Shown: positions 1 to 64,000 of the stretch, one piece after another
How positions within the stretch are numbered: the stretch's first letter is position 1
How the letters are laid out: each line of letters opens with the position of its first letter
Assembly: GCA_963828165.1 (NCBI GenBank)
Contig: CAWHDR010000001.1
Span: forward strand, 448,001-512,000
Length of the DNA: 64,000 nucleotides
DNA from: an uncultured Chloroflexia bacterium
GTDB lineage: Bacteria; Chloroflexota; Limnocylindria; Limnocylindrales; CSP1-4
Direction: 5' to 3'
The notes under the pieces: generated by a model
The model's database searches: none
What the model saw: only the letters and a program-made list of their open reading frames with translations
Told to the model about the DNA's origin: nothing
Position numbers and translations under genes: made by a program

Positions 1-1
1 C

Positions 2-352
2 GACGGCATCCAGGCCGTGGCCGAGACGCTGGTCATCTACGACATCGTGCAGCCGACCGAGGAGGCACGCGAGCTCACCCGGATCCTGGCGGATCAGTCG
101 GTGGAGCTGCTCGCGGCGCTGCGCAAGCTCGATGGGCTCAAGGACGTGGATGCCCACCTCGTGCTGGTCCATGACCTCGAGCATGAGGCCGACGGCCTGT
201 CGCGGGCGGCGATCGGGCGGCTGTTTCGCGATGGGTCGGCGCCGATCGACGTCATCAAGTGGCGCGACCTGTATCGCGAGCTCGAGAACTCGATCGATGC
301 AGCCGAGGATGCCGCCGAGGCGATCGAGCGGATGTTCCACAAGGCGACCTGA
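2..352 (+). CDS. DUF47 / PhoU-like phosphate transport regulator (5' partial)
   Basis: Motifs LEHEADGL..LF and IKWRDLYRELENSIDAAEDAA are typical of DUF47; frame is open to the window edge. Confidence 0.85.
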   Translation, partial: DGIQAVAETLVIYDIVQPTEEARELTRILADQSVELLAALRKLDGLKDVDAHLVLVHDLEHEADGLSRAAIGRLFRDGSAPIDVIKWRDLYRELENSIDAAEDAAEAIERMFHKAT

Positions 353-382
353 AGGACCGTCAGGCAGCCATCCCGGATCCGC

Positions 383-1078
383 CTAGGACGGACGCCGGAA
401 GACGTAGCCCACGCCGCGAACCGTGTGGATGAACACCGGATTGCCGGGATCCTCCTCGATCTGGCTGCGCAGCCAGTGCACGTGCACATCGACCGTGCGT
501 GTCTCGCCGGCGTAGTCGTAGCCCCAGACCTTCTCGAGCAGCTGGTCGCGGGTGAAGACCTGGCCCGGATTACGGAGCAGGAACGCGAGCAGCTCGAACG
601 CCTTGGGCTTGATCGGCAGGGTCACGCCGTCGCGCAGGAGTCGATGGCCGCCGAGATCCGCCTGCACGCGGCCCAGGTCGACGATCGTCGGCGGCGACCC
701 GACCGCGAGCGCGGCTTCCGAACGCCGGAAGAGGGCTCGGATCCGCGCCGTCAGTTCGCGCAGCGAGAACGGTTTCGTGACGTAGTCGTCCGCGCCGAGC
801 TCCAGCCCGACCACCTTGTCGAGCTCCGAATCCTTCGCGGTGAGCATCACGATCGGGGTGCCTGACTCCGCGCGGATGATCCGCATCACCTCGATCCCGG
901 AGAGCTCGGGCAGCATGAGATCGAGCAGGACGAGGTCCGGGCGCTCCCCCCGGAACTGCGTCAGGGCCTCGCGCCCGTCCCCTGCGGCAACGACTCGGAA
1001 TCCGTCCGACTCGAGCGCTTCGACCAGCGTCTCGCGCAGCGTCGGTTCGTCTTCGACGACCAGGATCGTTCGTGCCAT
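383..1078 (-). CDS. OmpR/PhoB-family response regulator (PhoB/RegX3-like)
   Basis: Receiver VEDE..LLDLMLP..GADDYVTKPF; winged helix TRTVDVHVHWLR..TVRGVGY; next to DUF47. Confidence 0.95.
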   Translation of the reverse strand: MARTILVVEDEPTLRETLVEALESDGFRVVAAGDGREALTQFRGERPDLVLLDLMLPELSGIEVMRIIRAESGTPIVMLTAKDSELDKVVGLELGADDYVTKPFSLRELTARIRALFRRSEAALAVGSPPTIVDLGRVQADLGGHRLLRDGVTLPIKPKAFELLAFLLRNPGQVFTRDQLLEKVWGYDYAGETRTVDVHVHWLRSQIEEDPGNPVFIHTVRGVGYVFRRPS

Positions 1079-1087
1079 CCACCGCTG

Positions 1088-1144
1088 AGCATAGCCGGGC
1101 GTGTTAACTCGGGCGTGTTAACGACTTGTTCATGCGTTGTCAAG
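1088..1144 (-). promoter_or_regulatory. Regulator promoter: -10 TATGCT plus PHO-box-like direct repeats
   Basis: CGGGCGTGTTAAC x2 (1096-1108, 1110-1122); GTTAAC/GTTCAT/GTCAAG at 11-bp period (1117, 1128, 1139), like actinobacterial GTTCAC PHO units. Confidence 0.55.
1119..1126. repeat. Candidate left att core TAACGACT
   Basis: Identical to 7471-7478; extends to 17/22 identity (1119-1140 vs 7471-7492). Confidence 0.6.
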
Positions 1145-2109
1145 CGTTGCACACAATCTGGGGAGAGCGTGGTAGCGCCTGCATTTAGCAGGGTCTCAAC
1201 AGGGCGATACTCGGATTAGGTGTTAACGTGGGTTCGGTGGACTAGTAGGCCTAATAGGCCTACGTAGTACATGAGGTGGCCATCGTGCGCACGGCATACT
1301 GCGGGGGGTATGCGTGGATCGCCTTGCGTAGAAGACGCCCCCGCTACTCTGGCAGATGTCAGTCAACCGGAATAGCAAAGGCGTCTCCTATGACTCTACA
1401 ACGACCGGCGGTCCAACGCCATGCCATGTTTGAGATCCACGTCATCGCCCCGCCAGGTCGCTATCGCGATCCTGGCTGTCGCCATTTGGCTTCGCCGCCG
1501 GGACGGGGCTAGGGCTCTACTTTTTGGCGCAGTTATGGGGTGTAAAACGAATGCCGAACATCGTCTACCAGTGCCGCAAATGCGGAATGAGCATCGACGC
1601 TGACGAACGAGCGTCCTGGTGCGAAAAGATGTCGGGATCAGGACCGGCGGCAGCATCGACATCAACGCTAATCGACAGGATGAGGAAGTCGCCCACAAGG
1701 GCCATGAGGGCTATGGACGGCGCGGGGATATCGCGTTGTCAGCGAGGGGCCTCTGCGGGAAATCGTGCCCTAGGTCTGCGCCGAAGGGCTCGTAGGGTGA
1801 TTGGACTCGTCGGCCGTTTCGCGGGCCTCTTCCGTCGATATTTCACGCTAGGGCACGGCTCACTTAGGCCCCCTGATTTCGGAGACTGTCGGTGCCGCGA
1901 TAAGGGCGGATTTGGGGGGTACTTTTGTGCGGGGCGTGGTCCGCTCGGGCGGCCGGGTTGCCCTCCGCTATGTCCTCAGAGATAAGGCCCGATTTCGCGG
2001 ACTGTCGCCCTAACTAGAACAGCGGCGGGACGGCAGCATCGCAGGTCAGAAAAAGCAAGAGAACGATGGCCGCTACCAGGACGACGGTCGCCGGCCGGAC
2101 CCTCATCGG

Positions 2110-2229
2110 TCAGAGCCCCGGCGGCGGGGCCGCCTGATGCACGGGCTGCGTCAGCCACAGGATCACGAACAGGACGATCCAGAACGCGATCACCGACGCG
2201 ACGACGGCTACCAGTGCCCTCGATTTCAT
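2110..2229 (-). CDS. 39-aa single-TM peptide (not in ORF track)
   Basis: MKSRALVAVVASVIAFWIVLFVILWLTQPVHQAAPPPGL*; ATG overlaps the upstream stop (TGATG). Confidence 0.65.
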   Translation of the reverse strand: MKSRALVAVVASVIAFWIVLFVILWLTQPVHQAAPPPGL

Positions 2230-2501
2230 CAGCCCACCTTAGCCGCCTGCCATCGCTCGAGCGTGGCCGCCACCACGGAGACGATGCGGCAGCGGTAGTC
2301 CTGCATCACAAGGTCGATATCGGCGGGCACGAGCCGGGCGACGATCTCCGCCTCTAGCTCAATGATCTCGGCATCGTTGTCCACGATGCCGCCCAGCACT
2401 TCGGCCAGGGACGCATCCTCGAGCGCATCGGTGTAGAGCATGTCGAAACCTACTAGCGGCGCGATGTGACGGTGCGCCTCTCGTGTAGCCTCCGAGGGCA
2501 T
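2229..2501 (-). CDS. Hypothetical protein (90 aa, acidic, helical)
   Basis: MPSEATREAH... preceded by GGGAGGG SD; coupled to the downstream peptide. Confidence 0.65.
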   Translation of the reverse strand: MPSEATREAHRHIAPLVGFDMLYTDALEDASLAEVLGGIVDNDAEIIELEAEIVARLVPADIDLVMQDYRCRIVSVVAATLERWQAAKVG

Positions 2502-2571
2502 GATGATGCCCTCCCGTCTCCCGAGGAAACAAGAGGGCAAAAGGTACGGCGTGTCGATACGTGCTGGGCGG

Positions 2572-3810
2572 CTACTCCAGGACGCCGGAGCGCGGCGTGT
2601 TGCGGGGGTCAAAGGGCTTCGGCGGCTTGGGCGGCCTGAGCAAGGCGCCGGCCTTCGCCGCTTCCGCTGCGGCCTGACCCGCCGCTACGCCTGCGGCCGT
2701 CGCTGCGGCCGCTGCGCCTGACACGGTTCCCACCACTGAGGCAGGCGATAGCGTCGCCGGCGGGCTCGACGGCGCCGGGATGCTAGGGCTCGGAGGAGGC
2801 GACGCGGGTGGTCGCGCGAAGAGGCCGGGGACGGTCCCCATCTTCGGCAGTTCCGGCGGACCGGCTTCCTTGCTGGCCGGCGACTTGCCGGCGAACAGCT
2901 CCTGCGTGACTTGTCGGATCGAGTCCATCCCGTCGAGGATGCTGGAGCGGAGGTCGCCACCACCGCCTTGCGTGGTCGCCTCCTGTACTCCCACTCCCAG
3001 ACGGGATAGCCCGCCTTCGTCCTTTCGGTAGTCGAGGCGCCTGCGCCGCTCTGCGGCCTCCAGGCGCTGGCGGTACTCCTCCACTCGCGTCGGGCCGAGC
3101 GTTCTCACCGTGCCGTCCGCCACGAGGGCGAGTAGGTCGTCGGGGGAGATCGGCGTATCGAGCATCAACGGATCAGCGGAGCCGGCGTTGATGGCGCCCT
3201 GATCCACAAGGGCCGCGTTGGCGATGGGTCGGATGGAGGCGTTGCCCTTCTCGTCGGTGAGGCGATCGACCAAAAGCGAGAACACCGCCAGCCCGTCGAT
3301 GACGCCAGCAAGCGGGTCCATCTTCCAGGGGTTCGTCTCGGTGAAGAACATCTGGCGCGTTGCCGGGTCGATGACGCCATAGCGGGTTTGTCCGGTCGCG
3401 GGGTTACGGAACACGTAGCCGGCCGCTTCGCCGGGGGCGATCGCGGGCGAACCGTTATCAAGGCCAGCCCGAAGGGTGGCCGCGTCGATATCGCTCGGTG
3501 AGATGGCGCGGTACTCCTCGCCGGGAATGACGAGGGCGGCAGCCCTGACGGGCTCGCCCTTCAGGTACACCACGCGACGCTCGCCGTTCACGACGCTGAT
3601 GGAGGGCTGTAGCGAGTCGTCGAGCCCTAGGCCGCCCGCAGGCCACTGGATGACCTCGAGGGGGCCGCCGACCTCTTTCTGGCCGTAGTAGGCCCGTCCA
3701 GAGGTCAGGGCCTCCAAGTCGGCCCTTAGTTGCGTCGCGCCGGCCGCCGAGTTTGCAGCGTCAGCCGTGACGACGCCTTCCCCGGTATTCGGAGGTGGCC
3801 TCCCGAACAA
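2572..3810 (-). CDS. Hypothetical, possibly C-terminal part of a phage virion-associated protein; Pro/Ala-rich tail
   Basis: 412-aa ORF with protein-like composition; weak TTG start with an in-frame stop just upstream. Confidence 0.55.
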   Translation of the reverse strand: MFGRPPPNTGEGVVTADAANSAAGATQLRADLEALTSGRAYYGQKEVGGPLEVIQWPAGGLGLDDSLQPSISVVNGERRVVYLKGEPVRAAALVIPGEEYRAISPSDIDAATLRAGLDNGSPAIAPGEAAGYVFRNPATGQTRYGVIDPATRQMFFTETNPWKMDPLAGVIDGLAVFSLLVDRLTDEKGNASIRPIANAALVDQGAINAGSADPLMLDTPISPDDLLALVADGTVRTLGPTRVEEYRQRLEAAERRRRLDYRKDEGGLSRLGVGVQEATTQGGGGDLRSSILDGMDSIRQVTQELFAGKSPASKEAGPPELPKMGTVPGLFARPPASPPPSPSIPAPSSPPATLSPASVVGTVSGAAAAATAAGVAAGQAAAEAAKAGALLRPPKPPKPFDPRNTPRSGVLE

Positions 3811-4027
3811 ACTCCCGCCGCTCGGCCGCCTCTATCAAGAGAAGGATGCAGTGGTGCTAACTAACGGGATCAGGGGCCATGTTGCCTAGCACTTCCGTGC
3901 ACAGATGACGGCCGCTCGGGGCTCGATAGCCCCTGATAATCGGCCGCTATCGGTGCCTGTTCGCCTGCCCTGTCTAGGGCCAGGCTCACGCGTTACGTGC
4001 GCGATCGCGTCTGCGTGCGCGTAGGAC

Positions 4028-4135
4028 TCAGCCCTGCGTCTGGATCGCGGCGAGAGCTTGGTACGCCAAGAACCACAGCACGACGATGGCGAGGGCCAGG
4101 ACGATGATGATGACCGTAGGCCTTCGCCCGATCAT
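4028..4135 (-). CDS. 35-aa single-TM peptide (not in ORF track)
   Basis: MIGRRPTVIIIVLALAIVVLWFLAYQALAAIQTQG*; GGAG SD upstream. Confidence 0.65.
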   Translation of the reverse strand: MIGRRPTVIIIVLALAIVVLWFLAYQALAAIQTQG

Positions 4136-4146
4136 GTGGTGCTCCG

Positions 4147-4242
4147 TCAGGTAAGCAGGAGGATCAGTGCCACGAGGGCCAGGACGCCCAGCACGCCCAG
4201 CACCGAGACGATGACGATGACGGTGGCAGTTCGACCGCTCAT
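4147..4242 (-). CDS. 31-aa single-TM peptide (not in ORF track)
   Basis: MSGRTATVIVIVSVLGVLGVLALVALILLLT*. Confidence 0.6.
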   Translation of the reverse strand: MSGRTATVIVIVSVLGVLGVLALVALILLLT

Positions 4243-4291
4243 CGACAGACTCTAACGCCTCGGTGTAGCAGCTCGCGCCACGTTGCGCGGC

Positions 4292-4447
4292 TTACGAGGT
4301 CGCATCGGGCGCCTTCCTTACCACGACTATCGGAGAGGTCAGCCATTCGGTGTGGCGATGCCATCGGCAAGCGCCTCGTGTCAGCCTGTGGACTGGCCGC
4401 AGCTCGTTGCAGATGACACATCGACGCAGGGCTTGACGCTTACGCAT
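4292..4447 (-). CDS. 51-aa basic Zn-finger-like protein (not in ORF track)
   Basis: MRKRQALRRCVICNELRPVHRLTRGACRWH...; ATG overlaps the rep stop (TGATG). Confidence 0.55.
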   Translation of the reverse strand: MRKRQALRRCVICNELRPVHRLTRGACRWHRHTEWLTSPIVVVRKAPDATS

Positions 4448-5160
4448 CAGAACGGAAGATCCTCAGACGAGGGACACGTCGGGAAATGGAATGCGCCACC
4501 CTCCAGGTCGGCTGCCCGCTCGCCGATGATCGGCTCGCCACAGTTGCTACACGTCGGAGGGAGCGGAGCGGCGGTAGCCGCGGTAGCGACCGTCTCCACC
4601 CTCATCGACGAGTCTGAAGTTCGCGAAGCGAACGAAACTATCTCGCTCTCTCGCTCGCTCTGTTGCTCGCTCTCTCTCTCGCTCTCTATGTGTCCCGGTT
4701 CGTGCGTGATTTCCGCAGATATTCCGGGGCTTTCCGGGGTTGCGCCCGGAGGTGCGAGTCGCTTTCGCTCTCGATCCTTGGCTCTCCGGCGCTCCGACAC
4801 GAGTTGCCGCAGCAGTTCGTCCTGCTTCCGCTCCTCGGCCGGCGCCATCGGGTTCCACATCCGCCACTGTGGGATGACCAGCGTGCCGTTGCGGTTCACC
4901 CTGACGAGATCCGACGCGATCAGGTCCTCCAGGTAGACGGAGTACTCGCGGAGGGCCGCTTCCAGGTATTCGCGGCCAAGCCACACGCCGCGCACGCGCT
5001 CGAGGAATGCGGCGATGAGGGCGTACACGAAGGCGACACGTGCGCTGTCGCTCGGCAGTCCGAGCCACTTCGGATTGTCCCGCAGAAACACGTACAGGCG
5101 GAGCCAATCGGTCGTCTTGTCGGGGCGCTCTCGCGGCGGGCTCTCGGTCGGTTCAGTCAT
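4447..5160 (-). CDS. Phage replisome-organizer / replication initiator-like protein
   Basis: N-terminal WLRLYVFLRDNPKW..L..SAR, W..WN, ERRRAKDRERKR, ESERESE linker, C-terminal CxxC..H..C and DLPF tail. Confidence 0.65.
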   Translation of the reverse strand: MTEPTESPPRERPDKTTDWLRLYVFLRDNPKWLGLPSDSARVAFVYALIAAFLERVRGVWLGREYLEAALREYSVYLEDLIASDLVRVNRNGTLVIPQWRMWNPMAPAEERKQDELLRQLVSERRRAKDRERKRLAPPGATPESPGISAEITHEPGHIESERESEQQSERESEIVSFASRTSDSSMRVETVATAATAAPLPPTCSNCGEPIIGERAADLEGGAFHFPTCPSSEDLPF

Positions 5161-5341
5161 GGGCGGTTCGTCCTGTATGCGAGGGGTAGGCTCCGCTCGC
5201 CCGCATACGACGAGCGGAGCCTGTTTCGCCGGCGGAGGCTACAAATCCGCACGCCGACGTGGAACGCGCAGCGGATCAGCCAACGGGCAGGGGTACGGGG
5301 ACCGGGAGTAGCTTCGGCCCCTCGCACTCACTTCCAGAAAA

Positions 5342-5896
5342 CTATGCAACGAACGTCGGCCGCCACAGTTCGCGGCGGCCTTCTTTCGGGTCCCCGAGGT
5401 CGAACAGGTCCCCGAGGTCGTTGATGTCGAGGAGCCGGCCCACGTTCGCTTGATCTCGACTCACGGTGGATTGCCTGACGCGGAGAACGGCGGCAATCTG
5501 TCCCTGCGAGCCGTAGGGAGTGGCGAGCCAGGCGGCCGTCTGACGCTCGCCCGCACCTAGCGATTGCACGAGGTGCGCCCGCCAGAGGAACCCGATCATC
5601 GGCGCGTAGTCGTAGGTGCCGTCGTCGGGCTCGTCGGAGACAACCCGGACGATGCTGTCATCTGGCGTCTCAGCGATGGCCGACAGGGGTATGGCCGGGT
5701 CGTCCAGCTCCGAGTACGTGATGCCGATCCCACCGAGGTAGGCGCGCATCGACTGGGGAAAGAGTCGAGCCGCCTTGATGTAGTTCAGGTTGCGCTCGTC
5801 GCAGGCCAGGCACTCGCCGGAGGTGGGCGGGACCTTGCAGTCCGCGGTCGGGCAGACATGGCAGCGATGGCGGAGATCCCGACCGATGCGGGTCAT
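5342..5896 (-). CDS. Zn-finger plus sigma70 region-4-like HTH protein
   Basis: CHVC..C..CLAC N-terminus; SQGQIAAVLRVRQSTVSR HTH. Confidence 0.6.
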   Translation of the reverse strand: MTRIGRDLRHRCHVCPTADCKVPPTSGECLACDERNLNYIKAARLFPQSMRAYLGGIGITYSELDDPAIPLSAIAETPDDSIVRVVSDEPDDGTYDYAPMIGFLWRAHLVQSLGAGERQTAAWLATPYGSQGQIAAVLRVRQSTVSRDQANVGRLLDINDLGDLFDLGDPKEGRRELWRPTFVA

Positions 5897-6168
5897 GCCG
5901 ACTTCCGCGACTGCGCCGACTTTGCCGCCAAGCGGGCGAAGTGCGCCCGTCTCAGGAACTCAGCACGGCGGGCGCGCTCGAGCTCGGAGAGGTCAGGAGG
6001 GAGGATCGTGGGCGGGCATACCGCGCACTCGTGGCCGACGAGAAAGGATCTCCGATACGCGTCTCTGGCGGGCGGCGTGATGGCCGTGCCGCCGTACCGT
6101 GCGGCCGTGGTGAGGCCGCCCAGGCGGCCACGTGCCGCCATGCTGGACGATTGGCGCTCGGGCGCCAC
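5893..6168 (-). CDS. Hypothetical protein (start uncertain)
   Basis: Stop overlaps the next ATG (ATGA); contains HECAVC. Confidence 0.45.
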   Translation of the reverse strand: MAPERQSSSMAARGRLGGLTTAARYGGTAITPPARDAYRRSFLVGHECAVCPPTILPPDLSELERARRAEFLRRAHFARLAAKSAQSRKSA

Positions 6169-6484
6169 TAGTGGGCCAGGGCGGGTACCGATGAGCCTGC
6201 GGCGGCAACAGGGTTGGGGCGTGCGCCCATGGGCGTTTCTCCGGTTCGGGATGCGGGGTCACAGGGCTAAATGGTAGCCCGCTCGTATGCCCAGGGCGGC
6301 CGATTTCGGGCCGCTCGTGATGATCGGCTTGATACGCATTGCGACACAGGATGTCGAACCGGTTATCCACGACCGCCCGATGGATTAGGGTGGAACTCGT
6401 GGGTTCCGAAAGCCGCCCGATCCATCGGGCGCTTGTAGTAGTAGGCGTCGAGGAAGTAGGCAGCATGGCCCAGCCGCCAAGGGC

Positions 6485-7412
6485 CTATTCCTCGGCGTAG
6501 AGGCGGTCGTACGCGTCGCTCGCGCGTTCCCACTTCGCGGCCTTGCCGTACCGCTGGACCATCTTCGCGTTCCGCCAACCGCCGAGGGCCATGAGGATCT
6601 CGTCGGTGGCGCCCTTCGCCTTCAGGTCGTGGGCGAACGCGTGGCGCAGTTGATGCGGAGTCACGTGTCCGACCCCGGCCATTCGCCCGCGACGTTCCAC
6701 CATCGCGCCGAGCGCGGCGATGGAAAGGGGCTGGCCCTGTAGTCCGACCCACAGGCGCCCGGACTTGCCGGCCTTCGACTTGCGAGCCTCGATGTAGCGG
6801 ATCAGCGCGACCGCGGCCTCGGGCGAGAAGCGCGCCCGGCGCGGGTCGCCTCCCTTGCCGCGTCGGATCAGCGCCCGACCCGCATCCGTGTCGATGTCCT
6901 CGAGCATGAGCATCGCGCACTGCGCGCGACGCATCCCCGAGCTGCGGAGCACGAGCAGGATGGCGAGGTCGCGCCGATCGAGGAACGTCGGCGGCTTGTG
7001 CTTGCGGCATGTTGCCAGCATCCGATCCAGCGCGGCATCCGACACGAACGGGCGCCCCGCATCGTCCTCGGGAACGACGATCGGCTTGATGCCCTTCATG
7101 GGCGAGTCCTTCAGCTCGCCCTCTGCCACGAGGTACGAGAACCAACCCCGTAGCCCCTGATAGCGCAGGCGAGCCGAGGCCGGCGCGTAGGGCAGATTGA
7201 GGAACTCGCGGACGTGCTCGGCACTGATCGCAGCGGGCGCCGTAGGCATCCCCTGCCCTGTCAGGAAGGTCCCGAACATGGCGCAGCGTGCCGAGGTAAC
7301 TACGAATTGTTCCGGGGCTCTTGCCCTCCTGTCGGAGCGCACGCTCGCAGGACAGCATTCCGGCGCCGAAGTCTCCCGATACGCCTTCAGGTGTTAGCAC
7401 CACTTGAGCCAT
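6485..7412 (-). pseudogene. Tyrosine recombinase/integrase with a +1 frameshift at ~7280
   Basis: Catalytic GMR, RGKGG, HQLRH, LGGW, MVQRY are in the 6485-7279 frame; N-terminal EGKSPGTIRSY segment (7281-7412) is in another frame. Confidence 0.85.
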
Positions 7413-7470
7413 AGCAGCACCCATTAACAGGGGGTGTTCGTGCGTAGATGCACGAACTGAAAGCATACGC

Positions 7471-7478
7471 TAACGACT
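7471..7478. repeat. Candidate right att core TAACGACT
   Basis: Direct repeat of 1119-1126, ~60 bp upstream of the integrase start. Confidence 0.6.
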
Positions 7479-7513
7479 CGTTTGCGCGGTGTTCACTCGA
7501 TCGCGATCGCCGG

Positions 7514-7930
7514 TCAGCGTGATGCCTTCAACCGCTCGGGGAGCTCCATGTAGTACTCGACGAACTCGACGCAGCGGCCGTCGTCGTCGAATCGGAGCGT
7601 CCACAGGTTGAAGTACAAGTCGCGCAGCGAGCCGTCCGGATTCGTGTATCGGCTCTCCCCGATCGCCACGGCTCGGTCGCCGTCGACGGCGTACGGCTCG
7701 TAGTGGGCGGTCCAGCTGTCGGGATCGTCGAGGCTGCTGGCGTCGCCCGATGGTTCCGTCCAGGCCTTGACGATGGCCTCGCGTCCGTTCACGGCCTCCG
7801 GGTCATAGGGGTGGTACTTGTACGTGGCGTTCTCGGCGAACAACTCGCCGATGGCCTTCGGGTCGTACGTGCGCCAGGCCTCGACGTATCGATCGAGCCA
7901 GTCCTGCACAGCGTCGCGGCTGATGCTCAC
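7514..7930 (-). CDS. NTF2/SnoaL-like family protein
   Basis: WLDRYVEAW..LFAENATY..GREAI..FDDDGRCVEFVEY; GAGGAGG SD before GTG. Confidence 0.85.
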   Translation of the reverse strand: MSISRDAVQDWLDRYVEAWRTYDPKAIGELFAENATYKYHPYDPEAVNGREAIVKAWTEPSGDASSLDDPDSWTAHYEPYAVDGDRAVAIGESRYTNPDGSLRDLYFNLWTLRFDDDGRCVEFVEYYMELPERLKASR

Positions 7931-7989
7931 CGGGACCTCCTCATCCGTATCTTCGGGCGCAGCTTCGCTCGCGTTCCTGACAGGGAGTG

Positions 7990-9486
7990 TCAGGAACCCT
8001 CCAGGACCGCGATCGCTCGGTCGAGCCGAGCGAGCGTCCGCTCCCGACCGAGCGCGACGAGCGTATCGAACAGCGGCGGCGTGGCGGTCCGGCCGGTGAC
8101 TGCGACGCGGATGGCCATGAACAGGTCGCCGGCCTTCCAGCCCCGTGCCTCCGCGAGGGCGCGCAGCAGCGGCTCGAGCTCGTCCGCCTCGAAGACCACG
8201 TCCCGCACGGTCGCGATGGTCTCGCGGGCAGCGCCCAGGCCGTCGATCGTGGTCGGCGCATCCCAGCGCTTGGGGACGAGGACGGCCGGGTCCGGATCGA
8301 CGTCGTCGACCCACAGGAAACCCGCGAGGTCGCCGATGGCACCCAGCGTCGGCAACCGCTCCTGGATGACGGGGAGCAGCGCGTGCAGCTCGTCGTCGGA
8401 CGGCATCTGCTCGATCCGCCCCGCGTCCAACTCCTTCCGGACGAACGGGCGCAGTCGATCGATGAGGTCGGCGGCGCTCAGGCGCCGGATCCATTGGCCG
8501 TTCAGCCACTCGAGCCGCTCGCGATCGAAGACGGCGCCGCCCTTGTGCACCTCTCCGATGTCGAACCGCTCGACGATCTCGTCGAGAGAAAGGACTTCCT
8601 CCTCCGTCCCGGTGGACCAGCCGAGGAGCGCGAGATAGTTGACCAGGGCCTCCGGGATGAAGCCTTCATTGATGTAGGCATCGATCGCGGTCTGGCTCTT
8701 GCGCTTGCTCATCTTCGTGCGGTCCGTGTTGAGGATGAGCGGCAGGTGCGCGAAACGGGGCACGTCGTAGCCCAGGGCTCGGAACAGGAGGATGTGCTTG
8801 GGCGTGTTCGAGAGGTGGTCCTCGCCGCGGATGACGTCGGTCACCTCCATCGCCGCGTCGTCGACGACGACGGTGAAGTGGTAGAGCGGGTTGCCATCCG
8901 CGCGGACGATCACGAAATCGCCGCCGAGGTTGCTCACGTCGAACTCGACGTGGCCGCGCACGATGTCGTCGAAGCCGACCACCCCCTCGCCGACCCGGAA
9001 GCGAAGAGCGCCGCGCCGGCCCTCCGCCTCGCGCGCGAGCCGCTCCTCGGGCGTGAGTTTCGCGCACCGCCCGACGTAGCGCGGCGGCTGCCTCGCCGCC
9101 TCCTGGGCCTTGCGATCGGCGTCGAGCTCCTCGGGCGAGCAGTAACAGGGATAGGCGAGGTCGTCGGCCAGCAGGCGCTGCGCGGCCGCGGCGTAGCTCG
9201 GCAGGCGCTCCATCTGGCGGTACGGCGCATGCGGGCCGCGGGCGGGCTCACCGGCGACCTCCGGACCCTCGTCCCAGTCCAGGCCGAGCCAGTGCAGCCC
9301 GTCGAGGATGTCCTTCTCGAACTCGAGCGTGCTGCGCGTGACGTCGGTGTCCTCAAGGCGGAGGATGAAGGTACCGCCGACATGCCGAGCGTGGAGGTAG
9401 TTGAACAGCGCCGTCCGCGCCGTACCGATGTGGAGCGGGCCCGTCGGGCTGGGGGCGATGCGGACCCTGGAGGGCGTTTCAGGCAT
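7990..9486 (-). CDS. gltX: Glutamate--tRNA ligase
   Basis: RIAPSPTGPLHIGT, RLEDTD, VIRGEDH, KMSKR. Confidence 0.97.
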   Translation of the reverse strand: MPETPSRVRIAPSPTGPLHIGTARTALFNYLHARHVGGTFILRLEDTDVTRSTLEFEKDILDGLHWLGLDWDEGPEVAGEPARGPHAPYRQMERLPSYAAAAQRLLADDLAYPCYCSPEELDADRKAQEAARQPPRYVGRCAKLTPEERLAREAEGRRGALRFRVGEGVVGFDDIVRGHVEFDVSNLGGDFVIVRADGNPLYHFTVVVDDAAMEVTDVIRGEDHLSNTPKHILLFRALGYDVPRFAHLPLILNTDRTKMSKRKSQTAIDAYINEGFIPEALVNYLALLGWSTGTEEEVLSLDEIVERFDIGEVHKGGAVFDRERLEWLNGQWIRRLSAADLIDRLRPFVRKELDAGRIEQMPSDDELHALLPVIQERLPTLGAIGDLAGFLWVDDVDPDPAVLVPKRWDAPTTIDGLGAARETIATVRDVVFEADELEPLLRALAEARGWKAGDLFMAIRVAVTGRTATPPLFDTLVALGRERTLARLDRAIAVLEGS

Positions 9487-9546
9487 CCGCCGATCCTAGC
9501 AGCGGCTCCGTACCGCCTGACAGCATCCTCAAGCCCATCCGGCGGA

Positions 9547-10299
9547 TCAAACAGCCGACCCAGCGCGTATCGCCGTCGTCGGCACCTCGTGGAAGAGCTC
9601 CGGATCGGCGTCGCCTGGGAGGACGCGGACGAGGGCGGCCGGTCGAAGGCCGAGCGTCGCGCGTCCGAGGGGGCCGTCGAGGGTCAGCGAATCGAGCGAT
9701 TCGGAGCGAGCGAGGATCGTGATCGGCGCACCGGGCTTCAGCGCGCGGGCCTCGAGGTACGAAAGCAGGCCTGCATCCTCCTCGGCTTCCTCGGTGATGC
9801 GATAGACGGTCGCGCGCGAGCCGGCCTCGATCTCGGACAGGCGGACGCCCTCGGGTCGCCGTTTCGCGATGGCGGCATCGATGGGATTTCCGTGCGGGCA
9901 GGTCTCGGGATGGCCGAGCAACTCGTCGAGACGCGCCTCGACCCGCGGCGAGATCGCGCCCTGCAGGCGCATCGCCTCTTCGTCCGACTCCGCCCAGCCG
10001 AGCCCGATCACGCTCGTCAGCAGCCACTCCAGGAGCGCGTGGCGGCGAAAGATCGCGTCGGCGGCCGCCCGGCCCGCGGATGTCAGCCGTAGCTCGCGGT
10101 CGTCCGCGTGGTCGACCAGACCGTCGGCGACGAGCCGGCGGAACATCTCGCTGGCCGCCTGCGTGGTCACGCCGAGGTGACGCGCGATCTCCGCCGCGGT
10201 GGCACGGGTCCCGTCGCCCGCACCGGCCGTCACGCGAAGCGCGAGCAGGTACTCCTGGGTCGCCGCAGACAGGTCACGCGGGTCGTGTCGTCGTGGCAT
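9547..10299 (-). CDS. DtxR/IdeR/MntR-family metal-dependent regulator with FeoA domain
   Basis: QEYL, HTH, RRHALLEWLL, LGHPETCPHGNPI, FeoA-like C-terminus. Confidence 0.9.
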   Translation of the reverse strand: MPRRHDPRDLSAATQEYLLALRVTAGAGDGTRATAAEIARHLGVTTQAASEMFRRLVADGLVDHADDRELRLTSAGRAAADAIFRRHALLEWLLTSVIGLGWAESDEEAMRLQGAISPRVEARLDELLGHPETCPHGNPIDAAIAKRRPEGVRLSEIEAGSRATVYRITEEAEEDAGLLSYLEARALKPGAPITILARSESLDSLTLDGPLGRATLGLRPAALVRVLPGDADPELFHEVPTTAIRAGSAV

Positions 10300-10303
10300 G
10301 ACC

Positions 10304-11743
10304 TCAGGATACGGGACGGCCCGGGCCCGCGACCCCCGGTGGCCCGCCTCGGGGCGGGTTGGTCCCACGGAACTCGCGAGCCGTGCCGAAGGCGAGCCCG
10401 ACGACCCATGCGATCACGAGCAGCCCACTCAGGGCGATCCGGCCGGCTGCCGTGTCGTCGGGGCTTCCAGTCGCCGACAGCAGCAGGGCGGCGGGGATCG
10501 CGGCAGCGAGCGTCGCCAGGGTGGCGACCGACGCGATCCGGGCCAGACGGCCAACGAGGATCAGCACAACCAGCGCCGCGATCTGGACCAGCCAGGCGGA
10601 CATGACCACCGCATCGTCGCAGCCCGCGGCGAAGCGCCCGCAGCCGGAGATCTCGCCGCCCACCCACCCGATCCCGAGTGCGATCGGTGCCCAGCCCACG
10701 AGGGCCCGGGCGATCCGGCCGATGGCTCCCGGACGGTCGTCGTCCAGCCACGAACGGATGGCTTCGAGGATGCCTTCCAGCGTGACGCCGGAGCCGAGGT
10801 CGCCGGAGGTCCCGGCATCCGACGAGGTGCCGGCGGCCGCGGCGGCCCCCCGCGTCGCCGCCGGGCGAAAGCCACGGGTCGCTTCGTCTCGGGGATCAGC
10901 CGCATCGCCGGGGGACCACGCGGGGTCCTCGCGGAATGCCCCTGCCGAGCGGCCGTGGCGCGATCGGGCGGTCGAGGCGTCTTCGGCTCGGGGCGGGGGA
11001 CCGGCCGTGGCCTCCCACCACGACGAGGTCGTATGCGTGGCCAGCGGCGGCTCATCGCCGTCCGGTACGTCCGACTCGGGCGGGACGCCGGGCGGCGTGG
11101 ATGCCGGGGGCGCGGGCGGCGGTCCTGGCGGGTCGATGCCCGCGTCATCCCGCCCGTGCAGCTCCCGTCGGGCGCGTGCCTGGTACTCCGGTCCATGCTT
11201 GCGCGGGTCGGCGTACTCCTTGGGGTTGAGCGTCCAGTACGTCCCCGACGTGGTCCCGTACCACGACGCTCCGCCCCAGTCCGGCTCGAACGGCTCGGCC
11301 TCGGCACCGTCGTAGGACGTCGAGCCCAGCGTGGCCTTGTTCGGCGGTCGTTCGGGTCGGGGCGGGCGCGCGCCCGAAGTGCCCGCCGGCGGGCGTTCCC
11401 ATGAGGTTCCGGACGGTCCCCGCGCTCCCGGGCCACCGGTCGGGCGCGACCGGCGCGGCCGTCCGCCGTACGCCCGATACGTTGCGTCAGTTCGGTCGCG
11501 ATCGGGATCCCAGGCGCGCCTCGGGCCTGCTGGTCGCGCCGCGCCCGGCCGACGTCTCCCCGAATCGGGGCCGGCGATCGTGTCGTAGGCCGCCTGGATC
11601 GCCAGGAATCTCGGCAGCGCTGCCTCGCCGGCCGCGTCCGGGTGGTTGGCCTTGGCCAGGCGACGATACGCGCGTCGCACCTCGTCGAGCGTGGCGTCGC
11701 GCGTCAGGCCGAGCGTTCGGTAGGGATCGGTGTCGGGGGCCAT
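10304..11743 (-). CDS. J-domain protein with disordered linker and ~4 C-terminal TM helices
   Basis: DPYRTLGL..RRAYRRLAKANHPD..F..IQAAY. Confidence 0.85.
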   Translation of the reverse strand: MAPDTDPYRTLGLTRDATLDEVRRAYRRLAKANHPDAAGEAALPRFLAIQAAYDTIAGPDSGRRRPGAARPAGPRRAWDPDRDRTDATYRAYGGRPRRSRPTGGPGARGPSGTSWERPPAGTSGARPPRPERPPNKATLGSTSYDGAEAEPFEPDWGGASWYGTTSGTYWTLNPKEYADPRKHGPEYQARARRELHGRDDAGIDPPGPPPAPPASTPPGVPPESDVPDGDEPPLATHTTSSWWEATAGPPPRAEDASTARSRHGRSAGAFREDPAWSPGDAADPRDEATRGFRPAATRGAAAAAGTSSDAGTSGDLGSGVTLEGILEAIRSWLDDDRPGAIGRIARALVGWAPIALGIGWVGGEISGCGRFAAGCDDAVVMSAWLVQIAALVVLILVGRLARIASVATLATLAAAIPAALLLSATGSPDDTAAGRIALSGLLVIAWVVGLAFGTAREFRGTNPPRGGPPGVAGPGRPVS

Positions 11744-11802
11744 CGTCGGATCTCGCTGGCTCGATCAGCTCGGACGGCTCGGACGCACGGCGCCCCGGGC
11801 CT

Positions 11803-12948
11803 TCAGCCGATGAGCTCCCCCACCGGCGCGAGCTGGAAGTCGGCGATCGATTCCGCACCGACTCGCCCATGCGGATCGAGGATCGTCGGCTTGTGATACC
11901 GGGCGAGGACGCGCAGCGCCTGGGTATCCAGTACGCCGGCCTGGCGAAGGGCTTCGACGGACGCAGCCCAGGTTCCGCGGTCATGGCCGTCGCCATCCTC
12001 GATCTTGACGGCCATCCCGGACGCGGCAGTCCCGTTCGAGTCGACACGCTGGCCGGGCAGGATCGCCATCCCGCGCAGGGCTTCCATCCCGGCCTTGCTG
12101 ATGACCCGGCCCGCGGCGGCCTTCATGAGCGACGTATCGAGGCGGTCGTGGCGGCCGCCGATCATCTCGGGGTTCGCCAGCATCGCATCCCGAACCAGCG
12201 TGAGTGCTGACGAGAGCGATCGGCGCGAGTCCTTGGCGGGGACCGCGCCAGGATCCGCCAGCAGGGCGTACGCCTGGGCGACCTGTCGCAGGGGGAAGGC
12301 GTACGTCTCCACGCCACAGCCATCGATGGCGGTCCGGAGCCGTTCCGGGGTCGTGCCGTAGGCGCGGGCCACCGCGCTGCGGTAGGCAGCCTGGGCCGGA
12401 TGCTGGGGCTCCCAGTACGTCTCGAGATCCCAGCCCTTGAGCCTGGACAGGAGCAGCGTGACGGCGTGCTGCCCCGAGCACATGTGGCGGATCGGGCTGG
12501 CCTTCTCGCCGTCCCTCGCCAGGCGGGCGGCGGTCAACGCGTCGAGCGGCATCCCCTCGTTGCCACATGCCAGCAGCGCCTGGCTGACGCCGGCTCGCCG
12601 GAACACGCTCTGGATCGTCCGGACGTGGAAGTCCTCGCCGCTGTGGGAGCTGGCCATGATCGCGAGCTCGGCGGGCTCCAGATCGAACTCCTCGAGGCCG
12701 CCGGCCTCGATCAGGGCCACGACACCGAACGGCTTGACGGTGGAGCGCAGGGTCACGAGCCGCTCCGGGTCGCCGAGCTGGCGGATCAGACGTCCGCTGA
12801 CATCCGCTTCCACGATATCGCCGCGGTGGACGCTCTCCTCGATACCGTTGCGCAGCTGACGGACGAGCACCGGCGTCTCGGCACGGGCGCGAGCCTTCGC
12901 GCGCGGCCGGCCGATCCGGGGCGTCGCGCGCTCGGCGGTGGCGGTCAC
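11803..12948 (-). CDS. L-asparaginase II (Rhizobium AnsA-type)
   Basis: RSTVKP, ASSHSGE, HMCSGQH, DGCG, KAGMEA, KIEDG. Confidence 0.88.
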   Translation of the reverse strand: MTATAERATPRIGRPRAKARARAETPVLVRQLRNGIEESVHRGDIVEADVSGRLIRQLGDPERLVTLRSTVKPFGVVALIEAGGLEEFDLEPAELAIMASSHSGEDFHVRTIQSVFRRAGVSQALLACGNEGMPLDALTAARLARDGEKASPIRHMCSGQHAVTLLLSRLKGWDLETYWEPQHPAQAAYRSAVARAYGTTPERLRTAIDGCGVETYAFPLRQVAQAYALLADPGAVPAKDSRRSLSSALTLVRDAMLANPEMIGGRHDRLDTSLMKAAAGRVISKAGMEALRGMAILPGQRVDSNGTAASGMAVKIEDGDGHDRGTWAASVEALRQAGVLDTQALRVLARYHKPTILDPHGRVGAESIADFQLAPVGELIG

Positions 12949-13102
12949 GCGGCGAGGATACCGCGCAGGGGTCGCGGAGGCGCGTCCGGGTGGTACGGGT
13001 GAGCGATGGCCCCTCCGGGCCAGACCGATATCGAGCGGGAGACTGGTACTGTGCGCCCAGCCGGGAGCACGCGCCCGGGTCGTGCCCCATGGAGGCCGTC
13101 CA

Positions 13103-13948
13103 TTGCATCGAGCATCCCACCGCCCCACCGCCGATCGCGATGACCTCTTCGAGGACCGACGAATCCTCCGGTGGCGTCCTCTCGTCGCGACGCTGGCCGC
13201 CGCCCTGATCCTCGCGTCGTGCGGCCGCGATCTGTCCGGGTTCTCGTCCTCGGCGCGGCCGACGGCGGCGCCGGCCGCGTCCCCCACCGCCGCCGTGATC
13301 GCTCCGACCGCCAAGCCGAGTCGGGCGCCGAAGGTGTACGACCTCGCGATCGCCGCCTTCGTCAAGTCGGTGGCGAGCAAGACGCTGAGCTATCGGATCA
13401 CCTACGACGGCAGGACCGCGCTATCCGCCGACACCCTTCCGATCGCCGGTCGGATGGACGTCTCGGGCGCAGATTTCGCGTCTTCCTGGACGTACGACCT
13501 GACCAGGGACTACGGGATCGGGAAGATCCGCGTCGAGGTCCGGGGCGTGAAGGGCAAGGGCTACATCCGGACCGACGGCGGATCGTGGAAGCCGATCAAG
13601 GGTTACGACGCGTCCGACAGCTACGTACCGTTCAAGGCCGTCACCGCGATCGAGGACGTGAAATACCTCGGTCCGGCGAAGATCGACGGCACCGAGTACC
13701 ACAAGATCTCGATCCCGAATGCCGTCCTGATCCATCCGACCACGCTCATCGGGGCCGTGAAGGAAGAGAAGATCGACGACTCCAAGCTGGAGCTCGTGAT
13801 CGACGACAAGGGCCATCCACGGCGAGGGACCTGGGAGCTCAAGGCTCGTGCCCGGGTCGGGCAGAGCGGGCAGCTCCAGCGGGTGGAGTACGAGCTCGAC
13901 CTGCAGTTCTCGAAGGTCGGCGCGAAGCTCACGATCAAGCGGCCATAG
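13103..13948 (+). CDS. Lipoprotein, LppX/LprAFG-like
   Basis: Lipobox LILASC, Pro/Ala linker, beta-rich domain; GGAGG before TTG. Confidence 0.7.
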   Translation: MHRASHRPTADRDDLFEDRRILRWRPLVATLAAALILASCGRDLSGFSSSARPTAAPAASPTAAVIAPTAKPSRAPKVYDLAIAAFVKSVASKTLSYRITYDGRTALSADTLPIAGRMDVSGADFASSWTYDLTRDYGIGKIRVEVRGVKGKGYIRTDGGSWKPIKGYDASDSYVPFKAVTAIEDVKYLGPAKIDGTEYHKISIPNAVLIHPTTLIGAVKEEKIDDSKLELVIDDKGHPRRGTWELKARARVGQSGQLQRVEYELDLQFSKVGAKLTIKRP

Positions 13949-13988
13949 CCTCGGGTCGCCGGACCGAGGGCGGATGGCCCAGCGCCGA

Positions 13989-14867
13989 TCAGCTTTTGGC
14001 GGACCGGCCGGGGGACCCCTCCGCGTCCCGCCAGCTATGGGCGGGCTCGTACCCCAGGATGCGCCGCGCCTTCTCGATCGAGACCAGTGCCTCGTGCTGC
14101 CCGAGCGTCTTGCGGACCGGGACCCCGGGAAAGACCGCCGCGGCCAGCTCGGCGCTCGGACGAGTCATCACGGTGTCCGCGTTCGCGATCTGGAAGAATT
14201 CCATCCCGGTCGTGTCCAGCTCGAGTGCCTTGCGAACCGCCTGGGCGCCGTCGCGCGCGTCGATGTAGGTCCACAGATTCCATTTGCGCAGCATGGGATC
14301 GGCATCGAAGCTCGGGAAAGCAGCGTAATCGGCTGGCTCCATGACGTTGGAGAAGCGCAGCCCGATCATCTTGAGCTCCGGGTCCCACCGACAGAACTGG
14401 CGGGCCATCTCCTCCTCGAGGTCCTTGCCGAGCGAGTACGCCGTCTCGGGTCTGACGGGATATTCCTCGTCGGCCGGCAGATAGGGCGGCGGAGTATCGA
14501 AGGGGAGGCCCAGGACCGTCTCGCTGGAGGCCCACACGACGTTCCTGATGCCCGCGTCTCGGGCGGCGGAGAAGACGTTGTACGTAGCGATGATGTTATT
14601 GGCGAAGATGCGGTGGTTCGGCACCATGCCGGGACCCGGGATCGCGGCGAGGTGGACGATGGCGTCGACGCCGTCGTGGCGGCCGTCGATGCGCAGCAAC
14701 GCCTCGAGGGTCTGGCCGAAGTCGGTGAACTCGACTTGCGTCAACGGGGCGGGCGGATCGCCGGGTGCCTGGATATCGAGGATCAGGACGTCGTAGTCGT
14801 GCGCGAGCAGGTCGGCGACCACCGCTCGTCCGAGCTTCCCGCTCCCGCCGGTGACTGCGACGCGCAT
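13989..14867 (-). CDS. NAD-dependent epimerase/dehydratase (extended SDR)
   Basis: VTGGSGKLG, HLAA, ASS, YSLGK. Confidence 0.92.
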   Translation of the reverse strand: MRVAVTGGSGKLGRAVVADLLAHDYDVLILDIQAPGDPPAPLTQVEFTDFGQTLEALLRIDGRHDGVDAIVHLAAIPGPGMVPNHRIFANNIIATYNVFSAARDAGIRNVVWASSETVLGLPFDTPPPYLPADEEYPVRPETAYSLGKDLEEEMARQFCRWDPELKMIGLRFSNVMEPADYAAFPSFDADPMLRKWNLWTYIDARDGAQAVRKALELDTTGMEFFQIANADTVMTRPSAELAAAVFPGVPVRKTLGQHEALVSIEKARRILGYEPAHSWRDAEGSPGRSAKS

Positions 14868-14899
14868 GCCCGAAATCATACGGCTGGCGGACACACGAA

Positions 14900-14931
14900 A
14901 GCCGGGCACCCACCGAGGTGGATGCCCGGCT
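14900..14931 (-). terminator. Intrinsic terminator after the SRPBCC gene
   Basis: AGCCGGGCA..TGCCCGGCT stem followed by TTCG on the minus strand. Confidence 0.65.
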
Positions 14932-14947
14932 CGTTTCGGGGTCGGCG

Positions 14948-15448
14948 TCAGCGCCCGGTCAGCAAGGCGTCGAGGCGGTCCCAAGTCTCGATCGCGCCCT
15001 CGGCCATGCCGGTCGAGAGGGCGCCCTCGAGCGCCTCGACCGACCCCATGTGGCCGATGGAGGTGATCTTCGTCTTGCCATCGACCTCCTCGAGGATGTG
15101 GGTCTCCGGTCCGCCCATGGGACCGACACCCTCGACGTCGAACATGAAGGTCCACTTGTAGCCCGCGGGCGGTGTGACCTCGAGGTACTCGCCGTAGAAC
15201 GTCACGTCGTCGCGATCGGGGGCGCTGTTGACGTAGCGCCACTTCCCGCCCGGCCGGACATCCATCTCGACGACCGTCGTCGTCGTGCCGTGCTTGCCCC
15301 ACCAGCGCGGGATGAGCTCCGGATCGGTGAGGGCCTTCCAGACCTGCTCGCGGGGGGCGTCGAAGGTGCGCTCGAATACGAGCTCGGCGTCCTCCGAATA
15401 GATCGTCGTCGTGTCGGTGCTACCGCGGTCGATTCGCGTCGCGTTCAC
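14948..15448 (-). CDS. SRPBCC/AHSA1 domain protein
   Basis: ERTFDAPREQVWKALTDPE..WWG..MDVRPGGKWRY. Confidence 0.92.
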   Translation of the reverse strand: MNATRIDRGSTDTTTIYSEDAELVFERTFDAPREQVWKALTDPELIPRWWGKHGTTTTVVEMDVRPGGKWRYVNSAPDRDDVTFYGEYLEVTPPAGYKWTFMFDVEGVGPMGGPETHILEEVDGKTKITSIGHMGSVEALEGALSTGMAEGAIETWDRLDALLTGR

Positions 15449-15800
15449 TGTCGTCGTCCTTTCCCTGTTCCTGTACGTCCTGGAGATCACGAAGGTAGGT
15501 ATCCAACCGTTCGAAGCTTTCCTCCCAATGGCGCTTGTACTGGTCCACCCAGGCAGCGATGTCTCGCAGCGGTCCCGCCCGCAGCCGGCGCGGTCGCCAC
15601 TGCGCCTGTCGGCTCTGCTCGATGAGTCCGGCCCGTTCCAGCACCCGCAGGTGCTTGGAGATCGCGGGCTGACTCATGTCGAACGGGGCGGCCAGGTCCT
15701 TGACCGACGCCTCGCCCTGGGCGAGACGGGCCAGGATCGCCCGCCGAGTCGGGTCGGCGAGGGCGGCGAACGTGAGGCTGAGGGGGTCGGTCTGTTGCAT
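15420..15800 (-). CDS. ArsR/SmtB family regulator
   Basis: FAALADPTRRAIL..SQPAISKHLRVLERAGLI. Confidence 0.95.
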   Translation of the reverse strand: MQQTDPLSLTFAALADPTRRAILARLAQGEASVKDLAAPFDMSQPAISKHLRVLERAGLIEQSRQAQWRPRRLRAGPLRDIAAWVDQYKRHWEESFERLDTYLRDLQDVQEQGKDDDSERDANRPR

Positions 15801-15815
15801 CGCCTATCACTACTT

Positions 15816-15827
15816 GGTTATATAACC
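15816..15827. promoter_or_regulatory. Probable ArsR operator
   Basis: Perfect palindrome GGTTATATAACC, 15 bp upstream of arsR. Confidence 0.65.
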
Positions 15828-15993
15828 TTTCGGTACTATACACGCGGGATGCCGCCTGTCAAGCCCCTCGATCCTGATCCGGCGTTTCGCGGCCTTTCCT
15901 CGCTCCGATGACGGCGTCGAGGGGGCAGGTCGTCCGGCGGAGCGCACTGCGGCCGCGGCCGACCTGATCATCTGGACCGAGCGCCGCGTTAGG

Positions 15994-16383
15994 CGGGTCA
16001 ATGCCGAACACTTCACGTTCGACGCGTTCCAGATGTCCAACGGCCTCAAGGACTTGCTCGATGAGGTCGCTTCGGGCAAGGTGACCGGCGAGGAGGAGAT
16101 CTGGTCGCATACTGATCTGTGGGACTTCCAGTCGAATGTCGACGGTGCATGGGTTGCCTTCCAGGTCCTGCGGCACGTGGCCGAGTCAGAGGATCCCGAG
16201 CTCGTGACGACGTTGGTGACGCGATTCGACGAGCTCAACGCGCTCCTGGCTGAACATGGGTCGATCGAGGAGGGTTTCCGCTTGTACGACGAACTGAGCA
16301 CGGCCGAGGTCCAGGCACTCGGCGCGACCGTGGATGCCGTCGGTGAACCGCTGTCCCGACTGACCACGACGATCACCGGGTGA
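15994..16383 (+). pseudogene. efeO: 5'-truncated EfeO (imelysin/M75) fragment
   Basis: LLDEVASGKVTGEEEIWSHTDLWDFQSNVDGA is the EfeO C-terminus; no signal peptide or N-terminal domains. Confidence 0.8.
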
Positions 16384-16390
16384 GAAGCTC

Positions 16391-17740
16391 GTGACGGACG
16401 AAGGCCCGAAGGTCGCCGGCACGCCACCGCCCTCCCCCGCCGGACCACGGCTGTCCCGGCGTGCGTTCCTGGGCGCGGCGGGCGGCGGCGCGGCGGCCAT
16501 CGGGCTCGCGGGCGTCGGTGGCTTCGCCCTCGCTGGCGGCATCGCCGAGCCGCGGCCTTCGGCGTCACGAACGTACGCCTTCCATGGTCCGCATCAGGCC
16601 GGCATCGTCACCCCGGCGCAGGACCGCATGTACACGGCGGCGTTCGACCTGACGACCACATCGCGCGACGAGCTTCTCGCGATGCTCCGTCGCTGGACGA
16701 TCATGTCGGCTCGCCTGACGCGCGGCCTCCCGGCCGGGCCGACCGGCGCGACATCCGGGCCGTACGACGCGCCGCCCGAGGACACCGGCGAGGCGATGGA
16801 CCTGCCGGCGGCGGGGCTGACGATCACCCTCGGCTTCGGCCGGTCGCTGTTCGTCGGAATGCCAGACGAACCGGCCGACCGGTTCGGCCTTGCGGATCGT
16901 CTCCCGGCCGCGCTCATCGCGCTCCCGCATTTCCCCCGCGACGACATCGATCCCACGCGTTCGGACGGAGACATCGTCGTCCAGGCCTGTGCGGACGACC
17001 CCCAGGTCGCGATCCACGCCATCCGGAACCTGACCCGCTCGGCGTTCGGCACGGCGCGCGTCCGCTGGTTGCAGCTCGGGTTCGGTCGGACGTCATCGAC
17101 CTCCCAGGCGCAGCTGACACCGCGGAATCTCTTCGGCTTCAAGGATGGGACCGCGAGCATCATGGCCGAGGAGACGGTCGCGCTCGACCGGCACGTGTGG
17201 GTGCAGCCAGCCGACGATGCGGGCGCCCCCTGGATGGCTGGTGGCACGTACATGGTCGCCCGACGCATCCGGATGATCGTGGAGACCTGGGATCGCTCGT
17301 CGTTGCGCGAGCAGGAGGGCATCATCGGCCGCACCAAGGCCGAAGGGGCTCCGTTGTCCGGTGGCGTTGAGGCCACGACTCCCGACTTCAGCGCCCCTGG
17401 GCGTGCGGGCGAGCCGCTGATCGCTGAGACCGCGCATGTCCGCCTCGCGCATCCGACTTCGAACGGCGGCGTGCGCCTGCTCCGCCGTGGCTATACGTTC
17501 ACCGACGGGGACGATGGGTTGGGTCGCCTCGATGCCGGGCTGTTCTTCGTGGCATTCGTGCGCGACGCGCGTACGCAGTTCGTACCGATGCAGACGGCCC
17601 TCGCCCGGTCGGACAGCCTCAGCGAGTACCTCGTCCATCGGGGCTCCGGCCTGTATGCCGTTCCGCCCGGCGTGCCCTCCATCGGCGCCGATGGCAGCCT
17701 GGTCGACGACGCCATCATCGGAGCCGGCCTCTTCGCATAG
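16391..17740 (+). CDS. efeB: Tat-exported Dyp-type peroxidase/deferrochelatase
   Basis: SRRAFLG Tat motif, HQAGI, FGFKDGT, HVRLAHP, LLRRGY. Confidence 0.93.
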   Translation: MTDEGPKVAGTPPPSPAGPRLSRRAFLGAAGGGAAAIGLAGVGGFALAGGIAEPRPSASRTYAFHGPHQAGIVTPAQDRMYTAAFDLTTTSRDELLAMLRRWTIMSARLTRGLPAGPTGATSGPYDAPPEDTGEAMDLPAAGLTITLGFGRSLFVGMPDEPADRFGLADRLPAALIALPHFPRDDIDPTRSDGDIVVQACADDPQVAIHAIRNLTRSAFGTARVRWLQLGFGRTSSTSQAQLTPRNLFGFKDGTASIMAEETVALDRHVWVQPADDAGAPWMAGGTYMVARRIRMIVETWDRSSLREQEGIIGRTKAEGAPLSGGVEATTPDFSAPGRAGEPLIAETAHVRLAHPTSNGGVRLLRRGYTFTDGDDGLGRLDAGLFFVAFVRDARTQFVPMQTALARSDSLSEYLVHRGSGLYAVPPGVPSIGADGSLVDDAIIGAGLFA

Positions 17741-17757
17741 GCGGCAGACGCGATCCG

Positions 17758-18411
17758 TCAGCCCGAGTTGCCCGTCCCGAACTGCCGATCACCGGCGTCA
17801 CCGAGCCCGGGCATGATGTAGCCCTTCTCGTTGAGTCCGCGATCGAGCGCCGCGCAGTGGATCTCGACATCCGGGTGCGCGGCCTGGACCGCGGCGACAC
17901 CTTCCGGCGCGGCGATCAGGTTGATGAGCTTGATGCGGACCGGCTGCACGGCGCCCCAGCGCTTGAGCACGTCGATCGCGGCCGTCGCCGAGCCGCCGGT
18001 CGCGAGCATCGGGTCGAGGATGAGGCACAGGTCCACCGACGCCGAGTCGGGCAGCTTGTTGTAGTACTCGACCGGACGGAGCGTGCGTTCGTCGCGGAAC
18101 AGGCCGAGATGCCAGACCTGGGCCGTGGGCATGAGCTCGAGCATCGCGTCGACCATGCCGAGGCCCGCGCGAAGGATCGGGATCAGCCCGATGCGCTCGC
18201 CGAGCTCGCTGGCTTCCATCTCCTCCATCGGGGTCCGGATCTGGAGCGGACGCGTCTTGGCGTCCTTGAGGGCCTCGTAGCCGAGCAGCCAGCTGAGCTC
18301 GCGGACGACCTCGCGGAACTTCTTTGGCTCCGTGTCCTCGTCGCGCAACACCGCGAGCTTGTGGAGGACGGCCGGGTGCTGCGAGACGTGCAGGGTGGTC
18401 GGATCGGTCAC
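17758..18411 (-). CDS. upp: Uracil phosphoribosyltransferase
   Basis: [31 protein letters not shown]. Confidence 0.97.
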
Positions 18412-18439
18412 CCGGGCATCGTAGCGCGACGATGCTGGG

Positions 18440-19609
18440 TCAGGCGCCGCCAGGCGTCACGTCGACCGTGCCTTTCACGAATGACTCGCCTGTCGTGTCG
18501 ACACCAGCAAGGTCTTCGAGCGCAGCTTCGGCGAGGTCGGTGCGGTAGGCCCCGGCCGGCGGAGCCGCAGCGATGATGCCGGCCGCCGTCGCCACGTCGA
18601 CGGTGTGCTGCCACTGCGCCGGATCCATCACCCCGATCCCGTCGGGAGACGGCCAGATCAAGGGATGTACCTCGTTCAGCATCCACGCCTGGTGACCCGC
18701 CCCGAGGGTAGCGCCGGCATCGATCGTGTATTGGACGCAGTCGCCCGGGTTGTCGCGGCAATAGATCCAGCCTTCGAACGACGCCTTCAGGAAGCGCGTC
18801 GCGACATCCTCGTTGCCGGGTCGGGCCAGCCAGTCGGCACGCGCGTACAACGCGTCCTGGAGCATGGCCGAGCCTTCATCGTTCCAGTTGATCACGTTCA
18901 CGTCGGTGGGCTGGTACAGCTCGCCGGTCTCCGGGTTCGTCGCCTCGAGTAGCTGGGCGTACTCGTTGTAGATCATGGCCTCGGCAACGTCGACCTGGCG
19001 CGACAGGAGGAGCGCCATGTCGAAGTCCTGGATGACTTTCGTGTAGTCGGTGTCCTGGACGAGGCCGGCCGCCGCAGCCGCCCCGGCGGTCACCTCGAAC
19101 TCGTTGCCGAAGTCCCAGACGCCCACCTTCTTGCCCTTGAAGTCGGCCGGCGTCGTGATCTTCGAATCCTTCCACGACACCGACAACGTGCCGGAGCGCT
19201 GGAAGATCTGCGCGATGTTGACGAGTTGCGAGCCCGCCTCGCGGGCCTGCAGGACCTTGGGCTGCCAGGCGACCGTGAATTCGGGTCCATCAGCCGCCGA
19301 GCCGATCGTCTGCGGGGCTCGCGCACCGCCACCGGGAAACCACTGCACATCGAGGTTACCGGCGGCGTAGTAGCCCTGCTCGATCGCAGCGAAGTAGCCC
19401 GCGAATTGCGCCTGCGGATACCACTGCAGCTGGAGTCCCACAGGAGTCAGGCCGGGGGCATCGCTCGAAGCCTCTGCGCTTCCCTGGGGAGCGTCACTCG
19501 GCTGGACTGAGGGCGGGACGGATGGCGTCGCGACCACTTCCGGCTCCCCGCCGGAACACGCCGCGACGAGAACGGCGACGCCCGTGATCAGGGCGACGAG
19601 GTTCCGCAC
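18440..19609 (-). CDS. ABC substrate-binding lipoprotein, NMT1/THI5 family
   Basis: Lipobox VAAC; [14 protein letters not shown]; AMIYNE. Confidence 0.9.
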
Positions 19610-19640
19610 CGGGCGGATGCCGCCTCGAGCGGGCAAGCGT

Positions 19641-19672
19641 GGAGGCCGGCCGCGGGGCTGCGGCCGGCCTCC
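19641..19672. terminator. Strong intergenic hairpin between the two binding-protein genes
   Basis: GGAGGCCGGCCGC-N6-GCGGCCGGCCTCC, 13-bp perfect stem. Confidence 0.55.
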
Positions 19673-19698
19673 GGTTTGCGCGCGGATGGAGGACAGTC

Positions 19699-20799
19699 CT
19701 ACTGCCCGCCCTCGGTGAGGGTGACGGTGGCTTTCTGGAAGGAGGTGCCCTTCGTGTCGGCATCGCCGAGCGCCGCGAGCGCCTTCTCGGCGAGGTCGTT
19801 GCGCCACGGCGTACCAACGACCGGCTTTGTCAGGATCTTGCCGTCGAGCGCCACCTGGACCGTCCGGTCGAACGCGGCCGCATCGGTGATCCCGATGCCG
19901 TTGGGCGCTGGCCAGATGATCCCATTGACCTCGTTGAGCTGCCAGGTCTGGTGACCCTTGGGCAGCGCGGCATCGGACTTGAGGACGATGTCGACGCACT
20001 CCGCGGCGTTGTCACGGCAGAAGATCCAGCCGCGGAACGACGCCTTGAGGAATTTCACCGCGACGTCCTCGTTGCCGGGCTTGGCCAGCCATGCCTCGGA
20101 CGCGAAGATCGCGTCCTGGAGCATCGAGGTCCCGTATTCCTCCCACGAGATGACGTTGAGATCCTCGGCCTTGTAGAGCTCGCCCGTGGCGGGGTTCTTC
20201 TTCTCGAGGACCTGCGCGTACTCGTTGTAGATCATCGCCTGCGCCGCGTCGATCTCGCCAGCCACGAAGGCCTCCATATCGAACTGCTGGGCGGTGACCT
20301 GGACATCATCGGGATTGTCCGGATCGAGTCCGGCCTTGCGCAGGCCGGCGTACAGCTCCGCTTCGTTGCCGAAGCCCCACGCGCCGACCTTCTTGCCCTT
20401 CAGGTCCTCGGGCTTCGTGATGTTCTTGTCCTTGAACGAGACCTGCAGGGTCGGCGAGCGCTGGAACACCTGGGCGATGACGACGCCGTCGGCGCCGGAC
20501 TCGCGCGGGGCGAGCATGCGCGGGACCCAGCTGATGCCGAACTCCGCCTGGCCGCCGGCCACGACCGTCGCAGGGACGATCTCGACGGCACCCGGGATGA
20601 TCGTGACGTCGAAGCCCTCTTCCCGGTAGTAGCCCTTGTCGAGCGCCGCAAAGTAGCCAGCGAACTGCGCCTGCGGGAACCACTGGAGCTGGAGCCGGAT
20701 GGGCGTCAGCGCGACGGATGCGCCGGGAGCGGCCGAGCAGGCCGCTGCGAGCGCCATCACCGCGACCACGAGCAACGCGACGGTACGTCGAGTTCGCAT
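19699..20799 (-). CDS. ABC substrate-binding lipoprotein, NMT1/THI5 family (paralogue)
   Basis: Lipobox AAAC; [14 protein letters not shown]; AMIYNE. Confidence 0.9.
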   Translation of the reverse strand: MRTRRTVALLVVAVMALAAACSAAPGASVALTPIRLQLQWFPQAQFAGYFAALDKGYYREEGFDVTIIPGAVEIVPATVVAGGQAEFGISWVPRMLAPRESGADGVVIAQVFQRSPTLQVSFKDKNITKPEDLKGKKVGAWGFGNEAELYAGLRKAGLDPDNPDDVQVTAQQFDMEAFVAGEIDAAQAMIYNEYAQVLEKKNPATGELYKAEDLNVISWEEYGTSMLQDAIFASEAWLAKPGNEDVAVKFLKASFRGWIFCRDNAAECVDIVLKSDAALPKGHQTWQLNEVNGIIWPAPNGIGITDAAAFDRTVQVALDGKILTKPVVGTPWRNDLAEKALAALGDADTKGTSFQKATVTLTEGGQ

Positions 20800-20899
20800 C
20801 TGGATACCTCTCATTCGTCGGACCGCGGCGGGGAGCCGGTCCGCCTCCTCCGGTTGCAGTCTAGCGAACGACGGCCAGCCCATGACGTGCGCTCGACGG

Positions 20900-21727
20900 T
20901 CAGCTCCAGGCAGCTCGCCGGTCATGCCACGGCATGACGATCCGCTCGGCCACGACGACCACGAGGTACAGCCCGATGCCGATCGCGCACGCGAACACGA
21001 TCGCGGCCCAGGACCGCTCGAAATTGAGGAACGCGGAGTACGTGGCGATGTACTGGCCCAGGCTCGCCCGTGGCGCCGCGAAGTACTCCCCGACCACCGC
21101 GCCGATCGTGGCCAATGTGACGGCCAGGCGTAGCGCGGTGAAGATGTAGGGCAACGCGTTGGGGACACGCAGCTTGCGGAAGACGCCCGCCTCGGTCGTT
21201 GCATACGAACGCAGCAGCTCCAGCGAACGGGGATCCACCGTCGTGAGGCCGCGGACGGTGTTGATCATCACCGGGAAGAAGCACAGGGCCGCGGCGACCA
21301 TCGCCTTCGAAAGCTGCTGGTCGAGCCCGAACCAGTTATTGAACAGCGGCGCGAACGCCAGGATCGGGACCGAGCTCGCCGCGACCGCGAACGGCATCAG
21401 CGAGTCTTGCATCGACCGGTAGCGCGCGGTGATCACGCCGACGAGGATGCCGGCTCCGGCGCCGATGAAGAGGCCGGCGACGATCTCGACGGCCGTGTAG
21501 CGCGCTGCCGCCAGAAGCTCCGGCAGGTACGTCTGCCACGCCACCGCGATCGCGATCGGACTCGGCAGGATGAACTGCTTGATGCCGAAGGCCCGGACCA
21601 GGACCTCCCACGCGACAAGACCGCCGATCAGCAGGAGGACCGGCGGCGCCCAGTCGCGGGCCCGGTCGCCGATCCGTTGGCCCCGGGTGCGCGTGACGCC
21701 GTCCGGGATGCCAGTCGCGGCACTCAA
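20900..21727 (-). CDS. ABC permease (TauC/NitT type)
   Basis: FFPVMINTVRGL..KLRVPNALPY..GAVVGE. Confidence 0.92.
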   Translation of the reverse strand: MSAATGIPDGVTRTRGQRIGDRARDWAPPVLLLIGGLVAWEVLVRAFGIKQFILPSPIAIAVAWQTYLPELLAAARYTAVEIVAGLFIGAGAGILVGVITARYRSMQDSLMPFAVAASSVPILAFAPLFNNWFGLDQQLSKAMVAAALCFFPVMINTVRGLTTVDPRSLELLRSYATTEAGVFRKLRVPNALPYIFTALRLAVTLATIGAVVGEYFAAPRASLGQYIATYSAFLNFERSWAAIVFACAIGIGLYLVVVVAERIVMPWHDRRAAWS

Positions 21728-22617
21728 CCGGACAACCCCTCGGCCGCAACGCGTCGGGCCGCGGCGTCCGGGCCCTCCCCGTCTGTCTCCGTCGCGGCGC
21801 CATCTCGACGCTCGTCGCCACGAAGCGCTTCGCGGACCTCGGTCACGAGGCGGAAATAGGCGTCCATCTCGCGCGTGTCCACGGTCCGCTCGCGCGGCAG
21901 GTCGATATCGATGACCGCGCTGATCCGTCCCGGCCGCGGTGACATCACGACGACTTTGGTCGAGAGGAACACGGCCTCGGCAATGGAGTGCGTCACGAAC
22001 ATGACGGTCGTGTTGGTGCCCTCCCAGATCTTGAGGAGCTCGAGGTTCATCCGTTCACGCGTCATCTCGTCCAGGGCGCCGAACGGCTCGTCCATCAGCA
22101 GGATCGCCGGGTCGACGGCGAGCGCACGAGCGATGGCGACCCGTTGCTGCATGCCACCCGACAGTTGCCACGGGTAATGGCCGGCAAAGTCGGTCAGCTC
22201 GACCAGTCGCAGGTTGTCCTCGGCCCGCCGGGTCCGTTCCGCCTTGGGCGTCCCGTTGATCTCCAGGGGCAGCTCGACGTTGGCCTGGACCGTCCGCCAA
22301 TCGAACAGGACGGGTGCCTGGAAGACCATGCCGTAGTCGCGATCCAGACGAGCCTGCGGGGCCGCCTTTCCGTTGACGGTCACCGTCCCGGACGTCGGCG
22401 AGGTGAGATCGCCGACGATCCGCAGCAGGGTGGACTTGCCGCAGCCGGACGGGCCGATCAGCGAGACGAATTCGCCGGCCGTGACCGAGAGGTCGATGTC
22501 GATCAGCGCCTCGACCCGTCCGGCGCCCTGGCCCCGGGCATCGAAGACCTTGGAGACGCCCGAGATCTCGACGACCTTGCGCCCGCCGTCGGCGGCCCGA
22601 CCCGGATCCGTCGTCAC
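21724..22617 (-). CDS. ABC ATP-binding protein
   Basis: GPSGCGKST, LSGGMQQR, LLMDEPF, VTH. Confidence 0.95.
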   Translation of the reverse strand: MTTDPGRAADGGRKVVEISGVSKVFDARGQGAGRVEALIDIDLSVTAGEFVSLIGPSGCGKSTLLRIVGDLTSPTSGTVTVNGKAAPQARLDRDYGMVFQAPVLFDWRTVQANVELPLEINGTPKAERTRRAEDNLRLVELTDFAGHYPWQLSGGMQQRVAIARALAVDPAILLMDEPFGALDEMTRERMNLELLKIWEGTNTTVMFVTHSIAEAVFLSTKVVVMSPRPGRISAVIDIDLPRERTVDTREMDAYFRLVTEVREALRGDERRDGAATETDGEGPDAAARRVAAEGLSG

Positions 22618-23540
22618 GCGGCCGCCCCATCCGGACGTCGCTCGTGGCGAAGGACGAACCCTTCGACGACCGCGACCAGCAGGTAGACCCCGATCCCGAG
22701 GAGCGACGAGATCACGATCGTGGCCCACAGGTATTCCGCGTTCAACGAGTAGTACTGCATGCCCGTGATGATCTGGCGCGCCAGGCCGTCCTGGATGAGC
22801 GAGGGCAGCTCCCCGACGATGGCGCCGACGACCGCGGCCGGGCCTGCGATGCGGAAACCCGTGAACAGGTATGGACGAGCGGCCGGGAGGCGCAGCTTGC
22901 GCAGGATGGCGCCCCGCGACGCGGCGTACGAGCGCATGAGCTCGAGGGCGCGCGGGTCGTAGGCTCGCAGGCCACGCAACGCCGCGATCGTCACCGGGAA
23001 GAACGTCAGGTACGTGGACACGATCGCGACCCCGAACCAGTCGGCCTTGAGCCCGATCACGATGAGCGGGGCGATGGCGATGATCGGGATGGTCTGGCTC
23101 GCGACGATGAGCGGCACCAGCGCGCGTTCGAGGATCCGGACGTGGATGAGGACGATGGCGAGCCCCAGTCCGAAGGCCGACCCGAGCGCGAACCCGATCG
23201 CCGCATTCCGCAGCGTGAACAGCGCCGCACCGAAGAGCCGTTCGAAGGTCGTGGCGCCGGCCGCGTCGGGCGAGAAGAATTCCATCGCGATGTCCCAGGT
23301 GTGCGGCAGCTTGGAGTCGGTCGCGAAGCCCAGGGTCAGCGGCGGGTGGTAGTCGAGTGGGATCCCGGTCCACAGGAACGAGTCATATCGCCACGGGTCG
23401 CCCCCGATGAATTTCGCCACCTCCCAGGCGATCAGGAGGAGGACGAAGACCGTGAGGAAGCCGAGCAGCGGCCGGAAACGTCGGCGGGTAGGCAGGGAGA
23501 TGGGCCGCGCAACCTCGAGGATCGGCGACGTGACCGCCAT
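22614..23540 (-). CDS. ABC permease (TauC/NitT type)
   Basis: SQTIPIIAIAP..FFPVTI..LRLPAARPY..GAIVGE. Confidence 0.92.
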   Translation of the reverse strand: MAVTSPILEVARPISLPTRRRFRPLLGFLTVFVLLLIAWEVAKFIGGDPWRYDSFLWTGIPLDYHPPLTLGFATDSKLPHTWDIAMEFFSPDAAGATTFERLFGAALFTLRNAAIGFALGSAFGLGLAIVLIHVRILERALVPLIVASQTIPIIAIAPLIVIGLKADWFGVAIVSTYLTFFPVTIAALRGLRAYDPRALELMRSYAASRGAILRKLRLPAARPYLFTGFRIAGPAAVVGAIVGELPSLIQDGLARQIITGMQYYSLNAEYLWATIVISSLLGIGVYLLVAVVEGFVLRHERRPDGAAA

Positions 23541-23576
23541 CAGGACGAGCGCGGCCGGGCGGTGGCCAGCACGAGC

Positions 23577-24914
23577 CTAGTCCGTGACCGCGGCGTCGGC
23601 GATGTCGAGTGCAGCGTCGATGATCTCGAAGCCAGCGGCGAGCTCGTCCTCGTTGATGCACAGCGGCGGGTTCGTATGGATCGAGTTGTTGGCCAGCATC
23701 GTGTACAGCCCGTGGTCGCGGAAGTACTTGCCGATCGCCTTCATCTCGTCGGACGTGCCGTTGAACGCCGTCAGTGGCGTCCACGGGTCGCGCGTCCGGA
23801 CGAGGTCCAGGATGCCGAACAACCCGAGGCTCCGGTGTGCCCCCACCGACGGGTGCTTCGCAGCCAGGCGCTCGTGGTGCTCCCGCATCCGCGCCCCGAG
23901 CCGCGCCGCGTTGTCGAGGAGCCCGTCCTCCTCGTACACGCGGATCGTGGCGAGCGCCGCGGCCAGCGAGACCGGGTGCGACGAGTAGGTCAGCCCGCCG
24001 TAGAACATCTTCTGATCGAAGTACTCGGCGACGTGCTGGCGCATCGCGACGCCGCCGAGCGGCAGATACGACGACGTGAGGCCCTTGGCCATCGTCATCA
24101 GGTCCGGGACGACGTCCCAGTGGTCCACCGCGAACCAGCGGCCGGTGCGCCCGAAGCCCGCCATCACCTCGTCGCAGACCATCAGGATGTCGTTGCGGTC
24201 GCAGATCTCGCGCACGCCCCGGAGGTAGCCGTCGGGCGGGATGAGGATGCCGTTCGTCCCCACGATCGTCTCGAGGAAGACCGCCGCGATCGTGTGGGCT
24301 CCCTCGTAGCGGATGACGTCTTCCAGGCCCTGGAGCGACTCCGCCACGGGACGGGGTTCTGCCTCTCCCCAGCGATGGGTGTCCGGGTAGCGCACGATGC
24401 CGACCAGCCCTGGCTCGTTGGCGAGGCGACGCGGGTCGCCACTCAGGGTCATCGCGCCCATCGTGGCGCCGTGGTACGAGCGGTAGCGGGCGAGCAGCTT
24501 GTGCCGGCCCGTGTAGTGCCGCGCGAGCTTGATCGCGTTCTCGATCGCTTCGGCGCCGCCGAGCGTGAAGAAGACCTTGTCGATGTCGCCTGGCAGGATC
24601 TCAGCGAGCTTCGCGCCGAGGCGCGCCCGGATCTCGGTCGCGAACGCTGGCTGGACGTACTGCAGCTTCGTGGCCTGCTCGGTGATGGCATCGATCACCC
24701 GCCGGTCGCCGTGGCCGATGTTCACGGACATCAGCTGGCTGTTGAAGTCGAGGATCTTCCGGCCTTCGGGGGTGTACAGCCACACGCCCTCGGCGCGATC
24801 GATGGCGATGGGGTCGATGGCGCCCTGCACCGACCACGAGAAGAACGTGTGCTCGCGGTTGAGGGCGACGATCTCGTCGGTGGTCAGTGCCTCTTCGGCC
24901 GTACCGATACCCAT
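23577..24914 (-). CDS. Class-III PLP aminotransferase (probably beta-alanine transaminase)
   Basis: YHGAT, DEVMAGFGRTG, MAKGLT; pyrimidine-cluster context. Confidence 0.9.
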   Translation of the reverse strand: MGIGTAEEALTTDEIVALNREHTFFSWSVQGAIDPIAIDRAEGVWLYTPEGRKILDFNSQLMSVNIGHGDRRVIDAITEQATKLQYVQPAFATEIRARLGAKLAEILPGDIDKVFFTLGGAEAIENAIKLARHYTGRHKLLARYRSYHGATMGAMTLSGDPRRLANEPGLVGIVRYPDTHRWGEAEPRPVAESLQGLEDVIRYEGAHTIAAVFLETIVGTNGILIPPDGYLRGVREICDRNDILMVCDEVMAGFGRTGRWFAVDHWDVVPDLMTMAKGLTSSYLPLGGVAMRQHVAEYFDQKMFYGGLTYSSHPVSLAAALATIRVYEEDGLLDNAARLGARMREHHERLAAKHPSVGAHRSLGLFGILDLVRTRDPWTPLTAFNGTSDEMKAIGKYFRDHGLYTMLANNSIHTNPPLCINEDELAAGFEIIDAALDIADAAVTD

Positions 24915-25103
24915 GCGACCTCCTCCTCGCGCGACGCCCCACCCGTCGAACCCTTTGCTCGCGCGACACGCCGTCCGAACGCTGGCGCCGATTACAGCAC
25001 ATCTGACCGCCGAAGCGAGCACGTCGGCCCACGCCGGCCCCATTTGGCCCGGCGCGAGCACGATCAGTCCTGCCGATGCTACCCGGGCCCCCGGTTCGGG
25101 TTG

Positions 25104-26207
25104 TCAGCCGGCAAGGATCCGCTCGCGCAGCCGCTCGATGCTCGCCGTCGCCTCGATCGCCATCGCGTCGCGCACCCGGAGATCGATCGGAACCGGTGGG
25201 CGCGTCACGCGATCCGGAAGGCTCGGGTCGTCGAATGCGCAGACGAGGTCGGGGCGGCCGAGCCGGCGGAGGAGATTCCGGTTCTTGTCGGTCGTGCTCA
25301 TCGACACGGACGGGATCCCATAGCTGACCGCCACGACCGTGCCATGGAACTTGTGGCTGACCAGCATCGTGCACTCGCCGATGGCCCGCGTCAGCACGTC
25401 GAGGTCGTCCGACGCGACCCGCTCGACGTCGGCAAGGCCGAGCTCGTCGAGCGCTCGCTCGTCACGGGCGCGCACGTCCCCCGTCGAGAGCACGATCGTG
25501 CGCAGACGGTAGCCGAGCTCGCGGCCCCGCGCCGCCAGCGCGCGGACCGCCGTGTAGTCGTCACCGCCGTCGCGCCAGCGGACGATGATCCCGAGAACGG
25601 GTGGATCGGTCGGCCGTTCGACGGACGGCAACAACATGGCGAACACGAGGTCCGCCGACGACTCGACCTCGACCCGCGGCCGGAGATGCTCGCGGATCCA
25701 GGTCGCGCTCTCGTCGTCTCGGGCCGTGATCGAGCGGATGTTCCGGTGTCGCAGGAAATCACCCAGCGCCTCGACGACCTTGGGCTTCGCCGGACGCCAG
25801 GTGGGTACCCCGACACCGATCACGTGGACCGGCCGGCGCAGGTAGTCGGTGAGCCAGTAGCGGTCGCTCGGAGCCCACGGGATGACCAGGTCTCCGCCGC
25901 CGATGACGATCGCGTCGTACTCGCGGACGACATCACGGACGGGTCGCTCGAAATACGGCCGGGTCGGCGATTCGAAGACGACCCCGACATCGGCGACGTC
26001 GCCGAGGTGCCGGCGGAAGACGTCCAGGAACAGCTCGTCGCCGTAGTTCCCCGGACCGTAGAACCCGACCAGGCCGACACGCGGTCGCGTCCCCGGCCGC
26101 GCGGGTTGCCGAGCGGGCTCCGGCGGCCAGCCAACGAGCGCGAGGTCGGGCGCGATCCGGTGCGCCGCACGCCCGGCGACGCGGCGGACTCGAGTGGGGA
26201 TGCGCAC
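25104..26207 (-). CDS. Polysaccharide pyruvyl transferase family protein
   Basis: GFYGPGNYGDE, IGGGDL, TARDDES, KFHG. Confidence 0.85.
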   Translation of the reverse strand: MRIPTRVRRVAGRAAHRIAPDLALVGWPPEPARQPARPGTRPRVGLVGFYGPGNYGDELFLDVFRRHLGDVADVGVVFESPTRPYFERPVRDVVREYDAIVIGGGDLVIPWAPSDRYWLTDYLRRPVHVIGVGVPTWRPAKPKVVEALGDFLRHRNIRSITARDDESATWIREHLRPRVEVESSADLVFAMLLPSVERPTDPPVLGIIVRWRDGGDDYTAVRALAARGRELGYRLRTIVLSTGDVRARDERALDELGLADVERVASDDLDVLTRAIGECTMLVSHKFHGTVVAVSYGIPSVSMSTTDKNRNLLRRLGRPDLVCAFDDPSLPDRVTRPPVPIDLRVRDAMAIEATASIERLRERILAG

Positions 26208-26277
26208 CCCGGCATCATGCCAGTTCGGTCCGCGGTGCTACCGTTTTCCGGCACGACGACCGAATCGGGAGGCTTCC

Positions 26278-26685
26278 ATGGACCGCGCCGGCTTCCGCGA
26301 CTGGCTGCAGCGGTACGTCGATGCGTGGCGGCTCAACGATCCCGTCGCGATCGGCGACCTGTTCAGCGCGGATGTCCGCTACGCCTTCGACCCCTTCGGC
26401 GAGGCCGTCGCGGGGCGCTCGGCCGTGGTCGCCTCCTGGTTGGACGACCCGGACGAGCCGGGGTCGTGGCAGGCCGACTACGAGGTTCTCGCGGTCGATG
26501 GCGACGTGTTCGTCGCCCACGGCCGGACCCGATACCTGACGGACGATCGGCGCGAAGTCGACCGGGAGTTCGCGAACGTGTTCGTGTGCCGGTTCGACGC
26601 CGAGGGTCGTTGCCACGAGTTCACCGAGTACTACAACCGGCGCCGCCCCGAGGCGCCCGCCGACGAGCCGCCGTCCGCCGGCTGA
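26278..26685 (+). CDS. NTF2/SnoaL-like protein (paralogue of 7514-7930)
   Basis: WLQRYVDAW..FDAEGRCHEFTEY; GGAGG SD. Confidence 0.85.
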   Translation: MDRAGFRDWLQRYVDAWRLNDPVAIGDLFSADVRYAFDPFGEAVAGRSAVVASWLDDPDEPGSWQADYEVLAVDGDVFVAHGRTRYLTDDRREVDREFANVFVCRFDAEGRCHEFTEYYNRRRPEAPADEPPSAG

Positions 26686-26779
26686 TACCGCCGTCGGGAT
26701 CGGTTAGCTCGAGCGCCGCTCAGCCGGCACCTCACCGTCGATCTTAGATTTCGAAGCTTTCGGCAGCAACGGCCGGCGG

Positions 26780-27769
26780 TCAGGTCGCTTCCGGCGCCAC
26801 CTTCAACGGTCGTGGCGACACCACGCGGAGCGCCCCATGCAGGGTGCGGAAGGTGACGGGCGTCGTGCCAAGGTCGGTCCCGTCGGCGCGCGCCGGGAGC
26901 GGGTGGGCGCTCGAGATCCGCACCGACGCGGATCGGTAGGTGGAGATGTGCGGCGCGTAGCGTCGGCGCCCGAAGGCGATCGACAGCAGGTGCCGCACCA
27001 GTTCCCACTTGGAAAATCCGCGGAAGACCTGTACGTCGAAACGGCCGTCGTCGAGGCGCGCGTCCGGCGCGACGGTCATCCCGGCTCCCGTGTACGGCCC
27101 GATCGAGATGGTCACCATGAGCGCCCGCGTCCGAGCGGTCCCCTCGTCGAGCTCGAGGAGCATCCGCGCCGGACGGTAGCGGAGCGCCACCCAGATCGTG
27201 CGGACGATCGACGCCCAGTCACCGTCGTCGAAGCGTTGTGCCTCACGGAAGATCGCGGCATTCATGCCCACGGAGCCTGCCTCGAGGAATCGCACGCGGC
27301 GGCCGTCGGCGGCCTCCGTCTCGCCCACGTCGATCAGCGAGATCCCCGTGCCGGCGATCAACGCCGCGGCAGCCTCGAGATCCCGCGGGATGTCGAGCGC
27401 CCGGGCGACGTTCATCACGCTGCCCAAGGGCAGGATCGCGAGCGCCGCCGGGCTGTCGAGCAGGCCTTCCGCGACGAGGCCGACCGTGCCATCACCCCCG
27501 GCCGCCACCACGACGTCGACGCCGTCCGCGACGGCGGCTCGGACCGCGGCGCGCGTCGCAACCTCGTCGGGCGGCTCCACGACGTCCTGCCCGAGACCGT
27601 GCCGTTCGGCAAGCGAACACAGCTCGTCCGACGTGCAGCTGTTCGTCGAGATGCCGCCCTTCGACCCCGCGTTCGGGTTGCGGATGATGCGGTAGCGCCG
27701 CGCGTCATCGGGTGCTCTGATTTCCCGGGTCGCGGATCTCACGCGAGCATCCGCCGCGGCTTTCGTCAC
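26780..27769 (-). CDS. Diacylglycerol/lipid kinase family (YegS-like)
   Basis: NPNAG, AAGGDGT, LPLGSVMNVAR, DDGRFD, ADG. Confidence 0.9.
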   Translation of the reverse strand: MTKAAADARVRSATREIRAPDDARRYRIIRNPNAGSKGGISTNSCTSDELCSLAERHGLGQDVVEPPDEVATRAAVRAAVADGVDVVVAAGGDGTVGLVAEGLLDSPAALAILPLGSVMNVARALDIPRDLEAAAALIAGTGISLIDVGETEAADGRRVRFLEAGSVGMNAAIFREAQRFDDGDWASIVRTIWVALRYRPARMLLELDEGTARTRALMVTISIGPYTGAGMTVAPDARLDDGRFDVQVFRGFSKWELVRHLLSIAFGRRRYAPHISTYRSASVRISSAHPLPARADGTDLGTTPVTFRTLHGALRVVSPRPLKVAPEAT

Positions 27770-28551
27770 GGCCGCACACCGGCGCGCGCGGCCTTGACCC
27801 GCCGGTACAGGCCGGTCAGGCCGATGAGATACGCGATCCCCAGGAGGTAGGACGCGGTCACGTCCGTGAACCAGTGGTGGCCCTGGTGGATGCGGCTCGG
27901 ACCGACGAACGCGATCAGCGCAACGAGCGGGGCGATCACGATCGCCCGCCAGGTCGTCGGTCGCAGCAGCGTCGCGACGAGATAGGCGAGGAAGCCGTAC
28001 ACCCCGACGTACGTGATGGTGTGGCCGCTCGGGAAGCTCGACCCGCCCAGCGGCGCGGTCACCACCCGCAGGTCCACACCGGCCACGGGGCGTGGCCTCC
28101 GCATGACGACCTTCACGGCGCTGGCCACGAGGGCCGTGCCCCACGCCCCCAGCATGAACAACGCCTCGAGCGGGAGGCGCGCAAGGAGCAGGCTGGCGGC
28201 GATGAGGGCGGGGATGATCCGACTCTGGGGCGGGAAGCCCGGCCACGACGACGCACGCATGACCTTCTGGAGGATCGGATGGTCGCGCTGCTGGAGCTTG
28301 AGCGTGACGGCCAGGTCCACGGCGTCGCTTCGCCGTGCGCGGACCAGGCCGAAGATCGCCCCGAAACCCGCGAGCGCGATCCACGAGGCGAGCCGAGCGG
28401 TCCGGCCGCGACGGACGGCGAGCCGTGGTGAGACCACGGCGTCGGGCGGCGGCGGCAGGGTCGGCAAGCCCGTCGGCACGCCGCGCGGCAGGACGCCGGA
28501 CAAGCCCGTCGGCACGCCGCGCGGCAGGACGCCGGTCGGACGCTGGGTCAT
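27766..28551 (-). CDS. PAP2 phosphatase
   Basis: KVVMRRPRP, SFPSGH, SRIHQGHHWFTD. Confidence 0.9.
   Translation of the reverse strand: MTQRPTGVLPRGVPTGLSGVLPRGVPTGLPTLPPPPDAVVSPRLAVRRGRTARLASWIALAGFGAIFGLVRARRSDAVDLAVTLKLQQRDHPILQKVMRASSWPGFPPQSRIIPALIAASLLLARLPLEALFMLGAWGTALVASAVKVVMRRPRPVAGVDLRVVTAPLGGSSFPSGHTITYVGVYGFLAYLVATLLRPTTWRAIVIAPLVALIAFVGPSRIHQGHHWFTDVTASYLLGIAYLIGLTGLYRRVKAARAGVRP
28465..28535. repeat. 36-bp tandem duplication in the PAP2 5' region
   Basis: CAAGCCCGTCGGCACGCCGCGCGGCAGGACGCCGG at 28465 and 28501. Confidence 0.9.
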
Positions 28552-28709
28552 GTGCACGCCGGCCAGCATGCGTGGTGGCACATGCGGCGCTGGTCGCGGC
28601 CGGCGTGGCGGGCCGTGGCAGCCACGTTGCAACTCGCCAGACGTTGCACCGAGCGCGGTGTACGCTCTCCCCCTTCTCACCGACTCGCACTCGCTCGAGG
28701 GGAGGACCG

Positions 28710-29561
28710 ATGTCCCGGAACGTCCGCGGCGCGCTCGTCCAGGCCAGCTGGACCGGCGACAAGGAATCGATGATCCAGAAACACGAGGAGCGGGCGCACG
28801 AGGCCGCCAAACAGGGCGCCCAGTTCGTCCTCTTCCAGGAGCTGTTCTACGGGCCGTATTTCTGCCAGGTCCAGGACGCCCAGTACTACAGCTACACCGA
28901 GCTGATCCCGGACGGGCCCACGACCAAGCGCATGCAGGACCTCGCCAAGCAGACGGGCATGGTCGTGGTCGCGCCGATGTACGAGGAAGACGAGAAGGCG
29001 TCGGGCATCTACTACAACACCGCGGCGGTCATCGACGCGGACGGGACGTATCTCGGCAAGTACCGCAAGACCCACATCCCGCACGTGAAGGGGTTCTGGG
29101 AGAAGTTCTACTTCCGGCCGGGCAACCTCGGCTACCCGGTATTCGAGACGGCGGTCGGCAAGGTCGGCGTGTACATCTGCTACGACCGGCACTTCCCGGA
29201 GGGCGCCCGGGCGCTCGGGCTCAACGGGGCAGAGATCGTGTTGATCCCGTCGGCCACGTCCCGGGGTCTGAGCGAGTACCTCTGGCGGATCGAGCAGCCC
29301 AGCCACGCCGTCGCCAACGGCTACTACGTCGGGACGATCAACCGGGTCGGGATCGAGAAGGACATCGGTGACGACGACTTCTACGGACAGAGCTACTTCG
29401 TCGATCCGCGCGGCCAGTTCGTCGGTGACGTCGCCTCGGCGCATGACGAGGAGCTGATCGTGCGCGACCTCGATCTCGAGCGGATCCAGGAGGTCCGCAA
29501 TACCTGGCAGTTCTATCGCGACCGCCGGCCGGACGCCTACAGCGACCTCGTCGCCCCCTGA
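28710..29561 (+). CDS. Nitrilase-family C-N hydrolase (beta-ureidopropionase-like)
   Basis: Triad QELF / YRKTHIP / ICYDRHFPE. Confidence 0.92.
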   Translation: MSRNVRGALVQASWTGDKESMIQKHEERAHEAAKQGAQFVLFQELFYGPYFCQVQDAQYYSYTELIPDGPTTKRMQDLAKQTGMVVVAPMYEEDEKASGIYYNTAAVIDADGTYLGKYRKTHIPHVKGFWEKFYFRPGNLGYPVFETAVGKVGVYICYDRHFPEGARALGLNGAEIVLIPSATSRGLSEYLWRIEQPSHAVANGYYVGTINRVGIEKDIGDDDFYGQSYFVDPRGQFVGDVASAHDEELIVRDLDLERIQEVRNTWQFYRDRRPDAYSDLVAP

Positions 29562-29570
29562 ACCTGCCGG

Positions 29571-30563
29571 ATGCAGTTCGGATTCACGCTCAAGCCTGAG
29601 CATTCGATCGAGCGCACCCTCGCCCTCACCCGGGCGGCCGAGGCGGCCGGGTTCGAGTACGGCTGGCTGTTCGACAGCCACGTGCTGTGGCGTGATCCGT
29701 ACCCGCTCCTGACGCTGATGGCTGGTGCTACCGACCGGTTGCGGCTGGGCACGTGCGTCACCAACCCAGGCACCCGCGAACCGACGGTCACCGCCTCGTC
29801 GCTGGCGACGCTCGATGAGCTGTCGGACGGCCGCATGGACCTCGGCATCGGGCGTGGTGACTCCGCGCGACGCGTGCTCGGGAAGCCACCGATCACGCTG
29901 GCTCACACCGAGGAGGCGATCCGGGTCATCCGGGCCCTCGTCGCCGGCGAGACCATCGCCTACGAAGGCACCGACCTGCAGTTCCCGTGGACCCGCGGCT
30001 GGACCCTGCCCGTCTGGGTCGCCGGCTATGGGCCGCTTGCCCTGGCGATGACCGGTCGCGTCGCGGACGGGCTCATCCTGCAGCTCGGCGATCCGGATCT
30101 CGTCCGCTGGTTCGTCGGGCAGGTTCGGGAGGCGGCGACGGCCGCCGGACGCGATCCCGCGAGCCTCCGGATCCAGGCCGCGGCCCCGGCGCACGTCGCT
30201 CCACGTGATGTCGGGCGCGAGCGGACGCGCTGGTTCCCGGCTCTCGTCTCCAACCACGTCGTCGACCTGGTGAACAAGTACCCGCGCGAGCAGCTGCCCG
30301 AGACGCTCACCGGCTACATCACCGATCGCGAGGGCTACGACTACCGGCACCACGCCGAGGTCGGCTCGTCCAACGCGGCGTTCGTGGGTGACGAGGTGAC
30401 GGACCGGTTCGCGATCCTGGGCCCGGCCGACGAGCATGTCGCGAAGCTGCGCGAGCTCGCTGCCGCCGGCGTCGATCAATTCAACCTGTACCTGATGAAC
30501 GGCGACGAGGAGGCCCAGATCGAGGCCTACGGTCGGGACGTGATCCCGGCGATGCGCGGATAG
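29571..30563 (+). CDS. LLM-class F420-dependent oxidoreductase (TIGR03842-like)
   Basis: FDSHVLW, VTNPGTR, GIGRGDS, PALVSNHV; located between nitrilase and hydA. Confidence 0.88.
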   Translation: MQFGFTLKPEHSIERTLALTRAAEAAGFEYGWLFDSHVLWRDPYPLLTLMAGATDRLRLGTCVTNPGTREPTVTASSLATLDELSDGRMDLGIGRGDSARRVLGKPPITLAHTEEAIRVIRALVAGETIAYEGTDLQFPWTRGWTLPVWVAGYGPLALAMTGRVADGLILQLGDPDLVRWFVGQVREAATAAGRDPASLRIQAAAPAHVAPRDVGRERTRWFPALVSNHVVDLVNKYPREQLPETLTGYITDREGYDYRHHAEVGSSNAAFVGDEVTDRFAILGPADEHVAKLRELAAAGVDQFNLYLMNGDEEAQIEAYGRDVIPAMRG

Positions 30564-30707
30564 CCCTCCGGTCCCGTCTCGCCGGGTCGAGGGCTGGCCC
30601 CATCGTCCGGCTGGACGGGCCCGCCCGCTCGGGCGCACGATGAGGGGGATCGCGCGACCCTTGCCCGAGCGCCCGGTGGCGCCGGCCCTGACGAGGAGCT
30701 TGCACCC

Positions 30708-30896
30708 ATGAACATGTTCCGGCGAGCCCATGACCCGTGGTGGGATCTGGAGGGCCGGGGGGCGAAGCGCGATCGCATCCGCCACAAGATCGTCGCCGAC
30801 ATCGCGTTCGCCCTGGCCATCGTGGCCTGCGGGTTCACGGCCGCGATCTGGCTGCGCACGCTGGCGCCGGTCGTCGGAGATCTCGGCCTCGGCTGA
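30708..30896 (+). CDS. Small membrane protein
   Basis: GAGGAG SD; one TM helix. Confidence 0.6.
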   Translation: MNMFRRAHDPWWDLEGRGAKRDRIRHKIVADIAFALAIVACGFTAAIWLRTLAPVVGDLGLG

Positions 30897-30972
30897 CCCG
30901 CGCCAACTGGGTCCTGCCCATCGCCTACCATCTCCCTCCTGACGGCCGCTGTCTTCTCGACAGGAGGGATCG

Positions 30973-32370
30973 ATGCGCACGCTCATCACCAACGGCACCA
31001 TCGTCACGGCCGAGGGCTCGCAGGCCGCCGATGTGCTCATCGACGGCGAGACCATCGTGGCCATCGGTGCCGGGCTGGCGGGCGCGGGGATGACGGCCGA
31101 CGAGACGATCGACGCGAGCGGGAGGTACGTCATCCCGGGAGCGATCGACGTCCACACGCACATGGAGCTGCCGTTCGGCGGGACCTTCGCCAAGGACACG
31201 TTCGAGACGGGCACCCGGGCGGCGGCCTTCGGTGGCACGACGACCGTCGTCGACTTCGCCGTGCAGTCCCGCGGCGCCTCGCTGCGCGAGGGCCTCGACG
31301 CCTGGCATGCCAAGGCCGAGGGGAATGCGGTCGCCGATTACGGGTTCCACATGATCATGAGCGACGTCAACGACGGGACGCTCGCAGAGATGGACCAGCT
31401 CGTGGCCGAGGGCGTCCCGGACTTCAAGCTGTTCACGGCCTACCCGGGCGTCTTCTACAGCGACGATGGCGCGATCTTCCGCGCCATGCAACAGACCGCC
31501 AGAAACGGCGGGCTGATCATGATGCACGCCGAGAACGGGATGGCCATCGACGTCGTCGCCGAACAGACGGTTGCCGCCGGAACGAGCGACCCGATCGGCC
31601 ACGGCCTTGCCCGCAAGGCGATCTTCGAGGGCGAGGCGACCAACCGGGTCATCCGCCTGGCCGAGGCGGCCGACGTGCCGGTCTACATCGTCCATTTGTC
31701 GGCGCGTGAGGCGCTCGAGGCCGTCCGTGACGCGCGCGACCGGGGTACGGCCGCATTCGCCGAGACCTGCCCGCAGTACCTCTTCCTGTCGCTCGACGAC
31801 ATGGGCAACGGGTTCGAGGGCGCGAAGTACGTGTGCTCCCCGCCCCTGCGCTCGAAGGACCACTGGGAGGATCTCTGGAAGGGCCTCATCAAGGACGACC
31901 TGCAGATCGTGTCCACGGACCACTGCCCGTTCGACTTCGAAGGGCAGAAGGAGATGGGCCGCGGCGACTTCCGCAAGATCCCCAACGGGCTGCCGGGCGT
32001 CGAGGACCGGGTCGACCTGCTTCACGACGGTGGCGTCGTCGGCGGCCGCATCTCCAGGGAGCGCTGGGTCGAGGTGATCTCGACGGCGCCCGCGAAGCTG
32101 TTCGGGATGTATCCGCGAAAAGGCTCGGTCAGCGTCGGGGCTGATGCCGACCTCGTGATCTACGACCCCCAGCGCAAGCGGACGATCTCGGCGAAGACGC
32201 ACCACATGGACGTGGACTACTCGTGCTACGAGGGGCGGACGGTCCAGGGCTCGAGCGACGTCGTGCTGTCGCGGGGCTCGGTCATCGTCCGCGACGGGAC
32301 GTTCACGGGGCGCAAGGGCCACGGTCGGTTCATCAAGCGAGCGCCGGCCGAGTACGCGCGGATGGCGTGA
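30973..32370 (+). CDS. hydA: Dihydropyrimidinase
   Basis: DVHTH, FKLF, HAENG, VHLS, STDHCPF, PNGLPG. Confidence 0.95.
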   Translation: MRTLITNGTIVTAEGSQAADVLIDGETIVAIGAGLAGAGMTADETIDASGRYVIPGAIDVHTHMELPFGGTFAKDTFETGTRAAAFGGTTTVVDFAVQSRGASLREGLDAWHAKAEGNAVADYGFHMIMSDVNDGTLAEMDQLVAEGVPDFKLFTAYPGVFYSDDGAIFRAMQQTARNGGLIMMHAENGMAIDVVAEQTVAAGTSDPIGHGLARKAIFEGEATNRVIRLAEAADVPVYIVHLSAREALEAVRDARDRGTAAFAETCPQYLFLSLDDMGNGFEGAKYVCSPPLRSKDHWEDLWKGLIKDDLQIVSTDHCPFDFEGQKEMGRGDFRKIPNGLPGVEDRVDLLHDGGVVGGRISRERWVEVISTAPAKLFGMYPRKGSVSVGADADLVIYDPQRKRTISAKTHHMDVDYSCYEGRTVQGSSDVVLSRGSVIVRDGTFTGRKGHGRFIKRAPAEYARMA

Positions 32371-32810
32371 CAACGGGTACGCGTCGTCACCTGTCCGTCC
32401 CGGCCGATCTCGATCGCCTGGCCGATATCCGTACGCTCGTGCGCGAGGTGGCGACCAGTTGCGGGGCTCCCGAGGTCTGCATGGACGAGCTCGTGCAGGC
32501 GGTCGACGAGGCTGCGACCAATGTCGCGGTCCACGGCTACCGGGGCGCCCGGGGCGATCTCGACGTGACCGCGGAGCTGGTCGGGGACCGGATCGTGATC
32601 ACGCTCGAGGACACCGCCCCACTCTTCGACCCGACCCTCGCGCCCGACGCCGACGTCTCGAGCGCGCCCCAATCACGAAAGCCTGGCGGGATGGGCATCC
32701 ACCTGATGCGTCTCGCCACGGACTCGGTCACGCACGCGCCGCGGCCGGGTGGCGGCAATATCCTGACCCTGGAACGTCGATTGGATCCGCGCCCGAAGGA
32801 GGATCGCTGA
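32367..32810 (+). CDS. Anti-sigma factor Ser/Thr kinase (RsbW-like HATPase)
   Basis: AVDEAATNVAVHGY, EDTAPLFDP, GGMGIHL; GTGA overlap with hydA. Confidence 0.88.
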   Translation: MTTGTRRHLSVPADLDRLADIRTLVREVATSCGAPEVCMDELVQAVDEAATNVAVHGYRGARGDLDVTAELVGDRIVITLEDTAPLFDPTLAPDADVSSAPQSRKPGGMGIHLMRLATDSVTHAPRPGGGNILTLERRLDPRPKEDR

Positions 32811-33214
32811 TGGCTATGGAAACGACGATCGAGCGGATCGAGGGGCCGATCCCGGTCACCGTCGTGAACCTCGACGGCGAGCTGGATGCGTCGAACTTCG
32901 AGGCCCTCATCGATACGGTCCGAGGGCTGTACGACGAAGGGGCGCGCCAGTTGCTGCTGGACCTGTCGCAGCTGCGGTTCATGGCGAGCTCCGGGCTCGT
33001 CGCACTCCACTCGATCGTGCGCATCATGCACGGCGAACCGCCGCTGGACCCGGAGGCCGGCTGGTCGGCGCTCCATACCCAGGTCGGAGAGACCCAGACC
33101 GAGGTCCAGCTGTGCGGGCCGCTCCCGGCGGTCGAACGGGTCCTTGCCCGCACCGGTCTCGATCGGATGTTCGTCGTCCACCCGGATCGGGCGTCGGCGC
33201 TCGCCGCGATCTGA
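32810..33214 (+). CDS. STAS anti-anti-sigma factor
   Basis: GELDAS, LLDLSQLRFMASSGL, RTGLD. Confidence 0.9.
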   Translation: MAMETTIERIEGPIPVTVVNLDGELDASNFEALIDTVRGLYDEGARQLLLDLSQLRFMASSGLVALHSIVRIMHGEPPLDPEAGWSALHTQVGETQTEVQLCGPLPAVERVLARTGLDRMFVVHPDRASALAAI

Positions 33215-33260
33215 CCGGCGCGGGACGAAGCAGGGTCCCGTGCCGGGGCAGGGAACCACG

Positions 33261-34322
33261 ATGCCGCTTGATCCGGAGGCGATCATCGCGCCGTTTCGTG
33301 CGCTGCCCGGTGTCGATATCGCGATCGAAGGTCCGGCCGGCGTCGTCCTCGCCGGCACGACGAGCGAGCCGCCCCCCGGTGACGCCGTCACGCAGGTGAT
33401 CGAGGCCGGGCCGCTGGCGGGTAGCCGGATCAGCGTCTGGGGGGCTCGCGCCGACCCGGAGCTGACGGGGGCCTTCCTTGCGTCGCTGGCCGGCGTCCTG
33501 GCGCGAGGCGGCCACGCGGATCCTTCGACGGCGTCGCCGGATGCTGCCCACGTGCAACAAATCGACAATGAGCTGGCCCACGGGCGGCTTCTCCAGCGCA
33601 GCTTCGTGTCCCTCGTCGCCCCCGACGTTCCGGGCTACGAAGTGGCGAGCTACTACGAGGCCGCGCGCGAGGTCGGCGGCGACTTCTTCGATCTCTTCCG
33701 GCTGCGACGGCGCGGTCACCCGTTGAGCGTCGTGATCGCCGACGTCACCGGCAAGGGCATCGCCGCTGCGCTCCTGATGGCATTCTCTCGGCCGCTCCTC
33801 CACGCGGCCATCGATCAAACGACCGGGCCCGCTGCGGCGCTCGAGCGCACGAACCGCATCCTCGTCGAGGAGCGGCGATCCTCCTTGTTCATCACGGCGC
33901 TGTGCGCCCGGATGGATCTGCCCAGCGGCCGCCTCGCGGTGGCGAACGCGGGGCACGAGCCGCCGCTGGTGGCGCGGGCCGACGGCTCGCCCATCGAATG
34001 CCTGCTCGGGTCGGGTCCGTTGATCGGGGCCTTCGCGACCATAGCGATTCCCGAGGTTGCGACGGATCTGGCGCCCGGCGACCTCGTCTTGTTCTATACC
34101 GACGGGGTCACCGATGCGCGCGATGCCACCGGTGAGCGGTTCGAGGAGCAGCGCCTGTTCGCGGCCGTCGAGTCGGCACGTGGCCGGACGGCACAGGAGG
34201 TCGTCGATGCGGTGGCCGGCGCGGTGGATCGATTCCAGGGACCCACCGAGCCGGCGGACGATGTCACGATCGTGGCCATTCGACGGTCGCCAGCCCGGAC
34301 CCCCGCCCACTCCCGCTCGTAG
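33261..34322 (+). CDS. PP2C/SpoIIE phosphatase (RsbU-like)
   Basis: VGGDFFD, ADVTGKG, NAGH, YTDGVTD, DDVT. Confidence 0.93.
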   Translation: MPLDPEAIIAPFRALPGVDIAIEGPAGVVLAGTTSEPPPGDAVTQVIEAGPLAGSRISVWGARADPELTGAFLASLAGVLARGGHADPSTASPDAAHVQQIDNELAHGRLLQRSFVSLVAPDVPGYEVASYYEAAREVGGDFFDLFRLRRRGHPLSVVIADVTGKGIAAALLMAFSRPLLHAAIDQTTGPAAALERTNRILVEERRSSLFITALCARMDLPSGRLAVANAGHEPPLVARADGSPIECLLGSGPLIGAFATIAIPEVATDLAPGDLVLFYTDGVTDARDATGERFEEQRLFAAVESARGRTAQEVVDAVAGAVDRFQGPTEPADDVTIVAIRRSPARTPAHSRS

Positions 34323-34358
34323 GACGATCCGGCAGGTCTGCCAAGCGCTGAACGTGAA

Positions 34359-34389
34359 CGGACCCGCCGGATTGGTTCCGGCGGGTCCG
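34359..34389. terminator. Hairpin between convergent genes
   Basis: CGGACCCGCCGGA-TTGGT-TCCGGCGGGTCCG. Confidence 0.7.
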
Positions 34390-34408
34390 CGAGGAGGAGA
34401 TCGGCGGG

Positions 34409-34858
34409 TTAGACGGCGTCAGACGGGCGGCGGCTGAAGATGCGGAGTGCGGCGAGGATCAGCGCCTCGACCAAGGTCCAGCCGATCAGCGCGACCAGCG
34501 CCGCGACATCGAGCCTCGACTCGCCTGCAGTCACGCGGTCGATCGAGAACATCCCGCGGAACGGTTCGACGAACGGGTCGGTGATGCTGAGGATCAGCGA
34601 TACGACGTCGTTGCCGGTGTTTGCGACGAGCAGCAGCAGGATGATCCGGAGGATCAGCGCCGCCTGGAGGATGCCGAAGAGGAAGGTGACGACCCGCGAC
34701 GCGGTCGTGACGCCGCTCGGTCCGGGCGCGACGTAGGCTCGTTCGGTGGTTCGGACGGATGCGGCTTGGGTCGCGGGATCGGTGTAGCCGGGTGCCGCCG
34801 GTGCGGCCGGGTCGACCGTGGTGGTCTCCCGGGTCGTGGTTCGCTCGTAATCGGTCAT
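34409..34858 (-). CDS. YggT-like membrane protein
   Basis: ILRIILLLL..ITDPFVEPFRGMF; GGAGG SD. Confidence 0.75.
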   Translation of the reverse strand: MTDYERTTTRETTTVDPAAPAAPGYTDPATQAASVRTTERAYVAPGPSGVTTASRVVTFLFGILQAALILRIILLLLVANTGNDVVSLILSITDPFVEPFRGMFSIDRVTAGESRLDVAALVALIGWTLVEALILAALRIFSRRPSDAV

Positions 34859-34955
34859 GGTTGGGCCTCCCTGGGACGGGCTGACCCAGGCAGCATGGGC
34901 CGCCGAGGTCCCGTGAGACGTCGCAACCCCCGAGCGGCCGAGTTGCAGCGGCGTG

Positions 34956-35702
34956 TCAGCGGCGCCACGCAAATAGACGCGTCGCACCGACATCGCACCA
35001 CACAAGGCCCGGCTCGGCGGGCGGCTCTTCGCCAAGTATGAGCGCGCGGACCCAACCGAGCGACGAACCCGGGAGGCGGGCCGCAAAGATTTCCGGATAG
35101 CGGCGAACCAGCGCTCTGTTTCTAGCCGTGGCGCGTACGACCCAGCACCCGGCGACGCGATGCGGGCGTTCGCCACCGACCGCGACGGCAAACGCTTCCG
35201 CCTCGGCGAGCTTTCGAGTTGACGCGCGAGCAGCGGCACCAAGATCCCCAATCGTGTTCCAGCACTCCACGAACGTTAGTCGGCGGCGGCGATCGTCGCG
35301 GAGGCCAACATCGGTCGAGCGTGACGGGTCCGCCGGCCGGGTCGGTAGCTCGAAGGATCCGCGATATCCGGCCGCACGCCCGAGTCGAAGCACCAGCTCC
35401 TGGATGCGCAGGTGGCCCGCGTCGATCGGCTCCTCGGTGGGATCCCGACCGAGGTCAATGTCAAGGCGGGTGTCGAGGGCAACAGCCACTCGCTGCCAGG
35501 TATCGAGGGTGTGACCGCCGCCGAGTCCGCGCTCCATAGCCGACACGGCGGATCGCGAGAGGCCGACTCGCTCGGCCAGCCGCTGCTGGGTCATGCCTCG
35601 TCGCCGGCGAGCCCCCCGGATCCGACCGCCGAGTCTGGCCGTCTGCTCTCGATTGCGCCGGCCGGCTTCCGCGGCCAGTTCCTGCTTCCGGTATTTGGGC
35701 AC
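34956..35702 (-). CDS. XRE HTH protein with a C-terminal restriction-endonuclease-like domain
   Basis: TQQRLAERVGLSRSAVSAMERG; E..STDV..VECWN. Confidence 0.75.
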   Translation of the reverse strand: MPKYRKQELAAEAGRRNREQTARLGGRIRGARRRRGMTQQRLAERVGLSRSAVSAMERGLGGGHTLDTWQRVAVALDTRLDIDLGRDPTEEPIDAGHLRIQELVLRLGRAAGYRGSFELPTRPADPSRSTDVGLRDDRRRRLTFVECWNTIGDLGAAARASTRKLAEAEAFAVAVGGERPHRVAGCWVVRATARNRALVRRYPEIFAARLPGSSLGWVRALILGEEPPAEPGLVWCDVGATRLFAWRR

Positions 35703-36086
35703 GATGAATCCCCTTCGGGTGCCCGTTCCTAGGCGGGCTGGGCGACGGGCTGGAGGCGGCGGCCACGAACGCGACGTGAGCTTCGCCGCGGCCGTGCTTG
35801 CTCCATGATCGCCGCACGCCCTGCACGTGGCCTTATCTGGGTCGTCGGCGGCAGCCGGGTCGGCCCTAGCGCCTCAGACGCCCCCGTTTGACCATGCAGG
35901 CGGCACAGGCGTCGACAAGGGACGCGCGATCCTGCGTAAGTGGTCCGCATCCCCAGACATCGACCATGCAGCGGTCACGGACACGCCCAAGGGTGCGGCA
36001 GTGGCCTTTGGCGCCGCGGGCGCCGTCAGCATGGCTCGCGGGCAAGCCCGAGCGTCCAGCGCGCGCCAAGATCTCCGGGCGAGCCC

Positions 36087-37622
36087 TCAACGCGTACGCG
36101 GGAACCCCAGGTCCACCTTGGAAGTCCCCGGATCCGGCCAGCGCGACGTGACGATCTTGGCCCGCGTGTAGAACTGGATACCCTCCGGCCCGTACATGTG
36201 CAGGTCGCCGAAGAGCGAGGCCTTCCAGCCGCCGAAGCTGTAGTACGCCACGGGCACCGGGATCGGCACGTTGATGCCCACCATGCCGGTGTTCACTTCG
36301 AACTGGAACTGGCGAGCCGCGCCGCCATCGCGGGTGAAGATCGCCGTCCCGTTGCCATAGGGGTTGTCGTTGACCAGGGCGACCGCCTCTGGATAGCTCG
36401 GGACGCGGACCACTTCGAGGACCGGCCCGAAGATCTCGTTCCGGTAGCACTCCATCTCCGGGCTCACCCGGTCGAGGAGCGAAACCCCGAGGAAGAAGCC
36501 CTTCCCTTCCTGGAACAGGACGTGCTGTCGGCCGTCGACGACCAGGTCGGCGCCCTGGGCCGGTCCGGAATCCAGGTAGCTCGCGACCTTGTCGCGGTGC
36601 TCGCGGGTGACGAGCGGGCCCATCTCGGCATCCGGGTCCGTGCCGGGCCCTACCTTGATCTTCGGCAGGCGGACCTTGAGCGCCTCGACCAGCGGGTCGG
36701 CGATATCGCCGACGGCCACTACGACGCTGATCGCCATGCATCGCTCGCCCGCCGAGCCGTAGGCCGCGGATACGGCCGCATCGGCGGCCATGTCGATGTC
36801 CGCGTCGGGCAGGACGATCATGTGGTTCTTGGCGCCGCCGAGGGCCTGGACGCGCTTTCCGTTGCGGGTGCCGGTCTCGTAGATGTGCCGCGCGATGGGC
36901 GTCGACCCGACGAACGAGACGGCAGCGATGTCCGGGTGCTCGAGGATCGCATCGACGGCGACCTTGTCGCCGTGGACGACGTTGAAGACGCCATCCGGGA
37001 CCCCCGCGTCGTGGAGCAGCTCGGCCAGGAAGTTGGCGGCGGACGGGTCCTTCTCCGACGGCTTCAGGATGAAGGTGTTGCCGGTCGCGATGGCCGTCCC
37101 GAACATCCACATCGGGACCATGGCCGGGAAGTTGAACGGGGTGATGCCGGCCACGACCCCGAGTGGCTGGCGGATCTGGTACACGTCCACGCCGGTGCTG
37201 ACCTGCTCGCTGAAGCCCCCCTTGAGCAGGTGCGGAATCCCGGTCGCGAACTCGAGGTTCTCGAGCCCACGGGCGATCTCACCCAGCGCGTCCGACGGGA
37301 CCTTGCCGTGCTCGGCCGTCAGATGCGCCGCGAGCTCGTTGCGACGCTGGTCGACCAGGTTCCTGATCTTGAACATGATGTCGGTGCGCTTCGACAGCGA
37401 CGTCGCGCGCCAGGCGGGGAATGCCGCCTTGGCCGCGGCGACAGCCGCCGATACCTCGTCGACCGAGGCGAGATCGACGTGACGCGTCAGCTCCCCGGTC
37501 GCTGGGTCATACACCGGACCCTCGCGGCCGGATGTGCCCGGTACGAACCGACCGTCGATCCAGTGGCTGACCCGTCCGGGCGGGGACGTCTTGGAGATCT
37601 CGGGTTCAGCGACCTGCGTCAT
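36087..37622 (-). CDS. mmsA: CoA-acylating (methyl)malonate-semialdehyde dehydrogenase
   Basis: ITPFNFPAMVPMW, GGAKNH, AGERCMA, GINVPIPVP. Confidence 0.95.
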   Translation of the reverse strand: MTQVAEPEISKTSPPGRVSHWIDGRFVPGTSGREGPVYDPATGELTRHVDLASVDEVSAAVAAAKAAFPAWRATSLSKRTDIMFKIRNLVDQRRNELAAHLTAEHGKVPSDALGEIARGLENLEFATGIPHLLKGGFSEQVSTGVDVYQIRQPLGVVAGITPFNFPAMVPMWMFGTAIATGNTFILKPSEKDPSAANFLAELLHDAGVPDGVFNVVHGDKVAVDAILEHPDIAAVSFVGSTPIARHIYETGTRNGKRVQALGGAKNHMIVLPDADIDMAADAAVSAAYGSAGERCMAISVVVAVGDIADPLVEALKVRLPKIKVGPGTDPDAEMGPLVTREHRDKVASYLDSGPAQGADLVVDGRQHVLFQEGKGFFLGVSLLDRVSPEMECYRNEIFGPVLEVVRVPSYPEAVALVNDNPYGNGTAIFTRDGGAARQFQFEVNTGMVGINVPIPVPVAYYSFGGWKASLFGDLHMYGPEGIQFYTRAKIVTSRWPDPGTSKVDLGFPRTR

Positions 37623-37727
37623 GGGTGGATCCTCGTGCGATGGTGCGGCCCGGCGACGCGGGGCGCGGGGTGCAGTCCCCTCACGATACTCCGTTGACGC
37701 CATCGACCCGCTGTGGGGCTCGAAACC

Positions 37728-38600
37728 CTAGAACTGCGGCCGTGTCTCGGGATCCGGCCACGACGGACTGTCATCGCCGGCACGCGTCGCGCGGACTCGC
37801 GCGCGCCAGCGCGACCAATGCGGGAGCGCCGCGATCGTGATCGCCGCGCCAACGACGATCCCGGCAGCGATCAGGCCCGCGACCGGGAACGGCCCGAGTA
37901 CCGCGGGATCGCGCCACGTGATCGAGACGGCAGCTCGGACCATCGCCCACGCCCCGATGGCCAGGAGCAGCAGACGCCCCTGCGTCGCCCGAGATCGGTC
38001 GCCCACGCCGCCGAGGATCAGCAGCAGGACCAGGACGAGCGTCGCGCTCCCCTCGTAGAGCTGCGCCGGGTGCGACGGAAGCTCGGGAACCAGTGAGGCC
38101 CAGGGACCCGGACCGAGGTATGCCGTCGACCAGACGGCGTCGAGCGGCGATCCCTGGCCGCTCCCGCCGAGCGCCATGGCCAGCTTGCCGCCGCCCAGTG
38201 CCACGAGCAACGGCAAGGCCAGCACGTGCGCCCAGCGGCCCACCGGTGCGCCGAGCAGCTTTCCGACGTAGGCGCCGGTCAGCGACCCGCCGACGACGGC
38301 GAGCCCGAGCTCGAGCCCGCCGATCGCGGGATCGAGCAGACTGAGCGGACTGGCGGCGAAGGCCTCGGGGACCGTCGTCAGCTGGCCGAGCCGACCTCCG
38401 ATCACGGCTCCTGGCACGGCTCCCACGACGATGTACAGCAGGTCGTCCGGGCGCAATGAAGAGCGCCGAGCCAGGACGCCCGCGACCACCAGGCAGGCGC
38501 CGACCAGGGCGGCAAGGGCGACCGTCTGCCAGCGCACGACGAGGCCGTCGCCGAGGCGCAAGAGGGGGTCGAAATCGAACGCGATGACGGCGATCGGCAC
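37728..38600 (-). CDS. Divergent Lgt-family membrane protein
   Basis: FDP..W, GGRLG, HPAQLYEG present; the GRxGN motif is altered to GKLAM. Confidence 0.75.
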   Translation of the reverse strand: MPIAVIAFDFDPLLRLGDGLVVRWQTVALAALVGACLVVAGVLARRSSLRPDDLLYIVVGAVPGAVIGGRLGQLTTVPEAFAASPLSLLDPAIGGLELGLAVVGGSLTGAYVGKLLGAPVGRWAHVLALPLLVALGGGKLAMALGGSGQGSPLDAVWSTAYLGPGPWASLVPELPSHPAQLYEGSATLVLVLLLILGGVGDRSRATQGRLLLLAIGAWAMVRAAVSITWRDPAVLGPFPVAGLIAAGIVVGAAITIAALPHWSRWRARVRATRAGDDSPSWPDPETRPQF

Positions 38601-38703
38601 GGTCCCGGCAGTGTACCCGTGCGTGGGGTGTCGGCTGGCCGACACGTGGCCTGTCGCGCGTTCCGTCGCGGCTCGATGCCACAGCCGACACCATGCCGGT
38701 CAT

Positions 38704-38843
38704 ACGGCGGTCGCGCTGGGGGCGCACTGCCGTGATGGGGGGAATGGGATCGGCCAGCCTTGGGGGGCGACCGATCAGAGTCCGACGTCCGGTCCTCCGG
38801 GGGGATGGGCCGGACGTCGTGACCACTCGTAGGGGACGTCGTG
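38704..38843 (+). other. Array of four hairpins with GGGG loops upstream of the BTAD gene
   Basis: Stems 38704-38733, 38748-38776, 38783-38819, 38824-38843; loops TGGGG, TTGGGG, GGGG, AGGGG. Confidence 0.6.
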
Positions 38844-38864
38844 CGACACCGATCCGCCACCCCG

Positions 38865-39650
38865 ATGGGCCTGGAGATCACGCTCCTCGGCCGATTCTCG
38901 GTCCGGACCACGACCGGGCAGGAGATCCGGCTCGTGGGGCGCCACGCGCAGGCCCTGTTCACGCTCCTCGTGTTGACCCGTCGACCGCGGACTCGCGAGG
39001 CCATCGCGACCGACCTGTGGCCGGAGTCGATGGTCACCGCCACAGGTCCATTACGCCAGGCCCTGTATCAGATGCGCGGAGCCCTGGCAGGCGCGGGGCT
39101 GGACCTCGATGCGACGCTCGAGGCGGATGCGGAGACGCTTGGCCTGCGACCGGACGTCGTTCACCACCTGGACGCGGATCGCTTCGAGGTGTGCATCGCT
39201 GACGCCGCCTGTGGCGCCGAGGCCGCGGTGGCGCTCTACGGTGGCGACCTCGCCGAGGGGCTTGGGCACGACTGCTTCGCCGCGGAGCGCGAGCGGCTCG
39301 CCGACCGCTACGAGGATGCCCTCGCACACGTGGCCGCTCAACGGCTGGAGGCGGGAGATGTGGATGGCGCCCGCGAAGCCGCGGAGCGGCTCATCGCGCG
39401 CGATCCGCTCCGCGAGGAGGCGCACGAGGTCCTCATCGCCGTGCATGGTCTGGTCGGGTCGCGATCACAGGTCGTCCGCCAGTACCGGCGCCTGCGCGTG
39501 GTGCTCGCGCGCGAACTCGCCGAGCGCCCGTTGCCGGAGACCGACGCGACGTATCGCCTCGCCCTGGCGCGGACCGTGGAGCGCTCGCACCTGCGCGCGA
39601 GCGCGATGGAGCGGCCGGCGGCGATCGCGTCCCTGGCCGCCGTCGGCTAG
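38865..39650 (+). CDS. Stand-alone SARP/BTAD transcriptional activator
   Basis: LLGRF, REAIATDLWPE, LYGGDLAEG, DPLREEAH, PLPET. Confidence 0.88.
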   Translation: MGLEITLLGRFSVRTTTGQEIRLVGRHAQALFTLLVLTRRPRTREAIATDLWPESMVTATGPLRQALYQMRGALAGAGLDLDATLEADAETLGLRPDVVHHLDADRFEVCIADAACGAEAAVALYGGDLAEGLGHDCFAAERERLADRYEDALAHVAAQRLEAGDVDGAREAAERLIARDPLREEAHEVLIAVHGLVGSRSQVVRQYRRLRVVLARELAERPLPETDATYRLALARTVERSHLRASAMERPAAIASLAAVG

Positions 39651-39736
39651 CTGCCGCCCGGAAGGGTCAACACGCCCCCGGACACTCCACCGGTGCGCGG
39701 GCCACTAGCCTCACCCGTCGGGCGTAGCATCAAGCC

Positions 39737-40162
39737 GTGCTACGCCCCGTTCTGACGCTGCTCGGCGCGATCCTCGTGCTTGCCGCATGTGCCGCGAGTG
39801 GCGGTGCCGACAGCCCGTCCGGAGGGCTGCCAACATCTCCCGCAGGTGCGTCCGGCGAGCCGGATGCGACCGGTGGCGACTCGCCCCCAATGGGGAGCGG
39901 TGGCGACTCGCTCCCCGCGTCGATCACCGATCCCATCGTCGCCGACGCAGCCACGCGCCTCGGCGTGGATCCATCTGCGGTCACGATCGTGGAGGCCAAG
40001 GCGGAGACGTTTTCCGATGGGTCGCTCGGGTGCCCCGAGCCCGGGATGATGTACACGCAGGCGCTCGTCGATGGGTACCAGGTCGTCGTGGAGGCGAACG
40101 GCACGCAGCTCGACTATCGCGGCAGCGCCCCGGGCAGGTTCAGGATCTGCCAGAACCCCTGA
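39737..40162 (+). CDS. Conserved lipoprotein
   Basis: Lipobox LAAC; DGSLGCPEPGMMYTQA..GY. Confidence 0.8.
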   Translation: MLRPVLTLLGAILVLAACAASGGADSPSGGLPTSPAGASGEPDATGGDSPPMGSGGDSLPASITDPIVADAATRLGVDPSAVTIVEAKAETFSDGSLGCPEPGMMYTQALVDGYQVVVEANGTQLDYRGSAPGRFRICQNP

Positions 40163-40209
40163 TGAACGCGTCCGCCGACGGCGCCTACGCCGGGGGACTT
40201 GAGACAGCC

Positions 40210-40548
40210 CTAGTCGGACTGGGACGGTGGCGGGATCGTCCGTTCGGCGTCCGGACGCTCGGCTTCGACCGCCGGAGCCACGGGAGCGAACGAGGACGGC
40301 CACGGGATGGTCCGTTCGGCGTCCGGGTGCTCGGACTCGATCGCAGGCGCCACGGGCGAGGCTGAGCTCGGGACCGGGATCGTCTGCTCGGCATCCGGAT
40401 GGTTGGTCTCGATGGCTGGGGCCACGGGAGAGGAGGAACCTTCCGGCACGAGCGACGGCGCGGCCGATCCGTCATCGAGGCGCTGTCGACACGCGGCGGC
40501 GACCCCGATCAGGAGCAGTGCGAGGAGTGTGATGAGCGCGATCCGCAT
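40210..40548 (-). CDS. Small lipoprotein with three 24-aa repeats
   Basis: Lipobox AAAC; (PVAPAxExxxPDAExTIPxPS)x3. Confidence 0.7.
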   Translation of the reverse strand: MRIALITLLALLLIGVAAACRQRLDDGSAAPSLVPEGSSSPVAPAIETNHPDAEQTIPVPSSASPVAPAIESEHPDAERTIPWPSSFAPVAPAVEAERPDAERTIPPPSQSD

Positions 40549-40617
40549 CGACACCCACATAGTGTGCCGCAGGGACGATGAATCGGCTTTCAAGGGAGAC
40601 ATGTATCCCTAGACGTA

Positions 40618-40648
40618 CCGAGACCCCCGGCGGTGCCGGGGGTCTCGG
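40618..40648. terminator. Hairpin downstream of the M6 protease gene
   Basis: CCGAGACCCCCGGC-GGT-GCCGGGGGTCTCGG. Confidence 0.7.
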
Positions 40649-40693
40649 GGCTTCTGGCTCGGGACGATCAGGTCCCGTCGTGATGGCTGTGGC

Positions 40694-43474
40694 TTACGGC
40701 GCCGGTGCCGGCACGACCCGGATGGTCGCGTAGGTGTTGCCCTTGCCGACCTTGCGAACCTCGAACGAGACGCCGATCGCGACGCCGTCGTCAGCCGGGT
40801 TGCCGGTGCCGAGAACGATGTTCGAGCCAAGATCCACGCCGTAGAACTCGGGCAGCGGATTGCCGTTCGCATCGACCACGCGGGTCGAATACGGGGCGTT
40901 ACCGACCGAAGGCACGACGACCGAGGCGTCGATGTCGCGGAAGAACAGGCTGCTCCCCCGGATCTCGATGCCTGGATACCAGCCCTTCGCGTCCGTGAAC
41001 TTGCGGACCGCGGACTGCGACCCGAAGTTCGTGCAGTACTCACTGAACGGCTCTGCGGGCAGCAGCTCGAAGCACTCGCGGAACGGGTACGTGCTGCGCA
41101 GGCCGAACGCGATGTTCGACGACTGCGGGCGCGATGGGAGGTTGTTGAGGGTCGATGGATCCTTGTCGGCCGCCAGCCCTGTCCGCCGGAACGGGTCGAA
41201 GTGGCTGTCGACGAGGAGGAGGCCACCCTTCGAGCCGGTGCTCGGCAGGGCCGTGGTCGTCGTGGTCACGTGGTTGTTGTTTCCCCACGTGGTGTCGCGG
41301 TACCAGACGAGCATGCCAGGGGCGTTGTACTTGATCTTCTCGACCTTCCACGCGTCGTGGAGGTAGGTCGAGTCGTACGTGTACTGCAGGCCCTTGTCGA
41401 AACCGTCGAAGTTCCGCCACTCGGCCATGTAGTAGTGGGCCTTGACCTGCGTACCCGAGTCGCGGTGCCAGCCAACGCCGGTCGTATTGGTGAAGGTGGA
41501 TACCACGGGCACCCAGTCGCCGTCGGTCTCCGCGTCGTCACTCCAGACGGTCGCGCCGCCCGAGGTGATCGAGAAGTCGTCGGCGAACCAGTTGCGCTCC
41601 TGGAACGCTTCGTCGGTCGCGAGTCGCAGTCGGAGCTTGATGTTCTGGCCGGCGAACGGGGCCAGCTTGACGTAGTCGAGACGCCAGCCGTGGCTGTCAC
41701 CGGTCAAGCCGTACTTCTTGTCGCCGTAGTCGTGCATCCGGCCGTTCGGGTCGGCATACCCATCGGGCGTCGAGACCTCGACGTCGGCGCCCGTGTAGAT
41801 CTTCTGCTCGGCCCACGTCGTGCCGCCATCGGTCGAGACCTCGAGGAACCCGAAGTCCCAGTCTGCCTCGATGACGTAGTTGTTCCAGAGATTGAACCGG
41901 GTGTCGGCGCCGGCCGGCACCGCGATGTCGCGGGTCAGTCGGACGTCCGCATTGGCCTGGTCGGAACCGCTGTACCACATGCCGGTCCCGCTGTGCGGCT
42001 CGGCGAGGGTGATGACCTTGTTCGGAAGGTCGACCTTGATGCCGTCCTTCGTGCCCTTCGGGGTCCGCGACGTCTGGCCGAGCTGGACATTGCGCGCCGC
42101 CGAGCCCGGAGTGAGGATCAGCGGGTCGGCCCAGCCGAGCACCCACTTGTCCCACAGTCCCATGTGCGTCGGGAGCGACTGGAAGATCGGGCCGCTGTGC
42201 GAGCCCGTGCTCATGAGATCCCAGAAGTCGACAGCGGACTCACCGGCACCCGAGGTGTCGTACAGGTCCGGCAGGCCCAGATCATGGCCGTACTCGTGGG
42301 CGAACACGCCCACACCCGAGTCCTCGGGCTGCACGATGTAGTTCCAGACCTCGATGTCGGTGCCCGGAACCTGGTGGCCGCCGATGATGGTCGAGGAGTG
42401 TGCCCAGATGGCGTAGACGCCCTGCGCGCCACCGCCACCGGACTTGTCCTCGCCCGAGTGGACGAGCACGAGGTGGTCGACGATGCCGTCAGGCTCGAAG
42501 ACGTTGCCGTCACCGTCGGCATCGCCCTGGTCCTCGATGTCGTAGTCCTCCCAGGGGAAGTCCGGCTGCGCGGCTGCGAGTGCGTCGACGGCATGCTCGC
42601 CGAGCGTGCCGGCGCCGCCGGGGTTGTCCGGATGGCCGTTCATGGACTGGATGGCACCGGCTTCCCACACGCCCGCGGCGTTCTGGAAGCAGCGGTTAGC
42701 GCCGTACCACCCCTCGGAATGCGGGACGGTCACCCACGGGGTGGCCGAGCCATTCACGGTGTACGCGCCCTTGGACATCTCCTCGTACATGTTCTTCATG
42801 GTGTAACCGGAGATGTCGATGCCGGCCTTGCCGTCGGGACCGATCAGGTCGGGCCGGACCCGGGTGGTGATGCCCGTCTTGGTGTAGAGCATCTTGTTGA
42901 AGTGGTCCGGCGAGAAGTCCGGCACCCAGAACGTGTTGTTGTCCTCGTGGGTGTAGGTCGTCGGATCCGGGATCTTGTTGTGGAGCGGACCGTTCTGGAC
43001 GTTACCGGGGATGCATTCGCGGCTCTCGAATACCGTCCGCGGCACCATGCTGCCCGTAAAATCGTCGTTCGCCGAGTTGTTGAACTCGACGAGGATCGTC
43101 AGGAGCCGAGCCTCCTGCATGTTCTTGGCTTGCTTGATCTTGCGCGGGCTCGTCTTGGCCTTCATGGCCTTGGCCTCGATCTTGGCCAGCATCTTCGCAT
43201 CGCGCGGGTTGCCGCCGGCGAACTTGCGATCGACCGCGTTGGCCTTATCGATCGCGGCCTTGCGGAGGCCGTTCTTGCCCTTGACTTCCTTGCCGCTGGT
43301 CGAGCGTTCGGCCTGCGGCGCGGCGTAGTTGATGTAGTAGCCGAGGTCTTCGGCCGGGGAAGGTTCGTCCGCGCTTGCGACTCGCTGGGCGACGAAGAGC
43401 GCCGAAGCGAGGAGCGCCAGGACGATGAACGGCGTCAGCAGCCGCATCGCGGCCGTACGCGTCGTCGGTGACAC
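40694..43474 (-). CDS. Immune inhibitor A family (M6) secreted metalloprotease
   Basis: Signal peptide; HEYGHDLGLPDLY; WDLMS; GGAGG SD. Confidence 0.93.
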   Translation of the reverse strand: MSPTTRTAAMRLLTPFIVLALLASALFVAQRVASADEPSPAEDLGYYINYAAPQAERSTSGKEVKGKNGLRKAAIDKANAVDRKFAGGNPRDAKMLAKIEAKAMKAKTSPRKIKQAKNMQEARLLTILVEFNNSANDDFTGSMVPRTVFESRECIPGNVQNGPLHNKIPDPTTYTHEDNNTFWVPDFSPDHFNKMLYTKTGITTRVRPDLIGPDGKAGIDISGYTMKNMYEEMSKGAYTVNGSATPWVTVPHSEGWYGANRCFQNAAGVWEAGAIQSMNGHPDNPGGAGTLGEHAVDALAAAQPDFPWEDYDIEDQGDADGDGNVFEPDGIVDHLVLVHSGEDKSGGGGAQGVYAIWAHSSTIIGGHQVPGTDIEVWNYIVQPEDSGVGVFAHEYGHDLGLPDLYDTSGAGESAVDFWDLMSTGSHSGPIFQSLPTHMGLWDKWVLGWADPLILTPGSAARNVQLGQTSRTPKGTKDGIKVDLPNKVITLAEPHSGTGMWYSGSDQANADVRLTRDIAVPAGADTRFNLWNNYVIEADWDFGFLEVSTDGGTTWAEQKIYTGADVEVSTPDGYADPNGRMHDYGDKKYGLTGDSHGWRLDYVKLAPFAGQNIKLRLRLATDEAFQERNWFADDFSITSGGATVWSDDAETDGDWVPVVSTFTNTTGVGWHRDSGTQVKAHYYMAEWRNFDGFDKGLQYTYDSTYLHDAWKVEKIKYNAPGMLVWYRDTTWGNNNHVTTTTTALPSTGSKGGLLLVDSHFDPFRRTGLAADKDPSTLNNLPSRPQSSNIAFGLRSTYPFRECFELLPAEPFSEYCTNFGSQSAVRKFTDAKGWYPGIEIRGSSLFFRDIDASVVVPSVGNAPYSTRVVDANGNPLPEFYGVDLGSNIVLGTGNPADDGVAIGVSFEVRKVGKGNTYATIRVVPAPAP

Positions 43475-43739
43475 GATCTGTCTCCTCCAGATTCGTAGGG
43501 TGACGCGAGCGCATGCGGCGGGGCCGCATGCGTCCACGGCGGAGCTGGGGGCGATCCAGCCGGTGCCTGGCCTCCAACATCAGACACGGCGATCTCACTT
43601 CGACGCCTGGGGATTGGGGCTCCCCAAGGCTCGAATGCGTTCGTGCTAGGACCCTAACGCCGTAACCGGCCGTGGGTCAACTCAGGGGCGGCGACGTGGC
43701 CACCATGCGTTGCTCGTTGGCAACGCAACTTTCTCGGGC

Positions 43740-44852
<1,113 letters not shown>

Positions 44853-44871
44853 TCACCCGGGGTGGCCGAGC

Positions 44872-45039
44872 ATGAGCGGCGCGTACGCCGCCCTCGGCAT
44901 CCTGCTCATCCTGTTCGCCATCCCGTTCGGGTTGATGCTGGCACCCCTGGCCATCGGCGTGATCGTCCTCGTGTTCGCCGTGCGCCGCATGGACCGGGCC
45001 GTCGGGCCCATGGATCGCTCGACATCGGCCTCGGCATGA
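44872..45039 (+). CDS. Small 2-TM protein
   Basis: MSGAYAALGILLILF...; ATGA overlap with the next ORF. Confidence 0.55.
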   Translation: MSGAYAALGILLILFAIPFGLMLAPLAIGVIVLVFAVRRMDRAVGPMDRSTSASA

Positions 45040-45290
45040 GCGACCTCCTCCTGCTGGCCGTCGTGATCGGTTTCCCGGCCGCGACGATCCTCGGCTTCCT
45101 CGGTCTCCTGACGCTCGGGGTGGCGGCCGTCGCGGATCTCGACGGGAACGGCCCCATGCACGCCCCATCCGGCCCACTCGATGGCGCGGCTCAACCGGCG
45201 CCGGGGTCGTCCTCGAGCGTATCCACCGCCGTCGGATCGCCGACGAGCGGCCCCGCTGCCCGGATGTCGTCGGTCACGCCGGCGGCGTAA
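45036..45290 (+). CDS. Small membrane protein overlapping the pckA 3' end
   Basis: MSDLLLLAVVIGFPAATILGFL... Confidence 0.4.
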   Translation: MSDLLLLAVVIGFPAATILGFLGLLTLGVAAVADLDGNGPMHAPSGPLDGAAQPAPGSSSSVSTAVGSPTSGPAARMSSVTPAA

Positions 45291-46852
45291 TCGGCGAAGT
45301 TCGCGGCGAACATCCCCGCGAGGATCCTGGCCTGTCGGTCATAGGCGTCCTTGTCTGCCCATGTGGCGCGGGGGTCCAGGAACGACGCCGGCACGTCCGG
45401 ACAGGTCAGCGGGACCTCGACGCCGAAGTTCGGATCGACCCGCATCTCCACGGACGCGAGAGCGCCGTTGAGCGCCGCCCGGACCATCGCCCGGGTGTGC
45501 GCGATGTCCATGCGCTCGCCTGTTCCGTACGGCCCGCCCGTCCAGCCGGTATTGACGAGCCAGACGGTGGCGTCCTGGGCGGCCAGGCGCTCGGTCAGCA
45601 TCGCGGCGTAGAGACCCGGGTGACGCGGCATGAACGGGGCTCCGAAACAGGCGCTGAAGGTTGCCTTGGGCTCCTTGACCCCGACCTCGGTGCCGGCCAG
45701 CTTGGCGGTGTACCCGCTGATGAAGTGGTAGGCAGCCTGGGCGTGGGTCAGCCGCGAGATCGGCGGCAGCACGCCGAACGCATCGGCCGTCAGCAGCACG
45801 ACGGTCCGTGGCTGGCCGGTCATCCCGGTCGGGTCGGCGTTGCCGATGTAGTGCAGCGGATACGCGCCCCGGGTGTTCTCGGTGAAGCGCTCGGAGTCGA
45901 GATCGAGTTCGCGCGTGTCCGGGTCCAGGTCGACGTTCTCGAGCACGGTCCCGAAGCGCCGGGTCGTCTGGAAGATGTCGGGTTCGTACATCGGTGAGAG
46001 CCGGATCGTCTTCGCGTAGCAGCCGCCCTCGAAGTTGAACAGGCCGTCCGGGCCCCAGCCGTGCTCGTCGTCGCCGATGAGGCTGCGCTCGGGGTCCGCG
46101 GAGAGGGTGGTCTTGCCGGTCCCGCTGAGCCCGAAGAAGACGACGGGGTCCCCGGCCTTGCCGACGTTGACCGATGAGTGCATCGGCAGGACGCCCTCGT
46201 CGGGCATGAGGTGGTTCATGACGGTGAACGCCGACTTCTTGATCTCGCCCGCGTACTCCGTGCCGACGATCAGGATCTCCATGCGCTCGAGATGGACGAG
46301 GATCGCCGTCTCGGTGCGCGTTCCCTCGGTGGCCGGATCGGCCTTGAACGACGGAACGCAGATGATCGTGAAGTTCGGTTCGAAACCCACGAGGTCCGCC
46401 GCCCCCGGGCGGCGGAAGAGGTTGCGCGCGAACAGGCTGGCCCAGGCGGTCTCGGTGTAGATGCGCAGCCGGCGCTGGTGGGTCGGATCCGCCCCGATGT
46501 GGAGGTCCTGCGCGTAGAGCTCCTTCTCGGCGCAGTAGGCGACCAGGCGCGCACGGAGGCGGTCGTAGTTCGCCTCGGTGATCGGCCGGTTGACCTCGCC
46601 CCACCAGATCTTGTCGCGGGTGGTGGGCTCGTCGACGATGAACTTGTCCTGGGGCGAGCGACCGGTGTGCTTGCCGGTGCGGACGACCAGCGGGCCGTCC
46701 GCGGCGATGATGCCCTCGCCGGCTCGGATCGCGTCCTCCACGAGCTCGGCCGACGAGCGGTTCACCCGCAGGCGGCGGCCCAGCGGCGGGCGAACTCGGC
46801 CGGCGGCGGGCGTCGGGGGATGATCGGGGCGGGCGGGATGCGTGGTGGCCAT
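45191..46852 (-). CDS. pckA: PEP carboxykinase (ATP)
   Basis: TGRSPQDK, YAGEIKK, GLSGTGKTTLS, LIGDDEHGW, FEGGCYAK. Confidence 0.97.
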   Translation of the reverse strand: MATTHPARPDHPPTPAAGRVRPPLGRRLRVNRSSAELVEDAIRAGEGIIAADGPLVVRTGKHTGRSPQDKFIVDEPTTRDKIWWGEVNRPITEANYDRLRARLVAYCAEKELYAQDLHIGADPTHQRRLRIYTETAWASLFARNLFRRPGAADLVGFEPNFTIICVPSFKADPATEGTRTETAILVHLERMEILIVGTEYAGEIKKSAFTVMNHLMPDEGVLPMHSSVNVGKAGDPVVFFGLSGTGKTTLSADPERSLIGDDEHGWGPDGLFNFEGGCYAKTIRLSPMYEPDIFQTTRRFGTVLENVDLDPDTRELDLDSERFTENTRGAYPLHYIGNADPTGMTGQPRTVVLLTADAFGVLPPISRLTHAQAAYHFISGYTAKLAGTEVGVKEPKATFSACFGAPFMPRHPGLYAAMLTERLAAQDATVWLVNTGWTGGPYGTGERMDIAHTRAMVRAALNGALASVEMRVDPNFGVEVPLTCPDVPASFLDPRATWADKDAYDRQARILAGMFAANFADYAAGVTDDIRAAGPLVGDPTAVDTLEDDPGAG

Positions 46853-47113
46853 CAGTGGTCGGACTCCTTGGCGCGAGTCATCACGTCACGAGTCGACCGG
46901 CCGCGCGTGATGCGGGCCCTGACGGGCACCGCAAGAGTCGGCTTCCACAGTCGCGTAGGGCGGGATTGTACATGGGTCGGCGGCTGGAGGTTGCGCTCCG
47001 GTGGCGAGAAGGTTGCGTCGGGGCACCGCCGCGGTTCCGTTTCTGGCCTGCGGCGCGCCGTGCCTTGACGATTGCCCAGGCCGCACCTAGCATCGCCCTA
47101 CAACTGAAGAGCG

Positions 47114-47216
47114 CTTATCAAGAGTGGCAGAGGGACCGGCCCGTTGAAGCCACGACAACCTACCGGCGCGATGCCGGCAAGGTGCCAATTCCGGGCAGGT
47201 CCTCCTGCGAGATAAG
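47114..47216 (+). ncRNA. SAM-I (S-box) riboswitch
   Basis: CTTATCAAGAG..GAGGGACCGGCCC..GAAGCC..CAACC..GGTGCCAATTCC..GATAAG. Confidence 0.92.
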
Positions 47217-47309
47217 GGAACTCTTCGGAGCCCCCTCGAAGCGATCAGGCTCGTCCGTCCGTACCGGTCCCCGCGCCGCGCCACGCCGCCCACGCCCGGA
47301 GACCACGAA

Positions 47310-48644
47310 ATGACGACCGATACGCTGACCCCGCCGACAACGACGACACGAGACGCGCCAGCCGTTGTCGCCCGCGGGCGCCTGACCGGCATGACCTGTC
47401 GCAACTGCGGCCTCACCCAGCCGATCGCCCTGGCCTACGTCTGTCCGGCCTGCTTCGGACCGCTCGAGGTGACCTACGACCTGGCCGTGGTCGCGGCCAC
47501 GCTGACACACGAGACGATCGCGCGGCGCGCGCCGGGCATCTGGCGCTACCTGGAGCTGCTCCCGGTCGACGCGGCGCCGGCGCGGTCGCTGCCAGTCGGC
47601 TCCACGCCGTTGCTCGATGCCGCCCGGCTGGCCCCGACCCTGGGCGTCGACCGGCTCTGGCTGAAGGACGACACCCGCAATCCATCCCTGAGCTTCAAGG
47701 ATCGGGCGGTCGCGATCGCAGCCGCACGCGCCGTGGGATTCGGCGTGCCGGCGCTCGCCTGCGCCTCGACCGGGAATCTCGCGGGCGCCACGGCGGCCGC
47801 GGCGGCGGCAGTCGGGATTCCCGCCTATGTGTTCATCCCGGCCGACCTCGAGCCCGCCAAGGTCGACCACGCGTTGGCCTACGGCGCGACCGTGGTCCCC
47901 ATCGACGGCACCTACGACGACGTCAACCGCCTGTGCCTGGAAGTGGCAGACGAGACCGGCTGGGGCTTCGTCAACATCAACCTGCGGCCGTTCTACGCGG
48001 AGGGTTCGAAGACCCTCGCCTACGAGATCGCCGAGTCGCTCGGCTGGCGCACGCCGGACGTGATCGTCGGACCGGTCGCGTCGGGCGCGATGTTCACCCG
48101 CGTCGCGCGCGGGTTCGAGGAGCTCGCCGACCTCGGTCTCGTCGAGCGCCGGCCGATCCGGTTCGTCGGCGGTCAGGCGGCTGGCTGTGCGCCCGTGGCC
48201 ACGGCCTGGGAGGCGGGAACGGACGTCATCACCCCGGTTCGGGAGCCGGACACGATCGTCCGCTCGCTGGCCATCGGCAACCCGGCCGACGGGCGCTACG
48301 CGGTCGAGGTCGCCCGGGATAGCGGCGGCTCGATCGAGGCGATCTCCGACGAGGTCACCGCGGCGGCGATCCGCGATGTCGCGCGGCTCGAAGGGCTCTA
48401 CCCGGAGACGGCCGGCGGCGTGACGCTCGGCGCGGTCGCCGCCGCGCGGCGACGCGGCGTGATCCGCGATGGTGACGAGGTCGTGGCGCTCCTCACAGGC
48501 AACGGACTCAAGACGCCCGACGCCCGCCTCCTCGGGCTGCCGGACGGCGGCAACGCCCCGGCCCGACCCGGACAGCCCGGGCTCGCCCCGGTCATCCGCC
48601 CGAGCCTGACGGCCTTCGAAGCCTGGCTGGAGGACGCTTCATGA
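47310..48644 (+). CDS. Threonine-synthase-like PLP enzyme (candidate O-phosphohomoserine sulfhydrylase)
   Basis: Zn-ribbon CRNC/CPAC, NPSLSFKDR, ASTGN, TGNGLK; downstream of SAM-I. Confidence 0.88.
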   Translation: MTTDTLTPPTTTTRDAPAVVARGRLTGMTCRNCGLTQPIALAYVCPACFGPLEVTYDLAVVAATLTHETIARRAPGIWRYLELLPVDAAPARSLPVGSTPLLDAARLAPTLGVDRLWLKDDTRNPSLSFKDRAVAIAAARAVGFGVPALACASTGNLAGATAAAAAAVGIPAYVFIPADLEPAKVDHALAYGATVVPIDGTYDDVNRLCLEVADETGWGFVNINLRPFYAEGSKTLAYEIAESLGWRTPDVIVGPVASGAMFTRVARGFEELADLGLVERRPIRFVGGQAAGCAPVATAWEAGTDVITPVREPDTIVRSLAIGNPADGRYAVEVARDSGGSIEAISDEVTAAAIRDVARLEGLYPETAGGVTLGAVAAARRRGVIRDGDEVVALLTGNGLKTPDARLLGLPDGGNAPARPGQPGLAPVIRPSLTAFEAWLEDAS

Positions 48645-48913
48645 GCACCGTTCGCATCCCCCCGACCCTCCGAACCTCGACCGGCGGGGCCAAGCTCGTC
48701 GACGTCTCGGGCGGCACGGTCCGCGAGGTGATCGCGGGCCTGGTCGCCGCGCATCCCGGGCTCGAATCGCAGCTGATCGCCCCGGACGGCGACCTGAACC
48801 GCTTCGTGAACGCCTTCCTCAACGACACCGACGTGCGCCACCTCCAGGCGCTCGACACCCCCGTCGGCGAGGCGGACACCCTCGTGCTCCTTCCGGCGAT
48901 GGCCGGCGGCTGA
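48641..48913 (+). CDS. MoaD/ThiS/CysO-family sulfur carrier
   Basis: VRIPPTLR, RFVN, C-terminal AGG; ATGA overlap. Confidence 0.93.
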   Translation: MSTVRIPPTLRTSTGGAKLVDVSGGTVREVIAGLVAAHPGLESQLIAPDGDLNRFVNAFLNDTDVRHLQALDTPVGEADTLVLLPAMAGG

Positions 48914-48921
48914 CTCCGTCC

Positions 48922-50073
48922 TTAGGCGCCGTCGAGGGCTCTCGCGAGGTCGGCGATCAGGTCATCGACACCTTCGATGCCGACCGAGAGGCGCACGAGG
49001 GCCGGATCGACCTCGAGCGGTGAACCCGCGACCGACATGTGGGTCATCGCGGCGGGGATCTCGATCAGGGACTCCACGCCGCCGAGCGACTCGGCCAGGG
49101 TGAACAGTCGCGTCCCTTCGGCGATGGCGATCGCCCGTTCCGCGGCCGATCCACCCGAGCCAGGGGCGGGCACGAACGACACCATCCCGCCGACGGCCGG
49201 GTAGAACACCTTCGCCACGTCCGGCCGCTCGCGCAGGAACGCCGCCACGGCCGCCGCGTTCGACTGATGGCGCTCCACGCGCAGATGCAGTGTCCGTAGC
49301 CCGCGTAGCACGAGGAAGCAGTCCTGCGGCCCTGGCACGGCGCCCATCGCGTTCTGGAGGAAACGCAACCGCTCCCCGACTGCGTCGTCAGAGGTGATGG
49401 CCAGGCCAAGGATCGTGTCGGAATGGCCGGCGAGATACTTCGTGGCCGAGTGGAACACGATGTCGGCACCGAGCGTCAGCGGCCGCTGGATCGCTGGCGA
49501 GGCGAACGTGTTGTCGACGACGATCAGCGGCCGGCGGCCGCCTTCTGCCGCCCGACGCTCGACGGTCGCGGCGACCGCGGCGATGTCGACGGTCTTGAGC
49601 AACGGATTGGTGGGCGTCTCGAACCACACGAGCCGCGTCCGCTCCGACAGCGCCTCCCAGAGCATGTCCGGACCGGCGGCCAGATCCACGTACGACGTCG
49701 TGACGCCGGCGCCCTTGCGGACCTTCTCGAGATACCGATAGGTGCCGCCGTAGACGTCGTCCCCGACCACCACCTCGTCGCCCGGGCCGGCGAGCTCGGC
49801 GATCGCGGCGGTCGCCGCCGAACCCGACGCGAAGGCGAACCCGTGGCGGCCGCCCTCGAGTGTCGCGATCGCGCGCTCGAGCCGCTCCCGCGTGGGATTC
49901 TGCGATCGCGCGTACTCGTACCCGCCGCGTGGCTTTCCGACGCCGTCCTGCTGGTAGGTCGAGGTCTGGTAGATCGGCGGCGCCACCGCGCCGGTCAGCT
50001 CGTCGGGCTCGGCGCCAGCATGAACGGCGAGGGTGTCGAACGAGAGGTCTGCTTCGTCGGTCGGTCCGGGCAT
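48922..50073 (-). CDS. Cystathionine gamma-lyase/synthase family
   Basis: PIYQTST, ETPTNP, DNTFA, SATKYLAGH, AESLGGVES. Confidence 0.93.
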   Translation of the reverse strand: MPGPTDEADLSFDTLAVHAGAEPDELTGAVAPPIYQTSTYQQDGVGKPRGGYEYARSQNPTRERLERAIATLEGGRHGFAFASGSAATAAIAELAGPGDEVVVGDDVYGGTYRYLEKVRKGAGVTTSYVDLAAGPDMLWEALSERTRLVWFETPTNPLLKTVDIAAVAATVERRAAEGGRRPLIVVDNTFASPAIQRPLTLGADIVFHSATKYLAGHSDTILGLAITSDDAVGERLRFLQNAMGAVPGPQDCFLVLRGLRTLHLRVERHQSNAAAVAAFLRERPDVAKVFYPAVGGMVSFVPAPGSGGSAAERAIAIAEGTRLFTLAESLGGVESLIEIPAAMTHMSVAGSPLEVDPALVRLSVGIEGVDDLIADLARALDGA

Positions 50074-50098
50074 CGCGGCCATCATGGCACCCGCGCCA

Positions 50099-50659
50099 TC
50101 AGGCTGTGGCGGCCCAATCGTCGAGCTCGAAGACCAGCTCCTTGCCATCGATGTCGTCGATCTGGGCGCCGACCTGACGGAAGCCGAACTTGGCGATGAC
50201 GGCGAGCGAAGGCAGGTTGTCCGGCGCGACGGCGGCCCGGAACCGGTTCACACCGTGCTCCACGACGGCCCAGTCGAGGAGCGCCCGAACCACCTCCGTG
50301 GCGACGCCCTTGCGCCGCTCCGCCCCCTCGACCCGGTAGCCGATCTCGACCCGTCCACTGTCGTCGGGCGGGCTGTGGAACCCGCACGTCCCGATGACCC
50401 GGCGTGATCCGTCCGGCTCTGTGCGCACGATCGCCCGGCCCAGCCACGGTTGTGCCGTCGGGTCGATGGAGAGGTCGGCGATGCGGAACTGCAGGAAGTG
50501 ATCGAGCTGTTCGGCCAGATCCGGAGGGATCGTCGCGCCGATCTCGGCTTCGGCGGCCGGGATGTCGCCCGCCAGCAGCGTCCGCATGAACGGCAGCGAC
50601 ATCGACACGAGCTCGTATCGAGGGGTGCGGATGGCTGGGACGTCGGTCACGACGCCCAT
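50099..50659 (-). CDS. GNAT N-acetyltransferase (RimJ/RimL type)
   Basis: VEIGY..RRKGVATE..N.PS..KFGF. Confidence 0.88.
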   Translation of the reverse strand: MGVVTDVPAIRTPRYELVSMSLPFMRTLLAGDIPAAEAEIGATIPPDLAEQLDHFLQFRIADLSIDPTAQPWLGRAIVRTEPDGSRRVIGTCGFHSPPDDSGRVEIGYRVEGAERRKGVATEVVRALLDWAVVEHGVNRFRAAVAPDNLPSLAVIAKFGFRQVGAQIDDIDGKELVFELDDWAATA

Positions 50660-50736
50660 GATCCAACGTCACGGCCAAGGATCTCGCTCCGTGCGGTGGT
50701 CAACCCCTGAACCCACGGATCACGCGACGTGGCGAT

Positions 50737-52158
50737 TTAACTGTCCCGGTCCCCGTGGTGGGCCAGGTACTCGAGAAGGTCGAGCTTCGTGACCACGCCG
50801 GCCGGGCGCTCGCCGCGGACGGCAACCAGCGCTGAGGCATTGCCGCTCAACAGCGCGAATGCCTCATCTAGCGTCGCCGACGCCTCGACCAGCGGGAGGG
50901 GTGGATCCATGATCTCGCCGACCGTGCGCTCGACGACGCTCGGGTCCCGGTACGCGCGATCGAGCAGGCCCTTCTCGCTGATCGAGCCCACCAGCCCGAC
51001 GACGTCGTCGCCCTCGGGCTCCTCCGACACCGGTAGCTGGCTGATGCCGTACGCCTGGAGCGTGGTGATCGCCTCACCGACGCGCTCCGTGGTCCTAGCT
51101 ACGACGACGGGCGGGCGATCGGTCGGGTGGTGGCGGTCCGCCAGCAGCGCCGCGATGCGGGTAGCCGCCCCGGTCGTGGCCATCAGGCCGTTGACCCGCA
51201 TCCATTCGTCGTTGTAAAGCTTCGAGAGGTAGTTCCGGCCGCCGTCGGGCAGCAGCACCACGACGACCGCATCCGCTCCGCCGTCGGTCGTCATGAGGTC
51301 GCGGATCACCTCGCGCGCGGCGACCATGGCCGTGCCACACGACCCACCGGCGAGGATCCCCTCCTCGCGCGTCAGGCGGCGCGCCATCGCGAAGGCATCG
51401 CGGTCGCTGACCCGGACCCAGCGATCGACCACGGACGGGTCGTACGTGCCCGGCAGGAAGTCCTCGCCGACACCCTCCGTCAGGTACGGCCGCGCGGTAT
51501 CGCCAGACAGGATCGAGCCTTCCGGATCCGCTCCGATGATCTGGATCTCCGGGTTTCGTGCCTTGAGGACGTGGGCCGCGCCCGAGATCGTGCCGCCGGT
51601 GCCGACGCTGGCCACGAAGTGGGTGATCCGACCCTCCGTCTGGTCCCACAGCTCCGGGCCGGTCGTCTGCTCGTGGGCCGCCGGGTTCTCCTGGTTCCAG
51701 TACTGGTCGGGCTTGAACGCGCCCGGGATGTCGCGCGCCAGCCGCGCCGCGACGCTGTAGTAGCTCTCGGGCGATTCGGGGGTGACGTTCGTGGGGCACA
51801 GGACGACCTGGGCGCCGTACGCCCGGAGGAGCGCCTGCTTCTCGGTCGACTGCTTGTCGGCCATCACGAAGATGCAGCGGTAGCCCTTGAGCGCTGCCGC
51901 GATGGCGAGCCCGTGGCCGGTGTTGCCGCTGGTCGGCTCGATGATCGTGCCGCCCGGCTTGAGGAGGCCGTCGCGCTCAGCCGCCTCGATCATCGGCAGA
52001 CCGATCCGGTCCTTGACCGAACCGCCGGGATTGAGCATCTCCATCTTGGCGAGCAGGAGCGGCTGGCGCTCCTTCGCGCCCAGGTCTCTCGTCACCCGGC
52101 TGATCCGGACGAGCGGGGTGTTCCCCACGAGGTCGAGGATGGTCTCCGCGTACTGCAT
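50737..52158 (-). CDS. cbs: Cystathionine beta-synthase with CBS pair
   Basis: NPGGSVKDR, PTSGNTG, GTGGT, YLSK; C-terminal CBS domains. Confidence 0.92.
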   Translation of the reverse strand: MQYAETILDLVGNTPLVRISRVTRDLGAKERQPLLLAKMEMLNPGGSVKDRIGLPMIEAAERDGLLKPGGTIIEPTSGNTGHGLAIAAALKGYRCIFVMADKQSTEKQALLRAYGAQVVLCPTNVTPESPESYYSVAARLARDIPGAFKPDQYWNQENPAAHEQTTGPELWDQTEGRITHFVASVGTGGTISGAAHVLKARNPEIQIIGADPEGSILSGDTARPYLTEGVGEDFLPGTYDPSVVDRWVRVSDRDAFAMARRLTREEGILAGGSCGTAMVAAREVIRDLMTTDGGADAVVVVLLPDGGRNYLSKLYNDEWMRVNGLMATTGAATRIAALLADRHHPTDRPPVVVARTTERVGEAITTLQAYGISQLPVSEEPEGDDVVGLVGSISEKGLLDRAYRDPSVVERTVGEIMDPPLPLVEASATLDEAFALLSGNASALVAVRGERPAGVVTKLDLLEYLAHHGDRDS

Positions 52159-52190
52159 CGCGGGCGAGTATAGGCGGACGGGACCGGCCG

Positions 52191-53108
52191 TCAGCCGTCG
52201 CGGTCGAGGCGGCCCTTCCGCAGCAGCAGCCAGGTGAGCCGTCGTCGCAACCGGCGAGGATGGGCGGGAGGATCCACGGTCGTTGGGTGCAGCGCCTGGA
52301 CGACCGGGTCCAGGATCTCCGCAAGGCGATCGGTCATGGCCCGGGCCGTGGCCAGCTCGTCACGGGTGCCCGGCGCCGGCAGCGGATCGCCAGCCTGGAA
52401 GCCTGCCAGCTCCCGAGCCGACCGCGGTGGGAGCACCCGCGAGGCCATCCGCCGGCCGACGTACAACTCCTCGGTGCCAGCCATCGCCAGCGGCACGACC
52501 GTGGCGTCCGTGCGGAGCGCGATGATCGCCCAGCCGGTCCGCATGGCTCCGATGCGCCCTGGCGGGCCGCTCACCGTTCCCTCCGGCATCTGGACGAAGA
52601 CCGCGCCGGCATCGACGACCGCTCGTGCCGAGGCCACGTGCGGGTCGATCCCCACACCGCCGCGCCAGACCGGCAAGAGGCCACCGATCCGGCGGACGAG
52701 CCACTCGCGCCATCGCGTCGTGAAGGTCGATGGGCCGCTCCCCAGGATCCAGCAGCGCGGCTCCACGGGTAGGGCGTGCATCACGACGAACGGGTCCATC
52801 CACCCCCGATGCGCACCGGCGACGAGCAGGTAGCCGCCGTTGGGGACGTGCTCCTGCCCGGAGGTTTCGATGCGGAAGCGGAACAGCCCGAAGCAGACGA
52901 ACCGGACGAGCAGCCGAGTGGCTCGATAGAGCAGCGACGCCTTCGCCTCCGGGGCTCGACCGAGCCAGGCCAGGCCCTCGGACACACCACCGCGGGCGGC
53001 GGCCATGGCCTCCGGGGAGATGCGGCCGGGCGGCGGTCGCCGTCGGGGACGATCCGGCGGCGATGGATCGGACGCGGTCGCCTCGGGCGGACGCGCGTCG
53101 CCGGTCAT
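52191..53108 (-). CDS. Lysophospholipid acyltransferase family
   Basis: HRGWMD (HX4D), MPEGT. Confidence 0.88.
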   Translation of the reverse strand: MTGDARPPEATASDPSPPDRPRRRPPPGRISPEAMAAARGGVSEGLAWLGRAPEAKASLLYRATRLLVRFVCFGLFRFRIETSGQEHVPNGGYLLVAGAHRGWMDPFVVMHALPVEPRCWILGSGPSTFTTRWREWLVRRIGGLLPVWRGGVGIDPHVASARAVVDAGAVFVQMPEGTVSGPPGRIGAMRTGWAIIALRTDATVVPLAMAGTEELYVGRRMASRVLPPRSARELAGFQAGDPLPAPGTRDELATARAMTDRLAEILDPVVQALHPTTVDPPAHPRRLRRRLTWLLLRKGRLDRDG

Positions 53109-54151
53109 GGGCTCGGACGCGGCTCGGTCTCGTCAGGGGCCGCGGCATCGCCATCGACGGCGGGCTCGGGCTCGTCCGCGGCGTCGGTCTCGTCGGCTTC
53201 GTCGTCGAGCGTCTCGTCAACCGAGTCGTCGACCGCGTCGTCGTCGATCCGGTCGCCGACATTCGCCCACGGCTCATCGATCGGTCGGGTCATCCAGGCC
53301 GCGCCAAGCGCACCCCACGTCGCGCGCTGGGGATCCGTCGGCGGCTTGTCGCCCATCCGGCTCCCACGATGTCGCAGGACCAGCCCCACGACCCCGATCG
53401 CGATGAACGCCAGCGAGACGATCTGCGCGGTCGGAACGCCGAAGAACGTCCAGTTGTCCGCGCGCAGCGTTTCGAGCGCGAAACGCGTGACGCCGTACCA
53501 GATGAAGAAGGTGAGCAGCAGGTCACCGGGTCGCAGCCAAGACCGCAGCCGATACCCGAGGAACACGAGGAAGGCGGCGCCGACCAACCCCGAGATCGAT
53601 TCGTACAAGAAGAGCGGGTGGAACCGGGTGGTCTCGGCCAGCGTGTCGCACGAATAGATGACGAGCCGGTGGGCGCAGTCGATCGGGATGCCCCACGGCG
53701 CCGCCGTCGGCGGCCCGTACAGCTCCTGGTTGAAGTAGTTGCCCCACCGGCCGATGGCCTGCATGACGAACAGGGCGGGCGCGATGATGTCCGCCCAACG
53801 AGCGAACGACACGCCGCGGCGACGCGCGTACCACCATGCCGCGAGCGTACCGGTCACGATGCCGCCGAACACCCCCAGGCCCGAATAGGGCGGCAGGATG
53901 ATCTTGAGGGGATCGTTCGCGTACAGGGCCCATTGATCGATGACGTGGTAGAGCCGTCCGCCGATCAGGGCCGCGATCGACACGATGATGATGCCGTTGC
54001 CGACGATGTCGGGGTCCTCGCCGGCGGATCGCGCAAGGCGGATGAGGACGACGTATGCCGCCGCCAGCCCGATCGCGTAACAGAGCCCGTACCAGCCGAT
54101 CGTGATGGGACCGAGCTGGAGCGCGACGGGATCGGGCGGGATGTCGAACAT
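53105..54151 (-). CDS. lgt: Prolipoprotein diacylglyceryl transferase
   Basis: WYG, GRWGNYFNQELYG, HPLFLYE, YGVTRFALE. Confidence 0.93.
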   Translation of the reverse strand: MFDIPPDPVALQLGPITIGWYGLCYAIGLAAAYVVLIRLARSAGEDPDIVGNGIIIVSIAALIGGRLYHVIDQWALYANDPLKIILPPYSGLGVFGGIVTGTLAAWWYARRRGVSFARWADIIAPALFVMQAIGRWGNYFNQELYGPPTAAPWGIPIDCAHRLVIYSCDTLAETTRFHPLFLYESISGLVGAAFLVFLGYRLRSWLRPGDLLLTFFIWYGVTRFALETLRADNWTFFGVPTAQIVSLAFIAIGVVGLVLRHRGSRMGDKPPTDPQRATWGALGAAWMTRPIDEPWANVGDRIDDDAVDDSVDETLDDEADETDAADEPEPAVDGDAAAPDETEPRPSP

Positions 54152-54207
54152 GCGCGGAGTGTAGCCGCGGCGGCTCGACGGGCGATGCGTCCCTATACTT
54201 CGCGACG

Positions 54208-54534
54208 GTGAACGCCGAGTTCAACTGGTGGATGCTGATGGTCGGGCTCGTCGTGGGAGCCGGGCTGGTCTGGTTCGTGGTCGCCGATCAGCGCCGTCGC
54301 GAGGTCGACATCGACGCGCGGGAGCGAGCGCAGGAAGCGCTCTGGCTGTCGGCCAGCCTCGAGGAGGAGGGCCGCCACGTCACGCCCGAGACCGCCGAGC
54401 GGCTCCTCGCCCTCCATCGCGCCTATCTCGAGGCGCCGCCACCGGACGAGACGCCACCACCCGACAGCTCGTCAGAGCTCCCCGACGATGACCGGCGGCG
54501 CGTCGATCGCGGTGCTGTCGAGATCGGTGAGTGA
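54208..54534 (+). CDS. Hypothetical membrane-anchored protein
   Basis: TATACT 8 nt before GTG; N-terminal TM helix. Confidence 0.65.
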   Translation: MNAEFNWWMLMVGLVVGAGLVWFVVADQRRREVDIDARERAQEALWLSASLEEEGRHVTPETAERLLALHRAYLEAPPPDETPPPDSSSELPDDDRRRVDRGAVEIGE

Positions 54535-55284
54535 GACCCCGAAGGTCGTCCCCGGCCCCACTTCGCTGACCGACGGGGTATCGCCGACCCAGAAGGCAAG
54601 GTCGTCGCCGAAGAACATCCGCCCGACGTTCTCGCGCTTCCCAGCGACTTCCACCCAGCAGCGGTATTCCTGTCCGGCCGGCGGATGGTCCAGGCCCATG
54701 GCCACGACCACGAGCCTCGTGGTTGTCGGCGAGAACAGGAGCGACCCTGACGTGTCGGCCTCGCTCGCCGACAGCGCGACGCGTTGTGCGTCCGGCTCGC
54801 CGGTGATCTCGATCGTTGCGCTCGTGACCGCTTCGAGCCCGGCGATCGCCCGGTCCTGAGCGGCCAGCTGTTCCGACAGGCCCTGGACGGCAAGGAAGGA
54901 TGTCGCGGCGACCGCCAGGGCGACGACTGCGGCGATGCTCGCGACCCACGGCAGCACGCGAGCGGTTCGCCCACGGGTTTCGTGGACGGCCGCGGGTGCC
55001 GTGGCGGGGCTGGCTGGCGTCGCCGTTCCCCGAGCCACGCCGTGCTCGCGCACGTAGGCAAGCGTCCGCTCGCGCAGGTCGGCCGACGGCGTCGTCCGCA
55101 CGACGTCGCGCAGGAGCGGCGCCGCTCGTCCGAGCCGCTCGAACTCACCGCCGCAGGCATCGCAGCCCACCAGGTGACCAGCGATCGCCGCGGCGATCGC
55201 CGTGTCCCCGGCCATCAGCCGCGCCAGCCCATCGGGCTCCACGGCCGCCAGCTCGAGCTGTTCGAGTACCTCGTCGTGATCCAT
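54472..55284 (-). CDS. RskA-like anti-sigma factor (zf-HC2, TM, RskA domain)
   Basis: HLVGCDAC, TM helix, PPAGQEYRCW. Confidence 0.85.
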   Translation of the reverse strand: MDHDEVLEQLELAAVEPDGLARLMAGDTAIAAAIAGHLVGCDACGGEFERLGRAAPLLRDVVRTTPSADLRERTLAYVREHGVARGTATPASPATAPAAVHETRGRTARVLPWVASIAAVVALAVAATSFLAVQGLSEQLAAQDRAIAGLEAVTSATIEITGEPDAQRVALSASEADTSGSLLFSPTTTRLVVVAMGLDHPPAGQEYRCWVEVAGKRENVGRMFFGDDLAFWVGDTPSVSEVGPGTTFGVSLTDLDSTAIDAPPVIVGEL

Positions 55285-55303
55285 GCTTCTCCGCGTTCTC
55301 GTG

Positions 55304-56005
55304 TCAGCGATCCGGCCGGGCCACGGGGGCCCGGGCCAGGTATCGGGTGAACTCGGGGCCGGCCCCGCTGCCCAGGACCTCGCGCAGGCGCAGGAGCGCC
55401 CGCCGGGTCCGCGTCTTGACCGTCCCGAGCGGCCAGCCGAGTCGATCCGCGATCTCGGTCTGCGTCAGGTCCTCGCCATAGGCCAGGACGATCACCACCC
55501 GTTCGACCTCGGGCATCTCGGCCAGCGCCGCCTGCAGGGCCTCCCGCAGCTCGAGCAGGGCGACTTCCATGTCGGGCGAGCGGACCGGCGCCGAGCCCGC
55601 GACGATCGTGCCGCCAGCGAGCACGCGTTCGAGTGCGTCGGCATCGGGCTCCGGGCCCCCGCCGTAGGCGGACCCCGAAGCGGCCGCCGAGGTCAACGGT
55701 ACGAGGGTGGGGCGCCGCCCGGCCGCGCGAAGTCGGTCCACCGTGCGATTGCGCGCGATCGTATGCAGCCAGGCCGCAAGCGAGCCGACTGTCGGATCGA
55801 ATGTTTCCGCGCGGTTCCAGAGCGCCAGGAACGTCTCCTGCACGACCTCTTCGGCGAGTCCCCGATCTGAGGTAAGGCGATAGGCCGATGCGAACACCGC
55901 ATCGGCGTGACGGTCGTAGAGCGCGGCCAGGGCGTCGTGCGATCCCGCCGCGACCTCGCGAACGAGGCCGACGTCGACGCCAGGACCCGGGCCGACTCTC
56001 GTCAT
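55304..56005 (-). CDS. ECF sigma factor (SigK-like)
   Basis: ALYDRH, AEEVVQETF, WLHTIARN, TQTEIA..PLGTVKTR. Confidence 0.93.
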   Translation of the reverse strand: MTRVGPGPGVDVGLVREVAAGSHDALAALYDRHADAVFASAYRLTSDRGLAEEVVQETFLALWNRAETFDPTVGSLAAWLHTIARNRTVDRLRAAGRRPTLVPLTSAAASGSAYGGGPEPDADALERVLAGGTIVAGSAPVRSPDMEVALLELREALQAALAEMPEVERVVIVLAYGEDLTQTEIADRLGWPLGTVKTRTRRALLRLREVLGSGAGPEFTRYLARAPVARPDR

Positions 56006-56048
56006 CGGATACGTCCGGACCGGGCGTGGCGGTTTTCGAGGCTCGGGT

Positions 56049-56363
56049 TCACCACGAGCCGGCCTCCCGGTGGGCGACACCGGTCAGCGTGCCAGCCGGC
56101 AGGTGCGACTCCAGGCAGACGACGCCGTCCGATCCGACGATCGCGTCGTGGGCGGAGCCCGCCGGCAGCTCCAGGCGATCGCCGGCGGCGAGCTCCAGGG
56201 GACCATCGCCGAGGCCGAACGTGATCGACCCCGATGCCACGACGATGACCTTGTCGTAGGCGTGGTCGTGCGAGGCGTAGGTGTCGCCGGGGCCGTTGGA
56301 CCACGCCCCGGGGTCCAGCCCCTCCCCCGTGAGCCGCTCGCGCAGGACCGTCGCATCGCCCAT
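56049..56363 (-). CDS. Cupin domain protein
   Basis: HDHAYDK..G..GDRLELPAGSAH. Confidence 0.85.
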   Translation of the reverse strand: MGDATVLRERLTGEGLDPGAWSNGPGDTYASHDHAYDKVIVVASGSITFGLGDGPLELAAGDRLELPAGSAHDAIVGSDGVVCLESHLPAGTLTGVAHREAGSW

Positions 56364-56367
56364 CGGA

Positions 56368-57540
56368 TCAGACGCCCGTGCCGACGCCGATGATCGAACC
56401 GATCATGAACGTCACGACGGCTGCGCCGAGCCCGATCGCGAGCTGGCGGACGCCGCTGAACAGCATCCCCCGTCCGGTCAGGAGGCTCACCCCGGCACCG
56501 ACCGCGAACAAGGCTGCGAGGCTCGCGCCCAGGCTGACGACCGTGATGGTCGGGCCGCCGCCGAACAGGAACGGGATCACCGGCACGGCGGCGCCGATCG
56601 CGAACGAGACCATCGAACCGACCGCCGCCCCCCAGGGTGAGCCGAGCTCGTCCGGGTCCAAACCCAGCTCCTCGCGCACGAGGATATCGAGCGCGGCTTC
56701 CGGATCCTGGAACAAGCGGTGGGCGATGCGGGCCGCCTCGTCCCGGGCGAATCCCTTCGCGCGGTAGGCCGCCGCGAGCTCGGCCTCCTCCTCCTCGGGC
56801 ATCGCCTCCATCTCGGCCCGTTCGAGCTCGATCTGTCGCTCGAACAGCTCGCGCTGGCTCTGCATGCTGATGTACTCGCCCGCGGCCATGCTGAAGGCCC
56901 CCGCCAGCAGGCCGGCGATCCCGGCGAGGAGGACCAGGGACGGGTGCGCGGACGACGCGCCGGCCACACCCATGACCAGCGACAGGTTGCTTACGAGGCC
57001 ATCGCTCACGCCGAAGATGACCGCGCGAAGCGTGCCCGACCGAGCGCTCGTGCGATGCCACGGCTCGCGCCGTGCGATCTCGGCGGCGTACGGGGCACGC
57101 CGGGTCGAGCCGACGCCATTGCGACCATCGGCGATGGGCTTGCCCTCGGACAGACGCTCCCAGATCTGCGCGTGCTCGCGCTCGTCGGCGGCGATCGCCG
57201 CGATCTCGGGCGATCCGCCCTGGCTCTCGTAGGCCTCTTCCTCGTCACCCTCGAGGGCCTTCACGAGCTCGGCGACCGAGCGCGTCCCGAACAGCCGGGC
57301 GATGAGCATGATGATGCGTACCCGCGGCCGCGGGCCATGCGCGGGTGGGACGGTCGCCCCGAGCTCGGTCAGCTTGCTGGCCCAGATGTCGGCGTGCCGC
57401 CGCTCGTTCGCCGCGATCCGTCGGAAGGCTTCCGCCCGGGTCTGATCCTTCTCGATCTCGGCGAGCGAGTCGTAGAGGACGATCGCGTCACGTTCGAGTT
57501 TGAGATTCTCGAGGCTGGTCGCGAGGTCGATGGGCGCCAC
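56368..57540 (-). CDS. VIT1/CCC1 transporter with a ferritin/rubrerythrin-like N-terminus (MbfA-like)
   Basis: ERRH and EREH motifs; FGVSDGL, SMAAGEY. Confidence 0.9.
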   Translation of the reverse strand: MAPIDLATSLENLKLERDAIVLYDSLAEIEKDQTRAEAFRRIAANERRHADIWASKLTELGATVPPAHGPRPRVRIIMLIARLFGTRSVAELVKALEGDEEEAYESQGGSPEIAAIAADEREHAQIWERLSEGKPIADGRNGVGSTRRAPYAAEIARREPWHRTSARSGTLRAVIFGVSDGLVSNLSLVMGVAGASSAHPSLVLLAGIAGLLAGAFSMAAGEYISMQSQRELFERQIELERAEMEAMPEEEEAELAAAYRAKGFARDEAARIAHRLFQDPEAALDILVREELGLDPDELGSPWGAAVGSMVSFAIGAAVPVIPFLFGGGPTITVVSLGASLAALFAVGAGVSLLTGRGMLFSGVRQLAIGLGAAVVTFMIGSIIGVGTGV

Positions 57541-57628
57541 GCGGCGCATCGTACCCGCGTGCGCGTTCTGGCGGCGTACGTCGCCCCCGTCTCGCACGAC
57601 GCCGGTCCGCCACCTAGACTCGCGATGC

Positions 57629-58627
57629 ATGAAGCCCCTCGTCACCAGGTACCTCTCGGCGGCCGATGTGACCGCGGCGATGCCCCCGGTCGAGGAACGC
57701 CTGACCCTGGCCGAGCGGACGATGACCGCGCTCGTCGCGGACGCCGAGCTGCCACCGAAGATCGGCGTTCATCCGCGCCCGGCCGGCTCCTTCGCGCACG
57801 CGATGCCGGCGGCCCTGCGCGACCCGGACGGCTCCGATCTGCTGGGGATGAAATGGGTGGCGGGCTTCCCGGAGAACCGGACGGGCGGGCTGCCCGCGAT
57901 CCACGCCGTCGTGGTCCTCAACGATCCGGCGACCGGCGTACCGCGGGCCATCCTGGACGGCGGCCCGATCACCGCGCAACGGACGGCGGCCGTGTCGGGC
58001 GTGGCGCTATCGCTCTTCGGCCCGCAACAGCTCGGTCGGGCGCCTTCGCCTCGGGCAGCGATCATCGGCGCCGGCGTGCAGGGCTACAGCCATCTCGAGG
58101 TGCTCGCGCATGTGCTGCCGGGGGTCGAGCTTGCGATCCACGACCGCCACCAGGAGCGTGCCGAGGCACTCGCCGAGACGGCCCGCGCGACGCCAGGGAT
58201 CGCGGCCGCGAACCCGGTCGATTCGGCGCAGGACGCGGTCACCGACGCCGACGTCGTGATCACCGCCGCCTCGTTCACGGACCCGGCCCATCGCCAGGCG
58301 ATGACCTCCGATTGGCTGACGCCGGACGCGCTCGTCATCCCCGTGGACTACGCGACGATGTGCGCGGCCGAGGTGGCCGAGGGGGCGGCCCTGTTCCTCG
58401 TGGACGATCGCGGCCAGTTCGTGGCGAACCGTCGGGCAGGCCAGTTCGATGGTTACCCCGACCCGGTCTCCACGCTCGGCGTGGCGATCCTGGCCGGGAC
58501 CGCACGGCCCGCGAGCGGCCGGGTCGTCGTCACGCACCTCGGTGTCGGGCTCGCGGACGTGATCTTCGCGGATGCGATCGTCCGGCGGGCCGAGGCAGCC
58601 GGTCTGGGCACGGCGCTCGGCGGCTGA
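57629..58627 (+). CDS. Ornithine cyclodeaminase/mu-crystallin family
   Basis: AMPA, GMKWV, ITAQRTAA, IGAGVQG, GVGLAD. Confidence 0.9.
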   Translation: MKPLVTRYLSAADVTAAMPPVEERLTLAERTMTALVADAELPPKIGVHPRPAGSFAHAMPAALRDPDGSDLLGMKWVAGFPENRTGGLPAIHAVVVLNDPATGVPRAILDGGPITAQRTAAVSGVALSLFGPQQLGRAPSPRAAIIGAGVQGYSHLEVLAHVLPGVELAIHDRHQERAEALAETARATPGIAAANPVDSAQDAVTDADVVITAASFTDPAHRQAMTSDWLTPDALVIPVDYATMCAAEVAEGAALFLVDDRGQFVANRRAGQFDGYPDPVSTLGVAILAGTARPASGRVVVTHLGVGLADVIFADAIVRRAEAAGLGTALGG

Positions 58628-58643
58628 AGGTCGGGGGACACAC

Positions 58644-61265
58644 GTGCGGCTCTTGAAGCGGGTGGTCATCGTTCTGCTCATCGTGGTCGTCGTCGCCGTG
58701 GCGGCCGGGGCGGGCGCGCTGGTCTGGATCACCAACCGTGCGATGCCGCAGACCGCCGGCACGCTCCAGGTGCCCGGTCTGGACGCCGCCGTCACCGTGA
58801 ACCGCGACGCGGCGGGGTTCGCCCATATCACCGCGACCACGGCGCACGACCTGTTCGTGGCCCAGGGGTATATCCACGCGCAGGAACGGATGTGGCAGAT
58901 GGAGGTCTGGCGGCGCATCTCGGCCGGCCGCCTCTCAGAGCTGTTCGGGGCGAGCTCGCTCGAGCAGGACCGGTTCATCCGGACCCTCGGCTGGCGGCAG
59001 GCGGCGGAACGGGATCTCGCCGCGCTCTCCGGCGACACGCGCGGGATCCTCGATGCGTATGTCGCCGGGGTCAACGCCTGGCTCGACGCCAATCGGGGCA
59101 ACCTCGGGCTGGCCTTCGTGATCACCGGCGCGAACCCCGAGCCCTGGACCGTGCTCGACACGCTCACGTGGGGCAAGGTCCAGGCCTGGAATCTCGCCGG
59201 GAACATGAGTACCGAAATCTTCCGGTTCCTCGCCGATGCGCGGCTCGGTGACCCCTCACGGACCGACGAGCTCTTCGCGACCAGGGAGTTCGGGCCGGTC
59301 ATCGTTCCCGCGCCGGACATCGATCCCTCGCCGGACATCGATCCCCTCGCAACCGAGGACGGCGGGACGGCCGGGACGATGGCCGGCGTCGCGCCCCGCC
59401 CGGACCCGCGACCTTCCGCGGCCATCACGGACGACCAGGCAGGCGCCTGGCGAGACCTCGCCTCGATCGGCGACGACCTGCTGCAGCTTGCGGGCCTCGA
59501 CGGATCGGCTGGCGGCCTCGCGTCGGATCATGGGATCGGCTCCAACGACTGGGTCGTGGCTCCCTCGCTGTCGTCGTCGGGTGGCGCGTTGCTCGCGAAC
59601 GACCCGCACCTTGGGATCTCGATGCCGTCGATCTGGTTCGTCAACGGCCTACATTGCGCGACCGTCGACGAGGCCTGCCCGTTCGACGTCGCCGGGGTCA
59701 GCTTCCCGGGGGTCCCGGGCGTGGTCCTGGGGCACAACGCCCGGATCGCGTGGGGTGCGACGAACGCGGCCGTGGACGTCCAGGACCTGGTCATCGAGAC
59801 GATCGACCCCGCGGATCCAGCCCGCTACCTGGGACCGGACGGTGCGTCGCTCCCCTTCACGATCCGGACCGAGCAGATCGCGGTCTCGGGCGGCGATCCG
59901 GTCACCATCGAGGTCCGGGACACCGTCCACGGCCCGATCCTCAACGATGTCGACGAGCGGCTGGCCGACAGCCCGCTGATGGCGCTGCGCTGGTCGGCGA
60001 TCCATCCGGCGGCCGCGCCGGACCGGACGTACGAGGCCATCCTTGGCCTGAACAAGGCCGCCGATTTCGAGGACTTCCGCGCCGCCCTGTCCCTGTATGG
60101 GGGGCCATCGCAGAACTTCGTCTACGCCGACGTCGATGGGCACATCGGGTATCAGCTGCCGGGCTATGTGCCGATCCGCTCCGATCCCGGCGATCGGGGC
60201 GATCGGCCGGTCCTGGGCTCGACCGGCAACGGGGAGTGGCTCGGCCGGATCCCCTTCGAGCAGTTGCCGTCGGTGTTGGACCCGGTCGATGGCTGGATCG
60301 TGACCGCCAACAACGCGGTGGTCGATGCCGCCGATCCGCGGTTCCTCGGCCAGGAATGGGACCCGGGCTACCGGGCCGAGCGGATCATCGACCTCCTCAA
60401 CCACCACGCGGAGGACGGGTTGACGGTGCCCGACATGGGCCTCATCCAGGCCGACACGTCGCCGCTTCGTGCCCGTGACATCGTGCTGTGGCTGGACGAG
60501 GCGCTGCCGGCCACCCCGGACGGGTTCACGATCGCCGACCGGATCGCGACCTGGGACGGCCGTTGCACGCTCGACAGTTTCGGCTGCTCGGCGTACATGG
60601 CGTGGGAGTATCGGATCCTGCGCGACCTCTTCGATGACGAACTCGGACCGCTGGCGCGCGACTACGTTGGCAGCCCGTGGAGTTGGGTGGCCCTCGAGCA
60701 ACTGATCCAGGACCCTGGTTCGCCGTGGTGGGACGACACAACGACGCCGACGGTCGAGACGGCGGACGTGATCGCGCTGCGCGCCATGGACGAAGCCGGG
60801 GCCGAGCTGCGGGCGGCGTTCGGCGACCCGGACTCGTGGGACTGGGCCCGGCTGCATACCGCGACGTTCAAGGAGGCGACGATCGGGACGGGCAGTGGGA
60901 TCGGGCCCCTTGAGTGGTACTTCAACGAGGGCCCGGTGGGCGCGCCGGGCGCAGCCGGTACCGTCAACAACACCTATTACCGCCTGAGCCGCGCCTATCC
61001 GGACCCGACGGATCCCGAGTTCGTGCCGATCGGCATCGATCAGCTGTTCACGGTCACGAACCTGCCCTCGTATCGATTGCTCCTGGACCTCTCCGATCTC
61101 GATGGCGCACGGATCGTCATCACCACGGGACAGTCCGGTCATCCCTTCGCGATCCACTACGCCGACCAGATCGAGCCCTGGCGGAACGACGACACGCTGC
61201 CGCTGCCGTTCACCCGTGACGCGATCGCCGCGGCCACCGTGGCGACCCTCACGCTCAGCCCGTGA
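58644..61265 (+). CDS. Penicillin acylase family Ntn-hydrolase
   Basis: QGYIHAQERMWQM; GIG|SNDW nucleophile; ANDPHL; TANN; GQSG. Confidence 0.93.
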   Translation: MRLLKRVVIVLLIVVVVAVAAGAGALVWITNRAMPQTAGTLQVPGLDAAVTVNRDAAGFAHITATTAHDLFVAQGYIHAQERMWQMEVWRRISAGRLSELFGASSLEQDRFIRTLGWRQAAERDLAALSGDTRGILDAYVAGVNAWLDANRGNLGLAFVITGANPEPWTVLDTLTWGKVQAWNLAGNMSTEIFRFLADARLGDPSRTDELFATREFGPVIVPAPDIDPSPDIDPLATEDGGTAGTMAGVAPRPDPRPSAAITDDQAGAWRDLASIGDDLLQLAGLDGSAGGLASDHGIGSNDWVVAPSLSSSGGALLANDPHLGISMPSIWFVNGLHCATVDEACPFDVAGVSFPGVPGVVLGHNARIAWGATNAAVDVQDLVIETIDPADPARYLGPDGASLPFTIRTEQIAVSGGDPVTIEVRDTVHGPILNDVDERLADSPLMALRWSAIHPAAAPDRTYEAILGLNKAADFEDFRAALSLYGGPSQNFVYADVDGHIGYQLPGYVPIRSDPGDRGDRPVLGSTGNGEWLGRIPFEQLPSVLDPVDGWIVTANNAVVDAADPRFLGQEWDPGYRAERIIDLLNHHAEDGLTVPDMGLIQADTSPLRARDIVLWLDEALPATPDGFTIADRIATWDGRCTLDSFGCSAYMAWEYRILRDLFDDELGPLARDYVGSPWSWVALEQLIQDPGSPWWDDTTTPTVETADVIALRAMDEAGAELRAAFGDPDSWDWARLHTATFKEATIGTGSGIGPLEWYFNEGPVGAPGAAGTVNNTYYRLSRAYPDPTDPEFVPIGIDQLFTVTNLPSYRLLLDLSDLDGARIVITTGQSGHPFAIHYADQIEPWRNDDTLPLPFTRDAIAAATVATLTLSP

Positions 61266-62446
61266 GTGCGCCCGCGGCGGACGTGGTCGTCGTCGGGGCG
61301 GGCACGATGGGCGCCTGGACCGCGCTCCGCTCTCGCCGGGCAGGCTGGAGCACGACGCTCATCGATGCCTTCGGGGCCGGGCATCCGCGCTCCACCTCCG
61401 GCGACGAGACCCGGATCCTGCGCGCAGCGCATGGGGCCGACACGTTCTACACGCGCTGGTCGCGCGAGGCTCGAACGGCGTGGCAGGCATTCGAGGCGGA
61501 GGTCGGCGAGCGCTTCTACGTCGAGTCGGGGATGCTCTGGTTCGCCCATCGAGAGGACGGGTTCGAGGCCCACTCGATCGCGGCGCTGACCTCGCTCGGC
61601 ATCCCCGTGCGACGGCTGTCGCCGACCGACCTTGCCGACGGCTGGCCGCAGATCTCGGCCGATGACCTCGCCTTCGCCGCGTACGAGCCGGAGGCAGGCC
61701 TCCTCCTGGCACGGAACGGGGTGGCCGCCGTGGCCCGGACGTTCGCCGGGGACGGGGGGCGCTTCGAGCTCGCGTGGGTGGTCCCGGGTGCCACGGACGG
61801 CCGTCGTCTCCTCGACGTCGTCGCCGGCGACGGCTCCCGCTACCCGGGGGGCACGTTCGTGTTCGCGGCCGGGCCCTGGCTGCCGCGGCTCTTTCCCGAC
61901 GTCGCGGGCGAGCTCATCCGGGTGACCAAACAGGACGTGATGTTCTTCGGCCCGCCGGCGGGTGACGGCCGGTTCAACGCCGAGTGGCTCCCTTGCTGGG
62001 TCGACTACGACACCGCGACCTACGGCCTGCCGGCCGTCTCCGGTCGAGGCATGAAGCTGGCGCCCGATCGCTACGGCCCGGTCTTCGACCCGACGAACGG
62101 CGAGCGACAGGTCGATCCGGAATCGGTCCGGCTGGCGCGTCGATACATGGCGCGGCGGTTCCCGGCGATGGCCGGAGCGCCGGTCGTGGAGACTCGGGTC
62201 TGCCAGTACGAAACGACGCCCGACACCGACTTCGTGATCGATCGCCATCCCGCGTTCGACAACGTCTGGTTGGTCGGCGGTGGCTCCGGCCACGGGTTCA
62301 AGCACGGTCCGGTCATCGGGAGTTATGTGGTGTCACGCATCGCCGGGGCGCCGGCCGGAGACGATGAGGAGCGCTTCTCGATCACGCGAGTCCGTGAGTT
62401 CCGCCAGAACCTGCGAACCGGAGCCGACGCCGCGCGGGACGACTAG
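61262..62446 (+). CDS. Monomeric sarcosine/pipecolate oxidase-like flavoprotein
   Basis: GAGTMG, SGDETRILR, CQYETTPD, SGHGFKHG. Confidence 0.9.
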   Translation: MSAPAADVVVVGAGTMGAWTALRSRRAGWSTTLIDAFGAGHPRSTSGDETRILRAAHGADTFYTRWSREARTAWQAFEAEVGERFYVESGMLWFAHREDGFEAHSIAALTSLGIPVRRLSPTDLADGWPQISADDLAFAAYEPEAGLLLARNGVAAVARTFAGDGGRFELAWVVPGATDGRRLLDVVAGDGSRYPGGTFVFAAGPWLPRLFPDVAGELIRVTKQDVMFFGPPAGDGRFNAEWLPCWVDYDTATYGLPAVSGRGMKLAPDRYGPVFDPTNGERQVDPESVRLARRYMARRFPAMAGAPVVETRVCQYETTPDTDFVIDRHPAFDNVWLVGGGSGHGFKHGPVIGSYVVSRIAGAPAGDDEERFSITRVREFRQNLRTGADAARDD

Positions 62447-63000
62447 AGCGTCGACGGCCCGGTGAAGTCCTTGCGCAGGTTCATCGAGAACGGCGAGCGG
62501 ATCGACGCTTCGGGGAACAGGACCGCGTCCTCACCGGGCTCGGTGATCCACTCGACCAGGTGGCGGTTGACGATGAGGGTGCCGACGTCGCGAGCGACGA
62601 CCGAGCCCGCCATGTTGAAGGCCATCGTCACGCCGGTGAACGGGATCATCGGCTCGCGCTGGAGGACGTTGCGCATCGGGTCCTGGCCGCGCGGGACGTG
62701 GAGCCGGCCGAGGATGACGTACGGCCCGATCGACAGCTGCATCCGGGCTTCCTGGAGCTCGACGCGTTGCTTCTCGTTCCCGCGTGGCCCGGTGCCCACG
62801 ACCGCCAGCAGGTCGTCGCGCACGATGCTGACCGAGTCCTGCGCGACCGCGTGGCCGTCATCGAGGCTGTGGAATTCGACCTTGTGCAGCCGGAAGCGCT
62901 CCTGGCCGTTGAGGAAGTCGGTCAGCCGCTCACCGAACATCGTGATCCTGCCGGTGATCGTGCAGTCACCGGCGAAGCCCTCGAACTCGACACCTTGCAT
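62443..63000 (-). CDS. Hypothetical protein
   Basis: Globular-looking ORF (MQGVEFEGF...) with host-like codon usage. Confidence 0.65.
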   Translation of the reverse strand: MQGVEFEGFAGDCTITGRITMFGERLTDFLNGQERFRLHKVEFHSLDDGHAVAQDSVSIVRDDLLAVVGTGPRGNEKQRVELQEARMQLSIGPYVILGRLHVPRGQDPMRNVLQREPMIPFTGVTMAFNMAGSVVARDVGTLIVNRHLVEWITEPGEDAVLFPEASIRSPFSMNLRKDFTGPSTL

Positions 63001-63081
63001 GCCCCGACGGTACGTCTCTCGAGCCGCGGCCCGCCACGGCACGTTGGTACCGGTACCGGCTAACCCACGCGGACGACCCCG

Positions 63082-63420
63082 CTACGACTCGCTGATCTCC
63101 AGTGGGCCGTCCGGGACTTCGATCAGGATGCGGCCGTCGTCGATCACCACGGGATAGACGGCCAGCGGCTCCTCGGCCGGTGGGTCGAGCGGCTCCCCGT
63201 TGACGAGGTCGAAGCGGGACAGGTGGAGCGCGCAGGTCAGCGTGCCGTTGGTCAGGAAGCCCTTGTCGAGCTCGAAGTACTCGTGCGAGCAGACCCCCTG
63301 GACGGCCGTGACCTCGCCGCCGATGTTGATCACCAGGACCTGGTCGGTGCCATCCACCCAGGCCATCTTCATCTCGCCGTCGGCGACCTCGTCGACGCCC
63401 AGCAGGTCGATGCGTCTCAT
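63082..63420 (-). CDS. Rieske [2Fe-2S] ferredoxin
   Basis: CSH..CALHLSRFD. Confidence 0.9.
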   Translation of the reverse strand: MRRIDLLGVDEVADGEMKMAWVDGTDQVLVINIGGEVTAVQGVCSHEYFELDKGFLTNGTLTCALHLSRFDLVNGEPLDPPAEEPLAVYPVVIDDGRILIEVPDGPLEISES

Positions 63421-63475
63421 CGCGAGCCGCGGATGCGCGCGCGACCGAGCCAGCGCGAGCGACGTTGTGGAGGCA

Positions 63476-64000
63476 TCAGGCGGCGGCCACACCGGTCGCG
63501 CCATCCGTGCCGGAGGCCCACTTGGCTTCCAGCAGCTCGCGCAACCGATCGCGGGCTGACGCGAGCGGGACCCTGGCGACGACCGGCTCGAGGAACCCGA
63601 GCACGATGAACTTGCGCGCCTCGTCCGGCGGGATGCCGCGCGACTCCAGGTAGAACAGCTGCAGCTCGTCGACCGGGCCGACCGAGCTCGAGTGCATCGC
63701 GCGGCGGCAGTCGGGCTGGTCGATCTCGAGCGACGGGATCGCGACGGACCGGGCGGACTTCGAGAGGTTCATGCCGAACTCGCCGAGGAAGCTGTCGGTG
63801 CCGACTGCGCTCTTCTCGATCGTGATGAGACCCTTGAGGTAGGCCCGGGCGCTCTCGAGCAGGGCCGCCTTCGACAGCAGGTCGCCGGTCGTGTCGCGGC
63901 CGATATGCGTGGTGAATGAGGTCAGGTCGAACAGCTGCTCGTCGGCCCCGAACACGATCTCGACCTGCTCGACCGAGCTTCGGTCGCCGACCAGCCGGTT
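63476..64000 (-). CDS. sufD: SufD/SufB-family Fe-S assembly protein (5' partial)
   Basis: IPSLEID..HSSSVG..QLFYLESRGI..IVLGFL. Confidence 0.85.
   Translation of the reverse strand, partial: NRLVGDRSSVEQVEIVFGADEQLFDLTSFTTHIGRDTTGDLLSKAALLESARAYLKGLITIEKSAVGTDSFLGEFGMNLSKSARSVAIPSLEIDQPDCRRAMHSSSVGPVDELQLFYLESRGIPPDEARKFIVLGFLEPVVARVPLASARDRLRELLEAKWASGTDGATGVAAA

Follow-up and report, generated by a model that had tools for sequence, protein, structure and literature searches.

The intergenic DNA between a divergent lgt paralogue and the gene of a SARP-type regulator raises the question of whether a row of hairpins with oligo-G loops, discernible in one sequence, is a conserved RNA leader of the regulator gene and, if so, what its exposed G runs might do. 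The locus lies in a window of 64,000 nucleotides (the whole stretch of DNA that was analysed) from an uncultured member of the Limnocylindria, which are abundant, uncultured soil and freshwater Chloroflexota. We know of no described RNA regulator for the Limnocylindria, and in a non-exhaustive literature check none of the papers among the matches listed contained the word Limnocylindria. All coordinates are positions of the window, and the features on which the argument depends are as follows.

37728-38600, minus strand: divergent Lgt-family paralogue (Pfam LGT, 62 bits)
38601-38840: intergenic region between the divergent lgt paralogue and the SARP gene
38628-38645: 18-bp palindrome with half-sites TGTCGG and CCGACA, outside the RNA model
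38686-38694, plus strand: conserved CGACA half-site overlapping a -10-like CAnnAT hexamer (38689-38694)
38704-38733, plus strand: hairpin P1, with an 8-bp outer stem (one G·U pair), a bulged C and a 4-bp inner stem
38737-38742, plus strand: single-stranded G6 linker between P1 and P2, consensus GAUG-G5/6-AA
38748-38776, plus strand: hairpin P2, with a 6-bp outer stem and an inner stem
38780-38823, plus strand: hairpin P3, 3+13+3 bp (a 19-bp interrupted stem) with one G·U pair
38831-38836, plus strand: Shine-Dalgarno (SD) sequence AGGGGA, 4 nt before the GTG at 38841
38841-39650, plus strand: small SARP regulator of 269 aa with start codon GTG 38841, comprising a winged-helix DNA-binding domain and a BTAD

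The regulator had been described in the preliminary description as a stand-alone BTAD protein. Its residues 121-238 match Pfam BTAD (PF03704, 3.6e-13) and no Pfam call was obtained for the winged helix, but a profile of 10 orthologues aligned residues 1-244 with residues 1-257 of EmbR (2fez_A; E = 1.9e-7). From this alignment together with the Pfam match, we conclude that the gene at 38841 is predicted to encode a complete small SARP, more than a bare BTAD protein. The divergent gene is a second member of the Lgt family, the canonical lgt (208 bits) being located elsewhere on the window's contig. The start of the paralogue is likely GTG 38600 rather than GTG 38645, a choice made from where distant alignments begin. 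The Lgt paralogue divergently adjoins the SARP in 79 of 80 orthologous loci.

The intergenic region also carries DNA elements outside the hairpins. In 10 orthologous regions, the half-sites of the palindrome at 38628-38645 are invariant and its centre varies without compensatory change. This palindrome is the sole such site in the genome, lies 60 bp upstream of the RNA element, and is probably a protein operator serving the divergent promoters. Also upstream of the RNA is a further inverted pair, TGTCG/CGACA, whose half-sites are likewise invariant and which lacks compensation. At the -10-like hexamer, alignment columns G107-A110, A113 and T114 are invariant across the same 10 regions, and we infer that CAnnAT is a candidate promoter element, with a predicted transcription start a few nucleotides before P1. 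A promoter and terminator scan found no consensus sigma-70 promoter and no terminator. Two further candidates at the locus were set aside: an upstream ORF at ATG 38693, whose ATG is not conserved among the orthologues, and a C-rich element downstream of the SARP for 5'-3' pairing, of which none is present in a downstream region that is itself not conserved.

Between 38704 and 38823 the plus strand forms three hairpins, P1, P2 and P3, each with an oligo-G apical loop. The P1 loop carries G5 (38718-38722), P2 has G6 (38762-38767) in and beside a conserved loop region CUGGGGG, and the apex of P3 is G6 (38799-38804). The P3 stem is long and conserved in sequence (core CGUCCGGCCC / GGGCCGGACG), and it ends 17 nt from the start codon, which is within the usual 30S footprint. 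When the 151-nt leader was folded alone, all three hairpins were obtained. The predicted stabilities are -22.4 kcal/mol for P1 and, with the hairpin evaluated alone, -35.2 kcal/mol for P3. The minimum free energy fold of a 215-nt plus-strand region gave P2 and P3 and part of P1, the outer strands of P1 pairing with the flanks. That region had a z-score of -2.75 (1 of 200 shuffles as stable), which taken alone would be modest support.

Hairpins with G loops are commonplace in this GC-rich genome, and the case from the single sequence is modest. In a permissive scan by minimum free energy folding, about 1,900 of 11,718 runs of four or more G per strand (about one-sixth) fell in hairpin loops and dozens of clusters were returned; such a scan is non-discriminating in a genome of 69.6% GC and was replaced by a count of G-run clusters. 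A strict scan for perfect stems of at least 5 bp missed the leader itself, because its stems carry bulges. Runs of at least six G are uncommon, the plus strand of the 3.31-Mb assembly having 291 of them, and the leader is the sole place on either strand at which at least three runs of G>=6 or C>=6 fall within 140 nt; the other dense G/C-run clusters inspected were coding low-complexity repeats.

Conservation was assessed upstream of SARP orthologues (51-94% identity) taken from genomes of the same genus and from 80 public MAG contigs (Chloroflexota / Candidatus Limnocylindrales). The upstream regions retain three hairpins with G-rich loops, and the stem sequences of P1 and P2 differ. A covariance model built from the window sequence alone located the element in 63 of the 80 loci, in each case in the orientation of the SARP gene and immediately before it, with its end at the start codon; a model built from 42 leaders located it in 71. 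The nine loci missed by the latter comprise one that lacks upstream DNA and eight that, when folded, gave related but diverged hairpins with G-run loops.

Covariation was counted in an alignment (A8) of 70 leaders, 69 of them distinct. In this alignment, which was fitted to the model and consists of related sequences, so that shuffle statistics overstate significance, standard pairs occupied 90.5% of cells in the 69 distinct leaders versus 74.3% in shuffles, and the covariation score was 0.417 versus 0.153 (0 of 500 shuffles as high for either measure). The score fell to 0.04-0.08 when partners were slid by 1-3 columns. Changes on both sides of a pair were seen in 34 of 42 pairs across the distinct leaders, including all 13 pairs of P1 and 9 of the 10 pairs of P2. 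The 13-bp core of P3 was paired in 98.9% of cells, and 3 of its 13 pairs never vary. P3 was also predicted by RNAalifold from a plain, model-independent MAFFT alignment of ten leaders. Single-sequence folding returned exactly three hairpins in 59 of the 69 leaders and at least three G-run loops in 53. Compensatory changes above controls, at a fixed position and orientation relative to one gene family, are the generic marks of a conserved structured RNA, and both are present here. As comparative sequence evidence, this conservation among orthologues is decisive for a leader that exceeds chance, and the predicted structure of the leader is well supported. Orthologous leaders had been named beforehand as the place to look for covarying stems and G loops; both occur there, and the anticipated display of conserved G-rich loops on variable stems is seen across them.

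The same alignment bears on which strand folds. Plus-strand counts over the 69 distinct leaders give 253 G·U cells to 64 A·C cells overall, the difference being sharpest in the P3 core (66 vs 2) and the P2 inner stem (58 vs 1). At one position of the P3 stem, 38 leaders have a G·U pair, 17 a G-C pair and 13 an A-U pair, and 1 is unpaired. We conclude from the excess of G·U over A·C that the folded strand is the plus strand and that the structured molecule is, as predicted from these counts, a plus-strand RNA, the leader of the SARP mRNA. In the genome of origin the covariance model scored the plus strand at 148.7 bits and the minus strand at 20.9 bits, and the plus strand was the more stable fold in 61 of 69 leaders.

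The G-rich SD follows P3 after 8-12 nt, a short spacing that varies little across leaders, and 4-6 nt separate its G run from the start codon. The tail between P3 and the coding sequence folded no better than shuffles (mean -5.4 vs -5.9 kcal/mol, 66 distinct tails), the covariance model assigned no pairs between P3 and the start codon, and the SD is not sequestered in any conserved structure. Of the four hairpins originally proposed, three are borne out, as are the G6 linker and the G·U pairs in stems 1 and 3, all read correctly and directly from the sequence. The fourth stem (CAC..CGT/ACG..GTG) falls in these tails, where neither a fold above shuffles nor model pairs were found, and its GGGG is the SD.

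The G runs were then compared across the 69 distinct leaders. A pure run of at least four G occurs in the P1 loop in 59, in the linker in 62, in P2 in all 69 and in the P3 loop in 68, and the runs at these four displayed sites are mostly G5 or G6. The SD is of the GAGG/GGAG type in 43 of the 69 leaders, and the 16S 3' tail carries the canonical CCUCC. In a crude genome-wide survey before long ORFs, AGGAG and GGAGG were enriched 2.0-2.4x and GGGGG only 1.1x. Since the four sites carry pure G runs as against an SD of GAGG type, and GGGGG is not enriched before genes, oligo-G itself appears to be under selection, with displayed sites that resemble an SD without being copies of it.

The element is single-copy in its own genome by covariance model search. 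No copy away from a SARP start was found in that genome, in the 80 orthologous loci or in a genome with two copies, the second of which is again flanked by an Lgt paralogue and a SARP paralogue; in this two-module genome the element was copied together with the lgt-SARP module. Of 121 genomes sampled from the family, 28 carry a SARP orthologue, representing 11 of 49 genera. When 20 upstream regions from the other genera were searched, the model matched 15 on the correct strand (E<=0.01), 12 of them full-length and 3 over P3 only. A class-wide covariance model search in which 20 candidates per genome were scored returned 7 of 151 genomes, all of the window's genus; excluding the window's genome, these are 6 of the 9 other genomes of that genus. 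Because the targeted searches match other genera, the motif extends beyond the window's genus and, on these matches, appears across several genera of one Limnocylindria family, to which it seems restricted, and is tied to the SARP/Lgt-paralogue module.

Comparison with Rfam 15 gave no family beyond noise on the plus strand. Sub-threshold matches were to mir-H5 and flg-Rhizobiales on the plus strand and to 6C, sX13 (faint) and RAGATH-5 on the minus strand, and we treat them as a probable consequence of C/G-run hairpins, not as membership. The 6C model (RF01066) aligned end to end with minus-strand positions 38743-38819 at 29.5 bits, below its gathering cut-off of 47 bits (E = 0.034 in 301 nt, E = 0.28 in a 2.5-kb search), and a whole-genome Rfam search gave no match to 6C at E<=10. 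The leader resembles 6C as a mirror image, with two adjacent six-C-loop hairpins on the opposite strand. It differs in being plus-strand, in abutting a gene start rather than standing alone, and in belonging to Chloroflexota, not Actinobacteria, the range of 6C according to PMC6486639. Literature searches returned no description of the motif. With covariation, the G·U excess and the lack of a plus-strand Rfam family, the proposal of an undescribed structured plus-strand RNA leading into the regulator gene holds up, and the leader appears to be a genuine, previously undescribed orphan RNA motif, predicted to be cis-regulatory.

Several known systems offer a frame for its function. RNAIII and RsaE of Staphylococcus are C-rich-loop small RNAs with G-rich 5'-UTR targets. 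sX13 of Xanthomonas (PMC3771888) falls in the same class. For mycobacteria, PMC6486639 describes C-rich loops of 6C that pair with G-rich stretches, many in 5'-UTR loops or the ribosome-binding site (RBS), with such stretches in 14 of 16 validated targets. The leader shares with these 6C/B11 targets unpaired oligo-G in 5'-UTR loops and at the RBS. It differs from the described targets of C-rich-loop sRNAs in having four conserved sites on covarying hairpins, far more than they have, and in coming from a Chloroflexota genome for which no such sRNA is known.

Protein-bound leaders provide a second comparison. In CsrA/RsmA-controlled leaders and CsrB/RsmZ sponges, a purine motif recurs across several variable stem-loops, one of its copies falling at the SD; the CsrA motif is A(N)GGA, and its multivalent binding is a means of translational control. 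The leader presents a conserved purine motif in the same manner, including the copy at the SD, but its motif is pure oligo-G and lies in cis to one gene, not in an sRNA. GGA occurs in it only where an A ends a G run (linker, P3 loop and SD), and the P1 and P2 runs end in C. The analogy with CsrB drawn in the preliminary description is left without its protein: a search of the genome for CsrA (PF02599) at E<=1 gave none, although with the assembly 87.7% complete its absence is not proven. In the thrS operator of E. coli, hairpins with conserved loops lie just upstream of the SD, and a bound oligomeric protein competes with the 30S subunit. The leader has the same closeness of conserved-loop hairpins to the SD, with loops unlike a tRNA anticodon loop and a transcription factor as the regulated gene. 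Guanidine-II (mini-ykkC) riboswitches consist of conserved ACGR tetraloops on variable stems, a linker and then the SD, and it is the loops, not junctions, that give them their function. The leader matches this order of conserved apical loops, variable stems, linker and following SD, but its loops are G5-6, whose G runs are unable to kiss by Watson-Crick pairing, the gene that follows is neither a transporter nor a detoxification gene, and there is no Rfam match.

From the logic shared by CsrA-controlled leaders, the thrS operator and 6C-bound G-rich loop or RBS sites, we propose, as a tentative reading that is plausible but short of probable, that SARP expression is controlled by oligo-G docking. 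The four oligo-G sites would together offer multivalent docking to a trans-acting partner that recognises them through C-rich sequence or by G specificity. Such a partner might be a small RNA with C-rich loops, of the 6C / sX13 / RNAIII type, or else an RNA-binding protein that is oligomeric. The docked partner would occupy or occlude the nearby G-rich SD and P3, inside the 30S footprint, and docking would gate the translation, and probably the stability, of the SARP mRNA. The probable target of the SARP itself is the unique palindromic operator that it has in common with the divergent lgt paralogue. A partner was sought in the same genome. At 87.7% completeness, Hfq was not found. Scans for C-rich-loop hairpins, single or paired, were run both within a crude coding mask and beyond it; all that they yielded were hairpins resembling terminators or lying in coding sequence, and no convincing C-loop sRNA. 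A CCCC-loop hairpin before an M6 peptidase gene was noticed along the way and has no evident link to the leader. The free SD could also be compatible with a constitutive leader, and a P3 stem so strongly conserved in sequence would be equally in keeping with a site for a protein or a site in DNA.

Other readings keep the RNA and change what the G runs do. The exposed runs might act as SD mimics for ribosome standby, pairing with the anti-SD CCUCC (with one G·U) and holding the 30S subunit near the SD, so that translation would be enhanced or titrated without a dedicated partner. The canonical CCUCC of the 16S tail is in keeping with this, as are the GGGGGA(C/A/U)-like word shared by P3 loop, linker and SD and the few P3 loops (L008, L009) that read GAGGGG like an SD. 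Yet the loops keep pure G and not the GGAGG/AGGAG words enriched before genes, and an A at the third position, which pairs better with CCUCC, is rare in them; we consider the reading unlikely. If the leader were instead a passive one, its 5' hairpins would shield the mRNA from 5'-end-dependent RNases and its G loops would be a by-product. Very stable hairpins (P1 -22.4, P3 -35.2 kcal/mol) and an SD left free suit such a role, but a by-product would not keep G>=4 at four sites (59 to 69 of 69 leaders) while the stems drift, nor would it keep an unpaired G5-6 linker, which makes a passive leader distinctly unlikely. That the element is a separate plus-strand sRNA ending at P3, an oligo-G sponge with the SARP expressed by read-through or from its own promoter, we regard as improbable: the long GC-rich P3 could terminate it or mark a processing product, and multivalent loops are typical of sponges, but P3 is followed by no U tract, no terminator was called, P3 and the SD are separated by a short distance that changes little, and in the loci and genomes searched the element never occurs away from a SARP start.

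Other explanations change the structure or the molecule itself. Four conserved pure oligo-G tracts and an SD tract, with a selection for pure G that is itself a quartet requirement, could form a cation-dependent G-quartet element, within or between molecules, that would act as a translational switch by competing with the hairpins or bridging them. The tracts are 14, 19 and 31 nt apart (13-31 nt counting the extra GGG at 38746-38748), the canonical G3+N1-7 pattern is absent, and the tracts occupy the loops of hairpins that covary and have energies of -22 to -35 kcal/mol; a loop at the tip of a 12-bp helix is too far from the linker at the foot of that helix to meet it, and by covariation the hairpins are the selected state. 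An intramolecular switch between hairpin and G-quadruplex, as raised earlier, is energetically unlikely given tracts 13-31 nt apart in stable covarying hairpins, and the G-quartet reading as a whole is highly improbable. The strongly conserved P3 stem, with 3 of 13 core pairs that never vary, and the true operator-like palindrome 60 bp upstream would suit a DNA-level element, in which a dimeric regulator would recognise the palindromes of the divergent promoter region as operators or cruciforms. The stems of P1 and P2, unlike protein-read operators, drift freely with compensation, and the G·U/A·C asymmetry (253 to 64) is specific to one strand and has no meaning in duplex DNA; the prospects of this explanation are very slim. 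For a minus-strand 6C-like RNA with C-rich loops, be it a small RNA or an lgt leader, there is the end-to-end RF01066 alignment of 29.5 bits and the faint sX13 match on the same strand. That score is below the 47-bit cut-off and is not recovered genome-wide, the 253 plus-strand G·U cells would be A·C mismatches, the plus strand is stabler in 61 of 69 leaders, the host belongs to Chloroflexota and not Actinobacteria, and the lgt start and its -10-like box lie at least 100 nt beyond the element, so that a minus-strand RNA is scarcely credible.

A bolder form of the docking proposal, which we think unlikely as a whole, would make the leader the first natural 'oligo-G display' riboregulator, with G5-6 tracts held on a rigid scaffold for a dedicated partner or for G-quartets and governing a SARP-controlled lipoprotein-acylation module. 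If this were true, the partner could be a lineage-specific C-rich-loop sRNA, a counterpart of 6C evolved independently outside Actinobacteria; alternatively, the tracts would associate by cation-dependent G-quartets between loops or between molecules. The signal would feed a SARP controlling a specialised lipoprotein-acylation module that includes the Lgt paralogue.

The unusual and sharply defined feature of the leader is its pure oligo-G runs at four displayed positions together with clean covariation. The leader alignment and model are ready for a new RNA family. The leader provides a tractable system for testing how bacteria of high GC content without Hfq and CsrA read G-rich loops, and a handle on post-transcriptional control of SARPs outside Actinobacteria and on their link with a divergent Lgt paralogue.

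The genome carries two Lgt-family genes, and the partner of the SARP (the 269-aa small SARP regulator) is always the divergent paralogue scoring 62 bits. Features are listed in window coordinates, with genome and contig given for those outside the window.

37728-38645, minus strand: divergent Lgt paralogue, longest ORF (62 bits)
~53378-54130, minus strand: canonical Lgt-family gene (208 bits)
38628-38645: 18-bp perfect palindrome between the lgt paralogue and the G-loop leader
38652-38657 / 38686-38690: second inverted pair, TGTCG...CGACA, in the same interval
39737-40162, plus strand: 141-aa ORF downstream of SARP
43474-43620, minus strand: start and leader region of the M6 (InhA-like) peptidase gene
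G161:C10:354169-357312: L121, a second module, complete with lgt paralogue, G-loop leader and SARP
G000:C1:1412900-1413300 and C1:908990-909180: clusters in which C runs and G runs are densest in the rest of the genome

The second complete module, L121, was carried by one related genome (G161); its SARP was 51% identical to the query SARP and its leader scored 77 bits. The 141-aa ORF, which has an N-terminal lipoprotein-type signal (…LAAC) and had no family match in Pfam or NCBIfam, was found 3' of SARP in only 25 of the 80 orthologous loci; a convergent gene directly followed SARP in the others.

The densest C-run and G-run clusters are coding tandem repeats (PTEA; Gly/Val-rich or PKPT), not RNA elements. 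In the M6 peptidase leader, a CCCC loop caps a 9-bp hairpin, and another hairpin, whose loop is C-rich, lies further upstream. For the peptidase ORF, the probable start is the GTG near 43474, which is preceded by a Shine-Dalgarno GGAGGAG, and not 43537.

The longest ORF of the Lgt paralogue is probably over-extended, because alignments to distant relatives start near its residue 11-16, and a conserved TACACT, a -10-like box, precedes a GTG at 38600. Both inverted repeats in the interval separating the lgt paralogue from the leader had half-sites that were invariant among orthologues, and the centre was variable; the 18-bp palindrome occurred only once in the genome. Together, the two repeats probably form the operator for the divergent promoters, which may be bound by SARP itself.
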